A DNA stretch of 64,000 bases. Source: Halodesulfurarchaeum sp. (GTDB lineage Archaea > Halobacteriota > Halobacteria > Halobacteriales > Halobacteriaceae). The DNA lies in assembly GCA_034520565.1 (NCBI GenBank), contig JAXHNL010000002.1, positions 544,001 through 608,000 of the forward strand, in the 5' to 3' direction. This document shows, piece after piece, positions 1 through 64,000 of this stretch; position 1 is the stretch's first letter; each line of letters begins with the position of its first letter. The notes under the pieces are model-generated. The model saw only the letters and a program-made list of their open reading frames with translations. It was not told where the DNA came from and searched no databases. The position numbers were made by a program, and so were the translations under genes.

Positions 1-1
1 C

Positions 2-481
2 GCGACCGGATCCGTGGGCACACTCGACTGGAACGAGGACGTGCTCGAGATCGCGGCTGGCGAGGGCTTTTCGACGGCGACCGGGATCGCCGACCGGCTC
101 GCGACGAGCGGTCTCCCGTTCCGCACTGCCCACGAGATCGTCGCGACGACGGCCGAAGCGCTGGAAGCGGCGGGCGAACTGGACAGTGGAGCCCCCGACC
201 CGGACGTCACGATCGATGCGCTCGCCGAGGCCACGGTGGCCGTGACCGGGGACGAACTGTCCACGTTCGTCGATCGCGAGACCGTCGAGACGCTACTCGA
301 TCCGCGAGAAAGCGTCGCAGCCCGCGACTCGCGTGGCGGCCCAGCACCGTCCAAGGCCGAGGCGTCAATCGCGTCGGCCAGTCGGACTCTCGAAGCCGAT
401 CGCTCGAAACTCGCGGGACTCCGGGTACCACTCGAGAGCGCCGAGACCGCTCGCATGGAGGCAGTCGAACAGTATGTGTAG
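2..481 (+). CDS. argH: Argininosuccinate lyase, C-terminal part (5' truncated by the window edge)
   Basis: Motifs GFSTATGIADRL, GLPFRTAHEIV and RDSRGGPAP match the ArgH C-terminus; the frame is open to the window start; lies upstream of lysW/argX. Confidence 0.9.
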   Translation, partial: ATGSVGTLDWNEDVLEIAAGEGFSTATGIADRLATSGLPFRTAHEIVATTAEALEAAGELDSGAPDPDVTIDALAEATVAVTGDELSTFVDRETVETLLDPRESVAARDSRGGPAPSKAEASIASASRTLEADRSKLAGLRVPLESAETARMEAVEQYV

Positions 482-676
482 CACCGTTTTCCGCCGGAAC
501 CACCCGCGCCCAAAACAACTCCGATAACCGATACTATCAACCCAAGACGATACCGTACTGACCCGCAAACCGGGCTCGCAGGCGTGTTTTTCACCGATAG
601 CCGTCGCTGGGAGTAATATATAATTGCTGATAAGTTCGGAACGCTTAAGGTAATCCCTCGCCTACGATCGGCTGCT

Positions 677-841
677 ATGACAACGTGTCCGGAATGCGGG
701 GCCGAGGTGACCCTGCACGACTCGATCGAAGTGGGAGAGATCGTCGACTGTGCGACCTGCGGGAGCGAACTGGAAGTCATCGAGGAGGACCCGGTCGTCC
801 TCGATTTGGCGCCGGAGCTCGACGAGGACTGGGGGGAGTGA
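677..841 (+). CDS. lysW: Amino-group carrier protein LysW/ArgW, 54 aa (not in the ORF track)
   Basis: Hand translation MTTCPECGAEVTLHDSIEVGEIVDCATCGSELEVIEEDPVVLDLAPELDEDWGE*: two CxxC motifs and the C-terminal EDWGE signature; TGATG overlap with the next gene. Confidence 0.97.
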   Translation: MTTCPECGAEVTLHDSIEVGEIVDCATCGSELEVIEEDPVVLDLAPELDEDWGE

Positions 842-1719
842 TGAAAGTCGGCCTCCTCTACTCGCGGATCCGCACGGACGAGAAGCTCCTGCTCGAGGAG
901 CTCCGCGAGCGGGGTCACGAGGTCGTCAAGATCGACGTGCGCGAACAGCAGTTCGGCCTCTCGGGCTCCAGCGTCGACGCGGCTGAACTGGACATCGTCG
1001 TCGACCGGTGTGTCGCCACGAGTCGGTCGATGTACGTCACCGAGTTCTTCGCCTCCTACGGCGTCCCCATCGTCAACTCGCCGGAGGTGGCAAGCACCTG
1101 CTCGGACAAAGTGAAAACCAGCCTCGCTCTCGAGGAGGCCGGCATTCCGACCCCCGACACCCGAGTCGCGTTCACGCGCGAGGCCGCTCTGGCGGCCATC
1201 GAGGACTTCGGCTACCCCGTCGTCCTCAAGCCCGTCGTGGGTTCGTGGGGGCGCCTGATGGCCCGGATCGAGGACGACCACGCCGCGGAGGCCATCCTCG
1301 AGCACAAGGAGACCCTGGGCCACTACGAGCACAAGATCTTCTACATCCAGGAGTTCGTGGACAAGCCCGGCCGCGATCTCCGCGTGCTCTCTCTCGACGG
1401 CGAGCCGGTCGCCGGGATGATCCGTTCGGCGGATCACTGGATCACGAACGCCCACCGTGGAGCCGAGACACAGGTCCTCGACATTACCCCGGAAATCGCG
1501 GACCTCGTCCGCCGGGCGAGCGACGCCGTCGGCGGTGGCCTGCTCGGCGTCGACCTCATGGAGACCGAGGACGGGTACACCATCCACGAGATCAACCACA
1601 CCGTCGAGTACAAGGCCCTCGCCGACGCCGTCGACATCGACATCGTGGGCGAGGTCGTCGACTGGCTCGAGGAGAAAGCCGCGGCAACCGAGAACGGCGC
1701 CGAGAAAGCGACGCTGTAA
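841..1719 (+). CDS. lysX: LysX/ArgX ATP-grasp ligase (LysW-glutamate/aminoadipate ligase)
   Basis: MKVGLLYSRIR start; KPVVGSWGRL, HWITN and EINHTVEYKAL motifs. True start is ATG 841, not 685. Confidence 0.93.
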   Translation: MKVGLLYSRIRTDEKLLLEELRERGHEVVKIDVREQQFGLSGSSVDAAELDIVVDRCVATSRSMYVTEFFASYGVPIVNSPEVASTCSDKVKTSLALEEAGIPTPDTRVAFTREAALAAIEDFGYPVVLKPVVGSWGRLMARIEDDHAAEAILEHKETLGHYEHKIFYIQEFVDKPGRDLRVLSLDGEPVAGMIRSADHWITNAHRGAETQVLDITPEIADLVRRASDAVGGGLLGVDLMETEDGYTIHEINHTVEYKALADAVDIDIVGEVVDWLEEKAAATENGAEKATL

Positions 1720-1797
1720 GCTGATCGGCACGCGTCGGCTCGATCAGCGTTTGCGGGCTTCGGGTGCTATTTGTAGCGTGACCTGCTGGGTTGAGCC

Positions 1798-3051
1798 ATG
1801 ACTGACCTGTCACTCTCGGGGCCAGTGCCCGAGGAAAGCCAGGACGGGGTCTGGCTCGCGTGTATCGACTGTGGCGAAACCTACGCCCCCTTCGAGGAGC
1901 CGATCTACGAGTGTTCGAACTGCGGCTCGCTCCTCGAGGCCCGGTACGAGGAGTACCACGATCTCGAATCCCTCTCCGGAAGCGGCGTCTGGCGGTACAA
2001 AAAGGCCCTTCCGGTCGATCACGGCGTGACGATCGAGGAGGGAAACACCCCGCTCTACGAGGCGCCGAAAATCGAGGCCGACGTGGGCGTCGCCGACCTC
2101 CGAGTCAAGCACGAGGGGATGAACCCGACGGGCAGTTTCAAGGACCGGGGCATGACCGTCGGGGTCCGGGTGGCCGAACGCATCGGCGTCGGCCGGCTCG
2201 CGTGTGCGAGCACCGGCAACACGAGTGCCGCGCTGGCGGCCTACGGCGCCAGGGCCGACAAGGAAACGCTCGTCCTGCTCCCCGAGGGGAAGGTCGCGGC
2301 GGGGAAACTCGCGCAGGCCAGCCTCCACGGGGCGACGATGCTCGAAGTCGAGGGGAACTTCGACGACTGTCTGGACATCGTCTCGGAACTCGCCGATCGG
2401 GGCGAGGTCTACCTCCTCAACTCGCTGAACCCGTTCCGCCTCGAGGGCCAGAAGACCATCGGCCTCGAGATCATCGAGCAGTTCCGCGAGCAGACAGGAG
2501 AGCTCCCGGACCGCATCGTCCTCCCGGTCGGGAACGCCGGGAACACCGCCGCCCTCCACAAGGCCTTCCGAGAACTGGTCGAGGCCGGCGAGATCGACGA
2601 GGAGGAGGTGCCCACACTCACCGGGGTCCAGGCCGCCGGGGCCGCCCCGATGGTCGAGGCCATCGAAAGCGGCGCGGACACGGTCACCCGCTGGGAGGAC
2701 GTCGAAACCAGAGCCACTGCGATCCGGATTGGCGAACCGGTGAACTGGCCGAAGGCGATTCCGGCGATCCGCCAGACAGGGGGGACGGCCGTCGCCGTCG
2801 AGGACGAGGCGATCACCCGCGCCCAGCGGGACCTCGCCGAAGACGGTATCGGGGTCGAGCCCGCGAGTGCCGCCTCGGTGGCGGGCCTGCGCAAACTTCG
2901 CGAGGCCGGGGCAATCGGAGCCGACGAACAGGTCGTCTGCCTCACCACCGGCCACCTCCTCAAGGACCCCGATGCCGCCGCTGCGGCCGGTCGGAATCCA
3001 CAGACGGTGCCGAACTCGGTCGAGGCAGTGCTCGAGGCGGCCGACGAGTAA
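1798..3051 (+). CDS. thrC: Threonine synthase
   Basis: N-terminal Zn ribbon; NPTGSFKDRG (PLP lysine), CASTGNTS, PVGNAGN and TGHLLKDP. Confidence 0.93.
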   Translation: MTDLSLSGPVPEESQDGVWLACIDCGETYAPFEEPIYECSNCGSLLEARYEEYHDLESLSGSGVWRYKKALPVDHGVTIEEGNTPLYEAPKIEADVGVADLRVKHEGMNPTGSFKDRGMTVGVRVAERIGVGRLACASTGNTSAALAAYGARADKETLVLLPEGKVAAGKLAQASLHGATMLEVEGNFDDCLDIVSELADRGEVYLLNSLNPFRLEGQKTIGLEIIEQFREQTGELPDRIVLPVGNAGNTAALHKAFRELVEAGEIDEEEVPTLTGVQAAGAAPMVEAIESGADTVTRWEDVETRATAIRIGEPVNWPKAIPAIRQTGGTAVAVEDEAITRAQRDLAEDGIGVEPASAASVAGLRKLREAGAIGADEQVVCLTTGHLLKDPDAAAAAGRNPQTVPNSVEAVLEAADE

Positions 3052-3069
3052 CTGCCCTTTAACAGGCGA

Positions 3070-4248
3070 TCAGGACGACGCCCGGATTTCTCGCTTGTCA
3101 CGCTTCGACGGCCCGCTCCCCAAAAAATCCACGAGCGGCTCGATCACCGTCTCCGGGCGGGCCAGAAACGCGTCGTGGCCGTAGTCGTCGACGATCCGCT
3201 CGAATGTGACACTGGCCCCGGCCGCCTCGAATGCGTCGGCGACCTCGCGCCCCTGTTCGACGGTGAACTGCCAGTCGCCCGTGTAGCTCAGGACCAGTGC
3301 AGAGCCCTCGAAGTCCGTGAGGGCCTCGGCCGGGGAGGCGTGGCCCCTGGAGAACTCGTACTCGTCCATCGCGCGGAGGAGGTAGAGGTAGCTGTTGGCG
3401 TCGAAGCGGTCGGTGAACGTGCTGGCGTTGTAATCGAGGTAGGAGGCCACGTCGCGGTACTCGAAGGCCTCGGCGGTGGGGTCCTCGAGCCCGACGAGCA
3501 TCCGATCGGCGGCCCGGCGCCCGAACCGGTTCTGCATCGAGTCCTTCGAGAGGTACTGCACGTGGCCGATCCGGCGGGCCTGCCCCAGTCCGTCTACGGG
3601 ACCGGGGCCGCCGTAATAGTTCCCGCCCTGGTAGTTCGGGTCCTGGGTGATGGCGCGCCGGGCGATCGAGTCGAGGGCGAGGTTCTGGGTGTCGACCCGG
3701 AACGCCGTCGCGACGGCGACGATCCGTTCGACGCGTTCGGGATACGTGCGGGCCCACTCGAGGGCGTTCATCCCGCCGACACTCCCCCCGACGACCGCGT
3801 AGAGGGTACCGACGTCGAGTTCGTCGAGGAGACGGGCCTGGGCCCGTACCCAGTCGGTGATGGTAACCGGCGGAAAGTCCGGCCCGTAGGGCTCCCCGTC
3901 CGGACCGAACGAGGCCGGACCGGTGGTTCCATAGCAGGAGCCGGGCACGTTCGCGACGATCACGAAGAACTGCTCGGTGTCGATCGCCCGGCCCGGCCCG
4001 ACGACGTCGCTCCACCAGCCGGCGGCCTGACCGTCGATCCCCTCCGGGCCGCTGCCCGTGACGTACTGGCTGCCGGTCAGGGCGTGGGTCACGAGGACTG
4101 GCGGGTTCGACGGGTCTCCGAAGGTCTCGTAGGCAATATCGAGGTCGACCGAGCCACCCCGCTCGAACTCGAAGTGACCGACCGAGACCTGCCTGGTCGG
4201 CGGAACGAGCGGACCGCCCGGATTGGAGGGAAATTGTTCACCTGTCAT
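3070..4248 (-). CDS. metX: Homoserine O-acetyltransferase
   Basis: HALTG, GGSVGG nucleophile, RFDANSY and GHDAFL. Confidence 0.9.
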
Positions 4249-4406
4249 GTCTGGTGTGCATATTCCTCAGCGACTATATTACTGCTATGTAAGTTGGCGC
4301 TTGTAAGTGTTGCTATCCCGGCCCGGTCGTTCCGATCGCGGTGGTTTCGGATCGGACCACCCAGTAGCAAACGTTCACTACCCCGGGCGTCAAACTGTCA
4401 AGGAGT

Positions 4407-5363
4407 ATGGTCAAGTTCCGGCAACTATTCGATTTTACCCCTCGACGGATCGCCGGCGGGTATGCCGTCTCGGGTGCGGCGTGGATAGCGCTGTCGGACC
4501 GAGTGGTCTTTGACCTATTCGGCAGCGCGTCGGCCAGTGTCCTGATACAGACGGTCAAAGGGTGGATCTTCGTCGGCGTTTCCGCGGGGCTTCTCTTCGG
4601 GCTGACCCGCGTTCGAGAGGAACAACTCGAGGCCTCAAAGCGCCGCGCGATCGCCACGGGCCAACAACTCCAGGTCCTCCAGCGGCTCTTTCGCCACAAC
4701 GTCCGTAACGACATGACGGTGGTCCGTGGAAACGTCTCGTTAATCCGGGAGCAGAACGCGGACCCGACGGTCGAGACCTGGTTGGGGGAAATCGAGGAGT
4801 CCACGACCGATCTGCTCGCGATGAGTGAAAAACTGCAGATCCTCAACGACGTCGAGGTCGGCGAGAACCCCGAAAGGGCCGTCGATATCGTGTCGGTAAT
4901 CGAGATGGAAGTAAATCGGTGCCAGGATTCCTATCCCGAGGCAACCATCGAAACTGACCTCCCGGAACAGCGCTCCGTCGAGGCCGACTGGTCGATCCAG
5001 TACGCGATCCGGGAGGCCCTCCAGAATGCGATGGACCATCACAACACACCGGAGGCGGAACGGCACGTCGAGATCACGTGTGCGGAGACGGTGAGCGAGG
5101 TCAGGATCGAAATCGCGGACGACGGCCCGGGAATTCCGGCCGACGAGATCGCCCCGATCGAGTCGGGAACGGAGAGCCCACTGGCCCACGGCAGCGGCGT
5201 CGGCCTCTGGATCATCGCGTGGCTCTGCCAGAGTTTCGACGGATCGATCGATTTCGACGGATCCGATGGCACGACCGTCGGAATGACGTTCACCCGCGCC
5301 GATCCGATCGAACAGGTCACCGGTCGCATCAAACACGAGCTGTACGCGGCACCCGGCGAATAG
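4407..5363 (+). CDS. Membrane sensor histidine kinase (orphan)
   Basis: Two N-terminal TM segments; H-box RHNVRND, N-box NAMDH, DDGPGIP and HGSGVGLW. Confidence 0.85.
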   Translation: MVKFRQLFDFTPRRIAGGYAVSGAAWIALSDRVVFDLFGSASASVLIQTVKGWIFVGVSAGLLFGLTRVREEQLEASKRRAIATGQQLQVLQRLFRHNVRNDMTVVRGNVSLIREQNADPTVETWLGEIEESTTDLLAMSEKLQILNDVEVGENPERAVDIVSVIEMEVNRCQDSYPEATIETDLPEQRSVEADWSIQYAIREALQNAMDHHNTPEAERHVEITCAETVSEVRIEIADDGPGIPADEIAPIESGTESPLAHGSGVGLWIIAWLCQSFDGSIDFDGSDGTTVGMTFTRADPIEQVTGRIKHELYAAPGE

Positions 5364-5419
5364 ATGCGTGACTGCGACGGTCACGGACCGACCCGCCCCC
5401 GGCCGGGTCCCAAACGTAA

Positions 5420-7573
<2,154 letters not shown>

Positions 7574-7667
7574 TCGGACCGCTTGCCTCGGGGTCCCGTC
7601 AGTTGTTGGCCGGTATTACGTCACAAACCGGGTGCATTCAAATGGGGGTCCCACGAAAACTACTCGG

Positions 7668-8264
7668 ATGAGTTGGCAGTCCGACGTCGACCAACTGCTC
7701 TACGCCGGCGAGACGGTCCTCGCCAAGGTCGCGGGCCACGAGGCCGCGATCGCCGTCACGAGCCACCGGGTCCTCGTCTTCACGCCGGGCGTGGAGGGAC
7801 CGAACGTCCAAACCTTCCATCGGCCGAACGTCACCGGCCTGTCCAAACGCGCCAGCGGGTCGGGCCGGTGGCTCAGGGCCGGGGCGAAGTGGCTGGTCCT
7901 CGGAGTCGCCCTCACGATCGTCGGCTCGCTCATCGACCTCGAGGGCGTCCTCGGAAACGTCTCCACGGAAGGGACCGCGGGCGAGGTCGACGTGGGCTGG
8001 ATCGGTGGCCTGTTCGACCTCTTCAGCACGGTTTTCGCCCTCCTCGACGACGTCCTGCTCCTCGGTGGGATCCTCTCCAGTATCGCCGGCTTGGTTTTCG
8101 TCGCCGGGTACCTCAAGAGCCGGGCCTCGGTCGTCACGATCGAGGTGGCCGGGGAGGGGGACGTCGACCTCCCCGCCGCCGGCTTCAGCGACTCCGACGT
8201 CGGGAAACTCGCGGACGCCATCGACCCCACTGTAGCGGTCGATTCAAAGCCGTCGAGCCGGTAG
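7668..8264 (+). CDS. Conserved hypothetical membrane protein
   Basis: ATG 7668; two hydrophobic segments; haloarchaeal codon usage; ends 7 nt before uvrC. Confidence 0.7.
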
Positions 8265-8271
8265 CGCCGGT

Positions 8272-10005
8272 ATGGACGCCGAACGGGTACGGGCGCGGGC
8301 CGGAGAACTTTCCCGCGAGCCCGGCGTCTACCAGTTTTTCGACGGTGGTCGGGTCCTGTACGTCGGAAAGGCCGTCGACATCCACGATCGCGTGCGAACC
8401 TATGCCGATCCCAGAACCGAGCGAGTTCGGGAGATGGTCGCCCGGGCCGACGCGATCGACGTCGCCGTGACCGACACGGAGACCCAGGCGCTGCTCCTCG
8501 AGGCGAACCTCATCAAGCGCCACCAGCCGCGATACAACGTCCGGCTCAAGGACGACAAGTCCTACCCGCTCGTCCAGCTGACCGATCACGAGTTCCCCCG
8601 GATCGAGATCACCCGAGATCCCGATTCCGGGTCGACGGCCTACGGCCCCTTCACCGACAAGGGACAGCTCGAATCGGTACTCAAGGCCATCCGGGAGACC
8701 ACCGGCCTGCGCGGGTGTTCGGATCACAAGTTCGCGAACCGGGATCGCCCCTGCCTCGATTACGACATGGGCCTCTGTTCGGCCCCCTGTACCGGCGAAA
8801 TCGACGCCCCGAGGTACGCGGAGCAGCTCCAACAGGCGACGGCCTTCTTCGAGGGCGAAACCGGTGCGATCGCCGAACCCCTCACCGCCGAAATGGATCG
8901 GGCCGCCGAGCGCCAGGCCTTCGAGCGGGCCGCCCATCTCCGGGACCGACTCGAGACCGTTCGAGCGTTTCACGGGACCGGCGGGGACGCCGTCGTCGAC
9001 ACCGGCGGCTCGCGGTCCGTCGATGTCCTCGGGGTGGCCGTGGAGGGGACGGCGGCGACGGTCGCCCGGCTTCACAGCGACGGCGGCAAGCTCGTCGACC
9101 GGGAGCAGTACCGGGTAGAAGTGCCCGCGCACGGGGACGGCGTGCCCGGGATTCTGGCGGCCTTCGTTCCACAGTTCTACGCGGAACGAGACCTTCCGGA
9201 CGCCCTGTTGTTGCCCCAGGACCCGGAGTCCACGGAGGTATCCGAATGGCTCGACGCGGCGGGCGTCGAGATGCGCGTTCCCGGTGCCGGGCGGGAGGCG
9301 CGGCTGGTCGATCTCGCGATGAAGAACGCCCACCAGGGGCCAACACGGGAGGACGGGCATCGCGCCCTCGCCGACGCCCTCGACATCCCCGTCCCGTCAC
9401 GAATCGAGGGCTTCGACGTGAGTCACGCGAGTGGCCGAGAGGTCGTCGGCAGCAACGTCGTCTTCCTCGACGGGCGGCCGGAGAAAGCCCACTACCGCCG
9501 GAAGAAACTCGTGGAGGCAAACGACGACTACGCGAACATGCACGCGTTGCTGACCTGGCGGGCGACCCGAGCCATCGAGGGGCGAGACGAGCGACCCGAC
9601 CCCGACCTCGTGCTGATCGACGGCGGCACGGGGCAGCTCGAGGCCGCCCAGGAGGCGATCGACACCGTCGGGTGGGACGTGCCGGTCGTTGCGCTCGCGA
9701 AGCGGGAGGAGGTCGTGCACACGCCGACCCGGCAGTTCGACTGGGACCACGACGCCCCGCAACTGCACCTCCTCCAGCGGGTCCGTGATGAAGCGCATCG
9801 GTTTGCCGTCCAGTACCACCAGACGCTGCGGGACGACGTCTCGACGGTTCTGGAATCCGTCGAGGGGATCGGTCCGGAGCGCCGGCGGCGGCTGCTCAGG
9901 CGCTTCGGAAGCGTCGTGGGGGTCCGAGAGGCGACCGCCGCGGAACTGCAGGACGTACCGGGGATCGGTGCGGAGACGGCCCGGGCCCTCGAGCGGCGGT
10001 TGTAA
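8272..10005 (+). CDS. uvrC: Excinuclease ABC subunit C
   Basis: GIY-YIG (PGVYQF..YVGKA), UVR motif [25 protein letters not shown] and HhH. Confidence 0.96.
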
Positions 10006-10031
10006 TCAGGTTAAGGGAAGGGCCGATGAAG

Positions 10032-10343
10032 TCACTCCGGCGCCGCCTCGAGGGCGACCTCGTGGATTTCGAGGGTTGGATGCCCCTCGAACATCTCGCG
10101 AGGGGCGTCGCCCCCGTGGGCGTCGGCGAACGCGTCGCTGTCGGTCCAGGCCTCAAAGGCCGCCCGGGATTCCCAGACGGTCATCGCGACGAAGGTGTGC
10201 GTGTCCTCCCCGGCCGGCCGGAGCAATTTGAAGTCCCGGAACCCGTCACGCTCTTCGATCGTTCCCTCGCGATTCGAGAACCGCTCGACGAACGCGTCCT
10301 CGTACCCCTCGGCGATTTCAAAGCGGTTTTGTACGACGATCAT
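10032..10343 (-). CDS. ABM-family protein, IsdG/HmoA-like heme-degrading monooxygenase
   Basis: N6, W66 and H76 positions; WESRAAFEAWTDSDAFADAH pattern. Confidence 0.75.
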   Translation of the reverse strand: MIVVQNRFEIAEGYEDAFVERFSNREGTIEERDGFRDFKLLRPAGEDTHTFVAMTVWESRAAFEAWTDSDAFADAHGGDAPREMFEGHPTLEIHEVALEAAPE

Positions 10344-10408
10344 ACCCGACCAACGGTCAACGGGAGCCTAACAGTTGGGGTCGGGGAACCGGGTCCGGCC
10401 GGCCCGTC

Positions 10409-12469
10409 TCACTCGACCGGCACGCCGCCGTCCTCGGGGGCCGGCTCGACCCCCGAATCGAGGTCGAACTCCCGCTCGAGCGTGCGGATGCGGTCCCGGA
10501 TGTCCGCCGCGAGTTCGAACTCCAGGTCCTGGGCGGCCGATTCCATCCGCGCCTCGAGGTCCTCGATCAGCACGGTGGCCTCCGACTCGTCGCTGGGCTC
10601 CAGCCCGCTGATGGAGGCGGGTTCCTCGCCGGAGCCGGGGAGGTCGATCTCGCCCACCGCCTTTTCGATCGTGCTCGGCTCGACGTCGTGGGTTTCGTTG
10701 AACGCCCGCTGGATCTCCCGGCGGCGACGGGTCTCGTCGATCGCGTCCTGCATCGCGTCGGTTTCCTCGTCGGCGTAGAGGACGACCTCCCCGCCGAGGT
10801 TCCGGGCGGCCCGGCCCATCGTCTGGATGAGCGAGGTCCGTGAGCGGAGGAAGCCCTGCCGGTCGGCGTCGAGGATGGCCACGAGGGACACTTCGGGGAT
10901 GTCCAGCCCTTCGCGGAGAAGGTTGATCCCGACGAGGACGTCGAACTCGCCCAATCGAAGGCCCCGGACGAGTTCGTGGCGCTCGAGGGTGTCGGTCTCG
11001 TCGTGCATGTACTCGATCCGTACCCCGGCTTCCTCGAGGTACTCGGTGAGGTCCTCGGCCATCCGCTTGGTGAGCGTCGTCACGAGCACCCGCTCCTCGC
11101 GGTCGACCCGGTCGTCGATCCGGGCCAGCAGGTCGTCGATCTGGTTCTCGGCGGGAGCGACCTCGACGGCGGGGTCGAGGAGGTAGGTCGGCCGGACGAT
11201 CTGTTCGACCACCTGGCCGGAATGCTCGCGCTCGTACTCGCTCGGCGTCGCGCTGACGTAGAGGGTGCGATCGGTCCGGGTCTCGAATTCCTCGAACGTG
11301 AGGGGGCGATTGTCGAAGGCGGTTGGCAGCCGGAAGCCGTTTTCGACGAGGGACTCCTTGCGGGATCGGTCGCCCTCGTGCTGGCCCCGGATCTGGGGGA
11401 CCGTGCGGTGTGACTCGTCGATGACGGTGAGAAAGTCATCGGGGAAGTAATCGAGCAGGGTGTACGGTGCCTCGCCCCGCTCGCGATCCGACAGGTAGAG
11501 TGCGTAGTTCTCGATGCCCGAGCAGTAGCCCGTTTCCTCGAGCATCTCGAGGTCGAAGGTGGTTCGCTCCTCGATGCGCTGGGCGGCGACCAGATCGCCC
11601 TGCCGCTCGAAGTACCGGACCCGCTCCTTCATGTCGGCCTCGATCTGCTCGATGGCCTGTTCGAGCCGGTCTTCGGGGAGCGAGTAGTGCTCGGCCGGGT
11701 GGATCAGGGTGGCCGGTTCCTCGGAGACGACGCTGTTCTCCAGCGGATCGAGCTTCGAGAGCCGGTCGATCTCGTCGCCCCAGAACTCGACCCGGACCGC
11801 GTAGCGGCCGTACATCGGGAAGATCTCGACGGTGTCCCCCCGAACGCGGAACGTGCCCTGGGTGAAGTCGACGTCGTTTCGCTCGTAGTTGAGGTCGACG
11901 AGCGAGGCCAGGAGCTCCTCGCGGTCGATGCGGTCGCCCCGTTCGAGCCGCAGGGCCATCTCCTCGTAGTTCGTCGGGTCGCCCAGCCCGTAGATAGCCG
12001 AGACGGAGGCGACGACGATCACGTCATCGCGCGTGAGCAGCGAGCGGGTCGCGGAGTGGCGCAACCGATCGATCTCCTCGTTGATCGAGGCGTCCTTGTC
12101 GATGTAGGTGTCACTCTGCTCGACGTAGGCCTCGGGCTGGTAGTAGTCGTAGTAGGAGACGAAGTACTCGACGGCGTTCTCGGGGAAGAGCTGGGTGAAC
12201 TCCTCGTAGAGCTGGGCCGCGAGCGTCTTGTTGTGGGCGATGACCAGCGTCGGGACGTCCAGCTCCTCGACCGTCCAGGAGACGGTGTTGGTCTTCCCGG
12301 AGCCGGTGACCCCGAGGAGGGTTTGTGCGCCCATCCCCGACCGGAAGCCCTCGACGAGCGCCTCGATGGCCTCGGGTTGGTCGCCGGCCGGGTCGAAGGG
12401 CGCCTCGACCCGAAAGGCCCGGTCGGCGTCGGGTCGGTCCGGGGAGAGTGGCCCTGCCGAATCGCTCAT
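10409..12469 (-). CDS. uvrB: Excinuclease ABC subunit B
   Basis: [38 protein letters not shown] and C-terminal UVR; likely start MSDSAG. Confidence 0.97.
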
Positions 12470-12800
12470 TACCCGAGTATAGGCGTCGAGCAACTTACGT
12501 TCGGTCCATGCAGTAGGTGAGACTGGCTCGATCCAGCTCAGCGGAACCTCCGTCTATCCGGTGACGACCGTCCATGGCGAACAGGTGACACCGTCAAACC
12601 GCGGCCACGGCGTGTCACACCGCCGGAAACTCGGCGGTCGGGGTCCGCTCTCGGGAGCCCGAGACCGGTGGATTGCCCCGCCATTTTCGAATCGTGGCCG
12701 AGCAGTTCGTCACATGGGCCGAGGTGGTCCGGTGTTCGGGGATAAACGTTCGGCCGAGTGAGGTCGACGGGGCGGTGCCCGAAGACCGCCAACGTGGGGC

Positions 12801-12820
12801 TTTTGTACCACTGGGTAAAA
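12801..12820 (+). promoter_or_regulatory. TATA-like element overlapping an imperfect palindrome upstream of thiB
   Basis: TTTTGTACCACTGGGTAAAA, 11-30 nt upstream of the ATG. Confidence 0.4.
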
Positions 12821-12830
12821 CAACTCGGTA

Positions 12831-13946
12831 ATGAAGCGACGAACTTTCATCAAAAGTACGGGGGCAGCAGGCGTGGCTGCTTTCGCCGGCTGTGCCGGCC
12901 CCGAAGGCGGTTCGGACGGCGGTGGCAACGGGACCACGACGGGCACAAGTGGTGGGACCGACGATCTGAGCGGCACGCTTCGGGTCGCGACCTACGAACC
13001 GTTCATCGACGCCCCGAGCGTGAGCCCGGGGGAGTGGGTCAAGAACAATTTCGAATCGGCGTATCCCGAGGCCACGATCGAGTGGCTGACCCCCGATTCG
13101 GGGCTCAATCACTTCATCCAGCAGGCCCAGTACGACGACCGCGTCGAGGCGGACGTGTACGTCGGGCTCAACGCCGACGACCTCGTCCGCGTGGACGACA
13201 AACTGGGCGAAACGGCGCTTTTCGATCCCATTCCAGGGGGCGAGCTTTCGAACGGCGACAGCGTCATCGATGACCTCCGGTTCGATCCCGCCGGTCGAGC
13301 TGTCCCCTACGACACCGGCTACATCAGCCTCGTCTACGACGAAAGCGAGATCGACGAACCCCGGACCTTCGAGGACCTGACCGACCCCGCCTTCGAGGAT
13401 GCCCTCCTCCTGCAGAACGCCCAGACCAGCGATCCGGGGCGAGCGTTCCTGCTCTGGACGATCGCGAACCGGGGCGAACAGGACTACCTCGACTACTGGC
13501 AGGCCCTCGTGGATAATGGGGCCCGGGTCCTCGGTGACTGGAACGCGGCCTACACGGCCTACTCCAACGAGGAGCGGCCCGCCGTGGTGTCCTACTCGAC
13601 CGATCAGGTGTACGCCAACCGCTATGACGAGGACATGACCCGCCACCAGATCGCCTTCCTCGACGACCAGGGCTATGCGGTTCCCGAGGGGATGGCCCGC
13701 TTTGCCGACGCCGCAAAACCCGAGTTGGCCACCGCCTTTCTCGACTTCATGCTAGAGGGCGAGACCCAATCCGAGATCGCCGTTCGGAACGTCGGGTTCC
13801 CGGCAACGACGACCGCGAATCCGCCCGCTGATTTCGCCGAATTCGCTCACCGGCCGCCGGAAACGGTGACCCACACCTACGAGGAACTCGCCGGGTCGAT
13901 GGATGGCTGGGTCTCGGCGTGGGCCGAACAGATCGCGGGCGGGTGA
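12831..13946 (+). CDS. thiB: Thiamine ABC transporter substrate-binding Tat lipoprotein
   Basis: MKRRTFIK Tat motif and FAGC lipobox; PYDTGY, TSDPGRAFLLWT and SYSTD. Confidence 0.88.
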   Translation: MKRRTFIKSTGAAGVAAFAGCAGPEGGSDGGGNGTTTGTSGGTDDLSGTLRVATYEPFIDAPSVSPGEWVKNNFESAYPEATIEWLTPDSGLNHFIQQAQYDDRVEADVYVGLNADDLVRVDDKLGETALFDPIPGGELSNGDSVIDDLRFDPAGRAVPYDTGYISLVYDESEIDEPRTFEDLTDPAFEDALLLQNAQTSDPGRAFLLWTIANRGEQDYLDYWQALVDNGARVLGDWNAAYTAYSNEERPAVVSYSTDQVYANRYDEDMTRHQIAFLDDQGYAVPEGMARFADAAKPELATAFLDFMLEGETQSEIAVRNVGFPATTTANPPADFAEFAHRPPETVTHTYEELAGSMDGWVSAWAEQIAGG

Positions 13947-13949
13947 CCG

Positions 13950-15746
13950 ATGGCGGCAGTGCGAGAGCAGCGCCCGGTCGAACGCCTGCAGACCTGGGCC
14001 GCGGAGCACGCCCTCCCGATGACGGCTGCTTTGACGGCAGTCGTGCTCGTGGTCATGTTTTACTACCCGGTCGGCACGGTGCTCGCGAGGGGGCTCGGCG
14101 GGACCGTCGACGGGACGAGTTCCGTGCTCGCCGTGCTCGGTTCCGAGTTCTACCTCGGCGCGGCACGCGGCCTGGTGACTGACCCCCTCGGCGTTCCGGG
14201 CGGGATCCTCGGCTGGCTCCGGGCCGGCGTTCCGGCCGTCGAGTTCGGGTTGATCGGCTTTACGGTCTACCAGGCCCTCCTTTCGACGGTCGCGAGCCTT
14301 GCACTCGGGCTTCCCGGTGCCTATCTCCTCTCGCAGTACGAGTTCCCCGGACGGGAGACGATCCGGTCGCTCACGATGCTCCCCTTCGTCCTCCCGTCGA
14401 TTATGGTGGCGATCGGGTTCGTCGCGATGTTCGGGGACCAGGGCGTGCTGAACGACGCCCTGGGAATCGTGGGGCTCGGGCCGGTCTCACCGATGTACAC
14501 CCTCCAGCTCATCGTCGTTGCCCACGCCTTCTACAACGCACCGCTGATCACCAGGATCGTGTCCGCTGCGTGGGAGGGACTCGACCGGTCGATGCTCGAA
14601 ACCGCTCGCGGGCTTGGTGCTGGCCCGATCCGCTCCTTTTACGATGTGGCCCTCCCCCAACTGCTCCCCGCGATCTTGACCGGGGCGCTTCTCACCTTCC
14701 TCTTCACGTTCATGTCCTTCCCCATCGTGTTGGCGCTTGGCGGCCTCCAGCTCGCGACGGTGGAGGTGTGGCTGTACGCCCACGTCCAGCAGCTCGAACT
14801 CGCCCAGGCCGCCGGGCTGGCCGTCGTCGAGACGGCGATCACGCTCTCGTTGACCTACGCGTACCTCCGCTACGAGAGCGGACAGGGCGGGCTCTCCGGG
14901 CTCGGCCGGGGCCCTGACCGCGAACCGCTCTTCGGCTCGCTTCGAGATCCACGTCGGATCGGGCTTTTTGCCTACGGCCTCGTCGTGCTAGTCGTCTTTC
15001 TCGGACCGATCCTGAGCATGGTGATCGAGAGCCTGACCGGGCCGGACGGGGTGACACTCCAGCACTACGCCTTCCTCCTCGAGCGCCAGCTCGCCGGCGC
15101 CCCGTTCCAGGTCAAGCCGCTCCCGGCCATTCTCAACTCCCTCGCGTTCGGAGCTGCGACGTTGCTGATCGCCCTGCCGATGGGCGTGACGGTGGCCGTC
15201 CTGGAGGGAAAGCGGTTCGTCGGCAGCCGGGTGCTCGACGCGGTGCTCATGGCCCCGCTCGCGGTGAGCGGAATCGTACTCGGCCTGGGACTCCTGCAGG
15301 GTCTCGTGTTCGGGACCGAGATTTTCGGCCACCGGGTGACTGTGACCGGACCGGTGGCGATCGTCGCGGCCCACGCCGTGGCCGCCTACCCGTTCGTGGC
15401 CCGAACGGTATCGCCGCTTCTCGATCGCGTCGACCGGGGGCTCGTGGAGTCCGCCAGGGTTCTCGGGGCGACCCGAGCGCGCGTCCGGATGGATATCGAG
15501 GTGCCGCTGATCGTGCCCGGAATCGTCGCCGGGGCGGCGCTCGCTTTTGCCATCAGTATCGGGGAGTTCGATTCGACGGTCATCCTCGCGGAGGGCAGTG
15601 CCAGCTACACCATGCCGGTCGCCGTCGAGCGGTACTTGGGAAGCCGAACTCTCGGTCCGGCCACGGCCATGGGAACGGTCCTGCTGGCGGTCACGGCGGG
15701 AAGCTTCGTCGTCATCGATCGCGTCGGCGGGTGGTGGCACCCATGA
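13950..15746 (+). CDS. thiP: Thiamine ABC transporter permease (duplicated FbpB-type)
   Basis: Two EAA loops (ETARGLGA, ESARVLGA); AHAFYN and SIGEF. Confidence 0.85.
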   Translation: MAAVREQRPVERLQTWAAEHALPMTAALTAVVLVVMFYYPVGTVLARGLGGTVDGTSSVLAVLGSEFYLGAARGLVTDPLGVPGGILGWLRAGVPAVEFGLIGFTVYQALLSTVASLALGLPGAYLLSQYEFPGRETIRSLTMLPFVLPSIMVAIGFVAMFGDQGVLNDALGIVGLGPVSPMYTLQLIVVAHAFYNAPLITRIVSAAWEGLDRSMLETARGLGAGPIRSFYDVALPQLLPAILTGALLTFLFTFMSFPIVLALGGLQLATVEVWLYAHVQQLELAQAAGLAVVETAITLSLTYAYLRYESGQGGLSGLGRGPDREPLFGSLRDPRRIGLFAYGLVVLVVFLGPILSMVIESLTGPDGVTLQHYAFLLERQLAGAPFQVKPLPAILNSLAFGAATLLIALPMGVTVAVLEGKRFVGSRVLDAVLMAPLAVSGIVLGLGLLQGLVFGTEIFGHRVTVTGPVAIVAAHAVAAYPFVARTVSPLLDRVDRGLVESARVLGATRARVRMDIEVPLIVPGIVAGAALAFAISIGEFDSTVILAEGSASYTMPVAVERYLGSRTLGPATAMGTVLLAVTAGSFVVIDRVGGWWHP

Positions 15747-16768
15747 CGGGACTCGAGTTGCAGGACGTCTCGAAGGCGTTCGGGAACGAACCCGCCCTCG
15801 ATTCGGTGTCCCTGACCGTCCAGGACGGGGAGTTCTTCACGCTCGTGGGGCCGTCCGGGTGCGGGAAAACGACGTCGCTCCGGATCATCGCGGGGCTGAC
15901 CGAGCCCTCCGCGGGGACGGTCCGTATCGGCGGGAAGTCGATGGCCGGCGTCCCGCCCGAGGACCGGAACGTGGGAATCGTGTTCCAGAATTACGCCCTG
16001 TTCCCCCACATGACCGTCGCGGAGAATATCGCCTACGGCCTGCAGTTTCACGACCCGCCGCGAGGGGTGTCGAGAAACGCACGGGTCGAGGAGCTCCTCG
16101 AACTGGTCGACCTCTCGGGACTCGAGAAACGGGAGCCAGACACCCTGTCAGGGGGGCAACAGCAGCGGGTTGCACTCGCCAGGGCGCTCGCACCGGTACC
16201 GGATCTGCTCCTCCTCGACGAACCGATGAGCGCGCTCGACGCCCGGCTCCGGGACCGGCTCCGCCGGACCGTTCGGGAGATCCAGTCGGAACTGGGGATC
16301 ACGACGATTTACGTGACACACGATCAGGCCGAGGCGCTGGCCGCGAGTGACCGAATCGCCGTATTGCACGACGGACGCGTGGAGCAGGTGGGCCGCCCGG
16401 AAGCGGTGTACCGGAGCCCCGCAAACCGCTTCGTGGCGTCCTTCGTCGGTGACAACAACCTTTTCGAGGTCCGCTCCGTCGACGGCCGGGTCGCAACTGT
16501 CGACGGCGGTGCTGAAATCATCGTGGCCGAGCCGGTTTCAGCAGGAGACACGCTCGCCGTTCGACCCGAGGCCATCCACCTCGGGCCGGGCGAGACGACC
16601 CTCGAGCCGACCCTGGAGAGTTCGGAGTTTCGGGGGAACGGTTACACCCTCAACTGTCGGCTCGGCGGTCGAGACCTCCTCGTCGAAACGGACGAGCCAC
16701 CCGAGGAGCCGTTAAAAGTCGGCTTCCCGGCTTCGGCCGTGCAGGTGTTGCCGGGCGAATTTGCCTAG
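15743..16768 (+). CDS. thiQ: ABC transporter ATP-binding protein
   Basis: GPSGCGKT, LSGGQQQR and LLLDEP; ATGA overlap with the permease. Confidence 0.85.
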   Translation: MTGLELQDVSKAFGNEPALDSVSLTVQDGEFFTLVGPSGCGKTTSLRIIAGLTEPSAGTVRIGGKSMAGVPPEDRNVGIVFQNYALFPHMTVAENIAYGLQFHDPPRGVSRNARVEELLELVDLSGLEKREPDTLSGGQQQRVALARALAPVPDLLLLDEPMSALDARLRDRLRRTVREIQSELGITTIYVTHDQAEALAASDRIAVLHDGRVEQVGRPEAVYRSPANRFVASFVGDNNLFEVRSVDGRVATVDGGAEIIVAEPVSAGDTLAVRPEAIHLGPGETTLEPTLESSEFRGNGYTLNCRLGGRDLLVETDEPPEEPLKVGFPASAVQVLPGEFA

Positions 16769-16790
16769 CGAGGGCGAAGAATTCGCCCGG
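16751..16790. terminator. 11-bp inverted repeat between convergent genes
   Basis: CCGGGCGAATT (16751-61) and AATTCGCCCGG (16780-90). Confidence 0.4.
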
Positions 16791-17468
16791 TCACGGAACG
16801 ACGCCGACCGTGAGTAGCGTGCCGTAGGTTCGATACCGCTCGACCATCGCCTCGCGAGTGTCGAAGGATTCGGTAGGGAATTCGCCTGCAGGCGGGATCT
16901 CGACCTCGCGGTCGGGAACGTTGTCCTGGGCGGCGACGTGAAACCCGGCCGCCCGGAACGCCTCGCGGTACTCCTCGCGGCTCCACCGGGTCATCGGAAC
17001 CTCGATGAAGGTCTCCCACTCATGAGAGTAGACGTTCTCTTCGTAGTAATCGACCGCACAGTAGAAGGTGCCACCCGGCCGAAGGACTCGCGTGAGTTCC
17101 GAAAGCACCGCTCCGACGTCTTCTGCGTAGTAGATCGCCTCCATCGAGAAGGCGTGGTCGATGGCGTTCGACTCGAACGGAAGGGTCTCGAAATCGCCTC
17201 GCAGATAGCCGATACGTGCGTCATCGGTGTAGCCGTCGGCGTTTGCAACCATCTCCGGGGACGCGTCGATCCCGTACCCACGCCCGAGCCCTCGCTCGCG
17301 AAGGGCCCGGAGGGCGTACCCGCTTCCGGTTCCCAGATCGAGCACGCTGTCGCCGGATTCGATCGGCATCCGGGCCAGTGCCTCCTTTGCGGTATGCCAG
17401 TGCCGTTCCTCCATGCCCCGGTCCCGACCGTCGGCCGCCCAGGCGTCGAACTCCTCGCGAACGCTCAT
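16791..17468 (-). CDS. Class I SAM-dependent methyltransferase
   Basis: VLDLGTGSG and LRPGG; start MSVREEFDAWA. Confidence 0.85.
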   Translation of the reverse strand: MSVREEFDAWAADGRDRGMEERHWHTAKEALARMPIESGDSVLDLGTGSGYALRALRERGLGRGYGIDASPEMVANADGYTDDARIGYLRGDFETLPFESNAIDHAFSMEAIYYAEDVGAVLSELTRVLRPGGTFYCAVDYYEENVYSHEWETFIEVPMTRWSREEYREAFRAAGFHVAAQDNVPDREVEIPPAGEFPTESFDTREAMVERYRTYGTLLTVGVVP

Positions 17469-17565
17469 GTGGCCCCCCGGATTGTCATGATTCGACGGAA
17501 TCGGCCCAGCGGGAAAATCGCTCCGGCCCAGGCGCGTGGACGATCGGACCACTCGGGCTGTTCGG

Positions 17566-18150
17566 TCAGTCCCGTTCGTCTTCGTCGGCGTCCTCCAGGT
17601 TCTGGTCGAGCGGGAAGGACAGCTCCGAGTCGGTCGAACCGCCGTCTGCCGGCGCGACTCCCGACTGGGCACGCCGCAGAGATCGGTCCGAGGCCTGCCA
17701 ACTGACGTCGGCCCCGCGTTGCCGTCGCGCGGGATCACTGGCGGATACTCCGTTGATCAGCCCCGCAAACGACAGCACCGTCCCGATCACGTAGCCCCCG
17801 GCGAGCAGGAGTGGGAGTTGACGTCCGGCTGTGAGCCCCGCAAAACCGACTAGCCCCAAGACAGTGGCACTGGCCACTCCCAGCGTGGCGCCAGCGCCGG
17901 CGACACGTCGGGGATTTACGTCGGCCGTCACCGACGTCGTCGCGAAAAACAGCACGACCGGTGGCGCGAGTGCTACGATAGTAAACGCGGCAGTCCGAGC
18001 CGTCCCCGTGGGCGCCCCAGCGCTTCGAAACAGCCCGGTCAACACGCCTGCGCCACCAACAGTTAGCACGATCAGGCCCGCGAGGAGGAGGGCGACTCCG
18101 CTCCCGGCACGGAGCAGCCACCACCGATCTCGGTATTCGCGTGTCGGCAT
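17566..18150 (-). CDS. Hypothetical membrane protein
   Basis: About 4 TM segments; acidic tail with ADGG. Confidence 0.7.
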   Translation of the reverse strand: MPTREYRDRWWLLRAGSGVALLLAGLIVLTVGGAGVLTGLFRSAGAPTGTARTAAFTIVALAPPVVLFFATTSVTADVNPRRVAGAGATLGVASATVLGLVGFAGLTAGRQLPLLLAGGYVIGTVLSFAGLINGVSASDPARRQRGADVSWQASDRSLRRAQSGVAPADGGSTDSELSFPLDQNLEDADEDERD

Positions 18151-18247
18151 CCGAATTCGGCTACCACGAGCAGCGACAAATAACCCGGTGTCGGCGTCGT
18201 CGCTCCGTCTGACGCGGTTTTAATTGTGCGCCCCACCGACTGGGAGC

Positions 18248-18535
18248 ATGGTCACGTCAGTTCGTCTCTCCGCCCGGGCCGGCGCAGTCGGGGCCTGGGC
18301 GGTCCTCCTCGGCGGCGTGCTCGTCTACGGGATCGACCGGCTCCTCGGCCTGCTCGGGAGCGAAGGGGCCAAATCGGGGTCCCTCGCCGCCGCGGGCCTC
18401 CCGGTCGTCGCGCTGGCCGAAACGGCCCTCATCAACGTGTACAACGGTAGTGCCGCGAGTGTCTTCGTGGGCCTGTTACTCGTGCTCGGCGGCTGGTATC
18501 AGTTGCTGCGTCTCTCCACCCACAAACCGGTCTGA
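18248..18535 (+). CDS. Small hypothetical membrane protein
   Basis: ATG 18248 follows a TTTAATT element; three hydrophobic segments. Confidence 0.55.
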   Translation: MVTSVRLSARAGAVGAWAVLLGGVLVYGIDRLLGLLGSEGAKSGSLAAAGLPVVALAETALINVYNGSAASVFVGLLLVLGGWYQLLRLSTHKPV

Positions 18536-18602
18536 ATGCGTCTCTCCGCCCACAAACTGGCTTGCTGAATACGTCTCTCCGCCCACAAACCGGCCTGTTG
18601 AA
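18507..18602. repeat. Three imperfect tandem repeats of 30-33 bp
   Basis: Unit T(G/A)CGTCTCTCC(A/G)CCCACAAAC(C/T)GG..TGAA at 18507, 18537 and 18570. Confidence 0.85.
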
Positions 18603-18750
18603 TCCGCCGATCGTCGATCGACCGTCGCCCGGACACTCGACTGTCAGACCACTGCTCGTCGATTCCTCTTGCAGACGTGCGCCGCTTACGGTTTCCAAAT
18701 CAGCTGCCGAGGGGGGCCAGCAAAGCGTTCTGCCCGAGAAACGAAGGGGT

Positions 18751-19518
18751 TTAGGGCCGTTCGTCGCCCTCGCGCCAGCTGTCCGGGACCTCGATCTTGT
18801 ACTTGCCGTCCTCCCGGAGGGCGATGATGTGTTCCTCCCGATCGTAGAGTTCCATCAGGTTGAGTTCGTACTGCCCCGGTTCGACGATCCGAATGCTCTC
18901 GAACTGGTCGTTGAGTTCCGCCCGAAGGGTTTCGAGGTCGGTCGTCGCGGCCTCGTTCGGCTCGTCGACGACCCGAGCGTCTTCGCGGGGCGGGTGCGCC
19001 GATTCGGGTTGTGGAGTTTCGGAAGCGCCGGTGTCAGCCGCCGAATCGGTCGGCGTCTGTTTCGTGTCGTCGCCGGTCGTCTCCGAGGGCGTCGTTTCGG
19101 ATGCAGCCCCCGAGGAGAGATCGGACATATCGGCGACCTCGCCGCGGGCAGCGGACTGGGCGCGGTCTTCGAGTGACCGTTCGCCCTCGTCGGACGAGCT
19201 CGACGTCTCTGCGCCCGTATCGGGGACGTCATCGACCGGTGCACTCTCTCCAGGAACTTTTCCGTTGGCCGATTCGTCATCCCGTCGGGCACTAACGTAC
19301 TCCTTCACGGTCGAGGCCGCCCGGCCGACCTTGCCGGTGACCGAATCCTCCGCGATTGGTGGGTCGGGTGGCTCGTTCGATTCGGGCTCGTACTGCTCGG
19401 GGTCGGCCCCCTTCGGAATGTACTGGAAGGTGTTGCCGCCGCAGTGAGGACAACCCGAGAGCATCTCCTTGGAACCGTCGGGGAACACCGAGGTGCAGTT
19501 CGTACACTGGTGGGGCAT
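18751..19518 (-). CDS. oapC: Origin-associated Zn-ribbon protein OapC
   Basis: MPHQCTNC..GCPHCG start; C-terminal ESIRIVEPGQYELNL; operon position. Confidence 0.88.
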   Translation of the reverse strand: MPHQCTNCTSVFPDGSKEMLSGCPHCGGNTFQYIPKGADPEQYEPESNEPPDPPIAEDSVTGKVGRAASTVKEYVSARRDDESANGKVPGESAPVDDVPDTGAETSSSSDEGERSLEDRAQSAARGEVADMSDLSSGAASETTPSETTGDDTKQTPTDSAADTGASETPQPESAHPPREDARVVDEPNEAATTDLETLRAELNDQFESIRIVEPGQYELNLMELYDREEHIIALREDGKYKIEVPDSWREGDERP

Positions 19519-19520
19519 CG

Positions 19521-19910
19521 CTATTTCCCCGAGATGAGTGCCCGGATGAGCGTGTCGTCCTTCTGGAGTGAGTGAATCTGATTCGCCGGGCCGATGACCG
19601 TGAGTTTGGCTTTCGAGGGTTCGGCGCCGATCAGTCTGGCGAGAAAGCCCCCGTCAGCGGCCGCCTTGCGCGGGAAGCTCTCGATCTCGATCCCCGAGAA
19701 GTCGTCCGGATTGATCTCGGTCATCGTGACCTCGATGAGTTTCGACTCCTCGTCGGGGGTCAGGCCCTCTTCGAGGATGACGATGTTCCCGGACCGAACG
19801 TCGTCCAGGATCATCCGGATCTTCTCCATCGAGGTCTTCTCGCGCATGCGCTGGCCCGAGATCAACTCGATTTCGACCCCGTCTGCCGTCTCGTGTTCTA
19901 TTCCTGCCAT
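19521..19910 (-). CDS. oapB: Origin-associated protein OapB (DUF2073)
   Basis: MEKIRMILD..GLTPDEE..LTVIGPAN; alternative GTG start at 19919. Confidence 0.88.
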   Translation of the reverse strand: MAGIEHETADGVEIELISGQRMREKTSMEKIRMILDDVRSGNIVILEEGLTPDEESKLIEVTMTEINPDDFSGIEIESFPRKAAADGGFLARLIGAEPSKAKLTVIGPANQIHSLQKDDTLIRALISGK

Positions 19911-19915
19911 TCCGG

Positions 19916-20560
19916 TCACCCGAAGTACGCGGCGATCTTGTCGTACACTTCGTCCATGTTGTCCCCCTCGAGGGCGGAGAGCGGCACCGTCTCGTGTTGG
20001 GGAAACGCGTTCTCGATGCGACTGATCTGGGCTTCGTCGAGGTCGATCTTGTTCGCGAAGATGAGGACCGGCAGGTCCCGGGACTCGATGATCCCGATGA
20101 GCATGGTGTTGACCTGCGTGAAAGGGTCCTCGGCGGAATCCAGCACGTAAATCACCCCGTCGACGTCCTCGCGGAGCCAGTGCATTGCCTCCGCGACCCC
20201 CTCTGTCGCCTCGCGAGAGCGACGGACGGCCTCGTCCTTCTCGATGTCGTGATCGAGGAATTCGGTGTAATCGACCTTCGTGGTCACCCCCGGTGTGTCG
20301 ACGATGTCGATCGTGACCGTCTGGCCGTTTCGTTCGATTTCCACGTTCTCCTTTCGTCGGGCACGACGCGTCTCGTGAGGGATCCGGGATTCAGGTCCGA
20401 TCGCGTCGCCGGTCCAGTCCCGGGCGATCCGGTTGGCGAGTGTCGTCTTTCCGGCGTTCGGTGGCCCGTAGATCCCGATTCGTTTCGGTTGCGCATCGCT
20501 CGAGAAGAGTGAATCCGTCACCCGAGAGATGCTGTTGCGTAAACTTCCGAGCAGTCCCAT
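19916..20560 (-). CDS. oapA: Origin-associated Era-like GTPase OapA
   Basis: GPPNAGKT, DTPG, NKID and SAL; divergent from orc1. Confidence 0.92.
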   Translation of the reverse strand: MGLLGSLRNSISRVTDSLFSSDAQPKRIGIYGPPNAGKTTLANRIARDWTGDAIGPESRIPHETRRARRKENVEIERNGQTVTIDIVDTPGVTTKVDYTEFLDHDIEKDEAVRRSREATEGVAEAMHWLREDVDGVIYVLDSAEDPFTQVNTMLIGIIESRDLPVLIFANKIDLDEAQISRIENAFPQHETVPLSALEGDNMDEVYDKIAAYFG

Positions 20561-20896
20561 TTATGGCTCCTCTTGTGCGTCCCGGGGCTTGAAGCCTCCG
20601 GACACGTGTCCTTCGTCACTGGATCACCTTAAGTCCGTTCGCGAGACCGGTGACCCGATCGGTGTTCCAGTTGTCGTTTCGGTCGTCGACGGAGGGGTGG
20701 AAACCGAATCGATCCGCGTCTCTATCGGGTTCGCTCCAAAACCTGTTTTCCTCCAAAATTCGTTTTTTGACAGACCCCGAATTTACGACAGAACAAAAGT
20801 GCCGAATTCGAGTTTTTGAGTGGCTGTGAGTACAGACTCAGCCAAAACATAAAATTTTAACAATATTAGCGGCAACGTTGTCTCCCAACTGAACCG

Positions 20897-20923
20897 CCCC
20901 TACCCCTCCATTTCAACTGGAAA
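20897..20923 (-). promoter_or_regulatory. Origin recognition box, left, with G-string
   Basis: Reverse complement reads TTTCCAGTTGAAATGGAGGGGTAGGGG. Confidence 0.88.
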
Positions 20924-21099
20924 CCACCAAACCTATCTCCATTTTTTCTTCACGGGATTTCAAACATCAATGTGCTATACTTATAAAAATTTAATAATAA
21001 CACAATCAGTTTTTGTAGTTGGTTTACGGATATTGTTTAAGGACACACTACATAAATATTTCTCTTTTAATAAGCGGGGTTTGGGTACACTGATGTTCC

Positions 21100-21127
21100 G
21101 TTCCAGTTGAAACAAAGGGGTGGGGGG
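21100..21127 (+). promoter_or_regulatory. Origin recognition box, right, with G-string
   Basis: GTTCCAGTTGAAACAAAGGGGTGGGGGG. Confidence 0.92.
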
Positions 21128-21685
21128 CCGGCACATCCAACGACCAAACTACCTGTCGTCAAATCAACTACACCAAAAGATCATTCTACAAACAATAATA
21201 CCAAGTGATGCCGACTCACACCTTGAAACAGAATCGTACCTGGGCCGAACCCAACTATCCATCCGACTCACAGTTGGGTAGAACCGTCACGAACGGTCGT
21301 GGCGAATCGGTCCACCATCGAATCGGATCGATGTCGAGGAAGATCGAGATCGGTTCCTCGATTCGGCCGAACGAAACTGGCCGGTCTCGTTGAAACGGGT
21401 CTGTCTCGTTTGGACTGCCGGGGAAAGCACAATGAATCGGGTTCCACACGGATCGAACACGGCGGTTCGCCGACGAACGAGAACCGCCGTTCATTCGCTT
21501 TCGAACCGGATCAGTATCGACTGGATCGATACTTTTTTGTCTACCCCACTCCCCCAGTTTCGTCTGCATCAACTGGACAGGGCTGCTTGCGGGAACCTCC
21601 CCAAATCCCTCTCTGTGAGGGTTCTAAACGCTATATTCGGGGGGTTCCGTTCCCTGTCGCACTTGAACCAAAGGGCCGGTTTGAC

Positions 21686-23171
21686 ATGGTAGAGGACACA
21701 CCGAAACCCGGACACGCCGGGACTGAACGCGACTTCGACGTCGACCTCGAGGAGGTGCTCGAAGACGAATCCGAGGGCGAACAGGGACTGTTCGACGATC
21801 TCCTCTCGGGCGAGCCGATCTTCGAGAACAAGGAGGTCCTCCGCCCATCCTATACCCCCCACGAACTTCCACATCGGACCGACCAGATCAACAAGATGGC
21901 GACGATTCTCGTCGCCGCGCTCCGGGGAGAAACACCGTCGAACATCCTCATCTACGGGAAGACCGGGACCGGGAAGACCGCGAGTGCGAAGTACGTCAGC
22001 CAGGAACTCGAGAAGACCTCCGAGAAGTACGACGTCCCCTGCCGGGTCGAGTACATCAACTGCGAGGTGACCGACACGCAGTACCGCGTGCTCGCCCAGC
22101 TCGCGAACACCTTCATCGAGCGCAACCAGGACTACGTCGAAAACCGACTGGCGGACCTCCGGGACGTCGAACAGCTCGTCGAAGCGGGTTCGATGGCTAT
22201 CGAGGCAACCGAGTTCGAATCGATGGCCGATCTCGAGGGCCAAATCCGGACCCTTGAGGCGGACCGCGAGGAGATGGAGATGGTTCCGATGACCGGGTGG
22301 CCCACCGACCGCGTGTATACGACCTTCTTCGAAGCCGTCGATTACGTCGAGCGAGTCGGGGTCATCATGCTCGACGAAATCGACAAACTCGTCGAGAAAA
22401 GCGGCGACGACGTCCTCGTATAACCTCTCCCGGATGAACTCCTCGCTCGACAACTCCCGGGTCTCGATCATCGGTATCTCGAATGACCTCAAGTTCACCG
22501 ACTTCCTCGACCCCCGGGTCAAGTCGAGCCTCGGCGAGGAGGAGATCGTCTTCCCGCCCTACGACGCGAACCAGCTCCGGGATATCCTGACCCAGCGCGC
22601 GGACGTTGCGTTCAAGTCCGATGCCCTCTCCAAGGACGTCATCCCGCTCTGTGCCGCGTTCGCGGCCCAGGAGCACGGCGACGCGCGCCGCGCGCTCGAT
22701 CTACTCAGGACGGCCGGCGAACTCGGCGAACGCGAACAGGCGACCGAGGTTACCGAGGAACACGTTCGCAAAGCCCAGGACAAGATCGAACTCGACCGGG
22801 TCGTCGAAGTCGTTCGTACGTTGCCGACACAGTCGAAACTCGTCCTCTATGCGATCGTGCTCCACGAGAAACACGGCGTTCGAAACATCAACACGGGGGA
22901 GGTCTACAACATCTACAAGCGACTCTGCCGCGAGATCGACGCCGACGTCCTCACACAGCGCCGGGTGACCGACCTCATCAGCGAACTCGACATGCTCGGG
23001 ATCGTCAACGCGGTCGTGGTGAGCAAGGGTCGCTACGGGCGGACCAAAGAGATCAGCCTCTCGGTGCCGGTTCAGGAGACCGAAACCGTCCTGCAGGCGG
23101 ACTCGAGAATCGGGGACGTCGGTGACGTCTCACCGTTCCTCCAGGCCCGTTTCGACGGCGAACACGGCTGA
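21686..23171 (+). pseudogene. cdc6: Orc1/Cdc6 initiator, interrupted by a +1 frameshift near 22418 (real or sequencing error)
   Basis: Walker A GKTGTGKT and Walker B DEID lie in 21686-22423; NDL, GDARRA and the winged helix lie in 22419-23171. Removing one base restores DDVLYNLSRMN. Confidence 0.88.
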
Positions 23172-23303
23172 TATCCCTGTGAATTTTGGCTCCTGCCACG
23201 GCCATTCCACAGCGTCCAGCGATCCGATACCCCCCGCGACAGTTAGCCCTGTGGGTCCAAAAGCCGACGGAGTTATTAGCGTGACACCACCACCCTCTTA
23301 TTG

Positions 23304-23681
23304 ATGGTAGCTGGTCCGTTGGGGGGTGTCGAAGTGCCTGAATCCCAGGCCGTTTTCGACGCCCTCGAGGACGGCGACTGTCGTCGAATCATCGAGCACC
23401 TCGAGGAGCCCCGGACGGCAAAGGAACTCTCCGAGGACTGTGAGTTACCACTCTCGACGACCTATCGCAAACTCGATATCCTCACGGACGCCTCGCTGCT
23501 TTCCGAACGGACGGTGATTCAGTCAGATGGGCACCATACCACACAATACGAGATCGCCTTCGAAGACGTCACCATCGAACTCGACGAGGACCACCGGATC
23601 ACCGTCGGTATCCAGCGGACGTCCGAAGCGACGGACGAGCGCCTCGAAACGCTGTGGGCGGAGGTTCGACGCGAAACATGA
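23304..23681 (+). CDS. ArsR-like winged-helix regulator
   Basis: ALEDGDCRRII..TAKELSEDCELPLSTTYRKL. Confidence 0.8.
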   Translation: MVAGPLGGVEVPESQAVFDALEDGDCRRIIEHLEEPRTAKELSEDCELPLSTTYRKLDILTDASLLSERTVIQSDGHHTTQYEIAFEDVTIELDEDHRITVGIQRTSEATDERLETLWAEVRRET

Positions 23682-23953
23682 GTGAAATTACCGGCCTGAT
23701 CGTCGTTTTGAAAACGTTTACCGTGGTGCTTGGCGGACTCATCACGTATTTCGCCTACCGGGCATACCGGCGGACCGAAGCTCGACCGCTCCGGTGGCTT
23801 TCGATCGGTTTTGCCATTATTACGCTTGGCACCTTGTTCGGGGGCATGGTCGACCAGTTACTGGTTACCACCCGGGAGTGGGCCATCGTGATGGAGAGTT
23901 CGCTGGCCGTCGTCGGGTTCGGGATCATCCTCTACTCCCTGTACGCGGAGTGA
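23678..23953 (+). CDS. Small 3-TM membrane protein coupled to the HTH gene
   Basis: ATGA overlap; AYRAYRRT..GF..ILYSLY pattern. Confidence 0.75.
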   Translation: MSEITGLIVVLKTFTVVLGGLITYFAYRAYRRTEARPLRWLSIGFAIITLGTLFGGMVDQLLVTTREWAIVMESSLAVVGFGIILYSLYAE

Positions 23954-24103
23954 CCGGCCAACTCTCACCCGGGATAAGCGCGGTTCCACAGCGTGACACC
24001 GGTGACCGGTTCGACCGCGATTCACTGGTGAAAACCGGCTCCCCGCACCCGAACCGGCTGCTGGGACTGGAATCTCGGTTGCCGGATTGGATCCATGTGG
24101 CCA

Positions 24104-24946
24104 TCAGCCGATCGCAAGGCCACCGGTCCCGGTTAATGCCACGACCGGGAGGTCGAGGTCCGAGGCTGCCAGTCGGATCCAGCCGAGCCAGGGAATCCTG
24201 ACGACGGCCGTGCCCCGAACCCACTCGGGCTCGACGACCGAGCTGATCCCCCGTGTCTGGTCGTAGTAGTTGTTCGTGACCGTATTGTCGCCCTTCGTGA
24301 TGAACCCGTCCGTGGGCGCCGGACACGCGGCGAGTTCGTCACACGAGTCCGCCCTGAGCAGCTCGGAATCGGCCCTGTTATACCAGTTCTCACCGGTTTC
24401 GACGTAGAGGTGGGCTCGATGGATGATCGGCGTGGCGGACTGGGAGCCGTCGGGCTGGTAAACGATGACGTCCCCTGGGCCGCCGAACCGATCGTAATCC
24501 TGCTCGATCCCGGTTTCGGCGGTCACGACGCCCGTTTCTCCGGCGGCGAAGTCTGGCGAAAACCGACCCTCCTCCATCACGAGTACGAGGTCCCCCTTCT
24601 GGAGGTGGGGGTCCATGCTGTCGCTTTCGACGGCGACGAGTGGCGGCCACACCCCGCTTATGACGTACAGCAACATCCCGACCACGACGACGATGAGGAC
24701 GCTCACGAGGATTTCCCGGAGGAAGGATACCCACTCCGAGTCGCTCCGTCTGATCCAGCTAAGTGCGGCTCCCACCCCGTCCCGTGGATCCGGCTCGTCG
24801 TCGGCCGTGGCGAACGTCGGCGGCGGAGTCGGTCTCTCCGTGTCGGTTCGGTCTGCTCCCGTTTTCGTCTCACTTGCGGGTGAACTGTTCCCGACAGGGC
24901 GCCCCTCGTCCCGACTGGGCTCTTCGCCCGCCTCCTCGCGACCCAT
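24104..24946 (-). CDS. sec11: Signal peptidase I (S26B)
   Basis: VESDSMDPHLQKGDLV, PIIHRA, TKGDN and RIPWLG; start uncertain. Confidence 0.9.
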   Translation of the reverse strand: MGREEAGEEPSRDEGRPVGNSSPASETKTGADRTDTERPTPPPTFATADDEPDPRDGVGAALSWIRRSDSEWVSFLREILVSVLIVVVVGMLLYVISGVWPPLVAVESDSMDPHLQKGDLVLVMEEGRFSPDFAAGETGVVTAETGIEQDYDRFGGPGDVIVYQPDGSQSATPIIHRAHLYVETGENWYNRADSELLRADSCDELAACPAPTDGFITKGDNTVTNNYYDQTRGISSVVEPEWVRGTAVVRIPWLGWIRLAASDLDLPVVALTGTGGLAIG

Positions 24947-25037
24947 GTCCCGGACTACTGCACTTTCCCCTTTGAACGTTCCCATGGCCGGCCCAACAGT
25001 CGCTATGCTTTTGGGATCGAAACGTCTCTCTCCGTCC

Positions 25038-26651
25038 GTGCCGCGATCGTCACCGGTCCGCATCGTCAAACGCCTGACGGCAGCCGGACTCAACGCTGAC
25101 CGCGAGGCGGTTACCCTTCTGGCCGCCGCCGCGGATCCGGACCGAGCCGTTTCGCGGCTCATCGACCGGATGGACGATCAGACGGTGACCGTGACCACGG
25201 CCGACGTCAGGCCGGTCCTCGATAACGCGCGCGTCAGAACTGACGAGTCGACCGTCTCTAACGGGACTACTGGCCCGGACAATACCACAGTTTCAGGTGG
25301 AGGGGAAAGTACCGAGAACCACGATACTGCAACCGTATCTACACCCGAAATGATGGGGGGAAACTCGGCGGAGACTTCCGGTCACTCTGACCAGGGTCCG
25401 TCCCGGGGAACATCGACAACCCGGAACACCGAGACGAGTCGAAATCCGGAGTCACCTGCTATCACCGGGGACGTGACGGGGGAGAGCACCGGGACCGGGG
25501 TTTACGAGGACTTCGTTTCCGTGTTCCGGGACCGGTACGAGCGTCTCTCCGCGATGCTTCGGGGGCGGGTAAACCACCGTCCCACGGACGCGCTCGAATC
25601 GATGGACGGCGGCGCCGACGCCGCCCTTATCGGGATGGTCACGGACGTTCGCTCGACTCGAAACGGGCATTGGCTGATCGACCTCGAAGACACGAACGGG
25701 ACCTTCCCGGCGCTGGTGATGAAAGACCGGGAGTTCGCCGGTCGCGTCGACGAACTCCTGCTCGACGAGGTGATCGCCGTCGAGGGAACTCTCGCGGACG
25801 ACTCGGGGATCATTTTCGCCGATCAACTGTACTTCCCCGATGTTCCCCGGACGTTCACGCCGTCGACTGCCGACCGCCACGTCCAGGCCGCCCTCGTGAG
25901 CGACCTGCACGTCGGCAGCCAGGAGTTCCTCGCGGAGGCCTGGTCCAGATTCACCGACTGGTTGCACGGGCCCGCGGGCGAGAACGTCGAATACCTCCTG
26001 ATTGCCGGGGACATGGTCGAAGGTGTCGGCGTCTATCCCGACCAGGACGAGGAACTCGACGTCGTCGACATTTTCGAGCAGTACGAGCAGTTCGCCGAAC
26101 AGCTGAAAGCCGTGCCCGGTGACATGGAGATCGTCATGATCCCGGGGAACCACGACGCCGTCAGACTGGCCGAACCCCAGCCCGCCTTCGAGCCCGAACT
26201 CCGGGAGATCATGACTGCCCACGACGCGACGATCACCGGGAACCCGTCGACGGTCGAACTCGAGGGGGTCTCTGTCCTGATGTACCACGGCGTCTCGCTC
26301 GACGAACTCGTCGCCGAACTCCCCCTCGAGTCGGTGAGTTACGAGCGGCCGGCCGGGGCGATGGCCCAACTCGTGAAAAAGCGTCACCTGGCGCCGAAGT
26401 TCGGTGGCAAGAACCGGATCGCCCCGGAGAAGCGGGACTATCTCGTCATCGAGGACCTCCCCGACGTCGTCCACTCCGGACACGTTCACAAACTGGGTGT
26501 CGACGGGTATCAGGGTGTCCGACTGATCAACTCGGGCTGTTTCCAGGGCCAGACCGCGTTCCAGCGCAGCGTCAACATCGAACCCGATACCGGGACGGTC
26601 CCCATTCTCTCCCTCGACACGCTCGACGTGACCGTCCGGAAGTTCACCTGA
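25038..26651 (+). CDS. polD1: DNA polymerase D small subunit DP1
   Basis: SDLHVGS, GDMVEG, PGNHD, YHG, RHLAP and GHVH; likely GTG start. Confidence 0.95.
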   Translation: MPRSSPVRIVKRLTAAGLNADREAVTLLAAAADPDRAVSRLIDRMDDQTVTVTTADVRPVLDNARVRTDESTVSNGTTGPDNTTVSGGGESTENHDTATVSTPEMMGGNSAETSGHSDQGPSRGTSTTRNTETSRNPESPAITGDVTGESTGTGVYEDFVSVFRDRYERLSAMLRGRVNHRPTDALESMDGGADAALIGMVTDVRSTRNGHWLIDLEDTNGTFPALVMKDREFAGRVDELLLDEVIAVEGTLADDSGIIFADQLYFPDVPRTFTPSTADRHVQAALVSDLHVGSQEFLAEAWSRFTDWLHGPAGENVEYLLIAGDMVEGVGVYPDQDEELDVVDIFEQYEQFAEQLKAVPGDMEIVMIPGNHDAVRLAEPQPAFEPELREIMTAHDATITGNPSTVELEGVSVLMYHGVSLDELVAELPLESVSYERPAGAMAQLVKKRHLAPKFGGKNRIAPEKRDYLVIEDLPDVVHSGHVHKLGVDGYQGVRLINSGCFQGQTAFQRSVNIEPDTGTVPILSLDTLDVTVRKFT

Positions 26652-26803
26652 GCGGGCGTGCCGGGCGGGGTGTCAGGGCGCTCGCGAACCGCCGTCGAAT
26701 CAGTCGACCGAACGACACCGTCGCGGTCGAAGGACACAGTTATCATTGCCGACGCGCTACTCGGTGCTATGTACCTCTCTAGCACGGCACGGAGGCGTCT
26801 CGT

Positions 26804-27982
26804 ATGCGGGTAGTCACCAAGTTCGGGGGCACGAGTCTGGGCAGCGGCGAGCGCATCGACCGGGCGGCGGATTCCATCGCCGACGTCGCCGGGGCGGGCC
26901 ACGAGATCGCCGTCGTGGCAAGCGCCATGGGCAACACCACTGACGAACTCCTCGACGCGATCGCCTTCGAGGCGACCGACAAGGACGAGGCCGAAATCGT
27001 CTCGATGGGCGAACGGACGAGCGTTCGCCTGCTGAAGGCCGCGCTCACGGCCCGGGACATCGACTCGACGTTCGTCGAACCGGGCCACCCCGACTGGCCC
27101 ATCGTCACGAACGAGATGGGCGAAGTACTCCCCGAGGAGACGCGTCGCCGCGCCAAACTGCTGGCCGAGAAACTCGCGGACACGGTCCCGATATTGACGG
27201 GGTTTCTCGCCGAGGATATGGACGGCAACATGACGACGCTCGGGCGGGGCGGAAGCGACACGACTGCGGTCATGCTCGGGCAGTACATGGACGCAGATCA
27301 GGTCGTCATCGTCACCGACGTCGAGGGCGTGATGACTGGGGATCCGAACGTCGTCGAAGGGGCCCAGAACGTCGGGAAGATCACCGTCGACGAGTTGCGC
27401 AACCTCTCGTTTCGGGGTGCGGAGGTCGTGGCCCCGAGTGCCCTCAGTTACAAAAACGAGGATCTCACGGTGCGGGTGATTCACTATCAGCACCGAAATA
27501 TTCTCTCGGGCGGGACGACGATCGAGGGCAAGTTCGAACACATGGTCGACATGCGCGAGGACCCGCTTTCCTGTCTCACCGTGGCCGGCCGGGCGATTCG
27601 GAACACGCCCGGAATCCTGCACTCGCTCTCGGGTGCGCTTTTCGACGCCGGCATCAACATCGACGCGGTCGCTTCGGGAATGGACTCGATCACCGTCTAC
27701 GTCGACGGCGAGAAGGCCAAAACCGCCGAAACGGTCCTCCACGACAAGATCATCGAGAACAACACCCTCTCGAGTGTCACGGTCACGGACGACATCGCGG
27801 TCATCCGGGTCCTGGGGACCGAATTTCCCAATCAACCCGGTGTGGTCTCGGGTGTCGTCTCGCCACTCGCCGACGCCCACATCAATCTCATCGACGTTAT
27901 CACTTCAGCGACCTCGGTGGCAGCCTTCGTCCCGTGGGCGGACCGCGAGGAGGCCCTGGAAATCATCCACGAGGCGTTCTGA
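26804..27982 (+). CDS. lysC: Aspartate kinase
   Basis: KFGGTS, SAMG, LGRGGSDTTA and two ACT domains. Confidence 0.95.
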   Translation: MRVVTKFGGTSLGSGERIDRAADSIADVAGAGHEIAVVASAMGNTTDELLDAIAFEATDKDEAEIVSMGERTSVRLLKAALTARDIDSTFVEPGHPDWPIVTNEMGEVLPEETRRRAKLLAEKLADTVPILTGFLAEDMDGNMTTLGRGGSDTTAVMLGQYMDADQVVIVTDVEGVMTGDPNVVEGAQNVGKITVDELRNLSFRGAEVVAPSALSYKNEDLTVRVIHYQHRNILSGGTTIEGKFEHMVDMREDPLSCLTVAGRAIRNTPGILHSLSGALFDAGINIDAVASGMDSITVYVDGEKAKTAETVLHDKIIENNTLSSVTVTDDIAVIRVLGTEFPNQPGVVSGVVSPLADAHINLIDVITSATSVAAFVPWADREEALEIIHEAF

Positions 27983-27988
27983 ACCCAG

Positions 27989-28747
27989 ATGACGGAGACT
28001 GACATGGAGTGGCGACTCCTTCCCGAGAGACAGTTCGACGCGTACACGAACATGGCTCTCGACGAGGCGATTCAGGAGCAGGTCGCCGACGGTTCCGACC
28101 CCGTCATTCGGTTCTACCGCTGGAAGCCGGCGGCTGTCAGTATCGGCTACTTCCAGCGACTCCGGGAGGAAGTCGACGTGGAGCGGTGTGCGGCCGACGG
28201 CATCGACTACGTCAGGCGTCGCACCGGTGGCGGGGCCGTCTATCACGATCCCGACGGCGAGTTGACTTACTCCGTCATCGCCCCCGAGTCGGTCTATCCC
28301 TCGGCCGTCGAGGAGAGTTACCGGGCGATCATCGACCGGGTGATCGACGGCTTCTCGCGGGTCGGTATCGAGGCCGCGTTCGCCCCGATCAACGACGTCG
28401 AGGTCGACGGGCGGAAGCTCTCGGGCAACGCCCAGACTCGTCGCGACGGGGTGCTCCTCCAGCACGGCACGCTCCTTTATGACCTGGATCCCGAGCGGAT
28501 GTTCACTGCCCTCTCCGTCGACGCCGAAAAACTCTCGGACAAACACGTCGAGCGGGCCAGCGACCGGGTCGCAACTGTCAGGTCGTTGAGCGAGGCGTCA
28601 ATGGCGGACCTGCGTGCGGCCATGATCGAGGCGTTCACGAAGGGTCGGACGTTCCGCGAGAGCGGGTATCGCGAGGCCGAACTCGAACGGGCCGCGGAAC
28701 TCGCTGAAACCCGGTATGCGACCGACGAGTGGAACTTCAAACGCTGA
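27989..28747 (+). CDS. lplA: Lipoate-protein ligase family protein (catalytic domain only)
   Basis: NMALDE, RRRTGGGAVYHD, KLSGNAQ and QHGT. Confidence 0.85.
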   Translation: MTETDMEWRLLPERQFDAYTNMALDEAIQEQVADGSDPVIRFYRWKPAAVSIGYFQRLREEVDVERCAADGIDYVRRRTGGGAVYHDPDGELTYSVIAPESVYPSAVEESYRAIIDRVIDGFSRVGIEAAFAPINDVEVDGRKLSGNAQTRRDGVLLQHGTLLYDLDPERMFTALSVDAEKLSDKHVERASDRVATVRSLSEASMADLRAAMIEAFTKGRTFRESGYREAELERAAELAETRYATDEWNFKR

Positions 28748-28781
28748 AACTCGCCACGGCCGAATCTGCGTAGCGGTCTGC

Positions 28782-29693
28782 CTACTGCGATCCCAACTCG
28801 TCCGGCTCGGCCCCCTCCTCGAGAACGTTCTCGACGAACAGCTCGCCGGCCCGGTAAGAGGAGCGAACGGTCGGGCCCGAGGCCACGTACGTAAAGCCGA
28901 GCTCCTCGCCCACGTCCCGGTAGGACTCGAACTGCTCGGGCGGGACGTAATTCGTTACCTCGGGATGGGCGCGCGACGGTCGGAGATACTGGCCGACGGT
29001 GAGAAAGTCGACGGCTGCACCGCGGAGATCTTCCATGGCCTCCCGAATCTCCGACTCCGTTTCGCCGAAGCCGACCATCAGTGAACTTTTCGTAAAGATC
29101 GAGGGATCGAGTTTCTTGACGCCCTCGAGGACCGAGAGGGACTGGTAATAGCTGGCCCGGTGATCCCGCACGTCGGCCTGGAGGCGCCTGACCGTCTCGA
29201 CGTTGTGCCCGATCACGTCAGGCTCGGCCTGGGTGATCTGCCTGAGCGAGTCCGTCGAGCCAGCGAAATCCGGGATGAGCACCTCGATCCGTTTGTCGGG
29301 ATTCCGGTCGGCCACCGCTTCGATACAGTCGGCGAAGTGGGCGGCCCCACCGTCCGGGAGGTCGTCCCGATCGACGGAAGTGACGACCACGTACTCGAGG
29401 TCGAGGTCGTCGACGGCCGCGGCGAGCCGGGCCGGTTCGGTGGGGTCTGGGGTCCCGTCGGCCGGCACCCCCGTCGGGACGTCACAGAAATCACAGTTCC
29501 GCGTGCAGGTATCGCCCATGATCATGAACGTCGCGGTGCGCTCCTGAGCCCAGCACTCCTCGCGATTCGGGCAGGAGGCGGACTCGCAGACGGTGTGCAG
29601 TGACTGGTCCGCCACCGTCTCGTGAACGGCGTGGTGTCGACGGTCCACGCCGGAGAGTTCCTCGCGGATCCAGTCCGGCTTGGGACGGGCCAT
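28782..29693 (-). CDS. lipA: Lipoyl synthase
   Basis: CESASCPNREEC, CTRNCDFC and RSSY; start MARPKPDW. Confidence 0.95.
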   Translation of the reverse strand: MARPKPDWIREELSGVDRRHHAVHETVADQSLHTVCESASCPNREECWAQERTATFMIMGDTCTRNCDFCDVPTGVPADGTPDPTEPARLAAAVDDLDLEYVVVTSVDRDDLPDGGAAHFADCIEAVADRNPDKRIEVLIPDFAGSTDSLRQITQAEPDVIGHNVETVRRLQADVRDHRASYYQSLSVLEGVKKLDPSIFTKSSLMVGFGETESEIREAMEDLRGAAVDFLTVGQYLRPSRAHPEVTNYVPPEQFESYRDVGEELGFTYVASGPTVRSSYRAGELFVENVLEEGAEPDELGSQ

Positions 29694-29886
29694 GGGCTCT
29701 CTAGCGGCCGGGGCAGTATAACGCGTGTGGAGTGTGCACGAGAAACCGGAACTGTCGTCTCGCGGATGCTGTGGTGTCCGTGACCGGCCGCTCGTGCACA
29801 GCTCTGGCGCTCCTCGTCGGCGGTCGCACACTGGCGCACATCTTTTTAAAGGAAGACGTATGTGGGCGCCGTCGCACCGCTCGTGC

Positions 29887-31227
29887 ATGCGCTCGTATCT
29901 CTCGAAGATGGTGACGACGACGACGCTTCCGCCCCGGGAACGGCGGGAAGAACTCGTCGCCGAGGCAGGCTACAACGTCTTCAATCTCGACTCCTCGGCG
30001 GTCTACGTCGACCTGCTCACCGACAGCGGCACCGGGACCATGAGCGACGAACAGTGGGCGGCCCTCTTCCGCGGCGACGAGGCTTACGCCGGCAGTTCGA
30101 GCTTCGCAGCCCTCGAGGAAGCCGTCGAGGCGGTCATGGGCTTCGAGCACGTCGTGCCCGCCCACCAGGGGCGAGGCGCCGAGAACGTCCTCTATGGCAT
30201 CCTCTTCGAAGAGGGCGATGTCGTCCCGAACAACACCCACTTCGACACGACGCGTGCCCACGTCGCAAACGCCGGGGCCGAGCCAATCGACTGCCCGGTC
30301 GAAGACGCCATGGACCCCGAGACCGGCGGGGACTTCAAGGGTAACCTGGACGTCGAGGCCGTTCGCTCGCTGGCCGACGAACACGGCAGCGAGGCGATTC
30401 CCGCTGTCATCTTGACGATCACGAACAACTCGGCCGCAGGCCAACCAGTGAGTATGAAAAACACCCGGCAGGCAAAGGGACTCGCGGACGAACTGGGGGT
30501 TCCGCTGGTCGTCGACGCCTGCCGCTTTGCCGAGAACGCGTACTTCATCCAGCAGCGAGAGCCGGGGTACGCGGACGCGCCGGTCGCCGAAATCGCTCGG
30601 GAACAGCTCTCGTATGCCGACGCGCTGGTTATGAGTGCGAAAAAGGACGGCATTACAAACATCGGGGGGTTCGTCGCCGTTCGTGATCCGGACCTGTTCG
30701 AGCGGGTGAAACAGCGGGCGATCCTCTACGAGGGCTTTTCGACCTACGGCGGGATGGCCGGCCGGGACATCGAAGCGCTCGCGGTCGGACTCCGGGAGGC
30801 CGTCGAGGACGAGTACGTCGCCCAGCGGGTGGGCCAGACCCGGGAACTCGGGCAGCGCCTCGCGGACGCGGGGGTGCCTGTATACGAGCCGATCGGGGGC
30901 CACGCCGTCTACATCGACGCCGCCGCGGCCCTTCCGCACGTTCCCGACGACCAGTTCCCGGGCCAGGCGCTGGTCGTGGAACTCTACCGCGAGGGCGCGG
31001 TGCGCGGGGTCGAACTCGGGAGTTTCGCCTTCCCGGAAACCGACCGCCCGGAACTCGTCCGGCTCGCGCTCCCCCGGCGAACCTACCATCGCGAGCACAT
31101 CGACCACGTCGTCGAGACCGCGGCGGCCGTGCTGGACCGATCCGAGTCCGTGCCGGGCTACGAGGTCGTCTGGGAGCCGCCCCGGAAGGAACTCCGCCAC
31201 TTCTCGGCCGAACTCGAACCGGTCTGA
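29887..31227 (+). CDS. tnaA: Tryptophanase
   Basis: DLLTDSGT, HQGRGAE, MSAKKDG, YGGMAGRD and LRHF. Confidence 0.9.
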   Translation: MRSYLSKMVTTTTLPPRERREELVAEAGYNVFNLDSSAVYVDLLTDSGTGTMSDEQWAALFRGDEAYAGSSSFAALEEAVEAVMGFEHVVPAHQGRGAENVLYGILFEEGDVVPNNTHFDTTRAHVANAGAEPIDCPVEDAMDPETGGDFKGNLDVEAVRSLADEHGSEAIPAVILTITNNSAAGQPVSMKNTRQAKGLADELGVPLVVDACRFAENAYFIQQREPGYADAPVAEIAREQLSYADALVMSAKKDGITNIGGFVAVRDPDLFERVKQRAILYEGFSTYGGMAGRDIEALAVGLREAVEDEYVAQRVGQTRELGQRLADAGVPVYEPIGGHAVYIDAAAALPHVPDDQFPGQALVVELYREGAVRGVELGSFAFPETDRPELVRLALPRRTYHREHIDHVVETAAAVLDRSESVPGYEVVWEPPRKELRHFSAELEPV

Positions 31228-31255
31228 TCGCCACTGGGTCGGCTTTTGTCTCGAT

Positions 31256-31915
31256 TCACCGCCCTGCACGGAGGCGTTCTGCCGTTCTGAGCGGCAAATC
31301 GGCCGCCGCCACTGCCCGCTCGACCCGGCTGATGTCGTAGGTCACCCGGCGGGTCTCGACGCGTTTCGAATCCAGATCGAGAACCGCGTAGGCCGCCTTG
31401 GGGTCACGGTCCCGCGGCTGGCCGACGCTCCCCGGGTTGAGCACGATCCCATCTGCTGTCTGCTCGACGTGCTGGACGTGAGTGTGGCCCAGGACGAGCA
31501 CCGACTCCTCGCCGAGCATGCCCGGACCGAACTCCTCCGGGTACGTGTATCGGTCGGGGTCATCGGGATGACCGTGCACGATTTTGACCCGGCCGTCGAA
31601 CAGGGTGCGGTCGGGAGGCAGTTCGGCGAGGAACTCGACCTGCTCGGCCGAGAGCTGTTCCCGTGCGTAGCTCACCCCTGCCCGGGCCATCTCGTTTCCC
31701 CGGAAGTTGCCGCGGCTCGCGACCATTCGGTCGTGGTTCCCCTGCACGCAGGGCACCTCACGATCCCGCATCCGCTCTACGACCTCGGCTGGCCAGGGGT
31801 TGTATCCGACGAGGTCCCCGGCACAGACCAGGCTGTCGACAACCGGCATATCAGCGAGCACGGCTTCGAGGGCCGGCAGGTTCGCGTGGATGTCGGACAC
31901 GATCCCGACCTGCAT
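31256..31915 (-). CDS. Metallophosphoesterase
   Basis: SDIHAN, GDLVGY, GNHD, GHTH and NPGSVGQPRD. Confidence 0.9.
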   Translation of the reverse strand: MQVGIVSDIHANLPALEAVLADMPVVDSLVCAGDLVGYNPWPAEVVERMRDREVPCVQGNHDRMVASRGNFRGNEMARAGVSYAREQLSAEQVEFLAELPPDRTLFDGRVKIVHGHPDDPDRYTYPEEFGPGMLGEESVLVLGHTHVQHVEQTADGIVLNPGSVGQPRDRDPKAAYAVLDLDSKRVETRRVTYDISRVERAVAAADLPLRTAERLRAGR

Positions 31916-31947
31916 GGATCCACGTTCGGAACCGAGCCGGATGGGCG

Positions 31948-32520
31948 TTACTCTCCGTGATAGACGGCCACGTCGAACCCCGCCGTGTCCCGGATGACTC
32001 CGGCCGCCGCGACCCGATGCTCGAAGTCGGCGTCGTAGGCGTTCCTGGCCGCCTCGGGGGCCGAATCCACCTCGAAGTCGAACATCTCGGGGGCGTCTTT
32101 CTCGTAGGTCGCGACGAGGGTCGGCTCCGAGACCGCCCTCACCAGGAGTGCGTCCCGCCGGACGATGCCGACGAAGGATTCCTCGCCCAGGACGCCGGCG
32201 ATGCGGGGTGTGTCGTAGTCGTCCTTCTCGTAATCGAGGGCGAACAGCCCGGAGACGAGCGCGTCACGCGGTGGATAGCCGAGATCCAGCTTCTCGGCGA
32301 TCGGGTCGACGTGAGAGCCGTTTCCGATTACCATCCCGTCACCGCCCGGTCTGACGCAGTTGTAGGAGATGTAGGGGTTGTCGGTCTCCGGGGCGTCGGC
32401 GGTCGGGACGACCGTCAGGGTGTCCCCGCGCTCGACGATCTTCCGGTTGGGAAAGGATCGCGAGGAGACGCGATAGGCTGCGGTCTCGGGCCCGACGACG
32501 ATGAATCGACCCACGTACAT
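31948..32520 (-). CDS. purO: IMP cyclohydrolase
   Basis: [17 protein letters not shown] and [11 protein letters not shown]. Confidence 0.93.
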
Positions 32521-32646
32521 GGTACATGGATCCCCCAACACGCACAAGAGTGTAGCGGAACGGCGGTCAGGTGCCCGAATCTGGAGCCCTCCGTGACCCG
32601 AACGCGGAACGGTTAAGGGCGATCATCGAATAGGATCCATCGCAGC

Positions 32647-32719
32647 AGTCCCATGGGGTAGTGGCCAATCCTGTTGCCTTCTGGGGGCAACGACCCAGGT
32701 TCGAATCCTGGTGGGACTA
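32647..32719 (+). tRNA. tRNA-Gln (CTG)
   Basis: AGTCCCA/TGGGACT acceptor stem; anticodon arm TTGCC-TTCTGGG-GGCAA; GGTTCGAATCC T-loop; CCA not encoded. Confidence 0.96.
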
Positions 32720-32872
32720 TTCGGTTTTCGTTCTCCCAACGCCGTCGGAAACGGCTTCTCGTGTTCGGTGAGCAACTCGACGATCGTGACTTCCCGGTCT
32801 CAGCCGTCCCGGTCGAACCCCGGAATGACTCATCTGTCGACACCCGATTTCCCGGTGCAATACCCCGACTAG

Positions 32873-35083
32873 TTAGAACACCTGATTTCGCACGAAGCGC
32901 TTCAGGCGCCCGGTGCCGGCAGATCCGGGCGTCACGGCGACGGCCGTCACGTCGCTCCCCGCGATCAGTCGATCGGCCGGTCGGCCGAACAGTGCGCCCC
33001 TGATACCAGTTGCGCCCCCGCCCGTGACGATCAGGTCCGCCGTTCGGGTGGCCTCGATGAGCCCCTGGGGCCTGTCTGCAGCCTCGATGACGCGGACCGA
33101 GGCCGGTTGGGCGAGTCGTTCCGAGAGGGCTTCGAGCTGTTCGCGAATGGTCTCGCGCTGGCGGTCTGGCGCCGAGGGCTGGACGGCGGCGAGCAGTTCG
33201 ATATCCGCGTCGAAGGCCGTGGCGATGGCCCCGGCGACCATCAGCCTCGTGGCATCACCCTCGCCACCGGTGGAGACCAGTGTGACCTGCTCGACCGCGT
33301 CGAGGCCCCGGTCCTCGACGTCGAAGACGTCGCGGGCGGTGTGGCGCTTGATCCAGCCGACGTCGCTTCCGAAGACCGGGGTGTGGTGCTCTTCGCCCCG
33401 CCGCTCGAGGACGATCGCATCGAGATCGTGGTGTTCGGCGTGGGTGACGATCGAGTGTTTCACGTCGTGGGAGGCGACGGTCCCATATCCCACCGGGACC
33501 GCAGCCGTTTCGGCGAACTCGGCGACTCGCTCCTCGAAGGACGTGTCGCCCTCGAGGGATCGCTCGCTCGCGGTGTCCAGCGGAAGCTGGTCTGGCACCT
33601 CGTCGAACCGCGTGGCACGGACGGCCCCACCCTGTGCGACGGCGATGGCTTCGGCGATCGTGAGGAGGGTCGCCTCCCGTTCAACTGGAGTCCGTTCGGT
33701 GACGGCCACGAGCACGTCGTACTCGTCCTCGTCCGCGACGACCCTGTCCGCGTGATCGATGGTTTCCTGCCCGAGGTGTTGGCGGACGGCGTCGGCGACG
33801 GCCCCCTCCCGCTCGATGTCACTCTGCGAGCGGACGTAGGTGAGATACCAGAAGAGGGAGCCGAGGACGATTGCGAGGGCGCCCAGCAGGGGCAACGCGC
33901 CCATGAACGGGAGGAGGACGATACCACCCACGATTCCGACCAGCTGCGGAACTGGATAGAGCGGCGTTTCGAAACTCGGCTCGTAGCCGGGGAGGTCGGC
34001 CTGGCGAAAGGCGATGAGGGCGACGTTGATGAGGACGAAGACGAGGATCTTGAAGGCGCTCGCGAGCTTGGCGATCTCGTCGATGGGGACGAAGGCGACC
34101 ATGAACAGCAGGATCGCCCCGGTGATGGTAATCGCGTTCACCGGCGTCCCGAAGCGCTCGCTGACCGCGGCAAAGGCGGGCGGTGCGAGACTGTCGCGGC
34201 TCATCGCGAGCGGGTATCGAGAGGAGGAGAGGATGCCGGCGTTTGCGGTGCTGATCAACGCGATAACCGCCGCGACGACCACCACGATGACCCCGACCGA
34301 CGCGAGGGTCTCCTCGGCGGCCAGCGCCATCGGGATGTTCGACCCCATCAGGTCCTCGGCCGGAACGATCCCCACCATGACGACGACGAGCGCGACGTAA
34401 AGCAGCGTGGTGAAGACGAGCGAGCCCAGGATGCCAAGCGGGATGTTCCGATCGGGGTTCTCGATCTCCTCGGCGACGCTCGCGACCTTCGTTACGCCCG
34501 CATAGGAGACGTAGACGAACCCGGTCGCGGCGAGCAAGCCGCCGATGCCGCCGCCGAAGAAGTCCCCGTAATGGGCCGGTTCGACGGCGGTTGCGCTGCC
34601 GGCCACGAACCAGGTGAGCGCGGCGAGCATGACGACCACGATGGCGACCTGCAACCGGCCCGTCTGTTTCGCGCCGATGACGTTGATCGCGATGAGGACG
34701 AATCCGGCCACCAGCGCGACGGGTTTGACCGGGAGATCGAAGAGCAAAACGAGGTAGGGCGCCCCGCCGATCAGTGCGAGCGCGCCCTTGAACGTCAGCG
34801 AAAACCAGGTGCCAACGCCCGCAATAGTGCCGAGTAGCGGTCCCATTCCCCGTTCGATGTAGAGGTACGTGCCGCCCGATTCGGGCATCGCGGTCGCCAT
34901 TTCGGACTTGCTCAGCGCGGCCGGGAGGACCAGGAGGCCGGCGAGCAGGTACGCGAGGATGACCGAAGGCCCCGCCATCTTGAGGGCCAGGCCGGGCAGG
35001 ATGAAGATCCCGCTCCCGACCATCGCGCCGATGCTGATCGCGAGGACCGCGGGGAGGCCCAGGTCCCGTTCGAGTTCCTTCAT
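32873..35083 (-). CDS. APC-family amino acid permease fused to USP-like domains
   Basis: GAMVGSGIFILPG and EEIENP; about 12 TM segments; soluble C-terminus; start MKELERDLG. Confidence 0.88.
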   Translation of the reverse strand: MKELERDLGLPAVLAISIGAMVGSGIFILPGLALKMAGPSVILAYLLAGLLVLPAALSKSEMATAMPESGGTYLYIERGMGPLLGTIAGVGTWFSLTFKGALALIGGAPYLVLLFDLPVKPVALVAGFVLIAINVIGAKQTGRLQVAIVVVMLAALTWFVAGSATAVEPAHYGDFFGGGIGGLLAATGFVYVSYAGVTKVASVAEEIENPDRNIPLGILGSLVFTTLLYVALVVVMVGIVPAEDLMGSNIPMALAAEETLASVGVIVVVVAAVIALISTANAGILSSSRYPLAMSRDSLAPPAFAAVSERFGTPVNAITITGAILLFMVAFVPIDEIAKLASAFKILVFVLINVALIAFRQADLPGYEPSFETPLYPVPQLVGIVGGIVLLPFMGALPLLGALAIVLGSLFWYLTYVRSQSDIEREGAVADAVRQHLGQETIDHADRVVADEDEYDVLVAVTERTPVEREATLLTIAEAIAVAQGGAVRATRFDEVPDQLPLDTASERSLEGDTSFEERVAEFAETAAVPVGYGTVASHDVKHSIVTHAEHHDLDAIVLERRGEEHHTPVFGSDVGWIKRHTARDVFDVEDRGLDAVEQVTLVSTGGEGDATRLMVAGAIATAFDADIELLAAVQPSAPDRQRETIREQLEALSERLAQPASVRVIEAADRPQGLIEATRTADLIVTGGGATGIRGALFGRPADRLIAGSDVTAVAVTPGSAGTGRLKRFVRNQVF

Positions 35084-35477
35084 CGGTAGATCTGGCCCCG
35101 TGATTGGGCTTGGCCGCGAGCGGAGCGGCACGGAGCCCAATTCGACGGCTCCCCGGCCGCCGCCGGCACCCGGGACAGCCGGCGCGAAAACTTCTCGGCG
35201 CTCCTCCCGCGGCCTGAAAATCGACGCTGAAATCGGATCATGGTGGGAGACGTATCGTCGGGGCCAATGGGTCCCGGTTGCGGCGACCTGTTCGGTCGAC
35301 CTTACCAACGGATCGATATAAATTGCGGGATAGTATGACCGATTTGCCAATCTATCTCCGGAATATTGCCGAAACTGTTATCGACCCGTGCGGTTCGACG
35401 AACAGCTCCCCGTCGCTGAAAGGACGGGGGGACGATTCGGAGCAACACTAATGGGCCCGAGCGGCGGACTGTGGACA

Positions 35478-35948
35478 ATGACCGACGGCGAGCTCGATAC
35501 GATCGACCGCCAGATCCTCTCGGCCCTCCAGGGCCGGGCCCGCCACACCTCCTCGACGGAGGTCGCCGAGCAGCTGGACATCTCCGCGAGTACCGTCCGT
35601 TCGCGGCTCGCGAAGCTCGAGGAGCGGGGGATCGTCCGGGGGTATTACATCGACATCGACTACGACGCGGCGGGATATCCGCTCTTTACGAAGATCGTCT
35701 GCACCGCGCCGGTCGCGGACCGGGACGAGCTGGCGAAGGCGGCCCAGGAGATCGACGGGGTGACCGCCGTCCGGGAGGTCATGACCGGCGAGCGAAACGT
35801 CTACGTGAACGCGATCGGGACCGATCACGACGATCTCAACCGCATCAGCACCGAGTTAGACGAACTCGGGCTCCACGTCGTCGACGAACAGCTGGTGCGT
35901 GATGAGTACATCTGTCCGGAGACGGGGTTGGTGGAGCGGGAGGAGTGA
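35478..35948 (+). CDS. Lrp/AsnC transcriptional regulator
   Basis: LDTIDRQIL..STVRSRLAKLEERGIVRGY. Confidence 0.9.
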   Translation: MTDGELDTIDRQILSALQGRARHTSSTEVAEQLDISASTVRSRLAKLEERGIVRGYYIDIDYDAAGYPLFTKIVCTAPVADRDELAKAAQEIDGVTAVREVMTGERNVYVNAIGTDHDDLNRISTELDELGLHVVDEQLVRDEYICPETGLVEREE

Positions 35949-35999
35949 GGTGCCGGCTTTCGAAAGTGCGTGAAACGCGGTTCGGAAAGACGCTGTCCG

Positions 36000-36548
36000 T
36001 TAGACCAAAAGCTGCACGTCCGATTTCGCCATCTTCCGCAGCGCGTGGGCCGCACCGACGCCGGTCTCCACGCCGTCGATAAATTCGTCGTCGTCGTAGT
36101 CCATCAGGTCCATCGTCATCTGGCAGGCCTGGAAGTTGACGCCGTTGTCCAGCCCGCGCTGGATCAGTTCGGGCACGGTGTCGGTGCCGACGTCGTCGAT
36201 CTTGTCCCGCATCATCTTCGCCGTCATGCGGTCCATGCCGGGGAGCATGGCCACCATGTTCGGCACGGGCATGCTCGGGTTCCCGACCGAGGACATCTTC
36301 AGCTTCCTGTGGTTCTCCTCGTGGAGCATGTCGAGGCCCCAGAAGGTGGCAAAGACGGTGACGTTCCAGCCGAAGGCCGCGGCCATCGGCCCGAGGATGA
36401 GGACCGGATAGGCCATGTCGAGGGTCCCCTTCGTGGCGATGATGACCATCTCGGTCGGACCGTCGTCGTGCTCGTGGGCTTCGACCTGTTCCTCGAGGTC
36501 GGCGATGCGCGCCTGGAGATCGTCGATCGTGGGTTCGTCGGTGGACAT
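36000..36548 (-). CDS. DsrE/DsrF-like (DsrE2) sulfur-relay protein
   Basis: TKGTLDMAYP, FATFWGL and ACQMTMDLM. Confidence 0.85.
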   Translation of the reverse strand: MSTDEPTIDDLQARIADLEEQVEAHEHDDGPTEMVIIATKGTLDMAYPVLILGPMAAAFGWNVTVFATFWGLDMLHEENHRKLKMSSVGNPSMPVPNMVAMLPGMDRMTAKMMRDKIDDVGTDTVPELIQRGLDNGVNFQACQMTMDLMDYDDDEFIDGVETGVGAAHALRKMAKSDVQLLV

Positions 36549-36842
36549 GATTCGATGGGTGTGACAGCGCCCGGCCGGCGGACTCCGCCGCGTCCGGCCC
36601 TGTCGTGAATGCAGTTTGCAACTTCGCGATGCCCCACATAAAAGGGTACGGTCGATTTTCCGTTGCTGGGAGCGGTCTCGCGGCCGTTCGACCCTGTTTG
36701 TGGTTTCCTACATGGGGGGCTGTCTTGGAGAGAATGGTGTATAATGTAACAATCCCGAACGTGACGAATTCAGCCCGATCACGGACGTTGCGGTCGCTAT
36801 CCGCCGCGATGCCGGTCGAACCCCACCGCCGGAACCGTCCGG

Positions 36843-37574
36843 CTACCCTTCCTCGTCTTCCTTCGCCTCCGCGTCGGTCTTTTCCGAGCCGCCGCCCGAA
36901 TCCTTCGACTCGTCCGTCTCCTCGGCCACTTTTTCTGCTTCCGCTCCGAACCCCTCGTCCTCGAGGGCTCGGACGCCGGCCTGCTTGCTCACTTCGCTGA
37001 TCCGGTCCATGACCTGCTCGACCTCCTTGCCGATGGTCTGCTCCACCTGTTCGCTGACGGTCTCCTCGACCTCCCGGGCCACGTGGTCGACCTCCTCGCC
37101 GACGCTTTCCTCGACGGTCGCGCTGACCGACTCCTCGACCTGTTCGGAGACGGTCTCTGCGACCTGCTCGGAGACCGTGGACTCGACGCCCTCGGCCATG
37201 TCTTCCTCGACTTTTTCCTCGACTTCTTCGGCGACGTCGTCCATCTCTTTGCTGATGGTATCCTCGACGGTCTCGCCGACCTCCTCGGTGACCTTCTTTT
37301 CGACTTCTTCGGCGACGTCGTCCATCTCCTTGCTGATGGTCTCCCCGACCTCCGCGGTGACTGTCTCCTCGACCTTCTCCGCGACCTCCTTGGTCATCCA
37401 CTCGGGGTTAAAGCGAGCCATTTTCCACCCGATGTGAACGACGTAGGAGGCGAGCACCCCGAGTCCGAAGGCGATCCCGACGACCGTCTCGACCAAGAGG
37501 ATGAGCGCGATCGCCACGAAGATCAACAGCCCGTATGTCAGATCGATGACGAAATCGACCCGGTTGGGGTTCAT
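36843..37574 (-). CDS. Membrane-anchored protein with an acidic repetitive tail
   Basis: Two N-terminal TM segments followed by E/V/T-rich repeats; 41-bp internal duplication. Confidence 0.7.
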   Translation of the reverse strand: MNPNRVDFVIDLTYGLLIFVAIALILLVETVVGIAFGLGVLASYVVHIGWKMARFNPEWMTKEVAEKVEETVTAEVGETISKEMDDVAEEVEKKVTEEVGETVEDTISKEMDDVAEEVEEKVEEDMAEGVESTVSEQVAETVSEQVEESVSATVEESVGEEVDHVAREVEETVSEQVEQTIGKEVEQVMDRISEVSKQAGVRALEDEGFGAEAEKVAEETDESKDSGGGSEKTDAEAKEDEEG

Positions 37575-37773
37575 CGTTCGGTCACCGCCGGTTTTACCCG
37601 CCGAATCGGTCCGCGATCCCGTCGTAAAACGTCCCACTGTTGCATACTAATCCGTAGTTCGTCCAGGCACAAAAACTGTCGGCGGCTCCGCTCCGTTCGC
37701 ACGGGATGAATTGACGTGCCGCTGCTCGACGGCGTGACACACCGTTTAAGGAACTCCGGGGCGGAGTTCCGGT

Positions 37774-38949
37774 ATGATCGAACTCCTCCTTCTCCTCGGC
37801 ATTGTCGTTGCGCTTTTCGTCGGGTTCAACATCGGCGGGGCGACGACGGGACCAGCCTTCGGCCCGGCAGTGGGATCGGAGTCGATCTCGAAGACCGGTG
37901 CGGCGGCACTCATGTCGGTCTTTTTCTTCGTCGGCGCGTGGACGATCGGCCGCCGAGTCGTCGCCACCCTCGGCGAGGATCTCATCACTGACGCTGGCGT
38001 CTTCACCATCGAGACGAGTATCGTCGTCCTCTTTTTCATCGGGGGCGCGCTCTTCCTCGGCAACTACGCCGGGGTCCCGGCGTCGACCTCCATGACAGCC
38101 GTCGGGGCCATCGCCGGGCTGGGCGTCGCGACCGGCGAACTGAACTGGGCCGTGATGGGTGAGATCGCCGTCTGGTGGATCATCGCCCCCATCGTCGGCT
38201 TCTGGATCTCGGGAATGATCGGCCGCTACCTCTATCCGACGATCAACCGGTGGGTCGCGATCGACAACACCCCCGGCCCGCTCCTCGAGATGGACCGGTC
38301 GGGTGCGCTGCCGAAGCCGACGCTCGGACCGAACACCACTCGCCGGGAGTTCTTCGGGGGCGTCGTCGTGATCGCCATCGGGAGCTTGATGGCCTTCTCC
38401 TCTGGCACCTCGAACATCGCCAACGCGATCGCGCCGCTCGTGGGCGCAGGCGTGGACATGAACATGATGATTCTGCTAGGCGGCGCGGCGGTCGCCGTCG
38501 GGGCCTTCACCATCGCCCGCCGGACCCTCGACACCCTCGGAAACGACATCACCGACCTCCCGCTCACCGCGGCGATCGTCGTCGCGGTCGTTTCCTCCGC
38601 GATCGTGACCGGCCTCTCGGCGATCGGTATCCCCGCCTCCTTCGTCATCATCGCGACGATGTCGATCGTCGGTCTGGGCTGGGGGCGGGCGACCCGCCCC
38701 GCCACGATCCCGGACGTCGTCCACGGCGAGGGAACCGAAGGCGTCTCGGTCGGGGCGCTCACCGCCGAGGAACCGGGCGAGGAGCTCCCCCCGATCGGCG
38801 AGGAGGACCCCGCGGACATCCCCTCCGCCGCCGACCTCTTCGACCCCTCGACGACGGGTCGGGTCGTGATCATGCAGAACGTCGTCCCGCTCATTTCGAC
38901 GGTCGGAGCTTACGCCACCTTCACGCTCCTGTTCACGTTCGTGTGGTAG
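37774..38949 (+). CDS. PiT-family inorganic anion/phosphate transporter
   Basis: GFNIGG and SGTSNIANA; multi-TM. Confidence 0.82.
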   Translation: MIELLLLLGIVVALFVGFNIGGATTGPAFGPAVGSESISKTGAAALMSVFFFVGAWTIGRRVVATLGEDLITDAGVFTIETSIVVLFFIGGALFLGNYAGVPASTSMTAVGAIAGLGVATGELNWAVMGEIAVWWIIAPIVGFWISGMIGRYLYPTINRWVAIDNTPGPLLEMDRSGALPKPTLGPNTTRREFFGGVVVIAIGSLMAFSSGTSNIANAIAPLVGAGVDMNMMILLGGAAVAVGAFTIARRTLDTLGNDITDLPLTAAIVVAVVSSAIVTGLSAIGIPASFVIIATMSIVGLGWGRATRPATIPDVVHGEGTEGVSVGALTAEEPGEELPPIGEEDPADIPSAADLFDPSTTGRVVIMQNVVPLISTVGAYATFTLLFTFVW

Positions 38950-38963
38950 GTCCCGAAGTCCAC

Positions 38964-40160
38964 TCAGGCCCCGAAGACGGTGCGAAGGGCGGCGTAGGCC
39001 CCGTATCCGGCGGCCACCGACGTGACGAGCGTGAGCAGCCAGAAGCCGACGGTTACGCCGATCTTCCGGCGTGAGACCCCCGCGGAGCCGGCGGCCAGCC
39101 CGCCACCGATCACACCGGAGATGATGATGTTGTTGAAGGAGATCGGGATGCCCAGCGCGATCGCCGCCTGCGCGATGAGGAATCCCGGGACCAGTGCGGC
39201 GATCGACCGCCGCGAGCCCAGTTGGGCGTACTCCCGGGAGGTCGCCTGGAGGAGCCGGGGCGAGCCCATCCAGGCGCCCGCAAGGATCCCGCTTGCCCCC
39301 ACGGCGAGCAACACGATCCCGGGCAGGCCGAGTTCCACACTGTAGAGGTTTTCGAGCGGCCCGGTGGCGAGCCCGACCTGGCTGCCGCCACTCGAAAAGG
39401 CGACGACGCTGCCAAGGAGCACCAGGAAGGTGCTGACGCCACGATCGACCGACGCGCGTGTGCGCTTTCTGATGAAGGCGAACCCGACGACGCCGAAGGC
39501 GAGTGTCGTCCCCACGACGGCGACATCGAGACCGCCGACTGCGGGCGTCGGCGCTACCCACGCGACGAAGCGAGCGAGCGAGTTCTGTGTCGTCCCGGTA
39601 GGTCCCGGAATCACCCCGAGTTCGATGTTCGCCAAAACGGCAGCGACGATGCCGGCCAGTAGCGGAATACTGAGCGTGTCGGCGATGTCGTCCCGCCGGA
39701 GCAGGGTCGCAGTTCCGTACGCCAGGCCGCCCGACACGGGTGGAACGAGCACCCAGAACGTGCCGATCCCCCGGAGCGTACTCATGTTCGGGTCACCACC
39801 CAGCGAGAGGCCGACACCGATCATCGCGCCCGTCGTCGCGAAGGCCGCCGGGACGGGGTACCCGGCGAAGATCCCGATCGCCATGAACGACCCGGCGACG
39901 AGCAGGCCGGCTGTCGCCGCGAGCGGCGAGATCGCCACGCCGTCGGTGAGGCCGGTCCCGACCGTCTTCGAAATGCTGCCGCCCTGGAGCAACGCGCCGG
40001 CCCCGGCCAACAGGCCGATGAGGAAGGCCGCTCGCATCGTGGAGATGGCGTTCGCCCCGATCGCCGGAGCGAAGGGCGGCGAGTTGCTGTTCGCGCCGAG
40101 GGTCCAGGCGGTAAAGACGCCGATGAGCGTCGCGAACCCGACGAGTGCCCAGGCGGTCAT
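38964..40160 (-). CDS. PiT-family transporter (second copy, convergent)
   Basis: GANSNSPPFAPAIG, SGGSQVG and GIPISFN. Confidence 0.8.
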   Translation of the reverse strand: MTAWALVGFATLIGVFTAWTLGANSNSPPFAPAIGANAISTMRAAFLIGLLAGAGALLQGGSISKTVGTGLTDGVAISPLAATAGLLVAGSFMAIGIFAGYPVPAAFATTGAMIGVGLSLGGDPNMSTLRGIGTFWVLVPPVSGGLAYGTATLLRRDDIADTLSIPLLAGIVAAVLANIELGVIPGPTGTTQNSLARFVAWVAPTPAVGGLDVAVVGTTLAFGVVGFAFIRKRTRASVDRGVSTFLVLLGSVVAFSSGGSQVGLATGPLENLYSVELGLPGIVLLAVGASGILAGAWMGSPRLLQATSREYAQLGSRRSIAALVPGFLIAQAAIALGIPISFNNIIISGVIGGGLAAGSAGVSRRKIGVTVGFWLLTLVTSVAAGYGAYAALRTVFGA

Positions 40161-41047
40161 TGTTTCCCGCTAATCGCCCTCGAAATTCGGCCGAGGAAGC
40201 CGGGTTTCCCGCGCTCGCCCCGCGCCACGATGACCGTCCGATCCGTCCCGCGAACGACCCGGCGGGGAACCGAGCCGACCAGCCGGCCCCGCAAGACGCC
40301 CTTCCGGGTCGCGCCCAGGACGATCACGTCGTACCCGTCAGCGACCTCGATGATGGCGTCCTCGACGCGTTCGCCGCTCACGACGCGGGTCTCGGCAGTC
40401 ACCGGGCCGTCGATCGCCCGCTTCAGGGTTTCCAACCCCGCCTCGGCGTTGGATTGGGCTCCCTCGCGGCCAGTTTCGTCCTCGGCCACGGCGATGATCG
40501 TGACCGACGCGTCGTTCGCGACGGCGATGGCCCCGGCCGCGATCACCGAGGCCCGGACGTTCGGCCCACCCGCGACCGGGACGAGCACCTCCTCTACCGT
40601 CCCGGCCTCCCGGCCGATCCGCTCCACGTAGACGTCCGTCGCCGCCCGCTCGAGGACTTTGTCGACGGTCGTCCCGAGGAGCGCGTCGGACCGCCGGGGG
40701 TCGCTGTCCCACCCGATGAGGAGTGCCGCGGGGTCCGTCCGGTCGACCGCCGATTGAATCCCCTTCGCCACCGACCGGGCCACCACGAGGTCGCGAACAA
40801 GTTCGACGTCCTCGGGGTCGGGCGCTCGATCGAGGAGCTCGTGGCTGTCAGCCGCGAACTCCCGGACGATTGTCTCGTCCGAAAAGAGGCCGAAGGGCGA
40901 GTCCGCCGGTTTGACGACGACGGTCATCAGCCTGACCCGCCCGCTCCCCTGCCGGGCGAGGTCGGCTGCCGTCCGCACCAGCTGGGCGACTTGTTCCGGG
41001 TCCTCGACGGCGACCAACACGTCGCCCTCGCTGGCACTTCCGCTCAT
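40157..41047 (-). CDS. Tandem universal stress protein
   Basis: Two USP domains; IVLGA..GSVPRRVV. Confidence 0.85.
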   Translation of the reverse strand: MSGSASEGDVLVAVEDPEQVAQLVRTAADLARQGSGRVRLMTVVVKPADSPFGLFSDETIVREFAADSHELLDRAPDPEDVELVRDLVVARSVAKGIQSAVDRTDPAALLIGWDSDPRRSDALLGTTVDKVLERAATDVYVERIGREAGTVEEVLVPVAGGPNVRASVIAAGAIAVANDASVTIIAVAEDETGREGAQSNAEAGLETLKRAIDGPVTAETRVVSGERVEDAIIEVADGYDVIVLGATRKGVLRGRLVGSVPRRVVRGTDRTVIVARGERGKPGFLGRISRAISGKQ

Positions 41048-41190
41048 ACATAGATGTACCTGCCACGTGTGGATAAAGATTCGCCGAACCGGTGTCGGTG
41101 GGGGGGGGGGCGGCACCATTCGCCCCTTCCGATGAACAACCCTGGACAGCAGTGAACACGTATTTGGTCCCTGGTCCCCTTCGCCGTCGT

Positions 41191-42342
41191 ATGACAGCCG
41201 GCGACTTCGAATCCTACGGTGGTCGACACGTCCCCGAACCGCTCGAGGAACCACTCGCACGACTCGCGGCGGCCTACGACGAGATCAGCGAGGATCCGGA
41301 CTTTCAGGCGGAACTGGCCCGCCTGCGGGAGGAATTCGCCGGGCGCCCGACGCCGATCTACCACGCCGAGACGCTCAGCGAGGCGTACGGCGCGGAGATC
41401 TACCTCAAGCGCGAGGACTTGCTCCACGGCGGCGCCCACAAGATCAACAACGCCCTCGGCCAGGGCCTGCTCGCCGTCCGGGCCGGGAAGGATCGGCTCA
41501 TCGCCGAAACCGGTGCCGGCCAGCACGGCGTGGCGACGGCGATGGTCGGCGCGGCCCTCGACCTGGAGACGGAGATCTACATGGGCGAGACGGACGCCGA
41601 GCGCCAGCGGATGAACGTCTTCCGCATGCAACTGTTGGGTGCCGAAGTGAACGAGGTGACGCGCGGGGACGCCGGTCTCGCGGAGGCCGTCGACGCCGCC
41701 CTCGAGGACTTCGCGGGGAACATCGAGGACACCCACTACCTCGTCGGCAGCGCGGTCGGGCCCGACCCGTTTCCCCGGATGGTCCGGGACTTCCAGTCCG
41801 TCATCGGACGGGAGGCCCGCGAGCAGTTCCAGGACCGGGTCGGCACGCTGCCCGACGCCGCCGTGGCCTGCGTGGGCGGCGGCTCGAACGCGATCGGCCT
41901 CTTTCACGCCTTCCGCGAGGACGACGTTGCCTTCTACGGCGCGGAGGGTGGTGGCGAGGGCGCCGATTCGAACCGCCACGCAGCCCCGCTCACCGCGGGC
42001 GAGGACGGGACGCTCCACGGGATGGCGACCCGCGTGATCGACGAAGATACCGAGGTCCACTCCGTCTCGGCGGGGCTGGACTATCCCGGTGTCGGTCCCG
42101 AGCACGCCATGTTCCGGGCGATCGGCCGCGCCGACTATCGGGCGGTGACCGACGACGCGGCCCTCGAGGCCTTCCGCAGGCTCTCGGAGGCCGAAGGCAT
42201 CATCCCCGCTCTCGAGTCGAGCCACGCGATCGCGCTGGCCGCGGAGATCGCCGACGACCACGACACGATCCTGATCAACCTCTCGGGACGGGGCGACAAG
42301 GATATGGACATCGCCGCGGAGGCCTTCGACTTCGGGGAGTGA
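41191..42342 (+). CDS. trpB: Tryptophan synthase beta chain (stand-alone)
   Basis: LKREDL..GAHKINN, ETGAGQHG, GGGSNA, SAGLDYPGVGPEH and SGRGDKD. Confidence 0.93.
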   Translation: MTAGDFESYGGRHVPEPLEEPLARLAAAYDEISEDPDFQAELARLREEFAGRPTPIYHAETLSEAYGAEIYLKREDLLHGGAHKINNALGQGLLAVRAGKDRLIAETGAGQHGVATAMVGAALDLETEIYMGETDAERQRMNVFRMQLLGAEVNEVTRGDAGLAEAVDAALEDFAGNIEDTHYLVGSAVGPDPFPRMVRDFQSVIGREAREQFQDRVGTLPDAAVACVGGGSNAIGLFHAFREDDVAFYGAEGGGEGADSNRHAAPLTAGEDGTLHGMATRVIDEDTEVHSVSAGLDYPGVGPEHAMFRAIGRADYRAVTDDAALEAFRRLSEAEGIIPALESSHAIALAAEIADDHDTILINLSGRGDKDMDIAAEAFDFGE

Positions 42343-42421
42343 GCCGGTCGCTTATCGCGGATCATTCCCCGCCGGCCCGGCGGACAGAACGGTTATCCCG
42401 CCGCTGGCCGGAGTGGGACGT

Positions 42422-43513
42422 ATGTCAACGGGTGTGTTCTCCGAACTCTCGCTCCGGTCGGTCACCGCACGGAACCGACTCGCGATGTCCCCGATGTGCC
42501 AGTACTCTGCCGGCGAGGACGGCGTCGCGACCGACTGGCACCGGGTTCACTACGGCACGCGTGCGGTCGGCGGGGCCGGGATCGTCATCCAGGAGGCGAC
42601 GGCGGTCGAACCGCGGGGCCGGATCTCGCCCAACGACCTCGGGCTCTGGTCCGACGAGCAGGCAGCCGCCCTCGCGCCGATCGCCGCGTTCGTGGCGGAC
42701 CAGGGGGCGATCCCAGCCATCCAACTGGCCCACGCCGGCCGAAAGGCCTCCACCTCGCGGCCGTGGGAGGGCTCGACGCCGCTCCAGCCCGATGAGGGCG
42801 GGTGGACCGTCGTCGCGCCGAGCGAGAAACCCTACCCATACGAAGACGTGGACGCCCCGCCCACGGAGCGCCTCGATCCCGCCGACATCGAGGACATAAT
42901 CGAGGCGTTCGGGGAGGCGGCCGAACGGGCCGTCGACGCGGGGTTCGAGGCCGTCGAGATCCACGGCGCCCACGGGTATCTCATCCACGAGTTCCTCTCG
43001 CCGGTCGCAAACGAGCGGACCGACGCCTACGGCGGCGACTTCGCCGGCCGAACCCGCTTCGTCCGGGAGGTGTACGAGGCCGTGCGGAACGCCGTGGGCG
43101 AGGACGTGCCGGTATTCCTTCGGGTTTCGGGAACCGACTGGCTCCCGGACCGTCCTTCCTGGACGATCGAGGACACGGTACGGCTCGCGGGGGACCTCGC
43201 AAGCGAGGGCCTCGACCTGCTTGACGTGAGCAGCGCCGGCATTCACCCCGACCAGCAGATCTCGTATGCGGGGCCGAACTACCAACTCCCGCTGGCCGAG
43301 CGGGTGCGCGCGGAAACCGACCTCCCGGCGGTCGGAACGGTCGGCCAGATCAGGACGCCCGAGCAGGCAGAGGCCCTGGTTCGAAACGGCCGAGCAGACG
43401 TCGCCATCGTGGGCCGGAAACTGTTGAACGACCCGTATTTCCCGCTCCGGGCGGCCGAGTCGCTTTACGGGGCCGAACCGGAGGTTCCCGCCCAGTACCG
43501 ACGCGGGTTTTGA
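42422..43513 (+). CDS. NADH:flavin oxidoreductase (Old Yellow Enzyme, YqjM-like)
   Basis: SPMCQYS, QLAHAGRK, HGAHGYL and RTDAYGG; C-terminal QYRRG. Confidence 0.9.
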   Translation: MSTGVFSELSLRSVTARNRLAMSPMCQYSAGEDGVATDWHRVHYGTRAVGGAGIVIQEATAVEPRGRISPNDLGLWSDEQAAALAPIAAFVADQGAIPAIQLAHAGRKASTSRPWEGSTPLQPDEGGWTVVAPSEKPYPYEDVDAPPTERLDPADIEDIIEAFGEAAERAVDAGFEAVEIHGAHGYLIHEFLSPVANERTDAYGGDFAGRTRFVREVYEAVRNAVGEDVPVFLRVSGTDWLPDRPSWTIEDTVRLAGDLASEGLDLLDVSSAGIHPDQQISYAGPNYQLPLAERVRAETDLPAVGTVGQIRTPEQAEALVRNGRADVAIVGRKLLNDPYFPLRAAESLYGAEPEVPAQYRRGF

Positions 43514-43585
43514 GCGGGCAGATACCGGCGGGAATCGGTCACCAGGGAACGTTTATGGAGCCGCCACACGCGTGTACAAAGAAGC

Positions 43586-44581
43586 ATGCAGCAGTACCTC
43601 GACCTCGTCGAACGGGTGCTCCAGACGGGGACCTACGAGGAGAACCGGACGGGCGTCGACACGCTCGCGAGCTTCTCGGAACACTACACGGTGGACCTGA
43701 CGAAGGGGTTTCCGCTGCTCACGACCAAGGACCTCTCGGGCCCGCGGTGGAACTCCCTGATCCACGAACTGGTCTGGTATCTCTCCGGGGAGGAACACAT
43801 CCGCACCCTCCGCGAGGAGACCGGCATCTGGGACGCCTGGGCCGACGAGGCGGGCCACCTCGACACCGCCTATGGCCGCTTCTGGCGCCGGTATCCGGTG
43901 CCTGAAGGGGACGCCCGCCTCCCGGGGGAATCCTGGCCCGATCCCGACAGTCCCTACCTGAACGAGGAGGGGACCTTCGATCAGATCGCCTCCGTCCTGG
44001 ACGGACTTGAGAACAACCCCGAGAGCCGCCGGTTGGTCGTCAACGCCTGGCATCCCGCCAACGCCGCGGATTCGACGCTGCCGCCCTGTCACTACACCTT
44101 CGTCTTCTCCGTCCAGGACGGCCGCCTGCACACTCACCTCCAGCAGCGCTCCGGGGACATCGCGCTGGGAATCCCCTTCAACATCGCCTCGTATGCCCTC
44201 CTGACCCACGCTGTCGCCCAGGAGGTCGGCCTGCCGGTCGGCGAGTTCGGCCACAGCGTCGTCGACGCGCACATCTATCTCGGCAAAGGAGAGCGGGGCT
44301 CGTGGTACGAGGACGCACTGCCCGACCTCCGGGAGCGGATCGAACGGGTCGAAGAGCCAGCCGACTACGAGGCCGTGCGTGGGTGGATCGAGGACGCGGC
44401 CCCGGCGGATCCCGAGGGCTACGATCACGTGCCGAACCTGCTCACCCAGCTCACCCGTTCGCCCCGCGATCGCCCGACCATCGAGGTCGCCGACAAGTCG
44501 CTCGACGACCTCGAGCCCGACGACGTCACGCTCCGGGACTACGACCCGGCCCCGGCACTCGACTTCGCGGTTGCAGAATGA
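43586..44581 (+). CDS. thyA: Thymidylate synthase
   Basis: NRTGVDT, SRRLVVNAW, LPPCH and QRSGD..GIPFN. Confidence 0.95.
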   Translation: MQQYLDLVERVLQTGTYEENRTGVDTLASFSEHYTVDLTKGFPLLTTKDLSGPRWNSLIHELVWYLSGEEHIRTLREETGIWDAWADEAGHLDTAYGRFWRRYPVPEGDARLPGESWPDPDSPYLNEEGTFDQIASVLDGLENNPESRRLVVNAWHPANAADSTLPPCHYTFVFSVQDGRLHTHLQQRSGDIALGIPFNIASYALLTHAVAQEVGLPVGEFGHSVVDAHIYLGKGERGSWYEDALPDLRERIERVEEPADYEAVRGWIEDAAPADPEGYDHVPNLLTQLTRSPRDRPTIEVADKSLDDLEPDDVTLRDYDPAPALDFAVAE

Positions 44582-45066
44582 AGGTCGCCATCGTCGTCGC
44601 GATCGCGGAAAACGGCGTGATCGGGGACGCCGGCGGCATGCCATGGCACTATCCCGCCGATCTCGCCCGCTTCAAGGAACTCACCATGGGTCACCCGGTG
44701 ATCCTTGGCCGCCGGACCTACGAGTCGATCGTCGATCGGCTCGGGGAACCCCTTCCCGGCCGGCTGAACGTCGTGCTCTCCACCGGGGATCTCGACCTTC
44801 CCGAGGGAGCCGTCCAGGCCGAGAGCATCGACGAGGCCCTCGAACTCGCGAAGGAGACCGGCTCGGAAACGGCCTACGTCGTGGGCGGGGCGGTGGTCTA
44901 CGAGCAGTTCCTGCCCCAGGCCGATCGCCTTCACGTGACCGAGATTCCCGAATCGCCGAACGGAGACACCGAATTCCCCGACTGGGACCGTTCGGAGTGG
45001 GAACTCGAGGAGCAGTCAGAACGCGGGGAGTTGACCTTCCGCACGTACGAGCGGCGGGGTTCTTGA
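44578..45066 (+). CDS. folA: Dihydrofolate reductase
   Basis: ENGVIG..MPW..ADL..FK, GRRTYES, PLPGR and VGGA; ATGA overlap with thyA. Confidence 0.95.
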   Translation: MKVAIVVAIAENGVIGDAGGMPWHYPADLARFKELTMGHPVILGRRTYESIVDRLGEPLPGRLNVVLSTGDLDLPEGAVQAESIDEALELAKETGSETAYVVGGAVVYEQFLPQADRLHVTEIPESPNGDTEFPDWDRSEWELEEQSERGELTFRTYERRGS

Positions 45067-45131
45067 AATCGGGCGCCCTGTCCGGCTATTCTGGAACCGG
45101 ACGCCCTGTCCGACTATTCTGAAACCGGGCG
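45063..45131. repeat. About 2.5 imperfect tandem copies of a 28-bp unit
   Basis: TTGAAATCGGGCGCCCTGTCCGGCTATT / CTGGAACCGGACGCCCTGTCCGACTATT / CTGAAACCGGGCG. Confidence 0.8.
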
Positions 45132-45185
45132 GCCGTGGCCGTCGCTTTCCGGCTACTACCGAAAAACCGCAGGTGGTCGGCCGAC

Positions 45186-45386
45186 TTACTCGGAGACGGT
45201 GATCGCGTCGACTGGGCAGGCCTCGGCTCCTTCCTTGGCCATGTCGACGTCCGCGCCGTCGACTTCTTCCATGCCCTCGACGACGTGTGCGAACCCGTCG
45301 TCCTGCATCTCGAAGATGTCCGGATGCATCGATGCACAAACTTGGTCGCCAATACAGAGGTCCTGATCGACTTCAACTGTCGCCAT
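45186..45386 (-). CDS. Monocluster [4Fe-4S]/[3Fe-4S] ferredoxin, 66 aa
   Basis: CIGDQVC...EACPVDAI; CTTATATAAG promoter-like element at 45421-30. Confidence 0.9.
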   Translation of the reverse strand: MATVEVDQDLCIGDQVCASMHPDIFEMQDDGFAHVVEGMEEVDGADVDMAKEGAEACPVDAITVSE

Positions 45387-45697
45387 GATGGTAGTACCCA
45401 TCTTTCGGATTGTGACTCCCCTTATATAAGACGCCCTATCTCGTCGGCGCCATGTTTGTGAAAGGCATGCAACCGTTCGGGCGGCAATTGCCCCGCTACC
45501 GGCCCGCAAATCGCCGATCCGGGGTTCGCTGACGTGGAGGTGCTACCGGGTCCGGTTCGTCACCGACTCGCTCACGAACGACCCGGGTCAGCGACTCACT
45601 TTCCGTTCGACCTCGGGGCGCTGGCAAACACGAACGCACAAAACCGCCACATGTGAAGCCGATAGCAAAGCACAGCGAAATCGACCGAACGACGGCG

Positions 45698-45774
45698 ACC
45701 CCTTCGTTTCACCTCCAACCGATCGCCGATATCGGGAACGTGTCCGCCGCTGTCTCCAGTTGAAACGAAGGGGT
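45698..45774. promoter_or_regulatory. Inverted pair of ORB-like elements away from oriC
   Basis: Minus 45698-45719 matches the oriC ORB at 18/22; plus 45753-45774 matches at 19/22. Confidence 0.7.
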
Positions 45775-45893
45775 ATTCGCCCGACGGTGGGTGGACCGAC
45801 CGCTGAAAAGTAGGTGCCGATAGTAGAGCCGGTCGATATTTCCCCGCAAGTCCCAGTGACAACGGTTTTGGCTCCCGTCTCTCCTAGGGGGCC

Positions 45894-47468
45894 ATGGACC
45901 CGAACGGCCGGCTCCAGGAGGCCAGACTCACGGAGCCGGCACTCGCCGTGCTCGTCTCCGGGGTCGCGAGCATGGGCCTGGAGATCCTCGCGGGTCGGAT
46001 GATCGCCCCGGAGTTCGGCAGTTCGATCTACACGTGGGGGAGCATCATCGGGGTCTTCCTCGCCGCGCTGAGTCTCGGGTACGTCAGAGGTGGGAGACGG
46101 GCCGCCCGGCACGCCGAGGTCTCCGCGCTCCAGACGCTCCTCCTCTGGACGACCGTCTACGTCGCCTTTCTCCTCTTTGCCGGGGAGTTCCTGATCCGAC
46201 AGAGCGGAACTTTGCCAATCCCGGCGCGGTACAGTTCGCTGGTGCCGGTCACGATCCTGTTCGGGCCGCCGACATATCTCCTCGGGTTCATCAGCCCCTA
46301 CGCCGCCGAACTCTCGACCGCCGAGAGCACGGGAGAGGCCTCCGGACGGGTGTACGCGCTGGGGACGATCGGGAGCATCGCGGGGGCCTTCGGAACCACC
46401 TACCTCCTGATCCCGTACTTCTCGATCGACCAGATCGGCCTGTTCTTCGGTGCGATCCTCCTCGTGACGGCTGCCCGACTGGCCTGGCCGGCCCCCTCAC
46501 GCCGGAACGCCCTCCGGATCGCGGTCGTCGGGATCCTCCTCGTCGGGGCGGTTCTGGCACCACCGTTCGGCGTCGCCTTCTCCGGAAACACGGTCTACGA
46601 GACCCAGACGGCCTACCAGGACCTCCGGGTCGCAGACCAGGACAGCGTCCGGACCCTCTACCTCGACGGGGTCTCCCACAGCGCGATGGACCTCGACGAG
46701 CCGAACCGGCACGTCTTCACGTACACGCGATACTTCCACCTCCCCCTCCTCTACACCGAGGACGTCGAGAACGTGCTGTTCGTGGGCGGGGGCGGGTTCA
46801 CCGGTCCGAAGATCTTCGCCGACCGATACGACGTGACCGTGGACGTCGTGGAGATCGATCCGGCGGTGGTCAGCGCCGCGCGCGAGTACTTCGGCCTCGA
46901 AACCGGGCCGAACCTCTCGGTCCACACGATGGACGGCCGGGCGTACCTCCGCGAGACCGACACCGCATACGACGTGATAATCCTCGACGCCTACCGCCGT
47001 GACACGGTCCCGTTCCACCTCACGACGACCGAGTTCTTCGACCTCGCCCGCGACCGCCTCGACGCCGACGGCGTGTTGCTCGCGAACGTCATTTCGGCCC
47101 CGAGCGGCCCCGGATCGGCCTTCTTCCGGGCCGAGTACCGGACGATGGAGGCCAGTTTTGCCTCGGTCTCGGCGTTCCGGACCGCCGAGTCGGGTGTCGT
47201 CCAGAACGTCGAACTCGTCGCGACCAAACAGTCCCGCACGCTCAGCCAGCAGGAACTCCGCGAGCGGGCGGCCACCCGGGAGATCGGGTACGAACTCGGG
47301 GACGCCATCGATCGCCGGATCGAGTCCGTGCGGATCGACGATGTCCCCGTTCTCCGGGATAACGACGCTCCCGTCGATTCGCTACTCGATCCGATGGTCG
47401 GACAACGTTACGTGGTCGAATCCGGGTCCCAGGGAGCCCCGACCAACAGTTCGACCGCTGACGCCTGA
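45894..47468 (+). CDS. Membrane-domain-fused spermidine synthase-like / SAM methyltransferase
   Basis: About 7 TM segments, then LFVGGGGFTG, VEIDP, DGR and IILDAY. Confidence 0.8.
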   Translation: MDPNGRLQEARLTEPALAVLVSGVASMGLEILAGRMIAPEFGSSIYTWGSIIGVFLAALSLGYVRGGRRAARHAEVSALQTLLLWTTVYVAFLLFAGEFLIRQSGTLPIPARYSSLVPVTILFGPPTYLLGFISPYAAELSTAESTGEASGRVYALGTIGSIAGAFGTTYLLIPYFSIDQIGLFFGAILLVTAARLAWPAPSRRNALRIAVVGILLVGAVLAPPFGVAFSGNTVYETQTAYQDLRVADQDSVRTLYLDGVSHSAMDLDEPNRHVFTYTRYFHLPLLYTEDVENVLFVGGGGFTGPKIFADRYDVTVDVVEIDPAVVSAAREYFGLETGPNLSVHTMDGRAYLRETDTAYDVIILDAYRRDTVPFHLTTTEFFDLARDRLDADGVLLANVISAPSGPGSAFFRAEYRTMEASFASVSAFRTAESGVVQNVELVATKQSRTLSQQELRERAATREIGYELGDAIDRRIESVRIDDVPVLRDNDAPVDSLLDPMVGQRYVVESGSQGAPTNSSTADA

Positions 47469-47568
47469 TCTGGCGGTCTGAATCGGTGGTGGCCACCGCC
47501 GGTTCGAGCGGCCGGCACCGCCGATCCGTCGGGGAGGATTTTTATTCACACCCACCTACCCACCTGCT

Positions 47569-48843
47569 ATGGACTCGCGCATATCCGGGTTTTACAAACT
47601 CCCGGTCGCAGAGCGACGGGAGACGATTGCGGAACTCGCCGACCTCTCCGAGGACGCCGTCGAGGCGATCGGTGGCACCGGCCTGACGGAGGAGCTGGCA
47701 GACACCGTCAGCGAGAACGTCATCGGCACCCTCGAGTACCCGATCTCGGTGGCGACGAACTTCACGATCGACGGCGAGGATCGCCTGATCCCGATGGCCA
47801 TCGAGGAGACCAGCGTCGTGGCCGCCGCCTCCTTCGCGGCCAAGATGGCCCGTGCCGGCGGCGGCTTCGAGACCGAGGTCGACGCCCCGCGCATGATCGC
47901 CCAGATCCAGGCCGTCGACGTTACCGACCCGCAGGCCGCACGCATGCGGATTCTGCAGGAGAAAGACCGCCTGATGGAGCTGGCCGACGAACAGGACCCG
48001 ACGCTGGTGAAGTTCGGCGGCGGCGCCGAGGACGTCGAGGTCCGGGTGATCGACACGCCGACCGGCCAGATGGTCGTGACCCACCTCATCGTCAACGTGC
48101 AGGACGCCATGGGCGGGAACGCCGTCAACACGATGGCCGAGGCGCTGGCCCCGGAGATCGAGGCCCTTGCCGGTGGCGACGTGGAGATGCGCATCCTCTC
48201 GAACCTGGCCGATCGTCGCCTCGCGCGGGCGACCTGTACGGTGCCGCCCGAGGAACTCGCCGACGAGGACAGCGAGTTCACGGGGGAGGAGGTCCGAAAT
48301 CGGATCGTCGACGCCTGGGCTTTCGCCATGGGCGACCCGTATCGTGCGGCGACTCACAACAAAGGGATCATGAACGGGATCGACGCGGTCACCACCGCGA
48401 CGTTCAACGACTGGCGGGCGATGGAGGCCGGCGCACACGCGTACGCGGCCCAGGACGGCTACGACTCGCTGACGAGCTACGAGGTCGACGCCGAGGGCAA
48501 CCTCGTCTGCACCATCGAAATCCCGGTTCAGATTGGGACTGTCGGCGGAGCGACGGGCCTTCAGCCGGTCGCGCAAGCGGCAATGGAGATCCTCGACGTG
48601 GACTCCGCCCCCGAGATGGCCGGCGTCCTCGCCTCGGTCGGGCTCGCACAGAACCTCGCCGCCCTTCGCGCGCTCGTGAGCGAGGGCATCCAGCAAGGTC
48701 ACATGCGCCTGCACGCCCAGAACCTCGCGATCCAGGCCGGAGCCGAGGGCGACCAGATCGACCGGGTCGCCGAACGGATGATCGAGGAAGACGCGATCGG
48801 CCAGGCCGAGGCCGAGGCGATCCTCGCGGAACTCGAGGGGTGA
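47569..48843 (+). CDS. mvaA: HMG-CoA reductase, class II
   Basis: SRISGFYK, ENVIG, EETSVVAAAS, DAMGGN, THNKGIMNG and GIQQGHMRLH. Confidence 0.9.
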   Translation: MDSRISGFYKLPVAERRETIAELADLSEDAVEAIGGTGLTEELADTVSENVIGTLEYPISVATNFTIDGEDRLIPMAIEETSVVAAASFAAKMARAGGGFETEVDAPRMIAQIQAVDVTDPQAARMRILQEKDRLMELADEQDPTLVKFGGGAEDVEVRVIDTPTGQMVVTHLIVNVQDAMGGNAVNTMAEALAPEIEALAGGDVEMRILSNLADRRLARATCTVPPEELADEDSEFTGEEVRNRIVDAWAFAMGDPYRAATHNKGIMNGIDAVTTATFNDWRAMEAGAHAYAAQDGYDSLTSYEVDAEGNLVCTIEIPVQIGTVGGATGLQPVAQAAMEILDVDSAPEMAGVLASVGLAQNLAALRALVSEGIQQGHMRLHAQNLAIQAGAEGDQIDRVAERMIEEDAIGQAEAEAILAELEG

Positions 48844-49057
48844 CCGGAACGGCTGCCACTCGCGCGGGACAGTATTTGAGAAAAGGTACAATACTGGGTC
48901 ACATTTGATTGTTATTCTCTCCCATAGAACGGTCGCTGAGTTCCCCGGTTTCCGGCTCCCAACGCCGAAAACCCCGGTTAGCGGCACCTGACTCCGCCAG
49001 CCGTCCTGACCCCAGCCCAACACATATTAATAGCTGGGGCAGTAGTGTTGAATCAAG

Positions 49058-49699
49058 ATGGCAATACTCTCCGACGAGAACCGCGACGACGTCAGGGACG
49101 TGTTCGAACAGATGGATCGGGAGATCACGGCGTACGTCTTCGTCGACGACGACTGTGAGTACTGTGACGAAACCGTCGAACTGAACGAGGAACTTGCCGA
49201 CCTCACCGACCTGTACACCGTCGAGGTCCACGACATGGACAGCGAGGTCGCCGAGGAGTGGGACGCCACCAAGTACGACAACGCGCCGGTCACCGTTCTG
49301 ACCGATGGCGAAATTCGGGGCGTTCGGTACTACGGCATTCCCTCGGGCCAGGAGTTCGGGGCGTACGTCCGGGACATCGTGGCCGTCTCCACGGGCGAGA
49401 GCGGCCTCGACGACGACATCAAGGCTGCTCTGGCCGAGATCGACGAGCCGGTCAACATCAAGGTCTTCGTGACCCTGACCTGCCCGCACTGCCCGCAGGC
49501 CGTCGAGACCGCCCACAAGTTCGCGATCGAGAACCCGAACATCACGAGCGAGATGGTCGAGTCCCAGGAGTTCATGGAACTCGCCCAGCAGTTCGGCGTG
49601 CGCGGGGTCCCGCAGGTCAACATCAACGACGAGGCCGGCCAGTTCACGGGCGCCCAGCCACCCCAGCAGTTCCTCGAGCAGGTCAAGGCCGCGCTGTAA
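49058..49699 (+). CDS. Protein disulfide oxidoreductase (two thioredoxin folds, AhpF-NTD-like)
   Basis: CEYC and CPHC; GIPSGQEF, GVP and FTGAQP. Confidence 0.88.
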   Translation: MAILSDENRDDVRDVFEQMDREITAYVFVDDDCEYCDETVELNEELADLTDLYTVEVHDMDSEVAEEWDATKYDNAPVTVLTDGEIRGVRYYGIPSGQEFGAYVRDIVAVSTGESGLDDDIKAALAEIDEPVNIKVFVTLTCPHCPQAVETAHKFAIENPNITSEMVESQEFMELAQQFGVRGVPQVNINDEAGQFTGAQPPQQFLEQVKAAL

Positions 49700-49723
49700 A
49701 CCGGCCCGTTTTTTCGGCCGGTT
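49699..49723 (+). terminator. Hairpin with a T-run after the PDO gene
   Basis: AACCGGCC-CGTTTTTTC-GGCCGGTT. Confidence 0.45.
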
Positions 49724-49894
49724 CCCCCCCCCATCAATACCGTCCCTCCACCAGACGAACGTCAGACGGACGCGGGCGCTGTTTCAAGTGGAATTGTCGA
49801 CGTATCGCCCGCTTCGCCGGCATTTCGGCCCAAGTATGCGGTTCAAAGGGTACTAAAGGGTGTCTCTAAAAACGCACGATTGCGTCGGGTCCGA

Positions 49895-49916
49895 ACCCCT
49901 TTGTTTCAACTGGAAC
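49895..49916 (-). promoter_or_regulatory. Perfect ORB copy distant from oriC
   Basis: Reverse complement GTTCCAGTTGAAACAAAGGGGT is 22/22 identical to 21100-21121. Confidence 0.8.
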
Positions 49917-49978
49917 ACCGCGATTGACAGGTTCGCGCCGCAGAAAACACGAGCCGGCGGCACGGCTTCGACTGGAAC

Positions 49979-50515
49979 TCACCGTTCGACGTCGAGAAGC
50001 GCGACCCGCTCGCAAACGAGGTCGGCGAGATCACCAGTGGTGGCCCGCCGTTCCGCGGGCGTGATCTCGAAGTACTCCGCAATGACCGCTTCGTCGGGCT
50101 CGACCGGCCCGGGCTCGATCAGGTCGCGGACGGCGGTCGCGGCCTCGGTTTCCCGGTCGCCAGCGAGGAGGACGATCACCGACTGGTCGCCCGTCCCGAG
50201 ACCGAGTTCCATCGCCCGATCGATCTGCCGGCGACCGGCCGCGTAGAGCAACACCTCCACCGCGAGCTCGTCGGCGACGTTCTCGCCCCGGGCCATCGAG
50301 CGCTTCGCGTGCTCGAGCGCTGCCCGGAGGTGAGCCGTGCCGGCGATATACCGGGCGTCGAAGGCCTGGAGCAGCACGTCGTACTGCTGGGAAACGGCCC
50401 GGAGGGCCTCGAGGAATTCATCGAGGGATTCGTACTGTGCTGCTGGCGCGGGTTTCGTTTCGTCGGCTCTCGCATCGTCTCTCCCGATTGCCACTCGCCC
50501 GGTGACGGTCTTCAC
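49979..50515 (-). CDS. cgi121: KEOPS complex subunit Cgi121
   Basis: [20 protein letters not shown] and ERVALL. Confidence 0.9.
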
Positions 50516-52794
50516 TCGAACTCACCCAGGTTGGCCTGGGCCCCCGAATTGGAGCGCTCACCGCCACGACTGTCGGAACTGGCCGTCGATCCGTTGCCGT
50601 TCGTGATCCGACCGGTTCCGTCCATGCTGGCGTCGACGTCATCAAGGGACGGGTTCGGATGGCCGGCGCTCGCGAGCACCTTCTCGGCGGTCTTCTTCCG
50701 CCCCTTTAACGCGGCTACCACCCGGCCCTTCTCCGCGTTGCGCAGGTCCTCGCGGGTCTCGAAGTCGGCCTCGTAGAGCCGGCGGGCCCGCTTGCGCCCG
50801 ACGTGGCGGACCCCGACCAGGTCCAGAAGGTCCGCGCGGATGCCGTGCTCGACCCGGACGCGGGCCTCGCGGATCGCCGGTGCCGAACTGATCGAGAGCT
50901 CCCCGGCGAGTCGCTCGGCGGCCTGAAGCAGCCATTCGGCCGTCTCGACCTTCCCGCGGATGTCTCCCGGGCCGACGCCGTAGCGCTCCGTGATCCGGTC
51001 CTCGTCGAGTTCCTCGGCCCAGTCCTCGAGGAGTTTCGCGGTCTTCAGCGCCGAGAGCCAGTCCTCGAACTCGCCCTCCGAAAACTCCGAAGGGGTCTTG
51101 CCCAGCAGTTCGCCCTCCCGCTCGTAGGCGATCTCGGTGTACGTGGAGGCGTCGCCCGACTTCAGGTAGAGTTCGTACATGTCCGGCGTGCGACTCACGA
51201 GGTGATAGAGCCCGAGCGGCGACGGCTCGCCCGATCCAGCTTTCAGCCCGTCGATGATGATCGCGGCGGACATCGGATCGAGATAGAGCTGGGAGACGAG
51301 ATGGCCCGCCGGCGTCGCGGAGAGGTCGGGCCCGTCCCGGACGAGGAAGTCATTCGCCTCGAGGTAGTCGAGGACGGCCTCGGTCACGGCCTCGAGCCGC
51401 GAGGGATCGTCGGTCTGGGAGGCATAGAGCGTCTCGCCGAGAAACTCGAGGAGGCCGTCGTGGGTGTGGACGAAGCCGGTCGCGACCGTCGAAAGCACGT
51501 GCGAGCGCAGCGCGGGCTCGGCGGCCAGCTTCGAGCGGACCGGCTCTGGCTCCCCGTAGATGTAGCGATCGAAGAGCTCCTCGAGTTCGTCGTGGGTGTT
51601 CGCGAGCAGGACGGCCTCGCCGTGTGGGTCACGGCCCGGCCGCCCGGCCCGGCCGAACATCTGGTGGACTTCGAGGATCGAGAGCGGCGCCATGCCCCCC
51701 GTCGAGCCGTCGTATCGCCGCCAGTCCCGAACGACGACTCGTCGGCTTGGGGTGTTGACTCCCGCCGCGAGGGTCGGCGTCGCCGCGACGGCCCGGATCA
51801 GCCGGTCCCGGAAGGCGTCTTCGATGATCGTGCGATGGCCCCTGGCGAGCCCGGCGTGGTGGAAGGCGGCCCCCTTCTCGACGGCTGCTGCGAGGTCTTC
51901 GCTCGTTTCCGTGTCGCTCACCGACCGGATCTCCGCTCCGAGTTCCTGGAGTCGCTCCCGGTCGGCCGCTTCGAGATCCTGCTCGGTCACGGTCGTCAGT
52001 CGGCGGGCGGCGGCCTCGGCGTTCCGGCGGGAGTTGACGAAGACCAGCGCCGATCCCCCCTCCTCGATGGTGTCGTTCACGAGCGCTTCGGTCTGCTCGT
52101 TCGATCCTGTCGGGAGTTCGCGGGTCGTTCCGTCGTCGAGATGGAGGGCGTCGCCGTAGTGAACGCCCGTCCGGAGTTCGATGGGTCGCCACTCGGAATC
52201 GACCAGTTCGGCGTCGAGCCAGTCGGCGATCTCGTCGGCGTTGCCGATGGTCGCCGAGAGGGCGATCACCTGGAGGGCGGCCACCCGCGAGCGGAGCTTC
52301 GCGAGGGTCACCTCGAGGGTCGGGCCGCGGCTTCGGTCGTCCACGAGGTGGACTTCGTCGGCGACGACGGTCGCCAGGTTCTCGATCCAGTCTGCGCCGT
52401 TCCGGATGAGCGAGTCGACCTTCTCGGAGGTCGCGACGACGATGTCCGCGTTGCCGAGCCAGTCGCCGTCACTCTCGTAGTTGCCGGTCGAGACAGCGAC
52501 GTCGAGACCGAACCGCTCGAGTTCCTCGAACTCGGCGGCCTTTTCGCTCGCCAGGGCACGGAGCGGGACGATGTACAGGGCCATCCCGTCGCCGTCTCCG
52601 ATGGCCGAGAGCATTCCGAGCTGGGCGATAAGGGTCTTACCGCTCGCGGTCGGCACGCTCGCGACGACGCTCTCGCCCTCGAGCACGCCGGCCTCGACGG
52701 CGGCGGCCTGTGGCGGATAGAGCTCCTCGATCCCTGCGTCGGCGAAGTGATCGGCCACCCCGTCGGGGAGTCCCGACAGGTCCCTGAGCTGCAT
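50512..52794 (-). CDS. hel308: Ski2-like DNA helicase Hel308
   Basis: [30 protein letters not shown] and HhH. Confidence 0.95.
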
Positions 52795-52946
52795 CGGCCG
52801 ACAGTTGTCCGTCACCGGATAAAAACTGCCGGGCTTTCCGGTGGGGTGGATCGTCGAACAGGCTCCCGTTCATCCGGGCCCGCCTTCGCACTCGGGACAC
52901 CGGGAAGCCGCGTCACTTTAACCGATCCAGCCCGATTCTCCGGGTA

Positions 52947-53570
52947 ATGAGCGAGAACTTCGACAAGGAGGCCGAACGGGAGCGCCTCCGGGAGAAGTAC
53001 GAGTCCGACTCGGCGGACCGCGAGGTCACCGAACGCATGAGCCAGTTGCTTCTCCAGGGCGCGACGATGACGAACAAGCACTGTGAGACCTGCGGCTCGC
53101 CGATCTTCCGCTACCAGGGCCAGGCGTTCTGTCCGACCTGTCAGGCCGAGGCGGATGCCGAGGCAGCGGCCGGGGGCGGAGCGTCCGGCGGTGACGGAGG
53201 CGAAGCGACGGCTCGGGCGACCGACGACGAGCCATCGGGTGCTTCGACACAGACCGCAGCCGGGGACGGGACGGGCGGCCAGCCTGCCGAGGAATCGGCC
53301 GCCGCGAACGTGGGCCACGAGTCGGTCGGGGCCGCCTCGACCGGCACGGCCGAACTCGGGGGGCAGACCCAGCCATCGCCGCCGACGGGGCCCAGCGGCA
53401 GCGGGACGGCCGCCGGCTCGACCCAGACCGCCGTCAGCCAGTCTCTCGCCGAGACGATCGTCACGCTGTCCGAGCGTGCACGGGAGAGCGAGGACCCGAA
53501 CCAGTCGAAAAAACTCCTCGAGGCGGCCCGGGAGGCCGCGGAGACGCTTTCGAGATTGCAGGGACGGTAA
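52947..53570 (+). CDS. Zn-ribbon protein, Sjogren/scleroderma autoantigen 1 family
   Basis: MSQLLLQGATMTNKHCETCGSPIF..FCPTC. Confidence 0.85.
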   Translation: MSENFDKEAERERLREKYESDSADREVTERMSQLLLQGATMTNKHCETCGSPIFRYQGQAFCPTCQAEADAEAAAGGGASGGDGGEATARATDDEPSGASTQTAAGDGTGGQPAEESAAANVGHESVGAASTGTAELGGQTQPSPPTGPSGSGTAAGSTQTAVSQSLAETIVTLSERARESEDPNQSKKLLEAAREAAETLSRLQGR

Positions 53571-53571
53571 C

Positions 53572-53976
53572 ATGTCCACCGAGAAGATCCTCGTCCCCAT
53601 CGACGGGACCGACGTGGGCTTTCGGGCCCTCTCCTTCGCGACGGAACTGGCCGCGGCCTTCGACGCCTCTCTCGACGCGATTCACATCACGACCGAGGCG
53701 GGCGAGGACGCGACCGCCGTGCTCGACCGGGCCGAGCGGGTTCTCGGGACGGTCGACGTCGAGACGTCACTCGAGGTCGCCCCCGACCTCGATCTCGACT
53801 TCCGGCCGGCGGATCGGCTCGGCGAGGACATCCTCGACCTGGTCGCCGAGCGTGGCTACGATCACGTCGTGATGGGTCACGAGGAGCCACCGGGACCGGT
53901 CGAACGCGTGATTCTCGGGAGCGCCCCGGAGACGATCCTCCGGAGCGAACGCGTCAGGCTCACGGTCGTTCCCTGA
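53572..53976 (+). CDS. Universal stress protein
   Basis: ILVPIDG..VVMG..ILGSAPETI. Confidence 0.85.
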   Translation: MSTEKILVPIDGTDVGFRALSFATELAAAFDASLDAIHITTEAGEDATAVLDRAERVLGTVDVETSLEVAPDLDLDFRPADRLGEDILDLVAERGYDHVVMGHEEPPGPVERVILGSAPETILRSERVRLTVVP

Positions 53977-53997
53977 CCCGGTCCGGGTCGGGGGCGT

Positions 53998-56571
53998 CTA
54001 CCGCGGGTCGTAGTCGCTTCCGACGACCTCCCGGATCCGCTCGGCTGTCACCTCGCCGACGCCCTCGACCGCCTGGAGCGCCTCGGCGTCGGCCGTCAGG
54101 ACGGCCTCCACGCTCCCCAGAGCCTCGAGGAGGGATCTCGCGGTGATCGGGCCGATGTCGGCGATCGCGCTGATCACGTACTCCTGCTGTTCGACGAGGG
54201 TCTTCGCCTGGGACTCGCCGTGGACGCTCACCTCGCGATCCCGCTCTTCTTGCTCCCGCCTCGCGATGGTTTCGAGCAGGGCGGCGGTGTCCGCCTCGTC
54301 CCGGGTGAAAAGCACCGAGATGCCGAAATCTACCGCGAGGCTGGCGAGTGCACCCCGGATTGCGTTCGGGTGGACGTTTCGCTCTTCGTAGAGATTGCCC
54401 TCTCCTTCGACGAGGAGGACGGGGCGGCGGTAGTGACGGGTCAGGTTCCCGGCCTGGTCGAAGAGTGCCCGGTCGCCGCCGTCGAGCAGCGTCGAGAGGA
54501 AATCCGCGATGGACTTGCGCTCGACGGCGACCCGGTCCGAGAGCACGTAGTCCCCGACCTCGAGGGTCTCCAGTCGGGTCTCGATCCCCTCGCGTTTCGA
54601 GAGTTTTCGGGCGATATGTGCGTCGAGTTCCCGCTGGTCGATCACGATCTCGACGTGGTCCTCGCCGCCCGCCTCGGCGACGATCTTTTCGGCCGCAGGG
54701 TCGGCGTCGCTCCCGTCGGGTGACGGTTCGGTAGCGGTCCCGTCCGATTCTGCCGGCTCGTCGTCGGTTTCGTCCGATGCGACCGACTCGGTGGCGTTTT
54801 CGGCCGATGCTGCTCCGGCATCGCCTTTACCACGCTCGGCCGTCGATTCTGTGGCGGCTTCCGGATCGTCGTCGGATCCGTCCCCGTCCGAATCGAAGTC
54901 TCCGATACCGGACTGGCCGTTCCCCGACCCGTTCGCGGACCTGCTGGCCTCGGGTTCGCTCCCGGAACCCGAATCCGATCCGGCTCCGAACGCCTCGAGG
55001 TCGGCCTGGCCGCCGAACTCCGCCTCGAGGTCGGGAGCGACGTCCCTGAGCGCCTCGAGCTCCGCGGCCATCTCCTCTTCGCGACGCTTCGAGATCCAGT
55101 AGTAGGCCTCATCGCGGGTGTCCTCGGCCATGAGGACGACGACTTTCCCCTCGGTCTGTCTGCCGGTCCGGCCCTTGCGCTGGATCGAGCGGATCGCGTT
55201 CGGGACGGGCTCGAAGAAGCAAACCAGGTCGACCTCGGGGACGTCCAGGCCCTCCTCCGCGACCGAGGTCGAGACGAGCACCTCGAATGCCCCGGCACGG
55301 AATTCCTCGAGGACGGCGGTCTGCTCGGTCTGGGTCATGCCCGAGGACCCCTCCTTGTCCCCCTGGCCGACGAAGCGCCGAACGTCGAATCCCTCCGAGA
55401 GGAACTCGGTCAGCGCCTCGGCGGTGTCCCGGGACTCGGTGAAGACGATCACCCGGTCGCCACCCTTGATCCCCAACGTCTCCGCGAGGAGGATCCGCAC
55501 CCGGCGGAATTTGGGGTGGAGGTCGTCGAAGTTGCGGGCCTGCTCCATCGCCCGCCGGATCTCGGGATCGGAGATAAAGCGCTGACTCGCCTTCGAGGCC
55601 CCCGAGGAGCGGGCGGCGTTTTTCTGGCGCTCGAAGTACCGGTCGAGAGCGTCCACGCTCTGGGTTTCGACCAGTTCGACCGCCCGCTTGATTTTCATGA
55701 TCTCCGCGTGAACGGACATCCCCTCATAGCCCGCCGGATCGTCCCGATCGATCAACCGCTGGAGCTTCGAGCGGATCTCGTGGAGGTCCCGCTGGGAGAT
55801 TTCGGGGTCCGTGGCGTTCGTCACGCCCAACTCCGAGAGCGTTTCGAGCCGGTCCGAGAGTACCTCTTGCAGCCGATCCCGAATCTCGAGGACCTCGTCG
55901 GGGAGATCGATCCGGAGCCACTCGACGTCGGTTCCATAGGTGTACGCCGCGACGTCCGGATCCGACTCGGTCTTGACCGCGACCTGCTCCAGTCCGAGGT
56001 TCGACATGACCGTCCGGATAGCCTCCTCGTCGTCACCGGGGGAGGCGCTCATCGCGGTCACGAGCGGGTCAGTCGCAGCCTCGTGGTAGCGCTCGGCGAT
56101 GTACGCGTAGGGGTAGTCCCCTGTCGCCCGGTGGCACTCGTCGACGGTGAGGTGAACGACCGACCCGAGGTCGATCCGGTTGCCCAGCAGGTCGTTTTCG
56201 ACCACCTGTGGCGTGGCGACGATCACCCGGGCGGACTCGAACAGATCGGCGCGGTCCTCGGGCCGGGTCTCGCCAGTAAAGACGACCACGTCCTCGTTTG
56301 GGATCGCAAGCGCCTCGCGATAGAATCCCGCGTGTTGTTCGACCAGCGGTTTCGTCGGGGCGAGGAGGATCGCCTTCGAGTCGGGATGGTCGGCGAGCCG
56401 ATGGGCGGTCACGCGCAAGCTCACCGCTGTCTTGCCGAGCCCCGTGGGCAGCGAGACGAGGGTATGGCCCTCCCGGGCCCGCTCCACCAGATCAGTCTGG
56501 TAGGGCCGGGCCTCGAGGGCCCCCGGCTCGATCAGCGGGTGATCCACGGTGGTCGCCTCGCCTGCTGCCAT
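53998..56571 (-). CDS. hef: Hef helicase/ERCC4 nuclease
   Basis: PTGLGKT, DECH and QRKGRTGR; acidic linker; GDY..ERK nuclease motif and HhH. Confidence 0.95.
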   Translation of the reverse strand: MAAGEATTVDHPLIEPGALEARPYQTDLVERAREGHTLVSLPTGLGKTAVSLRVTAHRLADHPDSKAILLAPTKPLVEQHAGFYREALAIPNEDVVVFTGETRPEDRADLFESARVIVATPQVVENDLLGNRIDLGSVVHLTVDECHRATGDYPYAYIAERYHEAATDPLVTAMSASPGDDEEAIRTVMSNLGLEQVAVKTESDPDVAAYTYGTDVEWLRIDLPDEVLEIRDRLQEVLSDRLETLSELGVTNATDPEISQRDLHEIRSKLQRLIDRDDPAGYEGMSVHAEIMKIKRAVELVETQSVDALDRYFERQKNAARSSGASKASQRFISDPEIRRAMEQARNFDDLHPKFRRVRILLAETLGIKGGDRVIVFTESRDTAEALTEFLSEGFDVRRFVGQGDKEGSSGMTQTEQTAVLEEFRAGAFEVLVSTSVAEEGLDVPEVDLVCFFEPVPNAIRSIQRKGRTGRQTEGKVVVLMAEDTRDEAYYWISKRREEEMAAELEALRDVAPDLEAEFGGQADLEAFGAGSDSGSGSEPEASRSANGSGNGQSGIGDFDSDGDGSDDDPEAATESTAERGKGDAGAASAENATESVASDETDDEPAESDGTATEPSPDGSDADPAAEKIVAEAGGEDHVEIVIDQRELDAHIARKLSKREGIETRLETLEVGDYVLSDRVAVERKSIADFLSTLLDGGDRALFDQAGNLTRHYRRPVLLVEGEGNLYEERNVHPNAIRGALASLAVDFGISVLFTRDEADTAALLETIARREQEERDREVSVHGESQAKTLVEQQEYVISAIADIGPITARSLLEALGSVEAVLTADAEALQAVEGVGEVTAERIREVVGSDYDPR

Positions 56572-56620
56572 TCCTCTGGGAGTTGTTCGCTCTGGCGGTT
56601 AAGGTTTCGCGTCCGACGGC

Positions 56621-57181
56621 TCAGAGCAGGAGGAATCCGACCTGCATCGCTGCCGCCGCCCCGATCGGGATGGTGAGGTTGTCGTCGATCACGTAGCCCC
56701 CGATCGTCGGCTTGGCGCCGTCGGCGACGGTGGCCGTCGCGGCGCCCATGACCGCCGGCCCGGGCGGGATCAGGAGCAACCCGGCAATGCCCAGGCTGAT
56801 CCCGAAGGTGGCCAGTAACACGTAGCCTTGCTTGACTTCGAGGCTGCCACTCGAGAGGATCCCGCTCACCGGATCGGCAATTGTGAGCATCAACAGTGCT
56901 GGGACGGCCACCCGAGGATCGAACGCGAGGACCGTCACGGAAGCCCCAACGAGGGCGAGCGCGTACCCGGCGGGCCAGTTGGCCTCGTAGTCTCGGGTGA
57001 ACCGTTCATACACCCACAGGTCGAGGTGGCCGGAGAGCCGCAGCGCCTCCAGCACAGTCGCGATGGCCATGGCGATGAGGACGAGCCCCGTCGCCTGCGG
57101 CCACGTGATGATGTCCATCACGTAGGCGATCGGGACCAGGCTCCCGCTCGCGTGTACCAGCCGACGACCGTATTCGCTCAC
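56621..57181 (-). CDS. Dolichol/polyprenol kinase-like membrane protein
   Basis: RRLVH, ADP and IDDNLTIP; GTGA overlap with the glyS stop. Confidence 0.85.
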   Translation of the reverse strand: MSEYGRRLVHASGSLVPIAYVMDIITWPQATGLVLIAMAIATVLEALRLSGHLDLWVYERFTRDYEANWPAGYALALVGASVTVLAFDPRVAVPALLMLTIADPVSGILSSGSLEVKQGYVLLATFGISLGIAGLLLIPPGPAVMGAATATVADGAKPTIGGYVIDDNLTIPIGAAAAMQVGFLLL

Positions 57182-58917
57182 AGCTGCTCGAAGGCCAGCT
57201 CGCCGTCCCGGAGCGCGGCGAGTGTTTCGGGCAGGCCCTCGATCCCCACGCGAACCTGCTCGGTCGTGTCCCGGTCCCGCACCGTGACCGTCCCGGTCTC
57301 GAGACTCTCGTAGTCGACGGTGACACAGAACGGGGTGCCGATCTCGTCCTGGCGCCGGTACCGCCGGCCGATCGCCCCCGAATCGTCGTAGGTGACCGCG
57401 AGGCCCGCTTCTCGCAACTCCTCGGCCAGGTCCCGAGCCCGTTCGCCCAGGCCGTCCTTGTCCATGAGCGGGAAGACCCCGATGAGGGTGGGCGCCATCT
57501 CCGGAGGCAGGCGGAGTACGGTGCGCTCCTCGCCGTCGATCTCGTCCTCGTCGTAGGCGTGGACCAGGACCGCGTAGACCGCCCGGTCGATCCCCATCGA
57601 GGGCTCGATCACGTGCGGGGTGATGTGTTCCCCCCGCTCGGTGACTTCTTCGACGGCGAACCCGGTCTGCTCGACCGGAATTTCGACGGTTTCCTCCTCG
57701 AGGTCGACGCTGACGCCCTCCCCGTCGAACACCGCGGGATCGCTCTCGGCCAGCTCCTCGAGGGACGCGGCGATGTCGGCCGCCTGGGAACCGAACTCCG
57801 GCCCCAGTGCGGCCATGTCCGGGTCGACGGTGGCCCGCTCCCCGGTTCGTGGCTCGTCGTACTCCCTGAAAACCTGGTAGCGCTCGCCGGTGTGGGCCTC
57901 GTGGTGGCTGAGGTCGTAGGTGCCCCGGTTGGCGATCCCGGCGAGTTCGATCCACTCCGGTTCCGTTCCCGGTGCGCTCACGTCGGCCTCCGCGTCCCAG
58001 CAGTCACGGGCGTAGTGGGCCCGCTCGGCCGGCTGGTGCTGCCGGAACCGCAGGCGGCCGAGGTCGACCCCGATCCGGTCGTACCACTCGGTGGCGATGC
58101 CGACGTAATACCCGACCCAGGCGTCCTCGATCGGCCCCGTTTCGACGGCCTCGCCGATCGACTGGAAGCTCGGATCGCCGTCTTCCTGCTGGACCGCGGC
58201 GCTGTAGAGCGGGGCCTCGACGTCGGCGACCCGCTCCAGATCCGGCTCGTCCGAGTCGGGGTCGAAGAAGAGCTCGAGTTCGGCCTGGTTGAACTCCCGG
58301 GTCCGGACGATGGCGTTTCGCGGACTGATCTCGTTGCGGTAGGCCCGGCCGATCTGGGCCACGCCGAAGGGCAATTCGCCACGGGCGTACTCCCGGAGCC
58401 GCGGGAAGTCCACGAAGATGCCCTGGGCGGTCTCCGGTCGGAGGTAGCCCCGGTTACTCGAGCCGGGCCCGATCGCGGTCTCGAACATCAGGTTGAACTC
58501 CTCGACCGGCTCGTCGGCGAGTGCCGCTCCACAGCTCGGGCAGGTGATCCCGTGCTCGGCAAGGAGCGATTCGATCTCCGCGGGCGAGAAGGTCTCGGCC
58601 TCGGTGATGTCGGTCTGCCCCTCGACGAGGTGGTCGGCTCGATGGCTCTGTTCGCAGTCCGGGCACTCGACCAGCAGGTCGTCGAAGCCGTCGAGGTGGC
58701 CCGAAGCCGCAAAGACCGCCTCTGGGAGGATCGTCGGGGCGTCGATCTCGTCGTGCCCTTCCCGGGTCGCCCATCGCTCGCGCCAGCTTCCCTCGATCTT
58801 GGCCTTGAGCGTCGCGCCGTGAGGACCGTAGGTGTAAAAGCCCGAGACGCCGCCGTATGACGAACCGGTCTGGAAGAAAAACCCGCGGCGCTTGGCCAGT
58901 TCGGTCAGCTCCCTCAT
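57178..58917 (-). CDS. glyS: Glycine-tRNA ligase (alpha2 type)
   Basis: AKRRGF, LRPETAQG, RNEISPR, EPSMGIDR and RYRRQDEIGTP. Confidence 0.96.
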   Translation of the reverse strand: MRELTELAKRRGFFFQTGSSYGGVSGFYTYGPHGATLKAKIEGSWRERWATREGHDEIDAPTILPEAVFAASGHLDGFDDLLVECPDCEQSHRADHLVEGQTDITEAETFSPAEIESLLAEHGITCPSCGAALADEPVEEFNLMFETAIGPGSSNRGYLRPETAQGIFVDFPRLREYARGELPFGVAQIGRAYRNEISPRNAIVRTREFNQAELELFFDPDSDEPDLERVADVEAPLYSAAVQQEDGDPSFQSIGEAVETGPIEDAWVGYYVGIATEWYDRIGVDLGRLRFRQHQPAERAHYARDCWDAEADVSAPGTEPEWIELAGIANRGTYDLSHHEAHTGERYQVFREYDEPRTGERATVDPDMAALGPEFGSQAADIAASLEELAESDPAVFDGEGVSVDLEEETVEIPVEQTGFAVEEVTERGEHITPHVIEPSMGIDRAVYAVLVHAYDEDEIDGEERTVLRLPPEMAPTLIGVFPLMDKDGLGERARDLAEELREAGLAVTYDDSGAIGRRYRRQDEIGTPFCVTVDYESLETGTVTVRDRDTTEQVRVGIEGLPETLAALRDGELAFEQL

Positions 58918-59762
58918 AGGCCCCGGAGCAGGTCGACGTCCCGGACGATGCCGACGAGTTCGTCCCCGCGCTTGAGTGGCACCTGCTCGATGTCGTTGTC
59001 GAGGAGGAGTCCGGCGACCTCCCTGGCGGTCCGTCCACCGGTGACGGTCACGAGCGAACTCGACATGTACTCCCGGACCGGTTCGTTGGGGAACTCGACG
59101 TCCCGGGTCGGGAGATAGCGGTTGCCGACCGCCTTGATCCCCTCCCACATCCAGTCGTCGTCCTGGTCGGCGATGCTCTCGCCGGTGGCGTCCTCGCCCT
59201 CGACGACCCGCGCAACGTCGATGATGTCGACCTCGGTGATGATGCCGGCCATTTCGCCGTCGTCGTCGAGTGCGATCGCGTAGGGCACGTTTGCAAAGGC
59301 GATCTCCCGCTCGGCGACGGTCAGGGGGGTACCGACGTAGACCGTGTTGACGTCGTGACTCGCGAGCCCCCCGACCTCGCGTTCCCCGTCGGCGTCGCCG
59401 TCCGCGATGGCCCTGACGACGTCCGTCACCGTGATCATCCCGGTCAGGCCGCCGCCGTTGACGACCGGAACCCGCCGTTCGCCGGTCTCGACGATGAGTT
59501 CGGCCACTTCGTGGAGCGTGGCGTCACTCGTCGTCGTGGTGACGTCCTCCATGAGAATGGCCAGCTGGTCCTCGTTCGGTCTGGCGATCAGGCTCTCGCG
59601 GGAGACGAGCCCGCGGTACTGCTCGCCGTCGTCGGTTTCTTTGACGACCGGGACCGAGGAGAAGGATCGCTCCTGCAGGTACTCGAGGACGTCGTCACGG
59701 GTTCCGGGGAGCGAAACCGTGACCACGTCGGCCCGCGGCGTCATCGCGTCGGCAACCTTCAT
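58914..59762 (-). CDS. CBS-domain protein
   Basis: Four CBS repeats; coupled to glyS. Confidence 0.9.
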   Translation of the reverse strand: MKVADAMTPRADVVTVSLPGTRDDVLEYLQERSFSSVPVVKETDDGEQYRGLVSRESLIARPNEDQLAILMEDVTTTTSDATLHEVAELIVETGERRVPVVNGGGLTGMITVTDVVRAIADGDADGEREVGGLASHDVNTVYVGTPLTVAEREIAFANVPYAIALDDDGEMAGIITEVDIIDVARVVEGEDATGESIADQDDDWMWEGIKAVGNRYLPTRDVEFPNEPVREYMSSSLVTVTGGRTAREVAGLLLDNDIEQVPLKRGDELVGIVRDVDLLRGL

Positions 59763-59939
59763 GTGAGCGGCTTACAGGGTCCTTGCATATGTAGGCTACG
59801 ACAGCGAGTGGCGGAAATCTGCCACGGAACTCCCGACGATGCGAATGGTTCGACCCTTCCCGGCAAGGGGCGGGCTCCGGGCCTTGTGGGAAATCTTTCA
59901 CCAATTTTTATAACGCTTCACAATATTGGTCCTGTTGGT

Positions 59940-61775
59940 ATGGCAAATAGCCACAAACTTAACAGGCGCCGTTTTCTCGAAGCCACCGGGGCTGCAGCCC
60001 TCACCGCCAGTATGGCAGGCTGTGCGGGGGATGGGGACGGCGACGGGGAAGAGACGACGACCGAAACGGGTGACGGGGAGTATACGCCCTCGGAGACCTA
60101 TCCGTACGGGGCAAACGAGACCAACGTCGAGGAAGCACAGGCCGTGATGGAGGAGGCCGGGTACGGGCCGGACAACCGGTTCGAACTCGACTGGCTCCAG
60201 TACCAGAGCCCGGCCTGGGAGGAGATGGCCAACACCATTCGCTCCCGGCTGGACTCGGCGTACATCGACATGAACATCAGCGACGCCGACTTCGGAGCGT
60301 TGCTGAATCAGACCGAGCAGGGCAATCACATGGCCTATACGCTGGGTTGGATCGCCGACTACCCGGCACCGCAGAACTTCCTGCAGCTCATCGACCCGGA
60401 GAACACGATCTACGACGCCGAAGGCTATACGCCGAACGGCTCGCGGCTCTTCTGGTCGGAGGACGCACACGGCGATGACCGCATCCGGGAGTACATGACC
60501 GCCCAGTTCGACCGGATCCAGGACAACCCACAGACAACCGACGAAGCTCAAGAGATTCGGAACGACGCGGCCGTCAAAATGGAGCGGGCACTGTGGGATT
60601 CAGCTGGCCTGCTGCCGATCTATCACCGGGTCGACCAGCTCTTCTGGTATGACCACGTCGACTTCGACCCGCCCGGCGGAATGGGCCCATCGCGCGCAAA
60701 AGCGAACACCCATACGAGAGGTCTCGAAGGAAAGGACACGCTGAACGGTATCTCGGCCACGTTTAACTCACTCGACCCGATCGCGTCCGGGAACACGGCA
60801 AGTGGCGGCAAGGTGATGGACATGTTCGACGCCCCGTTCAATTACCACAACGGGACGACGGAGGTCCGCAACCTGCTTGTCGAGGATTATTCGGTCAGCG
60901 AGGACGCGAGGGAGTTCGAGTTCAACCTCAAGGAGGGCGTGCAGTTCCACGGAGATTACGGTGAGGTCACCGCGGACGACATGGTGTACTCGATCCGGCG
61001 GCTCGTGGAATCGCCCAACTCCACGAACACCTACTTCCCATTGAGCGTGCTGGCCATCGACCACGAGACGGACGAGGACGGGAACGTCGTTCCGGACAGC
61101 ACCGCCGTCGAGAAGACCGGCGATTACTCGTTCAGTATCACGCTCCAGGAGCCGTTTGCCTACACGTTCTCGGTCCTGGCCTATTCGGCCTTCTCGGTCG
61201 TTCCGGAGGGTATCGTCGGGGACGTCGAGGGCTACGACGGCGAGATGGAGTGGCAGGAGTTCTCCACGAACCCGGTCGGCTGTGGCCCCTTCGAGTTCGA
61301 GAACTGGGAGTCCGGGACTGGCGGGGAGTTCAGCGCGACCACGTTCGAGGACTACCACGGTCCCGCTCCCGTTATGGACCGGCTCCACGACTCGATCATC
61401 ACCGAACCGTCGGCGATTTACAACTACTTCATCAACGAAAACGCCGACGTGTCCGGGATTCCGACCTCGCAGTACGACCCCGAGTTGATGACCATCGAGA
61501 GCGAGGAAGACGGCCAAGAACTCGGAACCTACGGCCCGATCGGTGATGGCAAGACGGTCAACATGTCCGCGACCCCGTCGATCAACACCTTCTTCGTCGG
61601 ATTCAACATGGAGAAGGTGCCAAAGGCGGTTCGCCAGGCGATGGCCTACGTCATCAACCACGAACAGTTCATCACGAACGTCTTCAAGGAACGCGGTGCG
61701 GGCGCGTTCCACCTGACCCCACCACAGGCGTATCCGGGTGGCGCGGACGGGTACTACGAGAACGTCCCCGAATAA
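59940..61775 (+). CDS. dppA: Peptide ABC transporter substrate-binding Tat lipoprotein (family 5), apparently circularly permuted
   Basis: NRRRFL Tat motif and MAGC lipobox; SBP-5 motifs LDP, LKEGVQFH, VGCGPF, VRQAMAY, EAGY and GWIADY, but in non-canonical order. Confidence 0.88.
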   Translation: MANSHKLNRRRFLEATGAAALTASMAGCAGDGDGDGEETTTETGDGEYTPSETYPYGANETNVEEAQAVMEEAGYGPDNRFELDWLQYQSPAWEEMANTIRSRLDSAYIDMNISDADFGALLNQTEQGNHMAYTLGWIADYPAPQNFLQLIDPENTIYDAEGYTPNGSRLFWSEDAHGDDRIREYMTAQFDRIQDNPQTTDEAQEIRNDAAVKMERALWDSAGLLPIYHRVDQLFWYDHVDFDPPGGMGPSRAKANTHTRGLEGKDTLNGISATFNSLDPIASGNTASGGKVMDMFDAPFNYHNGTTEVRNLLVEDYSVSEDAREFEFNLKEGVQFHGDYGEVTADDMVYSIRRLVESPNSTNTYFPLSVLAIDHETDEDGNVVPDSTAVEKTGDYSFSITLQEPFAYTFSVLAYSAFSVVPEGIVGDVEGYDGEMEWQEFSTNPVGCGPFEFENWESGTGGEFSATTFEDYHGPAPVMDRLHDSIITEPSAIYNYFINENADVSGIPTSQYDPELMTIESEEDGQELGTYGPIGDGKTVNMSATPSINTFFVGFNMEKVPKAVRQAMAYVINHEQFITNVFKERGAGAFHLTPPQAYPGGADGYYENVPE

Positions 61776-62094
61776 GGAAGACGCGAACATTTCGATAGGG
61801 ACACTCCGAGATCTCGCTTTCGTTTCGCCGAACCACGTGCCCCTTCGTGTGGCGTAATCTACTTAACTGATCCAAAAAGATAATCGGTGTCAAGATATGC
61901 CCCGTCAGGTCTCTCGCCCTTCGAACGGCCCCGCCGGGGTCGTTTGGTCCTGCCGTTCTCGGAAGACGATATCGCGTCTCGGGTCTGTGGGACGGAATCG
62001 ACCCGAACGCGAAGCGAATCGTGGACGCCGTCGCTTCGACCTGGCCGTCGGTACGGCGGCAGATCGCCCGCTTTTCCTGCTGTAACCTGAATGC

Positions 62095-63186
62095 ATGAAT
62101 CGCCTCATCTACCTCTTCAAACGTCTCGGGCTCGGCGTTCCGGTCATGCTGTTCGGGCTCACCATCGCCTTCATGGTGATGTATCTGGGCCCGATCGATC
62201 CGGTGTTGACGATTCTGGGCCGTGACGCCGAGCCGATGGCCGCCCGACAGCTGCGAATTCAGCTCGGCATCATCTATCCGAACGGGGACCCGGTTCCGCT
62301 CTGGGACCAGTACCGGATCGTTCTCACCGATCTGTTCACGTTCAACTTCGGTCAGTCCTGGACGATGCAACGGGGCACGTCGGTCGGTCACCTCATCATC
62401 AGGCGCATGCCCGCGACGATCTGGATGGGCTTCTGGTCGGTCGTCATCGCCCTGCTCTTCGGGATCCCGATCGGGCTGTTCGCCGGCCTGCGCTCGAATA
62501 CCTGGTCGGATTACATCTCCTCGGGCTTCGGGATCATCTGGCGGGCGATGCCGAACTTCTGGCTCGCCGTAATGCTGGCGGGTCTCCTCTCGGCTGGTGG
62601 TGCCTTGAGCGCCTACCGGGATTGGTGGATACAGACCGACGTGATCGGGACGCCTGACGCGGTATACCACCTGTTCTCTGCGGTGCACCTCTTCGACGGT
62701 ATCCCCCTGCTGGAGGCGTTGTGGCTGCCCATTCCCAACATCGATCCGATGTTGACCTCCTTCAAGTGGATCCTCCCTGCGGCGTTGGTGCTCGGCTCGG
62801 CGTCGATGGGTAACGAGATCCGTATCGGTCGGACCGCCGTGCTCGAGAGCATCAATTCGAAGTACGTCGAGACCGCCCGGGCGAAGGGACTCTCCGAACG
62901 TCGAATCATCGGCAAACACGTGGGTCGGAACGCTGTCGTCCCGCTCCTTCCGGTCATCATGGGCGAATTTTACCTGCTGATCGGGGGCTCGGTTCTCGTC
63001 GAAAAGGTCTTCTCGATCAACGGGCTGGGGAACATGTTCTTGCGGTCGGTTCTCGGCCCGGACATCCCGCTCGTGATGGCACTCGTGTTCTTTTTCATCA
63101 TCTTCCAGATCCTCTTTAACATCACACAGGACCTGCTATACACGTTCATCGACCCCCGAATCACCCTGGAGGCTGCAGAGAGGTAA
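62095..63186 (+). CDS. dppB: Peptide ABC transporter permease
   Basis: FNFGQSW, MPNFWLA, YVETARAKGLSE and VEKVF. Confidence 0.92.
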   Translation: MNRLIYLFKRLGLGVPVMLFGLTIAFMVMYLGPIDPVLTILGRDAEPMAARQLRIQLGIIYPNGDPVPLWDQYRIVLTDLFTFNFGQSWTMQRGTSVGHLIIRRMPATIWMGFWSVVIALLFGIPIGLFAGLRSNTWSDYISSGFGIIWRAMPNFWLAVMLAGLLSAGGALSAYRDWWIQTDVIGTPDAVYHLFSAVHLFDGIPLLEALWLPIPNIDPMLTSFKWILPAALVLGSASMGNEIRIGRTAVLESINSKYVETARAKGLSERRIIGKHVGRNAVVPLLPVIMGEFYLLIGGSVLVEKVFSINGLGNMFLRSVLGPDIPLVMALVFFFIIFQILFNITQDLLYTFIDPRITLEAAER

Positions 63187-63188
63187 CG

Positions 63189-64000
63189 ATGGTCGAGGAA
63201 GACATCTCCACGACGCGTGCGGAACTGACCGCCACGGACAAACCGTCCCTTCGCGAGCGTTTCGCGGAGAACCCGGATCCTGCGCTTCGGTGGGGGGCGG
63301 TGATGGCGCTGTTGCTGCTCGTCGAGATCTTCACCTTTGCGGAAATTGCGGTCACGCTCGTCCAGGCCGCAGTCGTCGCGACGACCGGACTCATCGACGT
63401 CGTCGTGGGCCTGGTTTCGCCGGCCGCCGCGGGCGCTGTCGTGGACGTGCAACTTGTCATCACGGGCTTTCTCGACGGCATCAGGGCCTTCTTCGAGCAA
63501 CTCCCGACGCTGCTCGGTCGCGAGGTCATTCCGAACCAGGGGTACCAGACCGGCCCGGACGGCCCGTGGGTCGGCACGTTCCTCGGTCTCGAACCGGCGA
63601 TCGCCTGGGCGATCCGGTTCACCCTGCTGGTCGCCTACTCCCTCTTTTTCGCCTACTGGGCCTTTCAGGGGTGGGTCGTTTTCAAGGAACACTACCGCCA
63701 TGCCGGCTGGACCCCGACCGACGACATGGTCCGTCGGCTCGACGGGCATCGCTGGGGACAGTTCGGCATCCTCGTTCTCGTCCTGTTCCTCATGATGGCG
63801 ACCTTCGGCCCGGCATTGGGGCCCACCACGGTGGAGCAGAACATCCAGAGTCCCTACAGCCACGAGGTGAAGTACTTCGACGCGGAAACCGGCGAGGTCC
63901 AGACGATCACGGCGGGAGAAGCAAACTTCGAATCCAAGTCGAAAGGGACGGTCGACCAGAACGTCGGGCCGATGGAGTACGACGAGTATAGCCGGTTCCA
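63189..64000 (+). CDS. dppC: Peptide ABC transporter permease, N-terminal part (runs off the window)
   Basis: Hand translation from ATG 63189 (MVEEDISTT...HRWGQFG...GPMEYDEYSRF) is open to the window end; multi-TM; follows dppB. Confidence 0.8.
   Translation, partial: MVEEDISTTRAELTATDKPSLRERFAENPDPALRWGAVMALLLLVEIFTFAEIAVTLVQAAVVATTGLIDVVVGLVSPAAAGAVVDVQLVITGFLDGIRAFFEQLPTLLGREVIPNQGYQTGPDGPWVGTFLGLEPAIAWAIRFTLLVAYSLFFAYWAFQGWVVFKEHYRHAGWTPTDDMVRRLDGHRWGQFGILVLVLFLMMATFGPALGPTTVEQNIQSPYSHEVKYFDAETGEVQTITAGEANFESKSKGTVDQNVGPMEYDEYSRF

Follow-up and report, generated by a model that had tools for sequence, protein, structure and literature searches.

The closest described relatives of the protein considered here are DppA and OppA of Escherichia coli, which belong to substrate-binding protein (SBP) family 5, or cluster C (PDB 1DPP/1DPE, 8Z1Y, 2Z23 and 1OLA), and which are served by an operon of two permeases and two oligo_HPY ATPases. 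Within DppA, residues D436 and R383 (precursor numbering) bind the termini of the dipeptide (PMC12136057). Canonical relatives in the haloarchaea, such as P0093-P0119 from Haloferax, Haloarchaeobius and Halorussus, place the N-terminal part before the C-terminal third, behind a module made of a Tat signal, a lipobox and a linker; both this module and the operon are shared with the protein considered here. A natural circular permutant has been described in another family, namely TpMglB-2 (Tp0684) of Treponema pallidum, which is described as a ligand-binding, lipid-tethered protein of "Type Ic / Cluster Bc", with its authors also raising a link between permutation and tethering (PMC4990184). It is a cluster B, MglB-like sugar-binding protein, for which a single permutation and no series of break points is described. 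A literature search for permuted family-5 proteins returned no paper on them, and the paper on GisABCD of Staphylococcus aureus (PMC10355420) uses no word of the stem 'permut'; the published precedent is the cluster-B protein TpMglB-2. To our knowledge, natural circular permutations are rare, and several rotations of one fold in closely related proteins that share their genomic context are rarer still.

The window, i.e. the whole stretch of Halodesulfurarchaeum DNA that was analysed (64,000 nucleotides), encodes a 611-residue lipoprotein (P0001) that is hereby confirmed as a natural circular permutant of a family-5 binding protein (Table 1). A first-pass annotation, made from the letters of the sequence, had proposed that the usual C-terminal third of the protein lies at its front, and listed a series of motifs within one open frame; translation recovers all of these motifs in that frame and at the places given. 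The proposed block order is statistically solid, being borne out by Pfam, phmmer, VIA-align and pairwise alignment alike. On the protein, SBP_bac_5 (PF00496) is the sole Pfam family detected, at 179.2 bits over two stretches (cut-off, 32.4 bits); searched against the genome, its positions 2-260 fall at window 60864-61760 (E 9.6e-40, 135.8 bits) and its positions 240-361 fall upstream, at 60039-60395 (E 4.5e-13, 48.7 bits). In a phmmer search of the PDB, residues 282-598 correspond to E. coli DppA 20-315 and residues 63-149 to DppA 328-417. Against canonical haloarchaeal relatives, which share 43-52% identity with it in both blocks, the protein gives the two HSPs in swapped order that the annotation had predicted (with P0093, q271-603 on s70-400 and q45-259 on s401-609), the first block (q44-259) matching the C-terminal 200 residues of these relatives, and canonical SBP-5 proteins give none of the collinear matches that the annotation had named as grounds for refutation. 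Thus, the blocks are swapped relative to those of homologues, the whole fold occurs once and the old termini are joined, while the canonical N-to-C order is not found in the protein.

Table 1. Coordinates of the permuted binding-protein gene, its motifs and its neighbours (window positions unless stated otherwise).
Feature	Position	Strand	Basis or remark
A/T-rich TTTTTATAA, 27-35 nt 5' of the ATG	59905..59913	+	read directly
Permuted SBP family-5 lipoprotein gene (P0001, 611 aa)	59940..61775	+	SBP_bac_5 E 1.7e-52; stop 61773-61775
Signal peptide: RRRF 59964-59975, lipobox MAGC 60012-60023, Cys28 60021-60023	59940..60023	+	translation
Acidic, Thr/Gly-rich low-complexity tether, 23 residues, predicted disordered	60024..60092	+	pLDDT, composition
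Block 1, residues 52-262, canonical C-terminal third (DppA ~325-507)	60093..60725	+	phmmer, Pfam, HSPs
Motif YPYG	60099-60110	+	
Motif GWIADYP	60345-60365	+	
Long surface loop, residues 158-180; D-type breaks in or just after it	60411..60479	+	D-type termini
Motif LPIYHR	60612-60629	+	
Fused old termini THTRGLEGKDTLNGIS (residues 257-272), where a short turn links the strand of the old C-terminus to that of the old N-terminus	60708..60755	+	
Motif GLEGKDTL	60720-60743	+	
Block 2, residues 263-611, canonical N-terminal two-thirds (DppA 1-324)	60726..61772	+	phmmer, VIA-align, Pfam
Motif NSLDP	60765-60779	+	
Motif LKEGVQFH	60927-60950	+	
Loop HETDEDGNVVPDS, residues 375-387, C-type break point	61062..61100	+	HSP order, C-type termini
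Motif VGCGPF	61275-61292	+	
Motif VRQAMAY	61629-61649	+	
Motif PPQAYPGG	61719-61742	+	
DppB/OppB-type permease gene, same operon	62095..63186	+	BPD_transp_1 E 5.3e-34
DppC/OppC-type permease gene, runs past window end	63189..64000	+	profile search
Two ATPase genes with oligo_HPY, further downstream in the genome	L007 4189-5736, 5733-6797, 6794-8122 (given for the DppC/OppC-type gene and the two ATPase genes together)		operon

The points at which the canonical chain has been opened and closed can be located closely. Since the loop PGGAEQYTSHAEESYPYG of canonical relatives runs without a break, the window protein can be seen to end exactly before the point where YPYG would normally follow, as the annotation had held, with the break lying between PPxxYPGG...Y and YPYG. 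Comparison of THTRGLEGKDTLNGIS with canonical relatives, at both their C-tails and their mature N-termini, likewise upholds the in-frame fusion of the old ends, the old C-tail GGMGPSRAKANTHTR passing into the old mature N-terminus DTLNGISATFNSLDP through a turn of 4-5 residues. Block 1 contains YPYG, the ligand-Asp motif GWIADYP and LPIYHR. The Tat motif and lipobox in RRRFLEATGAAALTASMAGC (RRRFL and AGC) were read by eye only, the Pfam TAT_signal score of 14.8 bits being below the cut-off of 22.7, and the linker that follows is 35% D/E and 52% T/S/G. The lipid anchor has indeed moved, since signal, lipobox and linker now lie 5' of the block homologous to DppA 325 onward.

An AlphaFold2 model gives one confident fold for the whole protein (mean pLDDT 86.4, pTM 0.84), in which disorder (pLDDT <50) is limited to residues 1-45 and the joint between the old termini is well ordered, with adjacent strands at 259-262 and 267-272 (pLDDT ~90); within the folded body, confidence is lowest in the surface-loop region, residues 151-170 (pLDDT 76 and 64). 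By VIA-align, model residues 266-611 superpose on 1dpp_A 1-324 (Z 23.1, rmsd 3.1, 301 aligned) and, more broadly, residues 257-611 superpose on residues 1 to ~335 of OppA/DppA (Z 23-26), all structural matches being cluster-C proteins. Foldseek and VIA-align are sequential aligners, and it was block 2 alone that they aligned. Block 1 modelled by itself (residues 46-262, 39-row alignment) gave a poor result (pLDDT 52.6, pTM 0.41), which fits a non-autonomous piece of a larger fold and is no proof of one. Because the aligners are sequential and the stand-alone model is poor, the structural equivalence of block 1 is drawn from sequence and from the whole-protein model; the cluster-C fold is accordingly assigned to block 2 by superposition and to residues 52-256 by sequence only. 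Compared with DppA and OppA, the window protein belongs to the same Pfam family, keeps the ligand Asp, has the same fold over residues 257-611 and belongs to the same operon type, but it is rotated so that the equivalent of DppA 325-507 comes first with the old termini fused, and a long acidic linker connects it to its lipid tether. It is therefore a topological variant of SBP family 5/cluster C, not a non-member. The MglB-like cluster-B fold, with the specific strand order that defines Cluster Bc, is absent from it, and its resemblance to TpMglB-2 is one of the kind of event only.

The permutation in the window is one of several rotations within the family, a point that the first-pass annotation missed. 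Behind the same signal, lipobox and linker, four orders occur: B, the canonical one; A, that of the window; C, with a break at residue 378; and D, with a break within about residues 173-189. C-type proteins, found in Haloglomus, Halodesulfurarchaeum and Halobacterium hubeiense, give HSPs against the window protein with q379-605 first and then q43-377, and the D type is held by Natrinema, Natronococcus, Halovenus and Halapricum. A fifth break, just before the VRQA motif, is seen in P0277 from Methanofastidiosia, which is 80% and 79% identical to its canonical twin P0210 over two blocks that have changed places, the modules at either end being unaltered. The C- and D-type proteins and P0277 share with the window protein the fold, the fused old termini and the N-terminal anchor module and differ from it by the loop that is broken; the operon of the haloarchaeal C and D types is that of the window. 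As judged by a simple pattern in full-length proteins, the Tat/lipobox module is present in 75 of 87 A-type, 41 of 59 B-type, 17 of 18 C-type and 5 of 8 D-type proteins. Median linker lengths (35, 33, 28 and 49 residues for A, B, C and D, respectively) do not differ clearly by order, and the idea that a longer tether compensates for rotation is, with lengths so alike, unsupported. In Pfam searches, the A and C orders appear as split or partial domain matches and the D order is undetected; domain-based pipelines may therefore misjudge such genes, and A-, C- and D-order genes may be at risk of being called fragments.

Trees place the clade of the window protein among canonical-order haloarchaeal proteins, and the C1 proteins inside the A clade, their internal joint consisting of an A-type C-tail and an A-type linker remnant. 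Approximately unbiased (AU) tests, in which constrained trees came from fast searches under LG+G4 with 41 rows, reject a single origin of all permuted forms (delta lnL 532), of C (808) and of D (300), as well as a clade of C1 with C2 (398) and a grouping of the main D clade and D_P0168 (235); for a single fusion common to A and the C2 group, the rejection is no more than moderate (p-AU 0.003-0.02). Taken together with the junction scars, the trees and AU tests point to five or more independent permutation events, including one from A to C. Several paralogues co-reside in many genomes, however, the C-group break points share one loop, junction lengths are alike across groups, the tests allow P0123 into the C2 group (p-AU 0.20), and they allow a grouping of the main D clade with P0153 that leaves out the canonical P0133 (p-AU 0.17), all of which would suit a history of one or two old permutations whose C and D orders were then scattered by gene conversion or recombination between co-resident paralogues. 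Such a history seems unlikely in the face of the AU rejections for C, C1 with C2, D, and D_P0168 with main D. Furthermore, conversion cannot make the C1 joint, because its A-type C-tail and linker remnant are contiguous in no donor gene; the junction of D_P0168 is similar to the termini of P0169, the canonical protein closest to it, and in Methanofastidiosia the permutation is a recent one, separate from the others and with a different break point.

In regard to repeated, independent permutation, the likely route is that the mature region was duplicated and then trimmed. By this scheme, an in-frame duplication would have been followed by loss of the front of the first copy and the back of the second, and repetition of these steps in archaeal relatives would have produced the four or more orders of the haloarchaea and the fifth break elsewhere. 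A search for tandem-duplicate intermediates among 7994 candidates (proteins of 1071-3055 aa) gave no match, which is weak evidence. More tentatively, and with the odds rather against it, archaeal family-5 proteins might be a hot spot in which rotation recurs at a few permissive loops behind a fixed anchor module, proceeding serially from canonical to A to C, with selection on the tether site relative to the permease-docking face favouring different rotations in different lineages. If so, the operon would be a natural experiment on the origin of permutations and on tether geometry in an ABC importer. In any event, the family offers a test of the duplication-and-trimming model in which scars are still readable, and it allows one to ask if the attachment point of the lipid tether matters for delivery to the ABC transporter, as the authors of the TpMglB-2 structure had asked for another cluster of binding proteins. 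Protein engineers have permuted the binding-protein scaffold by hand for biosensors, and the family supplies a set of naturally validated break points for it.

The window's order is well conserved. The same collinear arrangement is present in 38 of 79 independent haloarchaeal genome loci, among them isolates with complete chromosomes and genera or species that include Halobacterium salinarum, Haloquadratum walsbyi, Halorubrum, Halolamina, Halosimplex, Halorhabdus and Halapricum, and a sample of 301 genomes from the class contains 22 with a full-length collinear match. The gene, which is the sole copy of its clade in the genome, is, by the dN/dS of 0.08-0.21 obtained against four orthologues and low in both blocks, under purifying selection. 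Block order, conservation and selection together sustain the annotation's description of a clean circular permutation. As the initial product expected of the duplication route would formally be a fusion in which the 3' end of one binding-protein gene leads into the 5' part of the one after it, a decaying remnant of that kind, non-functional or with a role other than that of a receptor, was weighed and is very improbable: besides the low dN/dS, alignment columns average 57% identity across 55 sequences, in which the fold and ligand motifs are invariant, the protein contains one full copy of the fold without overlap or gap, the structural model is a confident single fold, and the gene heads a conserved permease-permease-ATPase-ATPase operon in 35 of 38 A-type loci as well as in the window's own. 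An assembly or binning artefact that joined two pieces of a canonical gene in the wrong order is refuted in practice, for although the source assembly has two contigs and is 80.7% complete, and the best-matching public DNA runs may come from the window's own source sample, the order recurs in the independent loci and genomes counted above, short contigs from public runs (X1 record 3, 60656-60977; X2 record 11, 60501-60779) run across the joint of the old termini with 0 differences, meeting the annotation's concern over misassembly there, and a diverged relative from another study (X4 record 27, 60477-60839) spans it as well. Readings as two genes, as a pseudogene and as a misassembly were considered and rejected on the evidence set out against these rivals.

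Taken as a permuted but intact protein, the gene product is very probably a functional, membrane-tethered receptor of a Dpp/Opp-type ABC importer with a naturally permuted cluster-C body, as predicted from its sequence, model and context, the latter comprising, in its own genome, two BPD_transp_1 permeases and two ABC_tran/oligo_HPY ATPases. The chain begins with an unchanged export and anchor module (twin-arginine signal, lipobox Cys28 and 23-residue acidic linker) and runs from the equivalent of DppA ~325 to the old C-terminus, through a short hairpin to the old mature N-terminus, and on to the equivalent of DppA ~324. Because the folded body starts at the DppA ~325 equivalent, the tether is on the C-lobe side and not on the N-lobe. 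That the moved anchor alters docking on the permeases, as the annotation suggested, is speculation. Ligand would be bound in the cleft between the lobes by a Venus-flytrap mechanism and handed to the downstream permeases. D140, within GWIADYP, aligns with DppA D436 and is invariant in the 55 sequences; since this Asp is invariant, the ligand is probably peptide-like with a free amino group. The match is compatible with peptide binding and is not dipeptide-specific, and a preference for dipeptides is not supported because the phmmer alignment has a gap in the window protein opposite R383. As a separate observation, family-5 proteins also bind non-peptide ligands, e.g. opines and sialic acid, according to the titles of PDB entries.

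Around the gene, an Rfam search of 59700-62150 gave no match, and a scan for bacterial-type promoters and terminators returned one terminator-like site (62055-62068) where 2.0 would be expected by chance. The ATG at 59940 is backed by collinear homologues that start with the same Met, and, from general knowledge of haloarchaeal promoters, the A/T-rich TTTTTATAA that precedes it is possibly an archaeal TATA box.

The rotated block order of the window protein, a 611-residue lipoprotein of solute-binding protein family 5, is genuine. Pfam splits its SBP_bac_5 match into two stretches, and a profile search of the genome places the later part of the domain model upstream of the earlier part (Table). 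In a phmmer search of all PDB sequences, residues 282-598 correspond to positions 20-315 of Escherichia coli DppA and residues 63-149 to positions 328-417, and comparison with P0093, a canonical haloarchaeal relative, pairs residues 271-603 with its residues 70-400 and residues 45-259 with its residues 401-609. The two HSPs in swapped order that the first-pass annotation had anticipated against canonical haloarchaeal relatives were thus found, both of them strong. An AlphaFold2 model, built on an input alignment of 55 collinear homologues, is a single confident fold (pLDDT 86.4, pTM 0.84) in which disorder is restricted to residues 1-45. By VIA-align, model residues 266-611 superpose on residues 1-324 of DppA (1dpp_A; Z 23.1) and residues 257-611 on residues 1-335 of OppA (2z23_A; Z 25.8); block 1, the canonical C-terminal third (residues 52-262), is left unaligned by both VIA-align and Foldseek because both aligners are sequential, and when modelled in isolation it yields a poor model. 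Together, the swapped Pfam, phmmer and HSP matches and the single-fold model support the circular permutation that had been proposed from the sequence, and the motifs on which that proposal drew were each found where it had placed them.

Positions in the window of the binding-protein gene, its domain matches and its surroundings
Feature	Position	Strand	Description
Divergent gene	58914-59762	-	Four-CBS-domain protein; directly upstream of the binding-protein gene
Binding-protein gene	59940-61775	+	Stop-free frame; 611 residues on translation
SBP_bac_5, positions 240-361	60039-60395		Upstream part of the split match
SBP_bac_5, positions 2-260	60864-61760		Downstream part of the split match
Intergenic gap	61776-62094		319 nt, between the binding-protein gene and the first permease gene
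GC hairpin and T-run	62055-62068		Within the 319-nt gap

A longer ORF is listed from 59355 for the sole reason that no stop codon precedes it, and homologues share the Met start at 59940, 27-35 nt 5' of which lies an A/T-rich TTTTTATAA that could serve as a promoter. The N-terminus, RRRFLEATGAAALTASMAGC, combines a twin-arginine motif with a hydrophobic stretch and the cysteine of a lipobox, and an acidic, Thr/Gly-rich linker of 23 residues follows. The Pfam TAT_signal score falls below its cut-off, so the putative twin-arginine export route is read by eye. Where canonical relatives have a loop reading ...PGGAEQYTSHAEESYPYG..., the window protein ends in ...PGGADGYYENVPE and its folded part begins ...ETYPYG; hence, the cut is a clean one inside this loop. 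The second junction connects the old C-terminal tail GGMGPSRAKANTHTR to the old mature N-terminus DTLNGISATFNSLDP via the turn GLEGK, between strands (259-262 and 267-272) that are adjacent in the model. The termini of the canonical fold evidently lie side by side, and closure took almost no linker.

The gene is also real and appears to be in use. In two public runs of a single sample, which may be the source sample itself, short contigs with 0-1 differences cover both ends of the gene as well as the old-termini junction, bridging the joint at which a misassembly had been considered, and a diverged relative from another study spans the old-termini junction as well. Against four orthologues, dN/dS is 0.08-0.21 and low in each block, these ratios being approximate because dS is about 1. 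The gene is present in one copy, with two distant canonical family-5 genes elsewhere in the genome, and is followed by permease and ATPase genes, two of each, the ATPases having oligo_HPY domains. Of the 79 loci retrieved from genomes representing their species, order A, that of the window protein, accounts for 38, the canonical order B for 32, order C for three and order D for four, the other two being truncated at contig ends. All four transporter genes are present downstream at 35 of the 38 A loci, 24 of the 32 B loci, all three C loci and three of the four D loci. Holders of A-type genes include Halobacterium salinarum, Haloquadratum walsbyi, Halorubrum, Halolamina, Halosimplex, Halorhabdus and Halapricum, among others. 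In an even sample of the class (301 genomes), a full-length collinear match occurs in 22, the window's own counted, among the matches listed; the D signature, a match that starts at residue 175-204, crosses the fused old termini and ends at about 608, occurs in at least 24; and the C pattern occurs in one among the matches listed, with 38 further matches existing.

Family membership, operon context and conservation point to a tethered Venus-flytrap receptor that would pass its ligand to the two permeases. In DppA, D436 and R383 form salt bridges with the bound dipeptide (PMC12136057). The Asp equivalent to D436 is the invariant D140 in GWIADYP, and R383 has no aligned counterpart in the window protein; for want of that Arg, commitment is limited to a ligand that is, on balance, likely to be peptide-like with a free amino group. 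The gap ahead of the first permease gene is unusually long and might set the receptor-to-permease expression ratio. Its hairpin and T-run amount to one site against 2.0 expected, which is no evidence, and Rfam gives no match in the gap region.

When all 283 collected proteins were mapped onto the profile of the A-type alignment, 92 were assigned to A, 102 to B, 21 to C and 8 to D, which left 60 unclassified (mostly fragments); at a profile coverage of at least 80 %, the numbers were 87, 59, 18, 8 and 3, respectively. With N1 denoting residues 271-378, N2 residues 379-611 and Cx residues 44-260, B reads N1-N2-Cx, A reads Cx-N1-N2 and C reads N2-Cx-N1, while D begins with the last ~70 residues of Cx, continues with N1-N2 and ends with the rest of Cx. 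Every order keeps the signal, the lipobox and a low-complexity linker of similar median length (35, 33, 28 and 49 residues in A, B, C and D). Break points are located in predicted loops, that of D within or beside the least confident loop of the modelled body, and the D order is invisible to Pfam, since its domain model does not cover the piece that has moved. A more distant case is P0277 (Methanofastidiosia MAGs, a cluster of five members), which matches the canonical P0210 in two swapped blocks at 80 % and 79 % identity, with its break before the VRQA-type motif. Both proteins have a common N-terminal signal/lipobox and C-terminal membrane anchor, and the rotation, which is recent, is limited to the body between these two fixed end modules. 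With the lipobox at one end and this anchor, hydrophobic with a basic tail, at the other, these binding proteins may be membrane-held at both ends.

Trees were built from a permutation-aware alignment without break-point columns, using FastTree (172 rows) and IQ-TREE under a mixture model (82 rows, 474 columns), and both require at least 10 order changes. A forms a single clade nested among canonical haloarchaeal proteins, and C and D are scattered. AU tests (41 rows, LG+G4, fast constrained searches) reject a single clade of all C (delta lnL 808), of C1 and C2, the two C-type groups (398), of all D (300), of A without its nested C forms (286) and of all permuted forms (532), as well as the placement of D_P0168, a D-type protein, with the main D clade (235). 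Rejection is only moderate (p-AU 0.003-0.02) for A and the C2 group as a single clade; P0123 with C2 (p-AU 0.20) and the D clade with P0153, excluding canonical P0133 (p-AU 0.17), are not rejected. Independent of the trees, C1 (Haloglomus) bears two scars of A type: an internal joint in which an A-type C-tail (..HWQG) is followed by 7-16 residues like the end of an A-type linker (..DFDGLSG) and then YPY, and, where the old termini meet, the A-type turn SLEGDTLNG. The joint of C2 is canonical-looking, and the D_P0168 junction is similar to the termini of its nearest canonical relative. Recombination between paralogues could lie behind the order pattern and is a partial rival to repeated permutation. 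From trees, AU tests and junction scars, at least five permutation events are well supported, namely, B to A, A to C1, the main D clade (with a later change to C inside it), D_P0168 and the Methanofastidiosia case; two or three additional events are likely.

Each permutation would begin when the mature region is duplicated in tandem and in frame, giving signal-linker-body-body; if the first body then lost its front and the second its back, any rotation could result, as set by the trim positions. Two observations agree with this route: C1 contains part of a linker internally, and the end modules of the Methanofastidiosia pair are fixed. Among candidate proteins of 1071-3055 aa, no tandem-duplicate intermediate was found, which is weak evidence. 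Profile, fold and operon place the window protein in cluster C/family 5 (DppA, OppA), its closest family, but its chain order differs from that of DppA and OppA. As a kind of event, the nearest published parallel is Treponema pallidum TpMglB-2; for this glucose-binding lipoprotein of cluster B, which is circularly permuted, the authors proposed the label 'Type Ic/Cluster Bc' and speculated on a link to tethering (PMC4990184). Full-text literature searches, chiefly of the main text of open-access articles, returned no description of a permuted family-5 binding protein. Within its well-known family, the window protein is an apparently new topological variant, one member of a natural rotation series that bears on protein evolution and binding-protein engineering.

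Several related proteins and loci lie outside the window. P0152/P0270 of Halapricum salinum (965 aa) carries a D-type binding domain at residues ~423-959, preceded by an N-terminal part of 420 residues whose Pkinase match is weak (24.6 bits against a cut-off of 31.7); its UniRef name is that of a kinase-domain protein, and it may be a Ser/Thr kinase with a permuted binding protein as sensor. A 975-aa open frame in another sampled genome, G198, bears the same signature. P0142 (866 aa), a canonical-order family-5 protein, has copper-binding domains of the plastocyanin/azurin type and cupredoxin-like domains as a C-terminal fusion. The A-type operon of Haloquadratum walsbyi is immediately preceded, on the same strand, by another complete Dpp-like operon (locus L021, 974-6865; locus L043, 2284-6675), whose binding protein matches the A-type profile but was not assignable to any of the four orders. 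Lastly, the assembly that holds the window (2 contigs, 1.86 Mb) has a completeness score of 80.7 % and may come from a small-genome lineage whose completeness is underestimated by marker sets.
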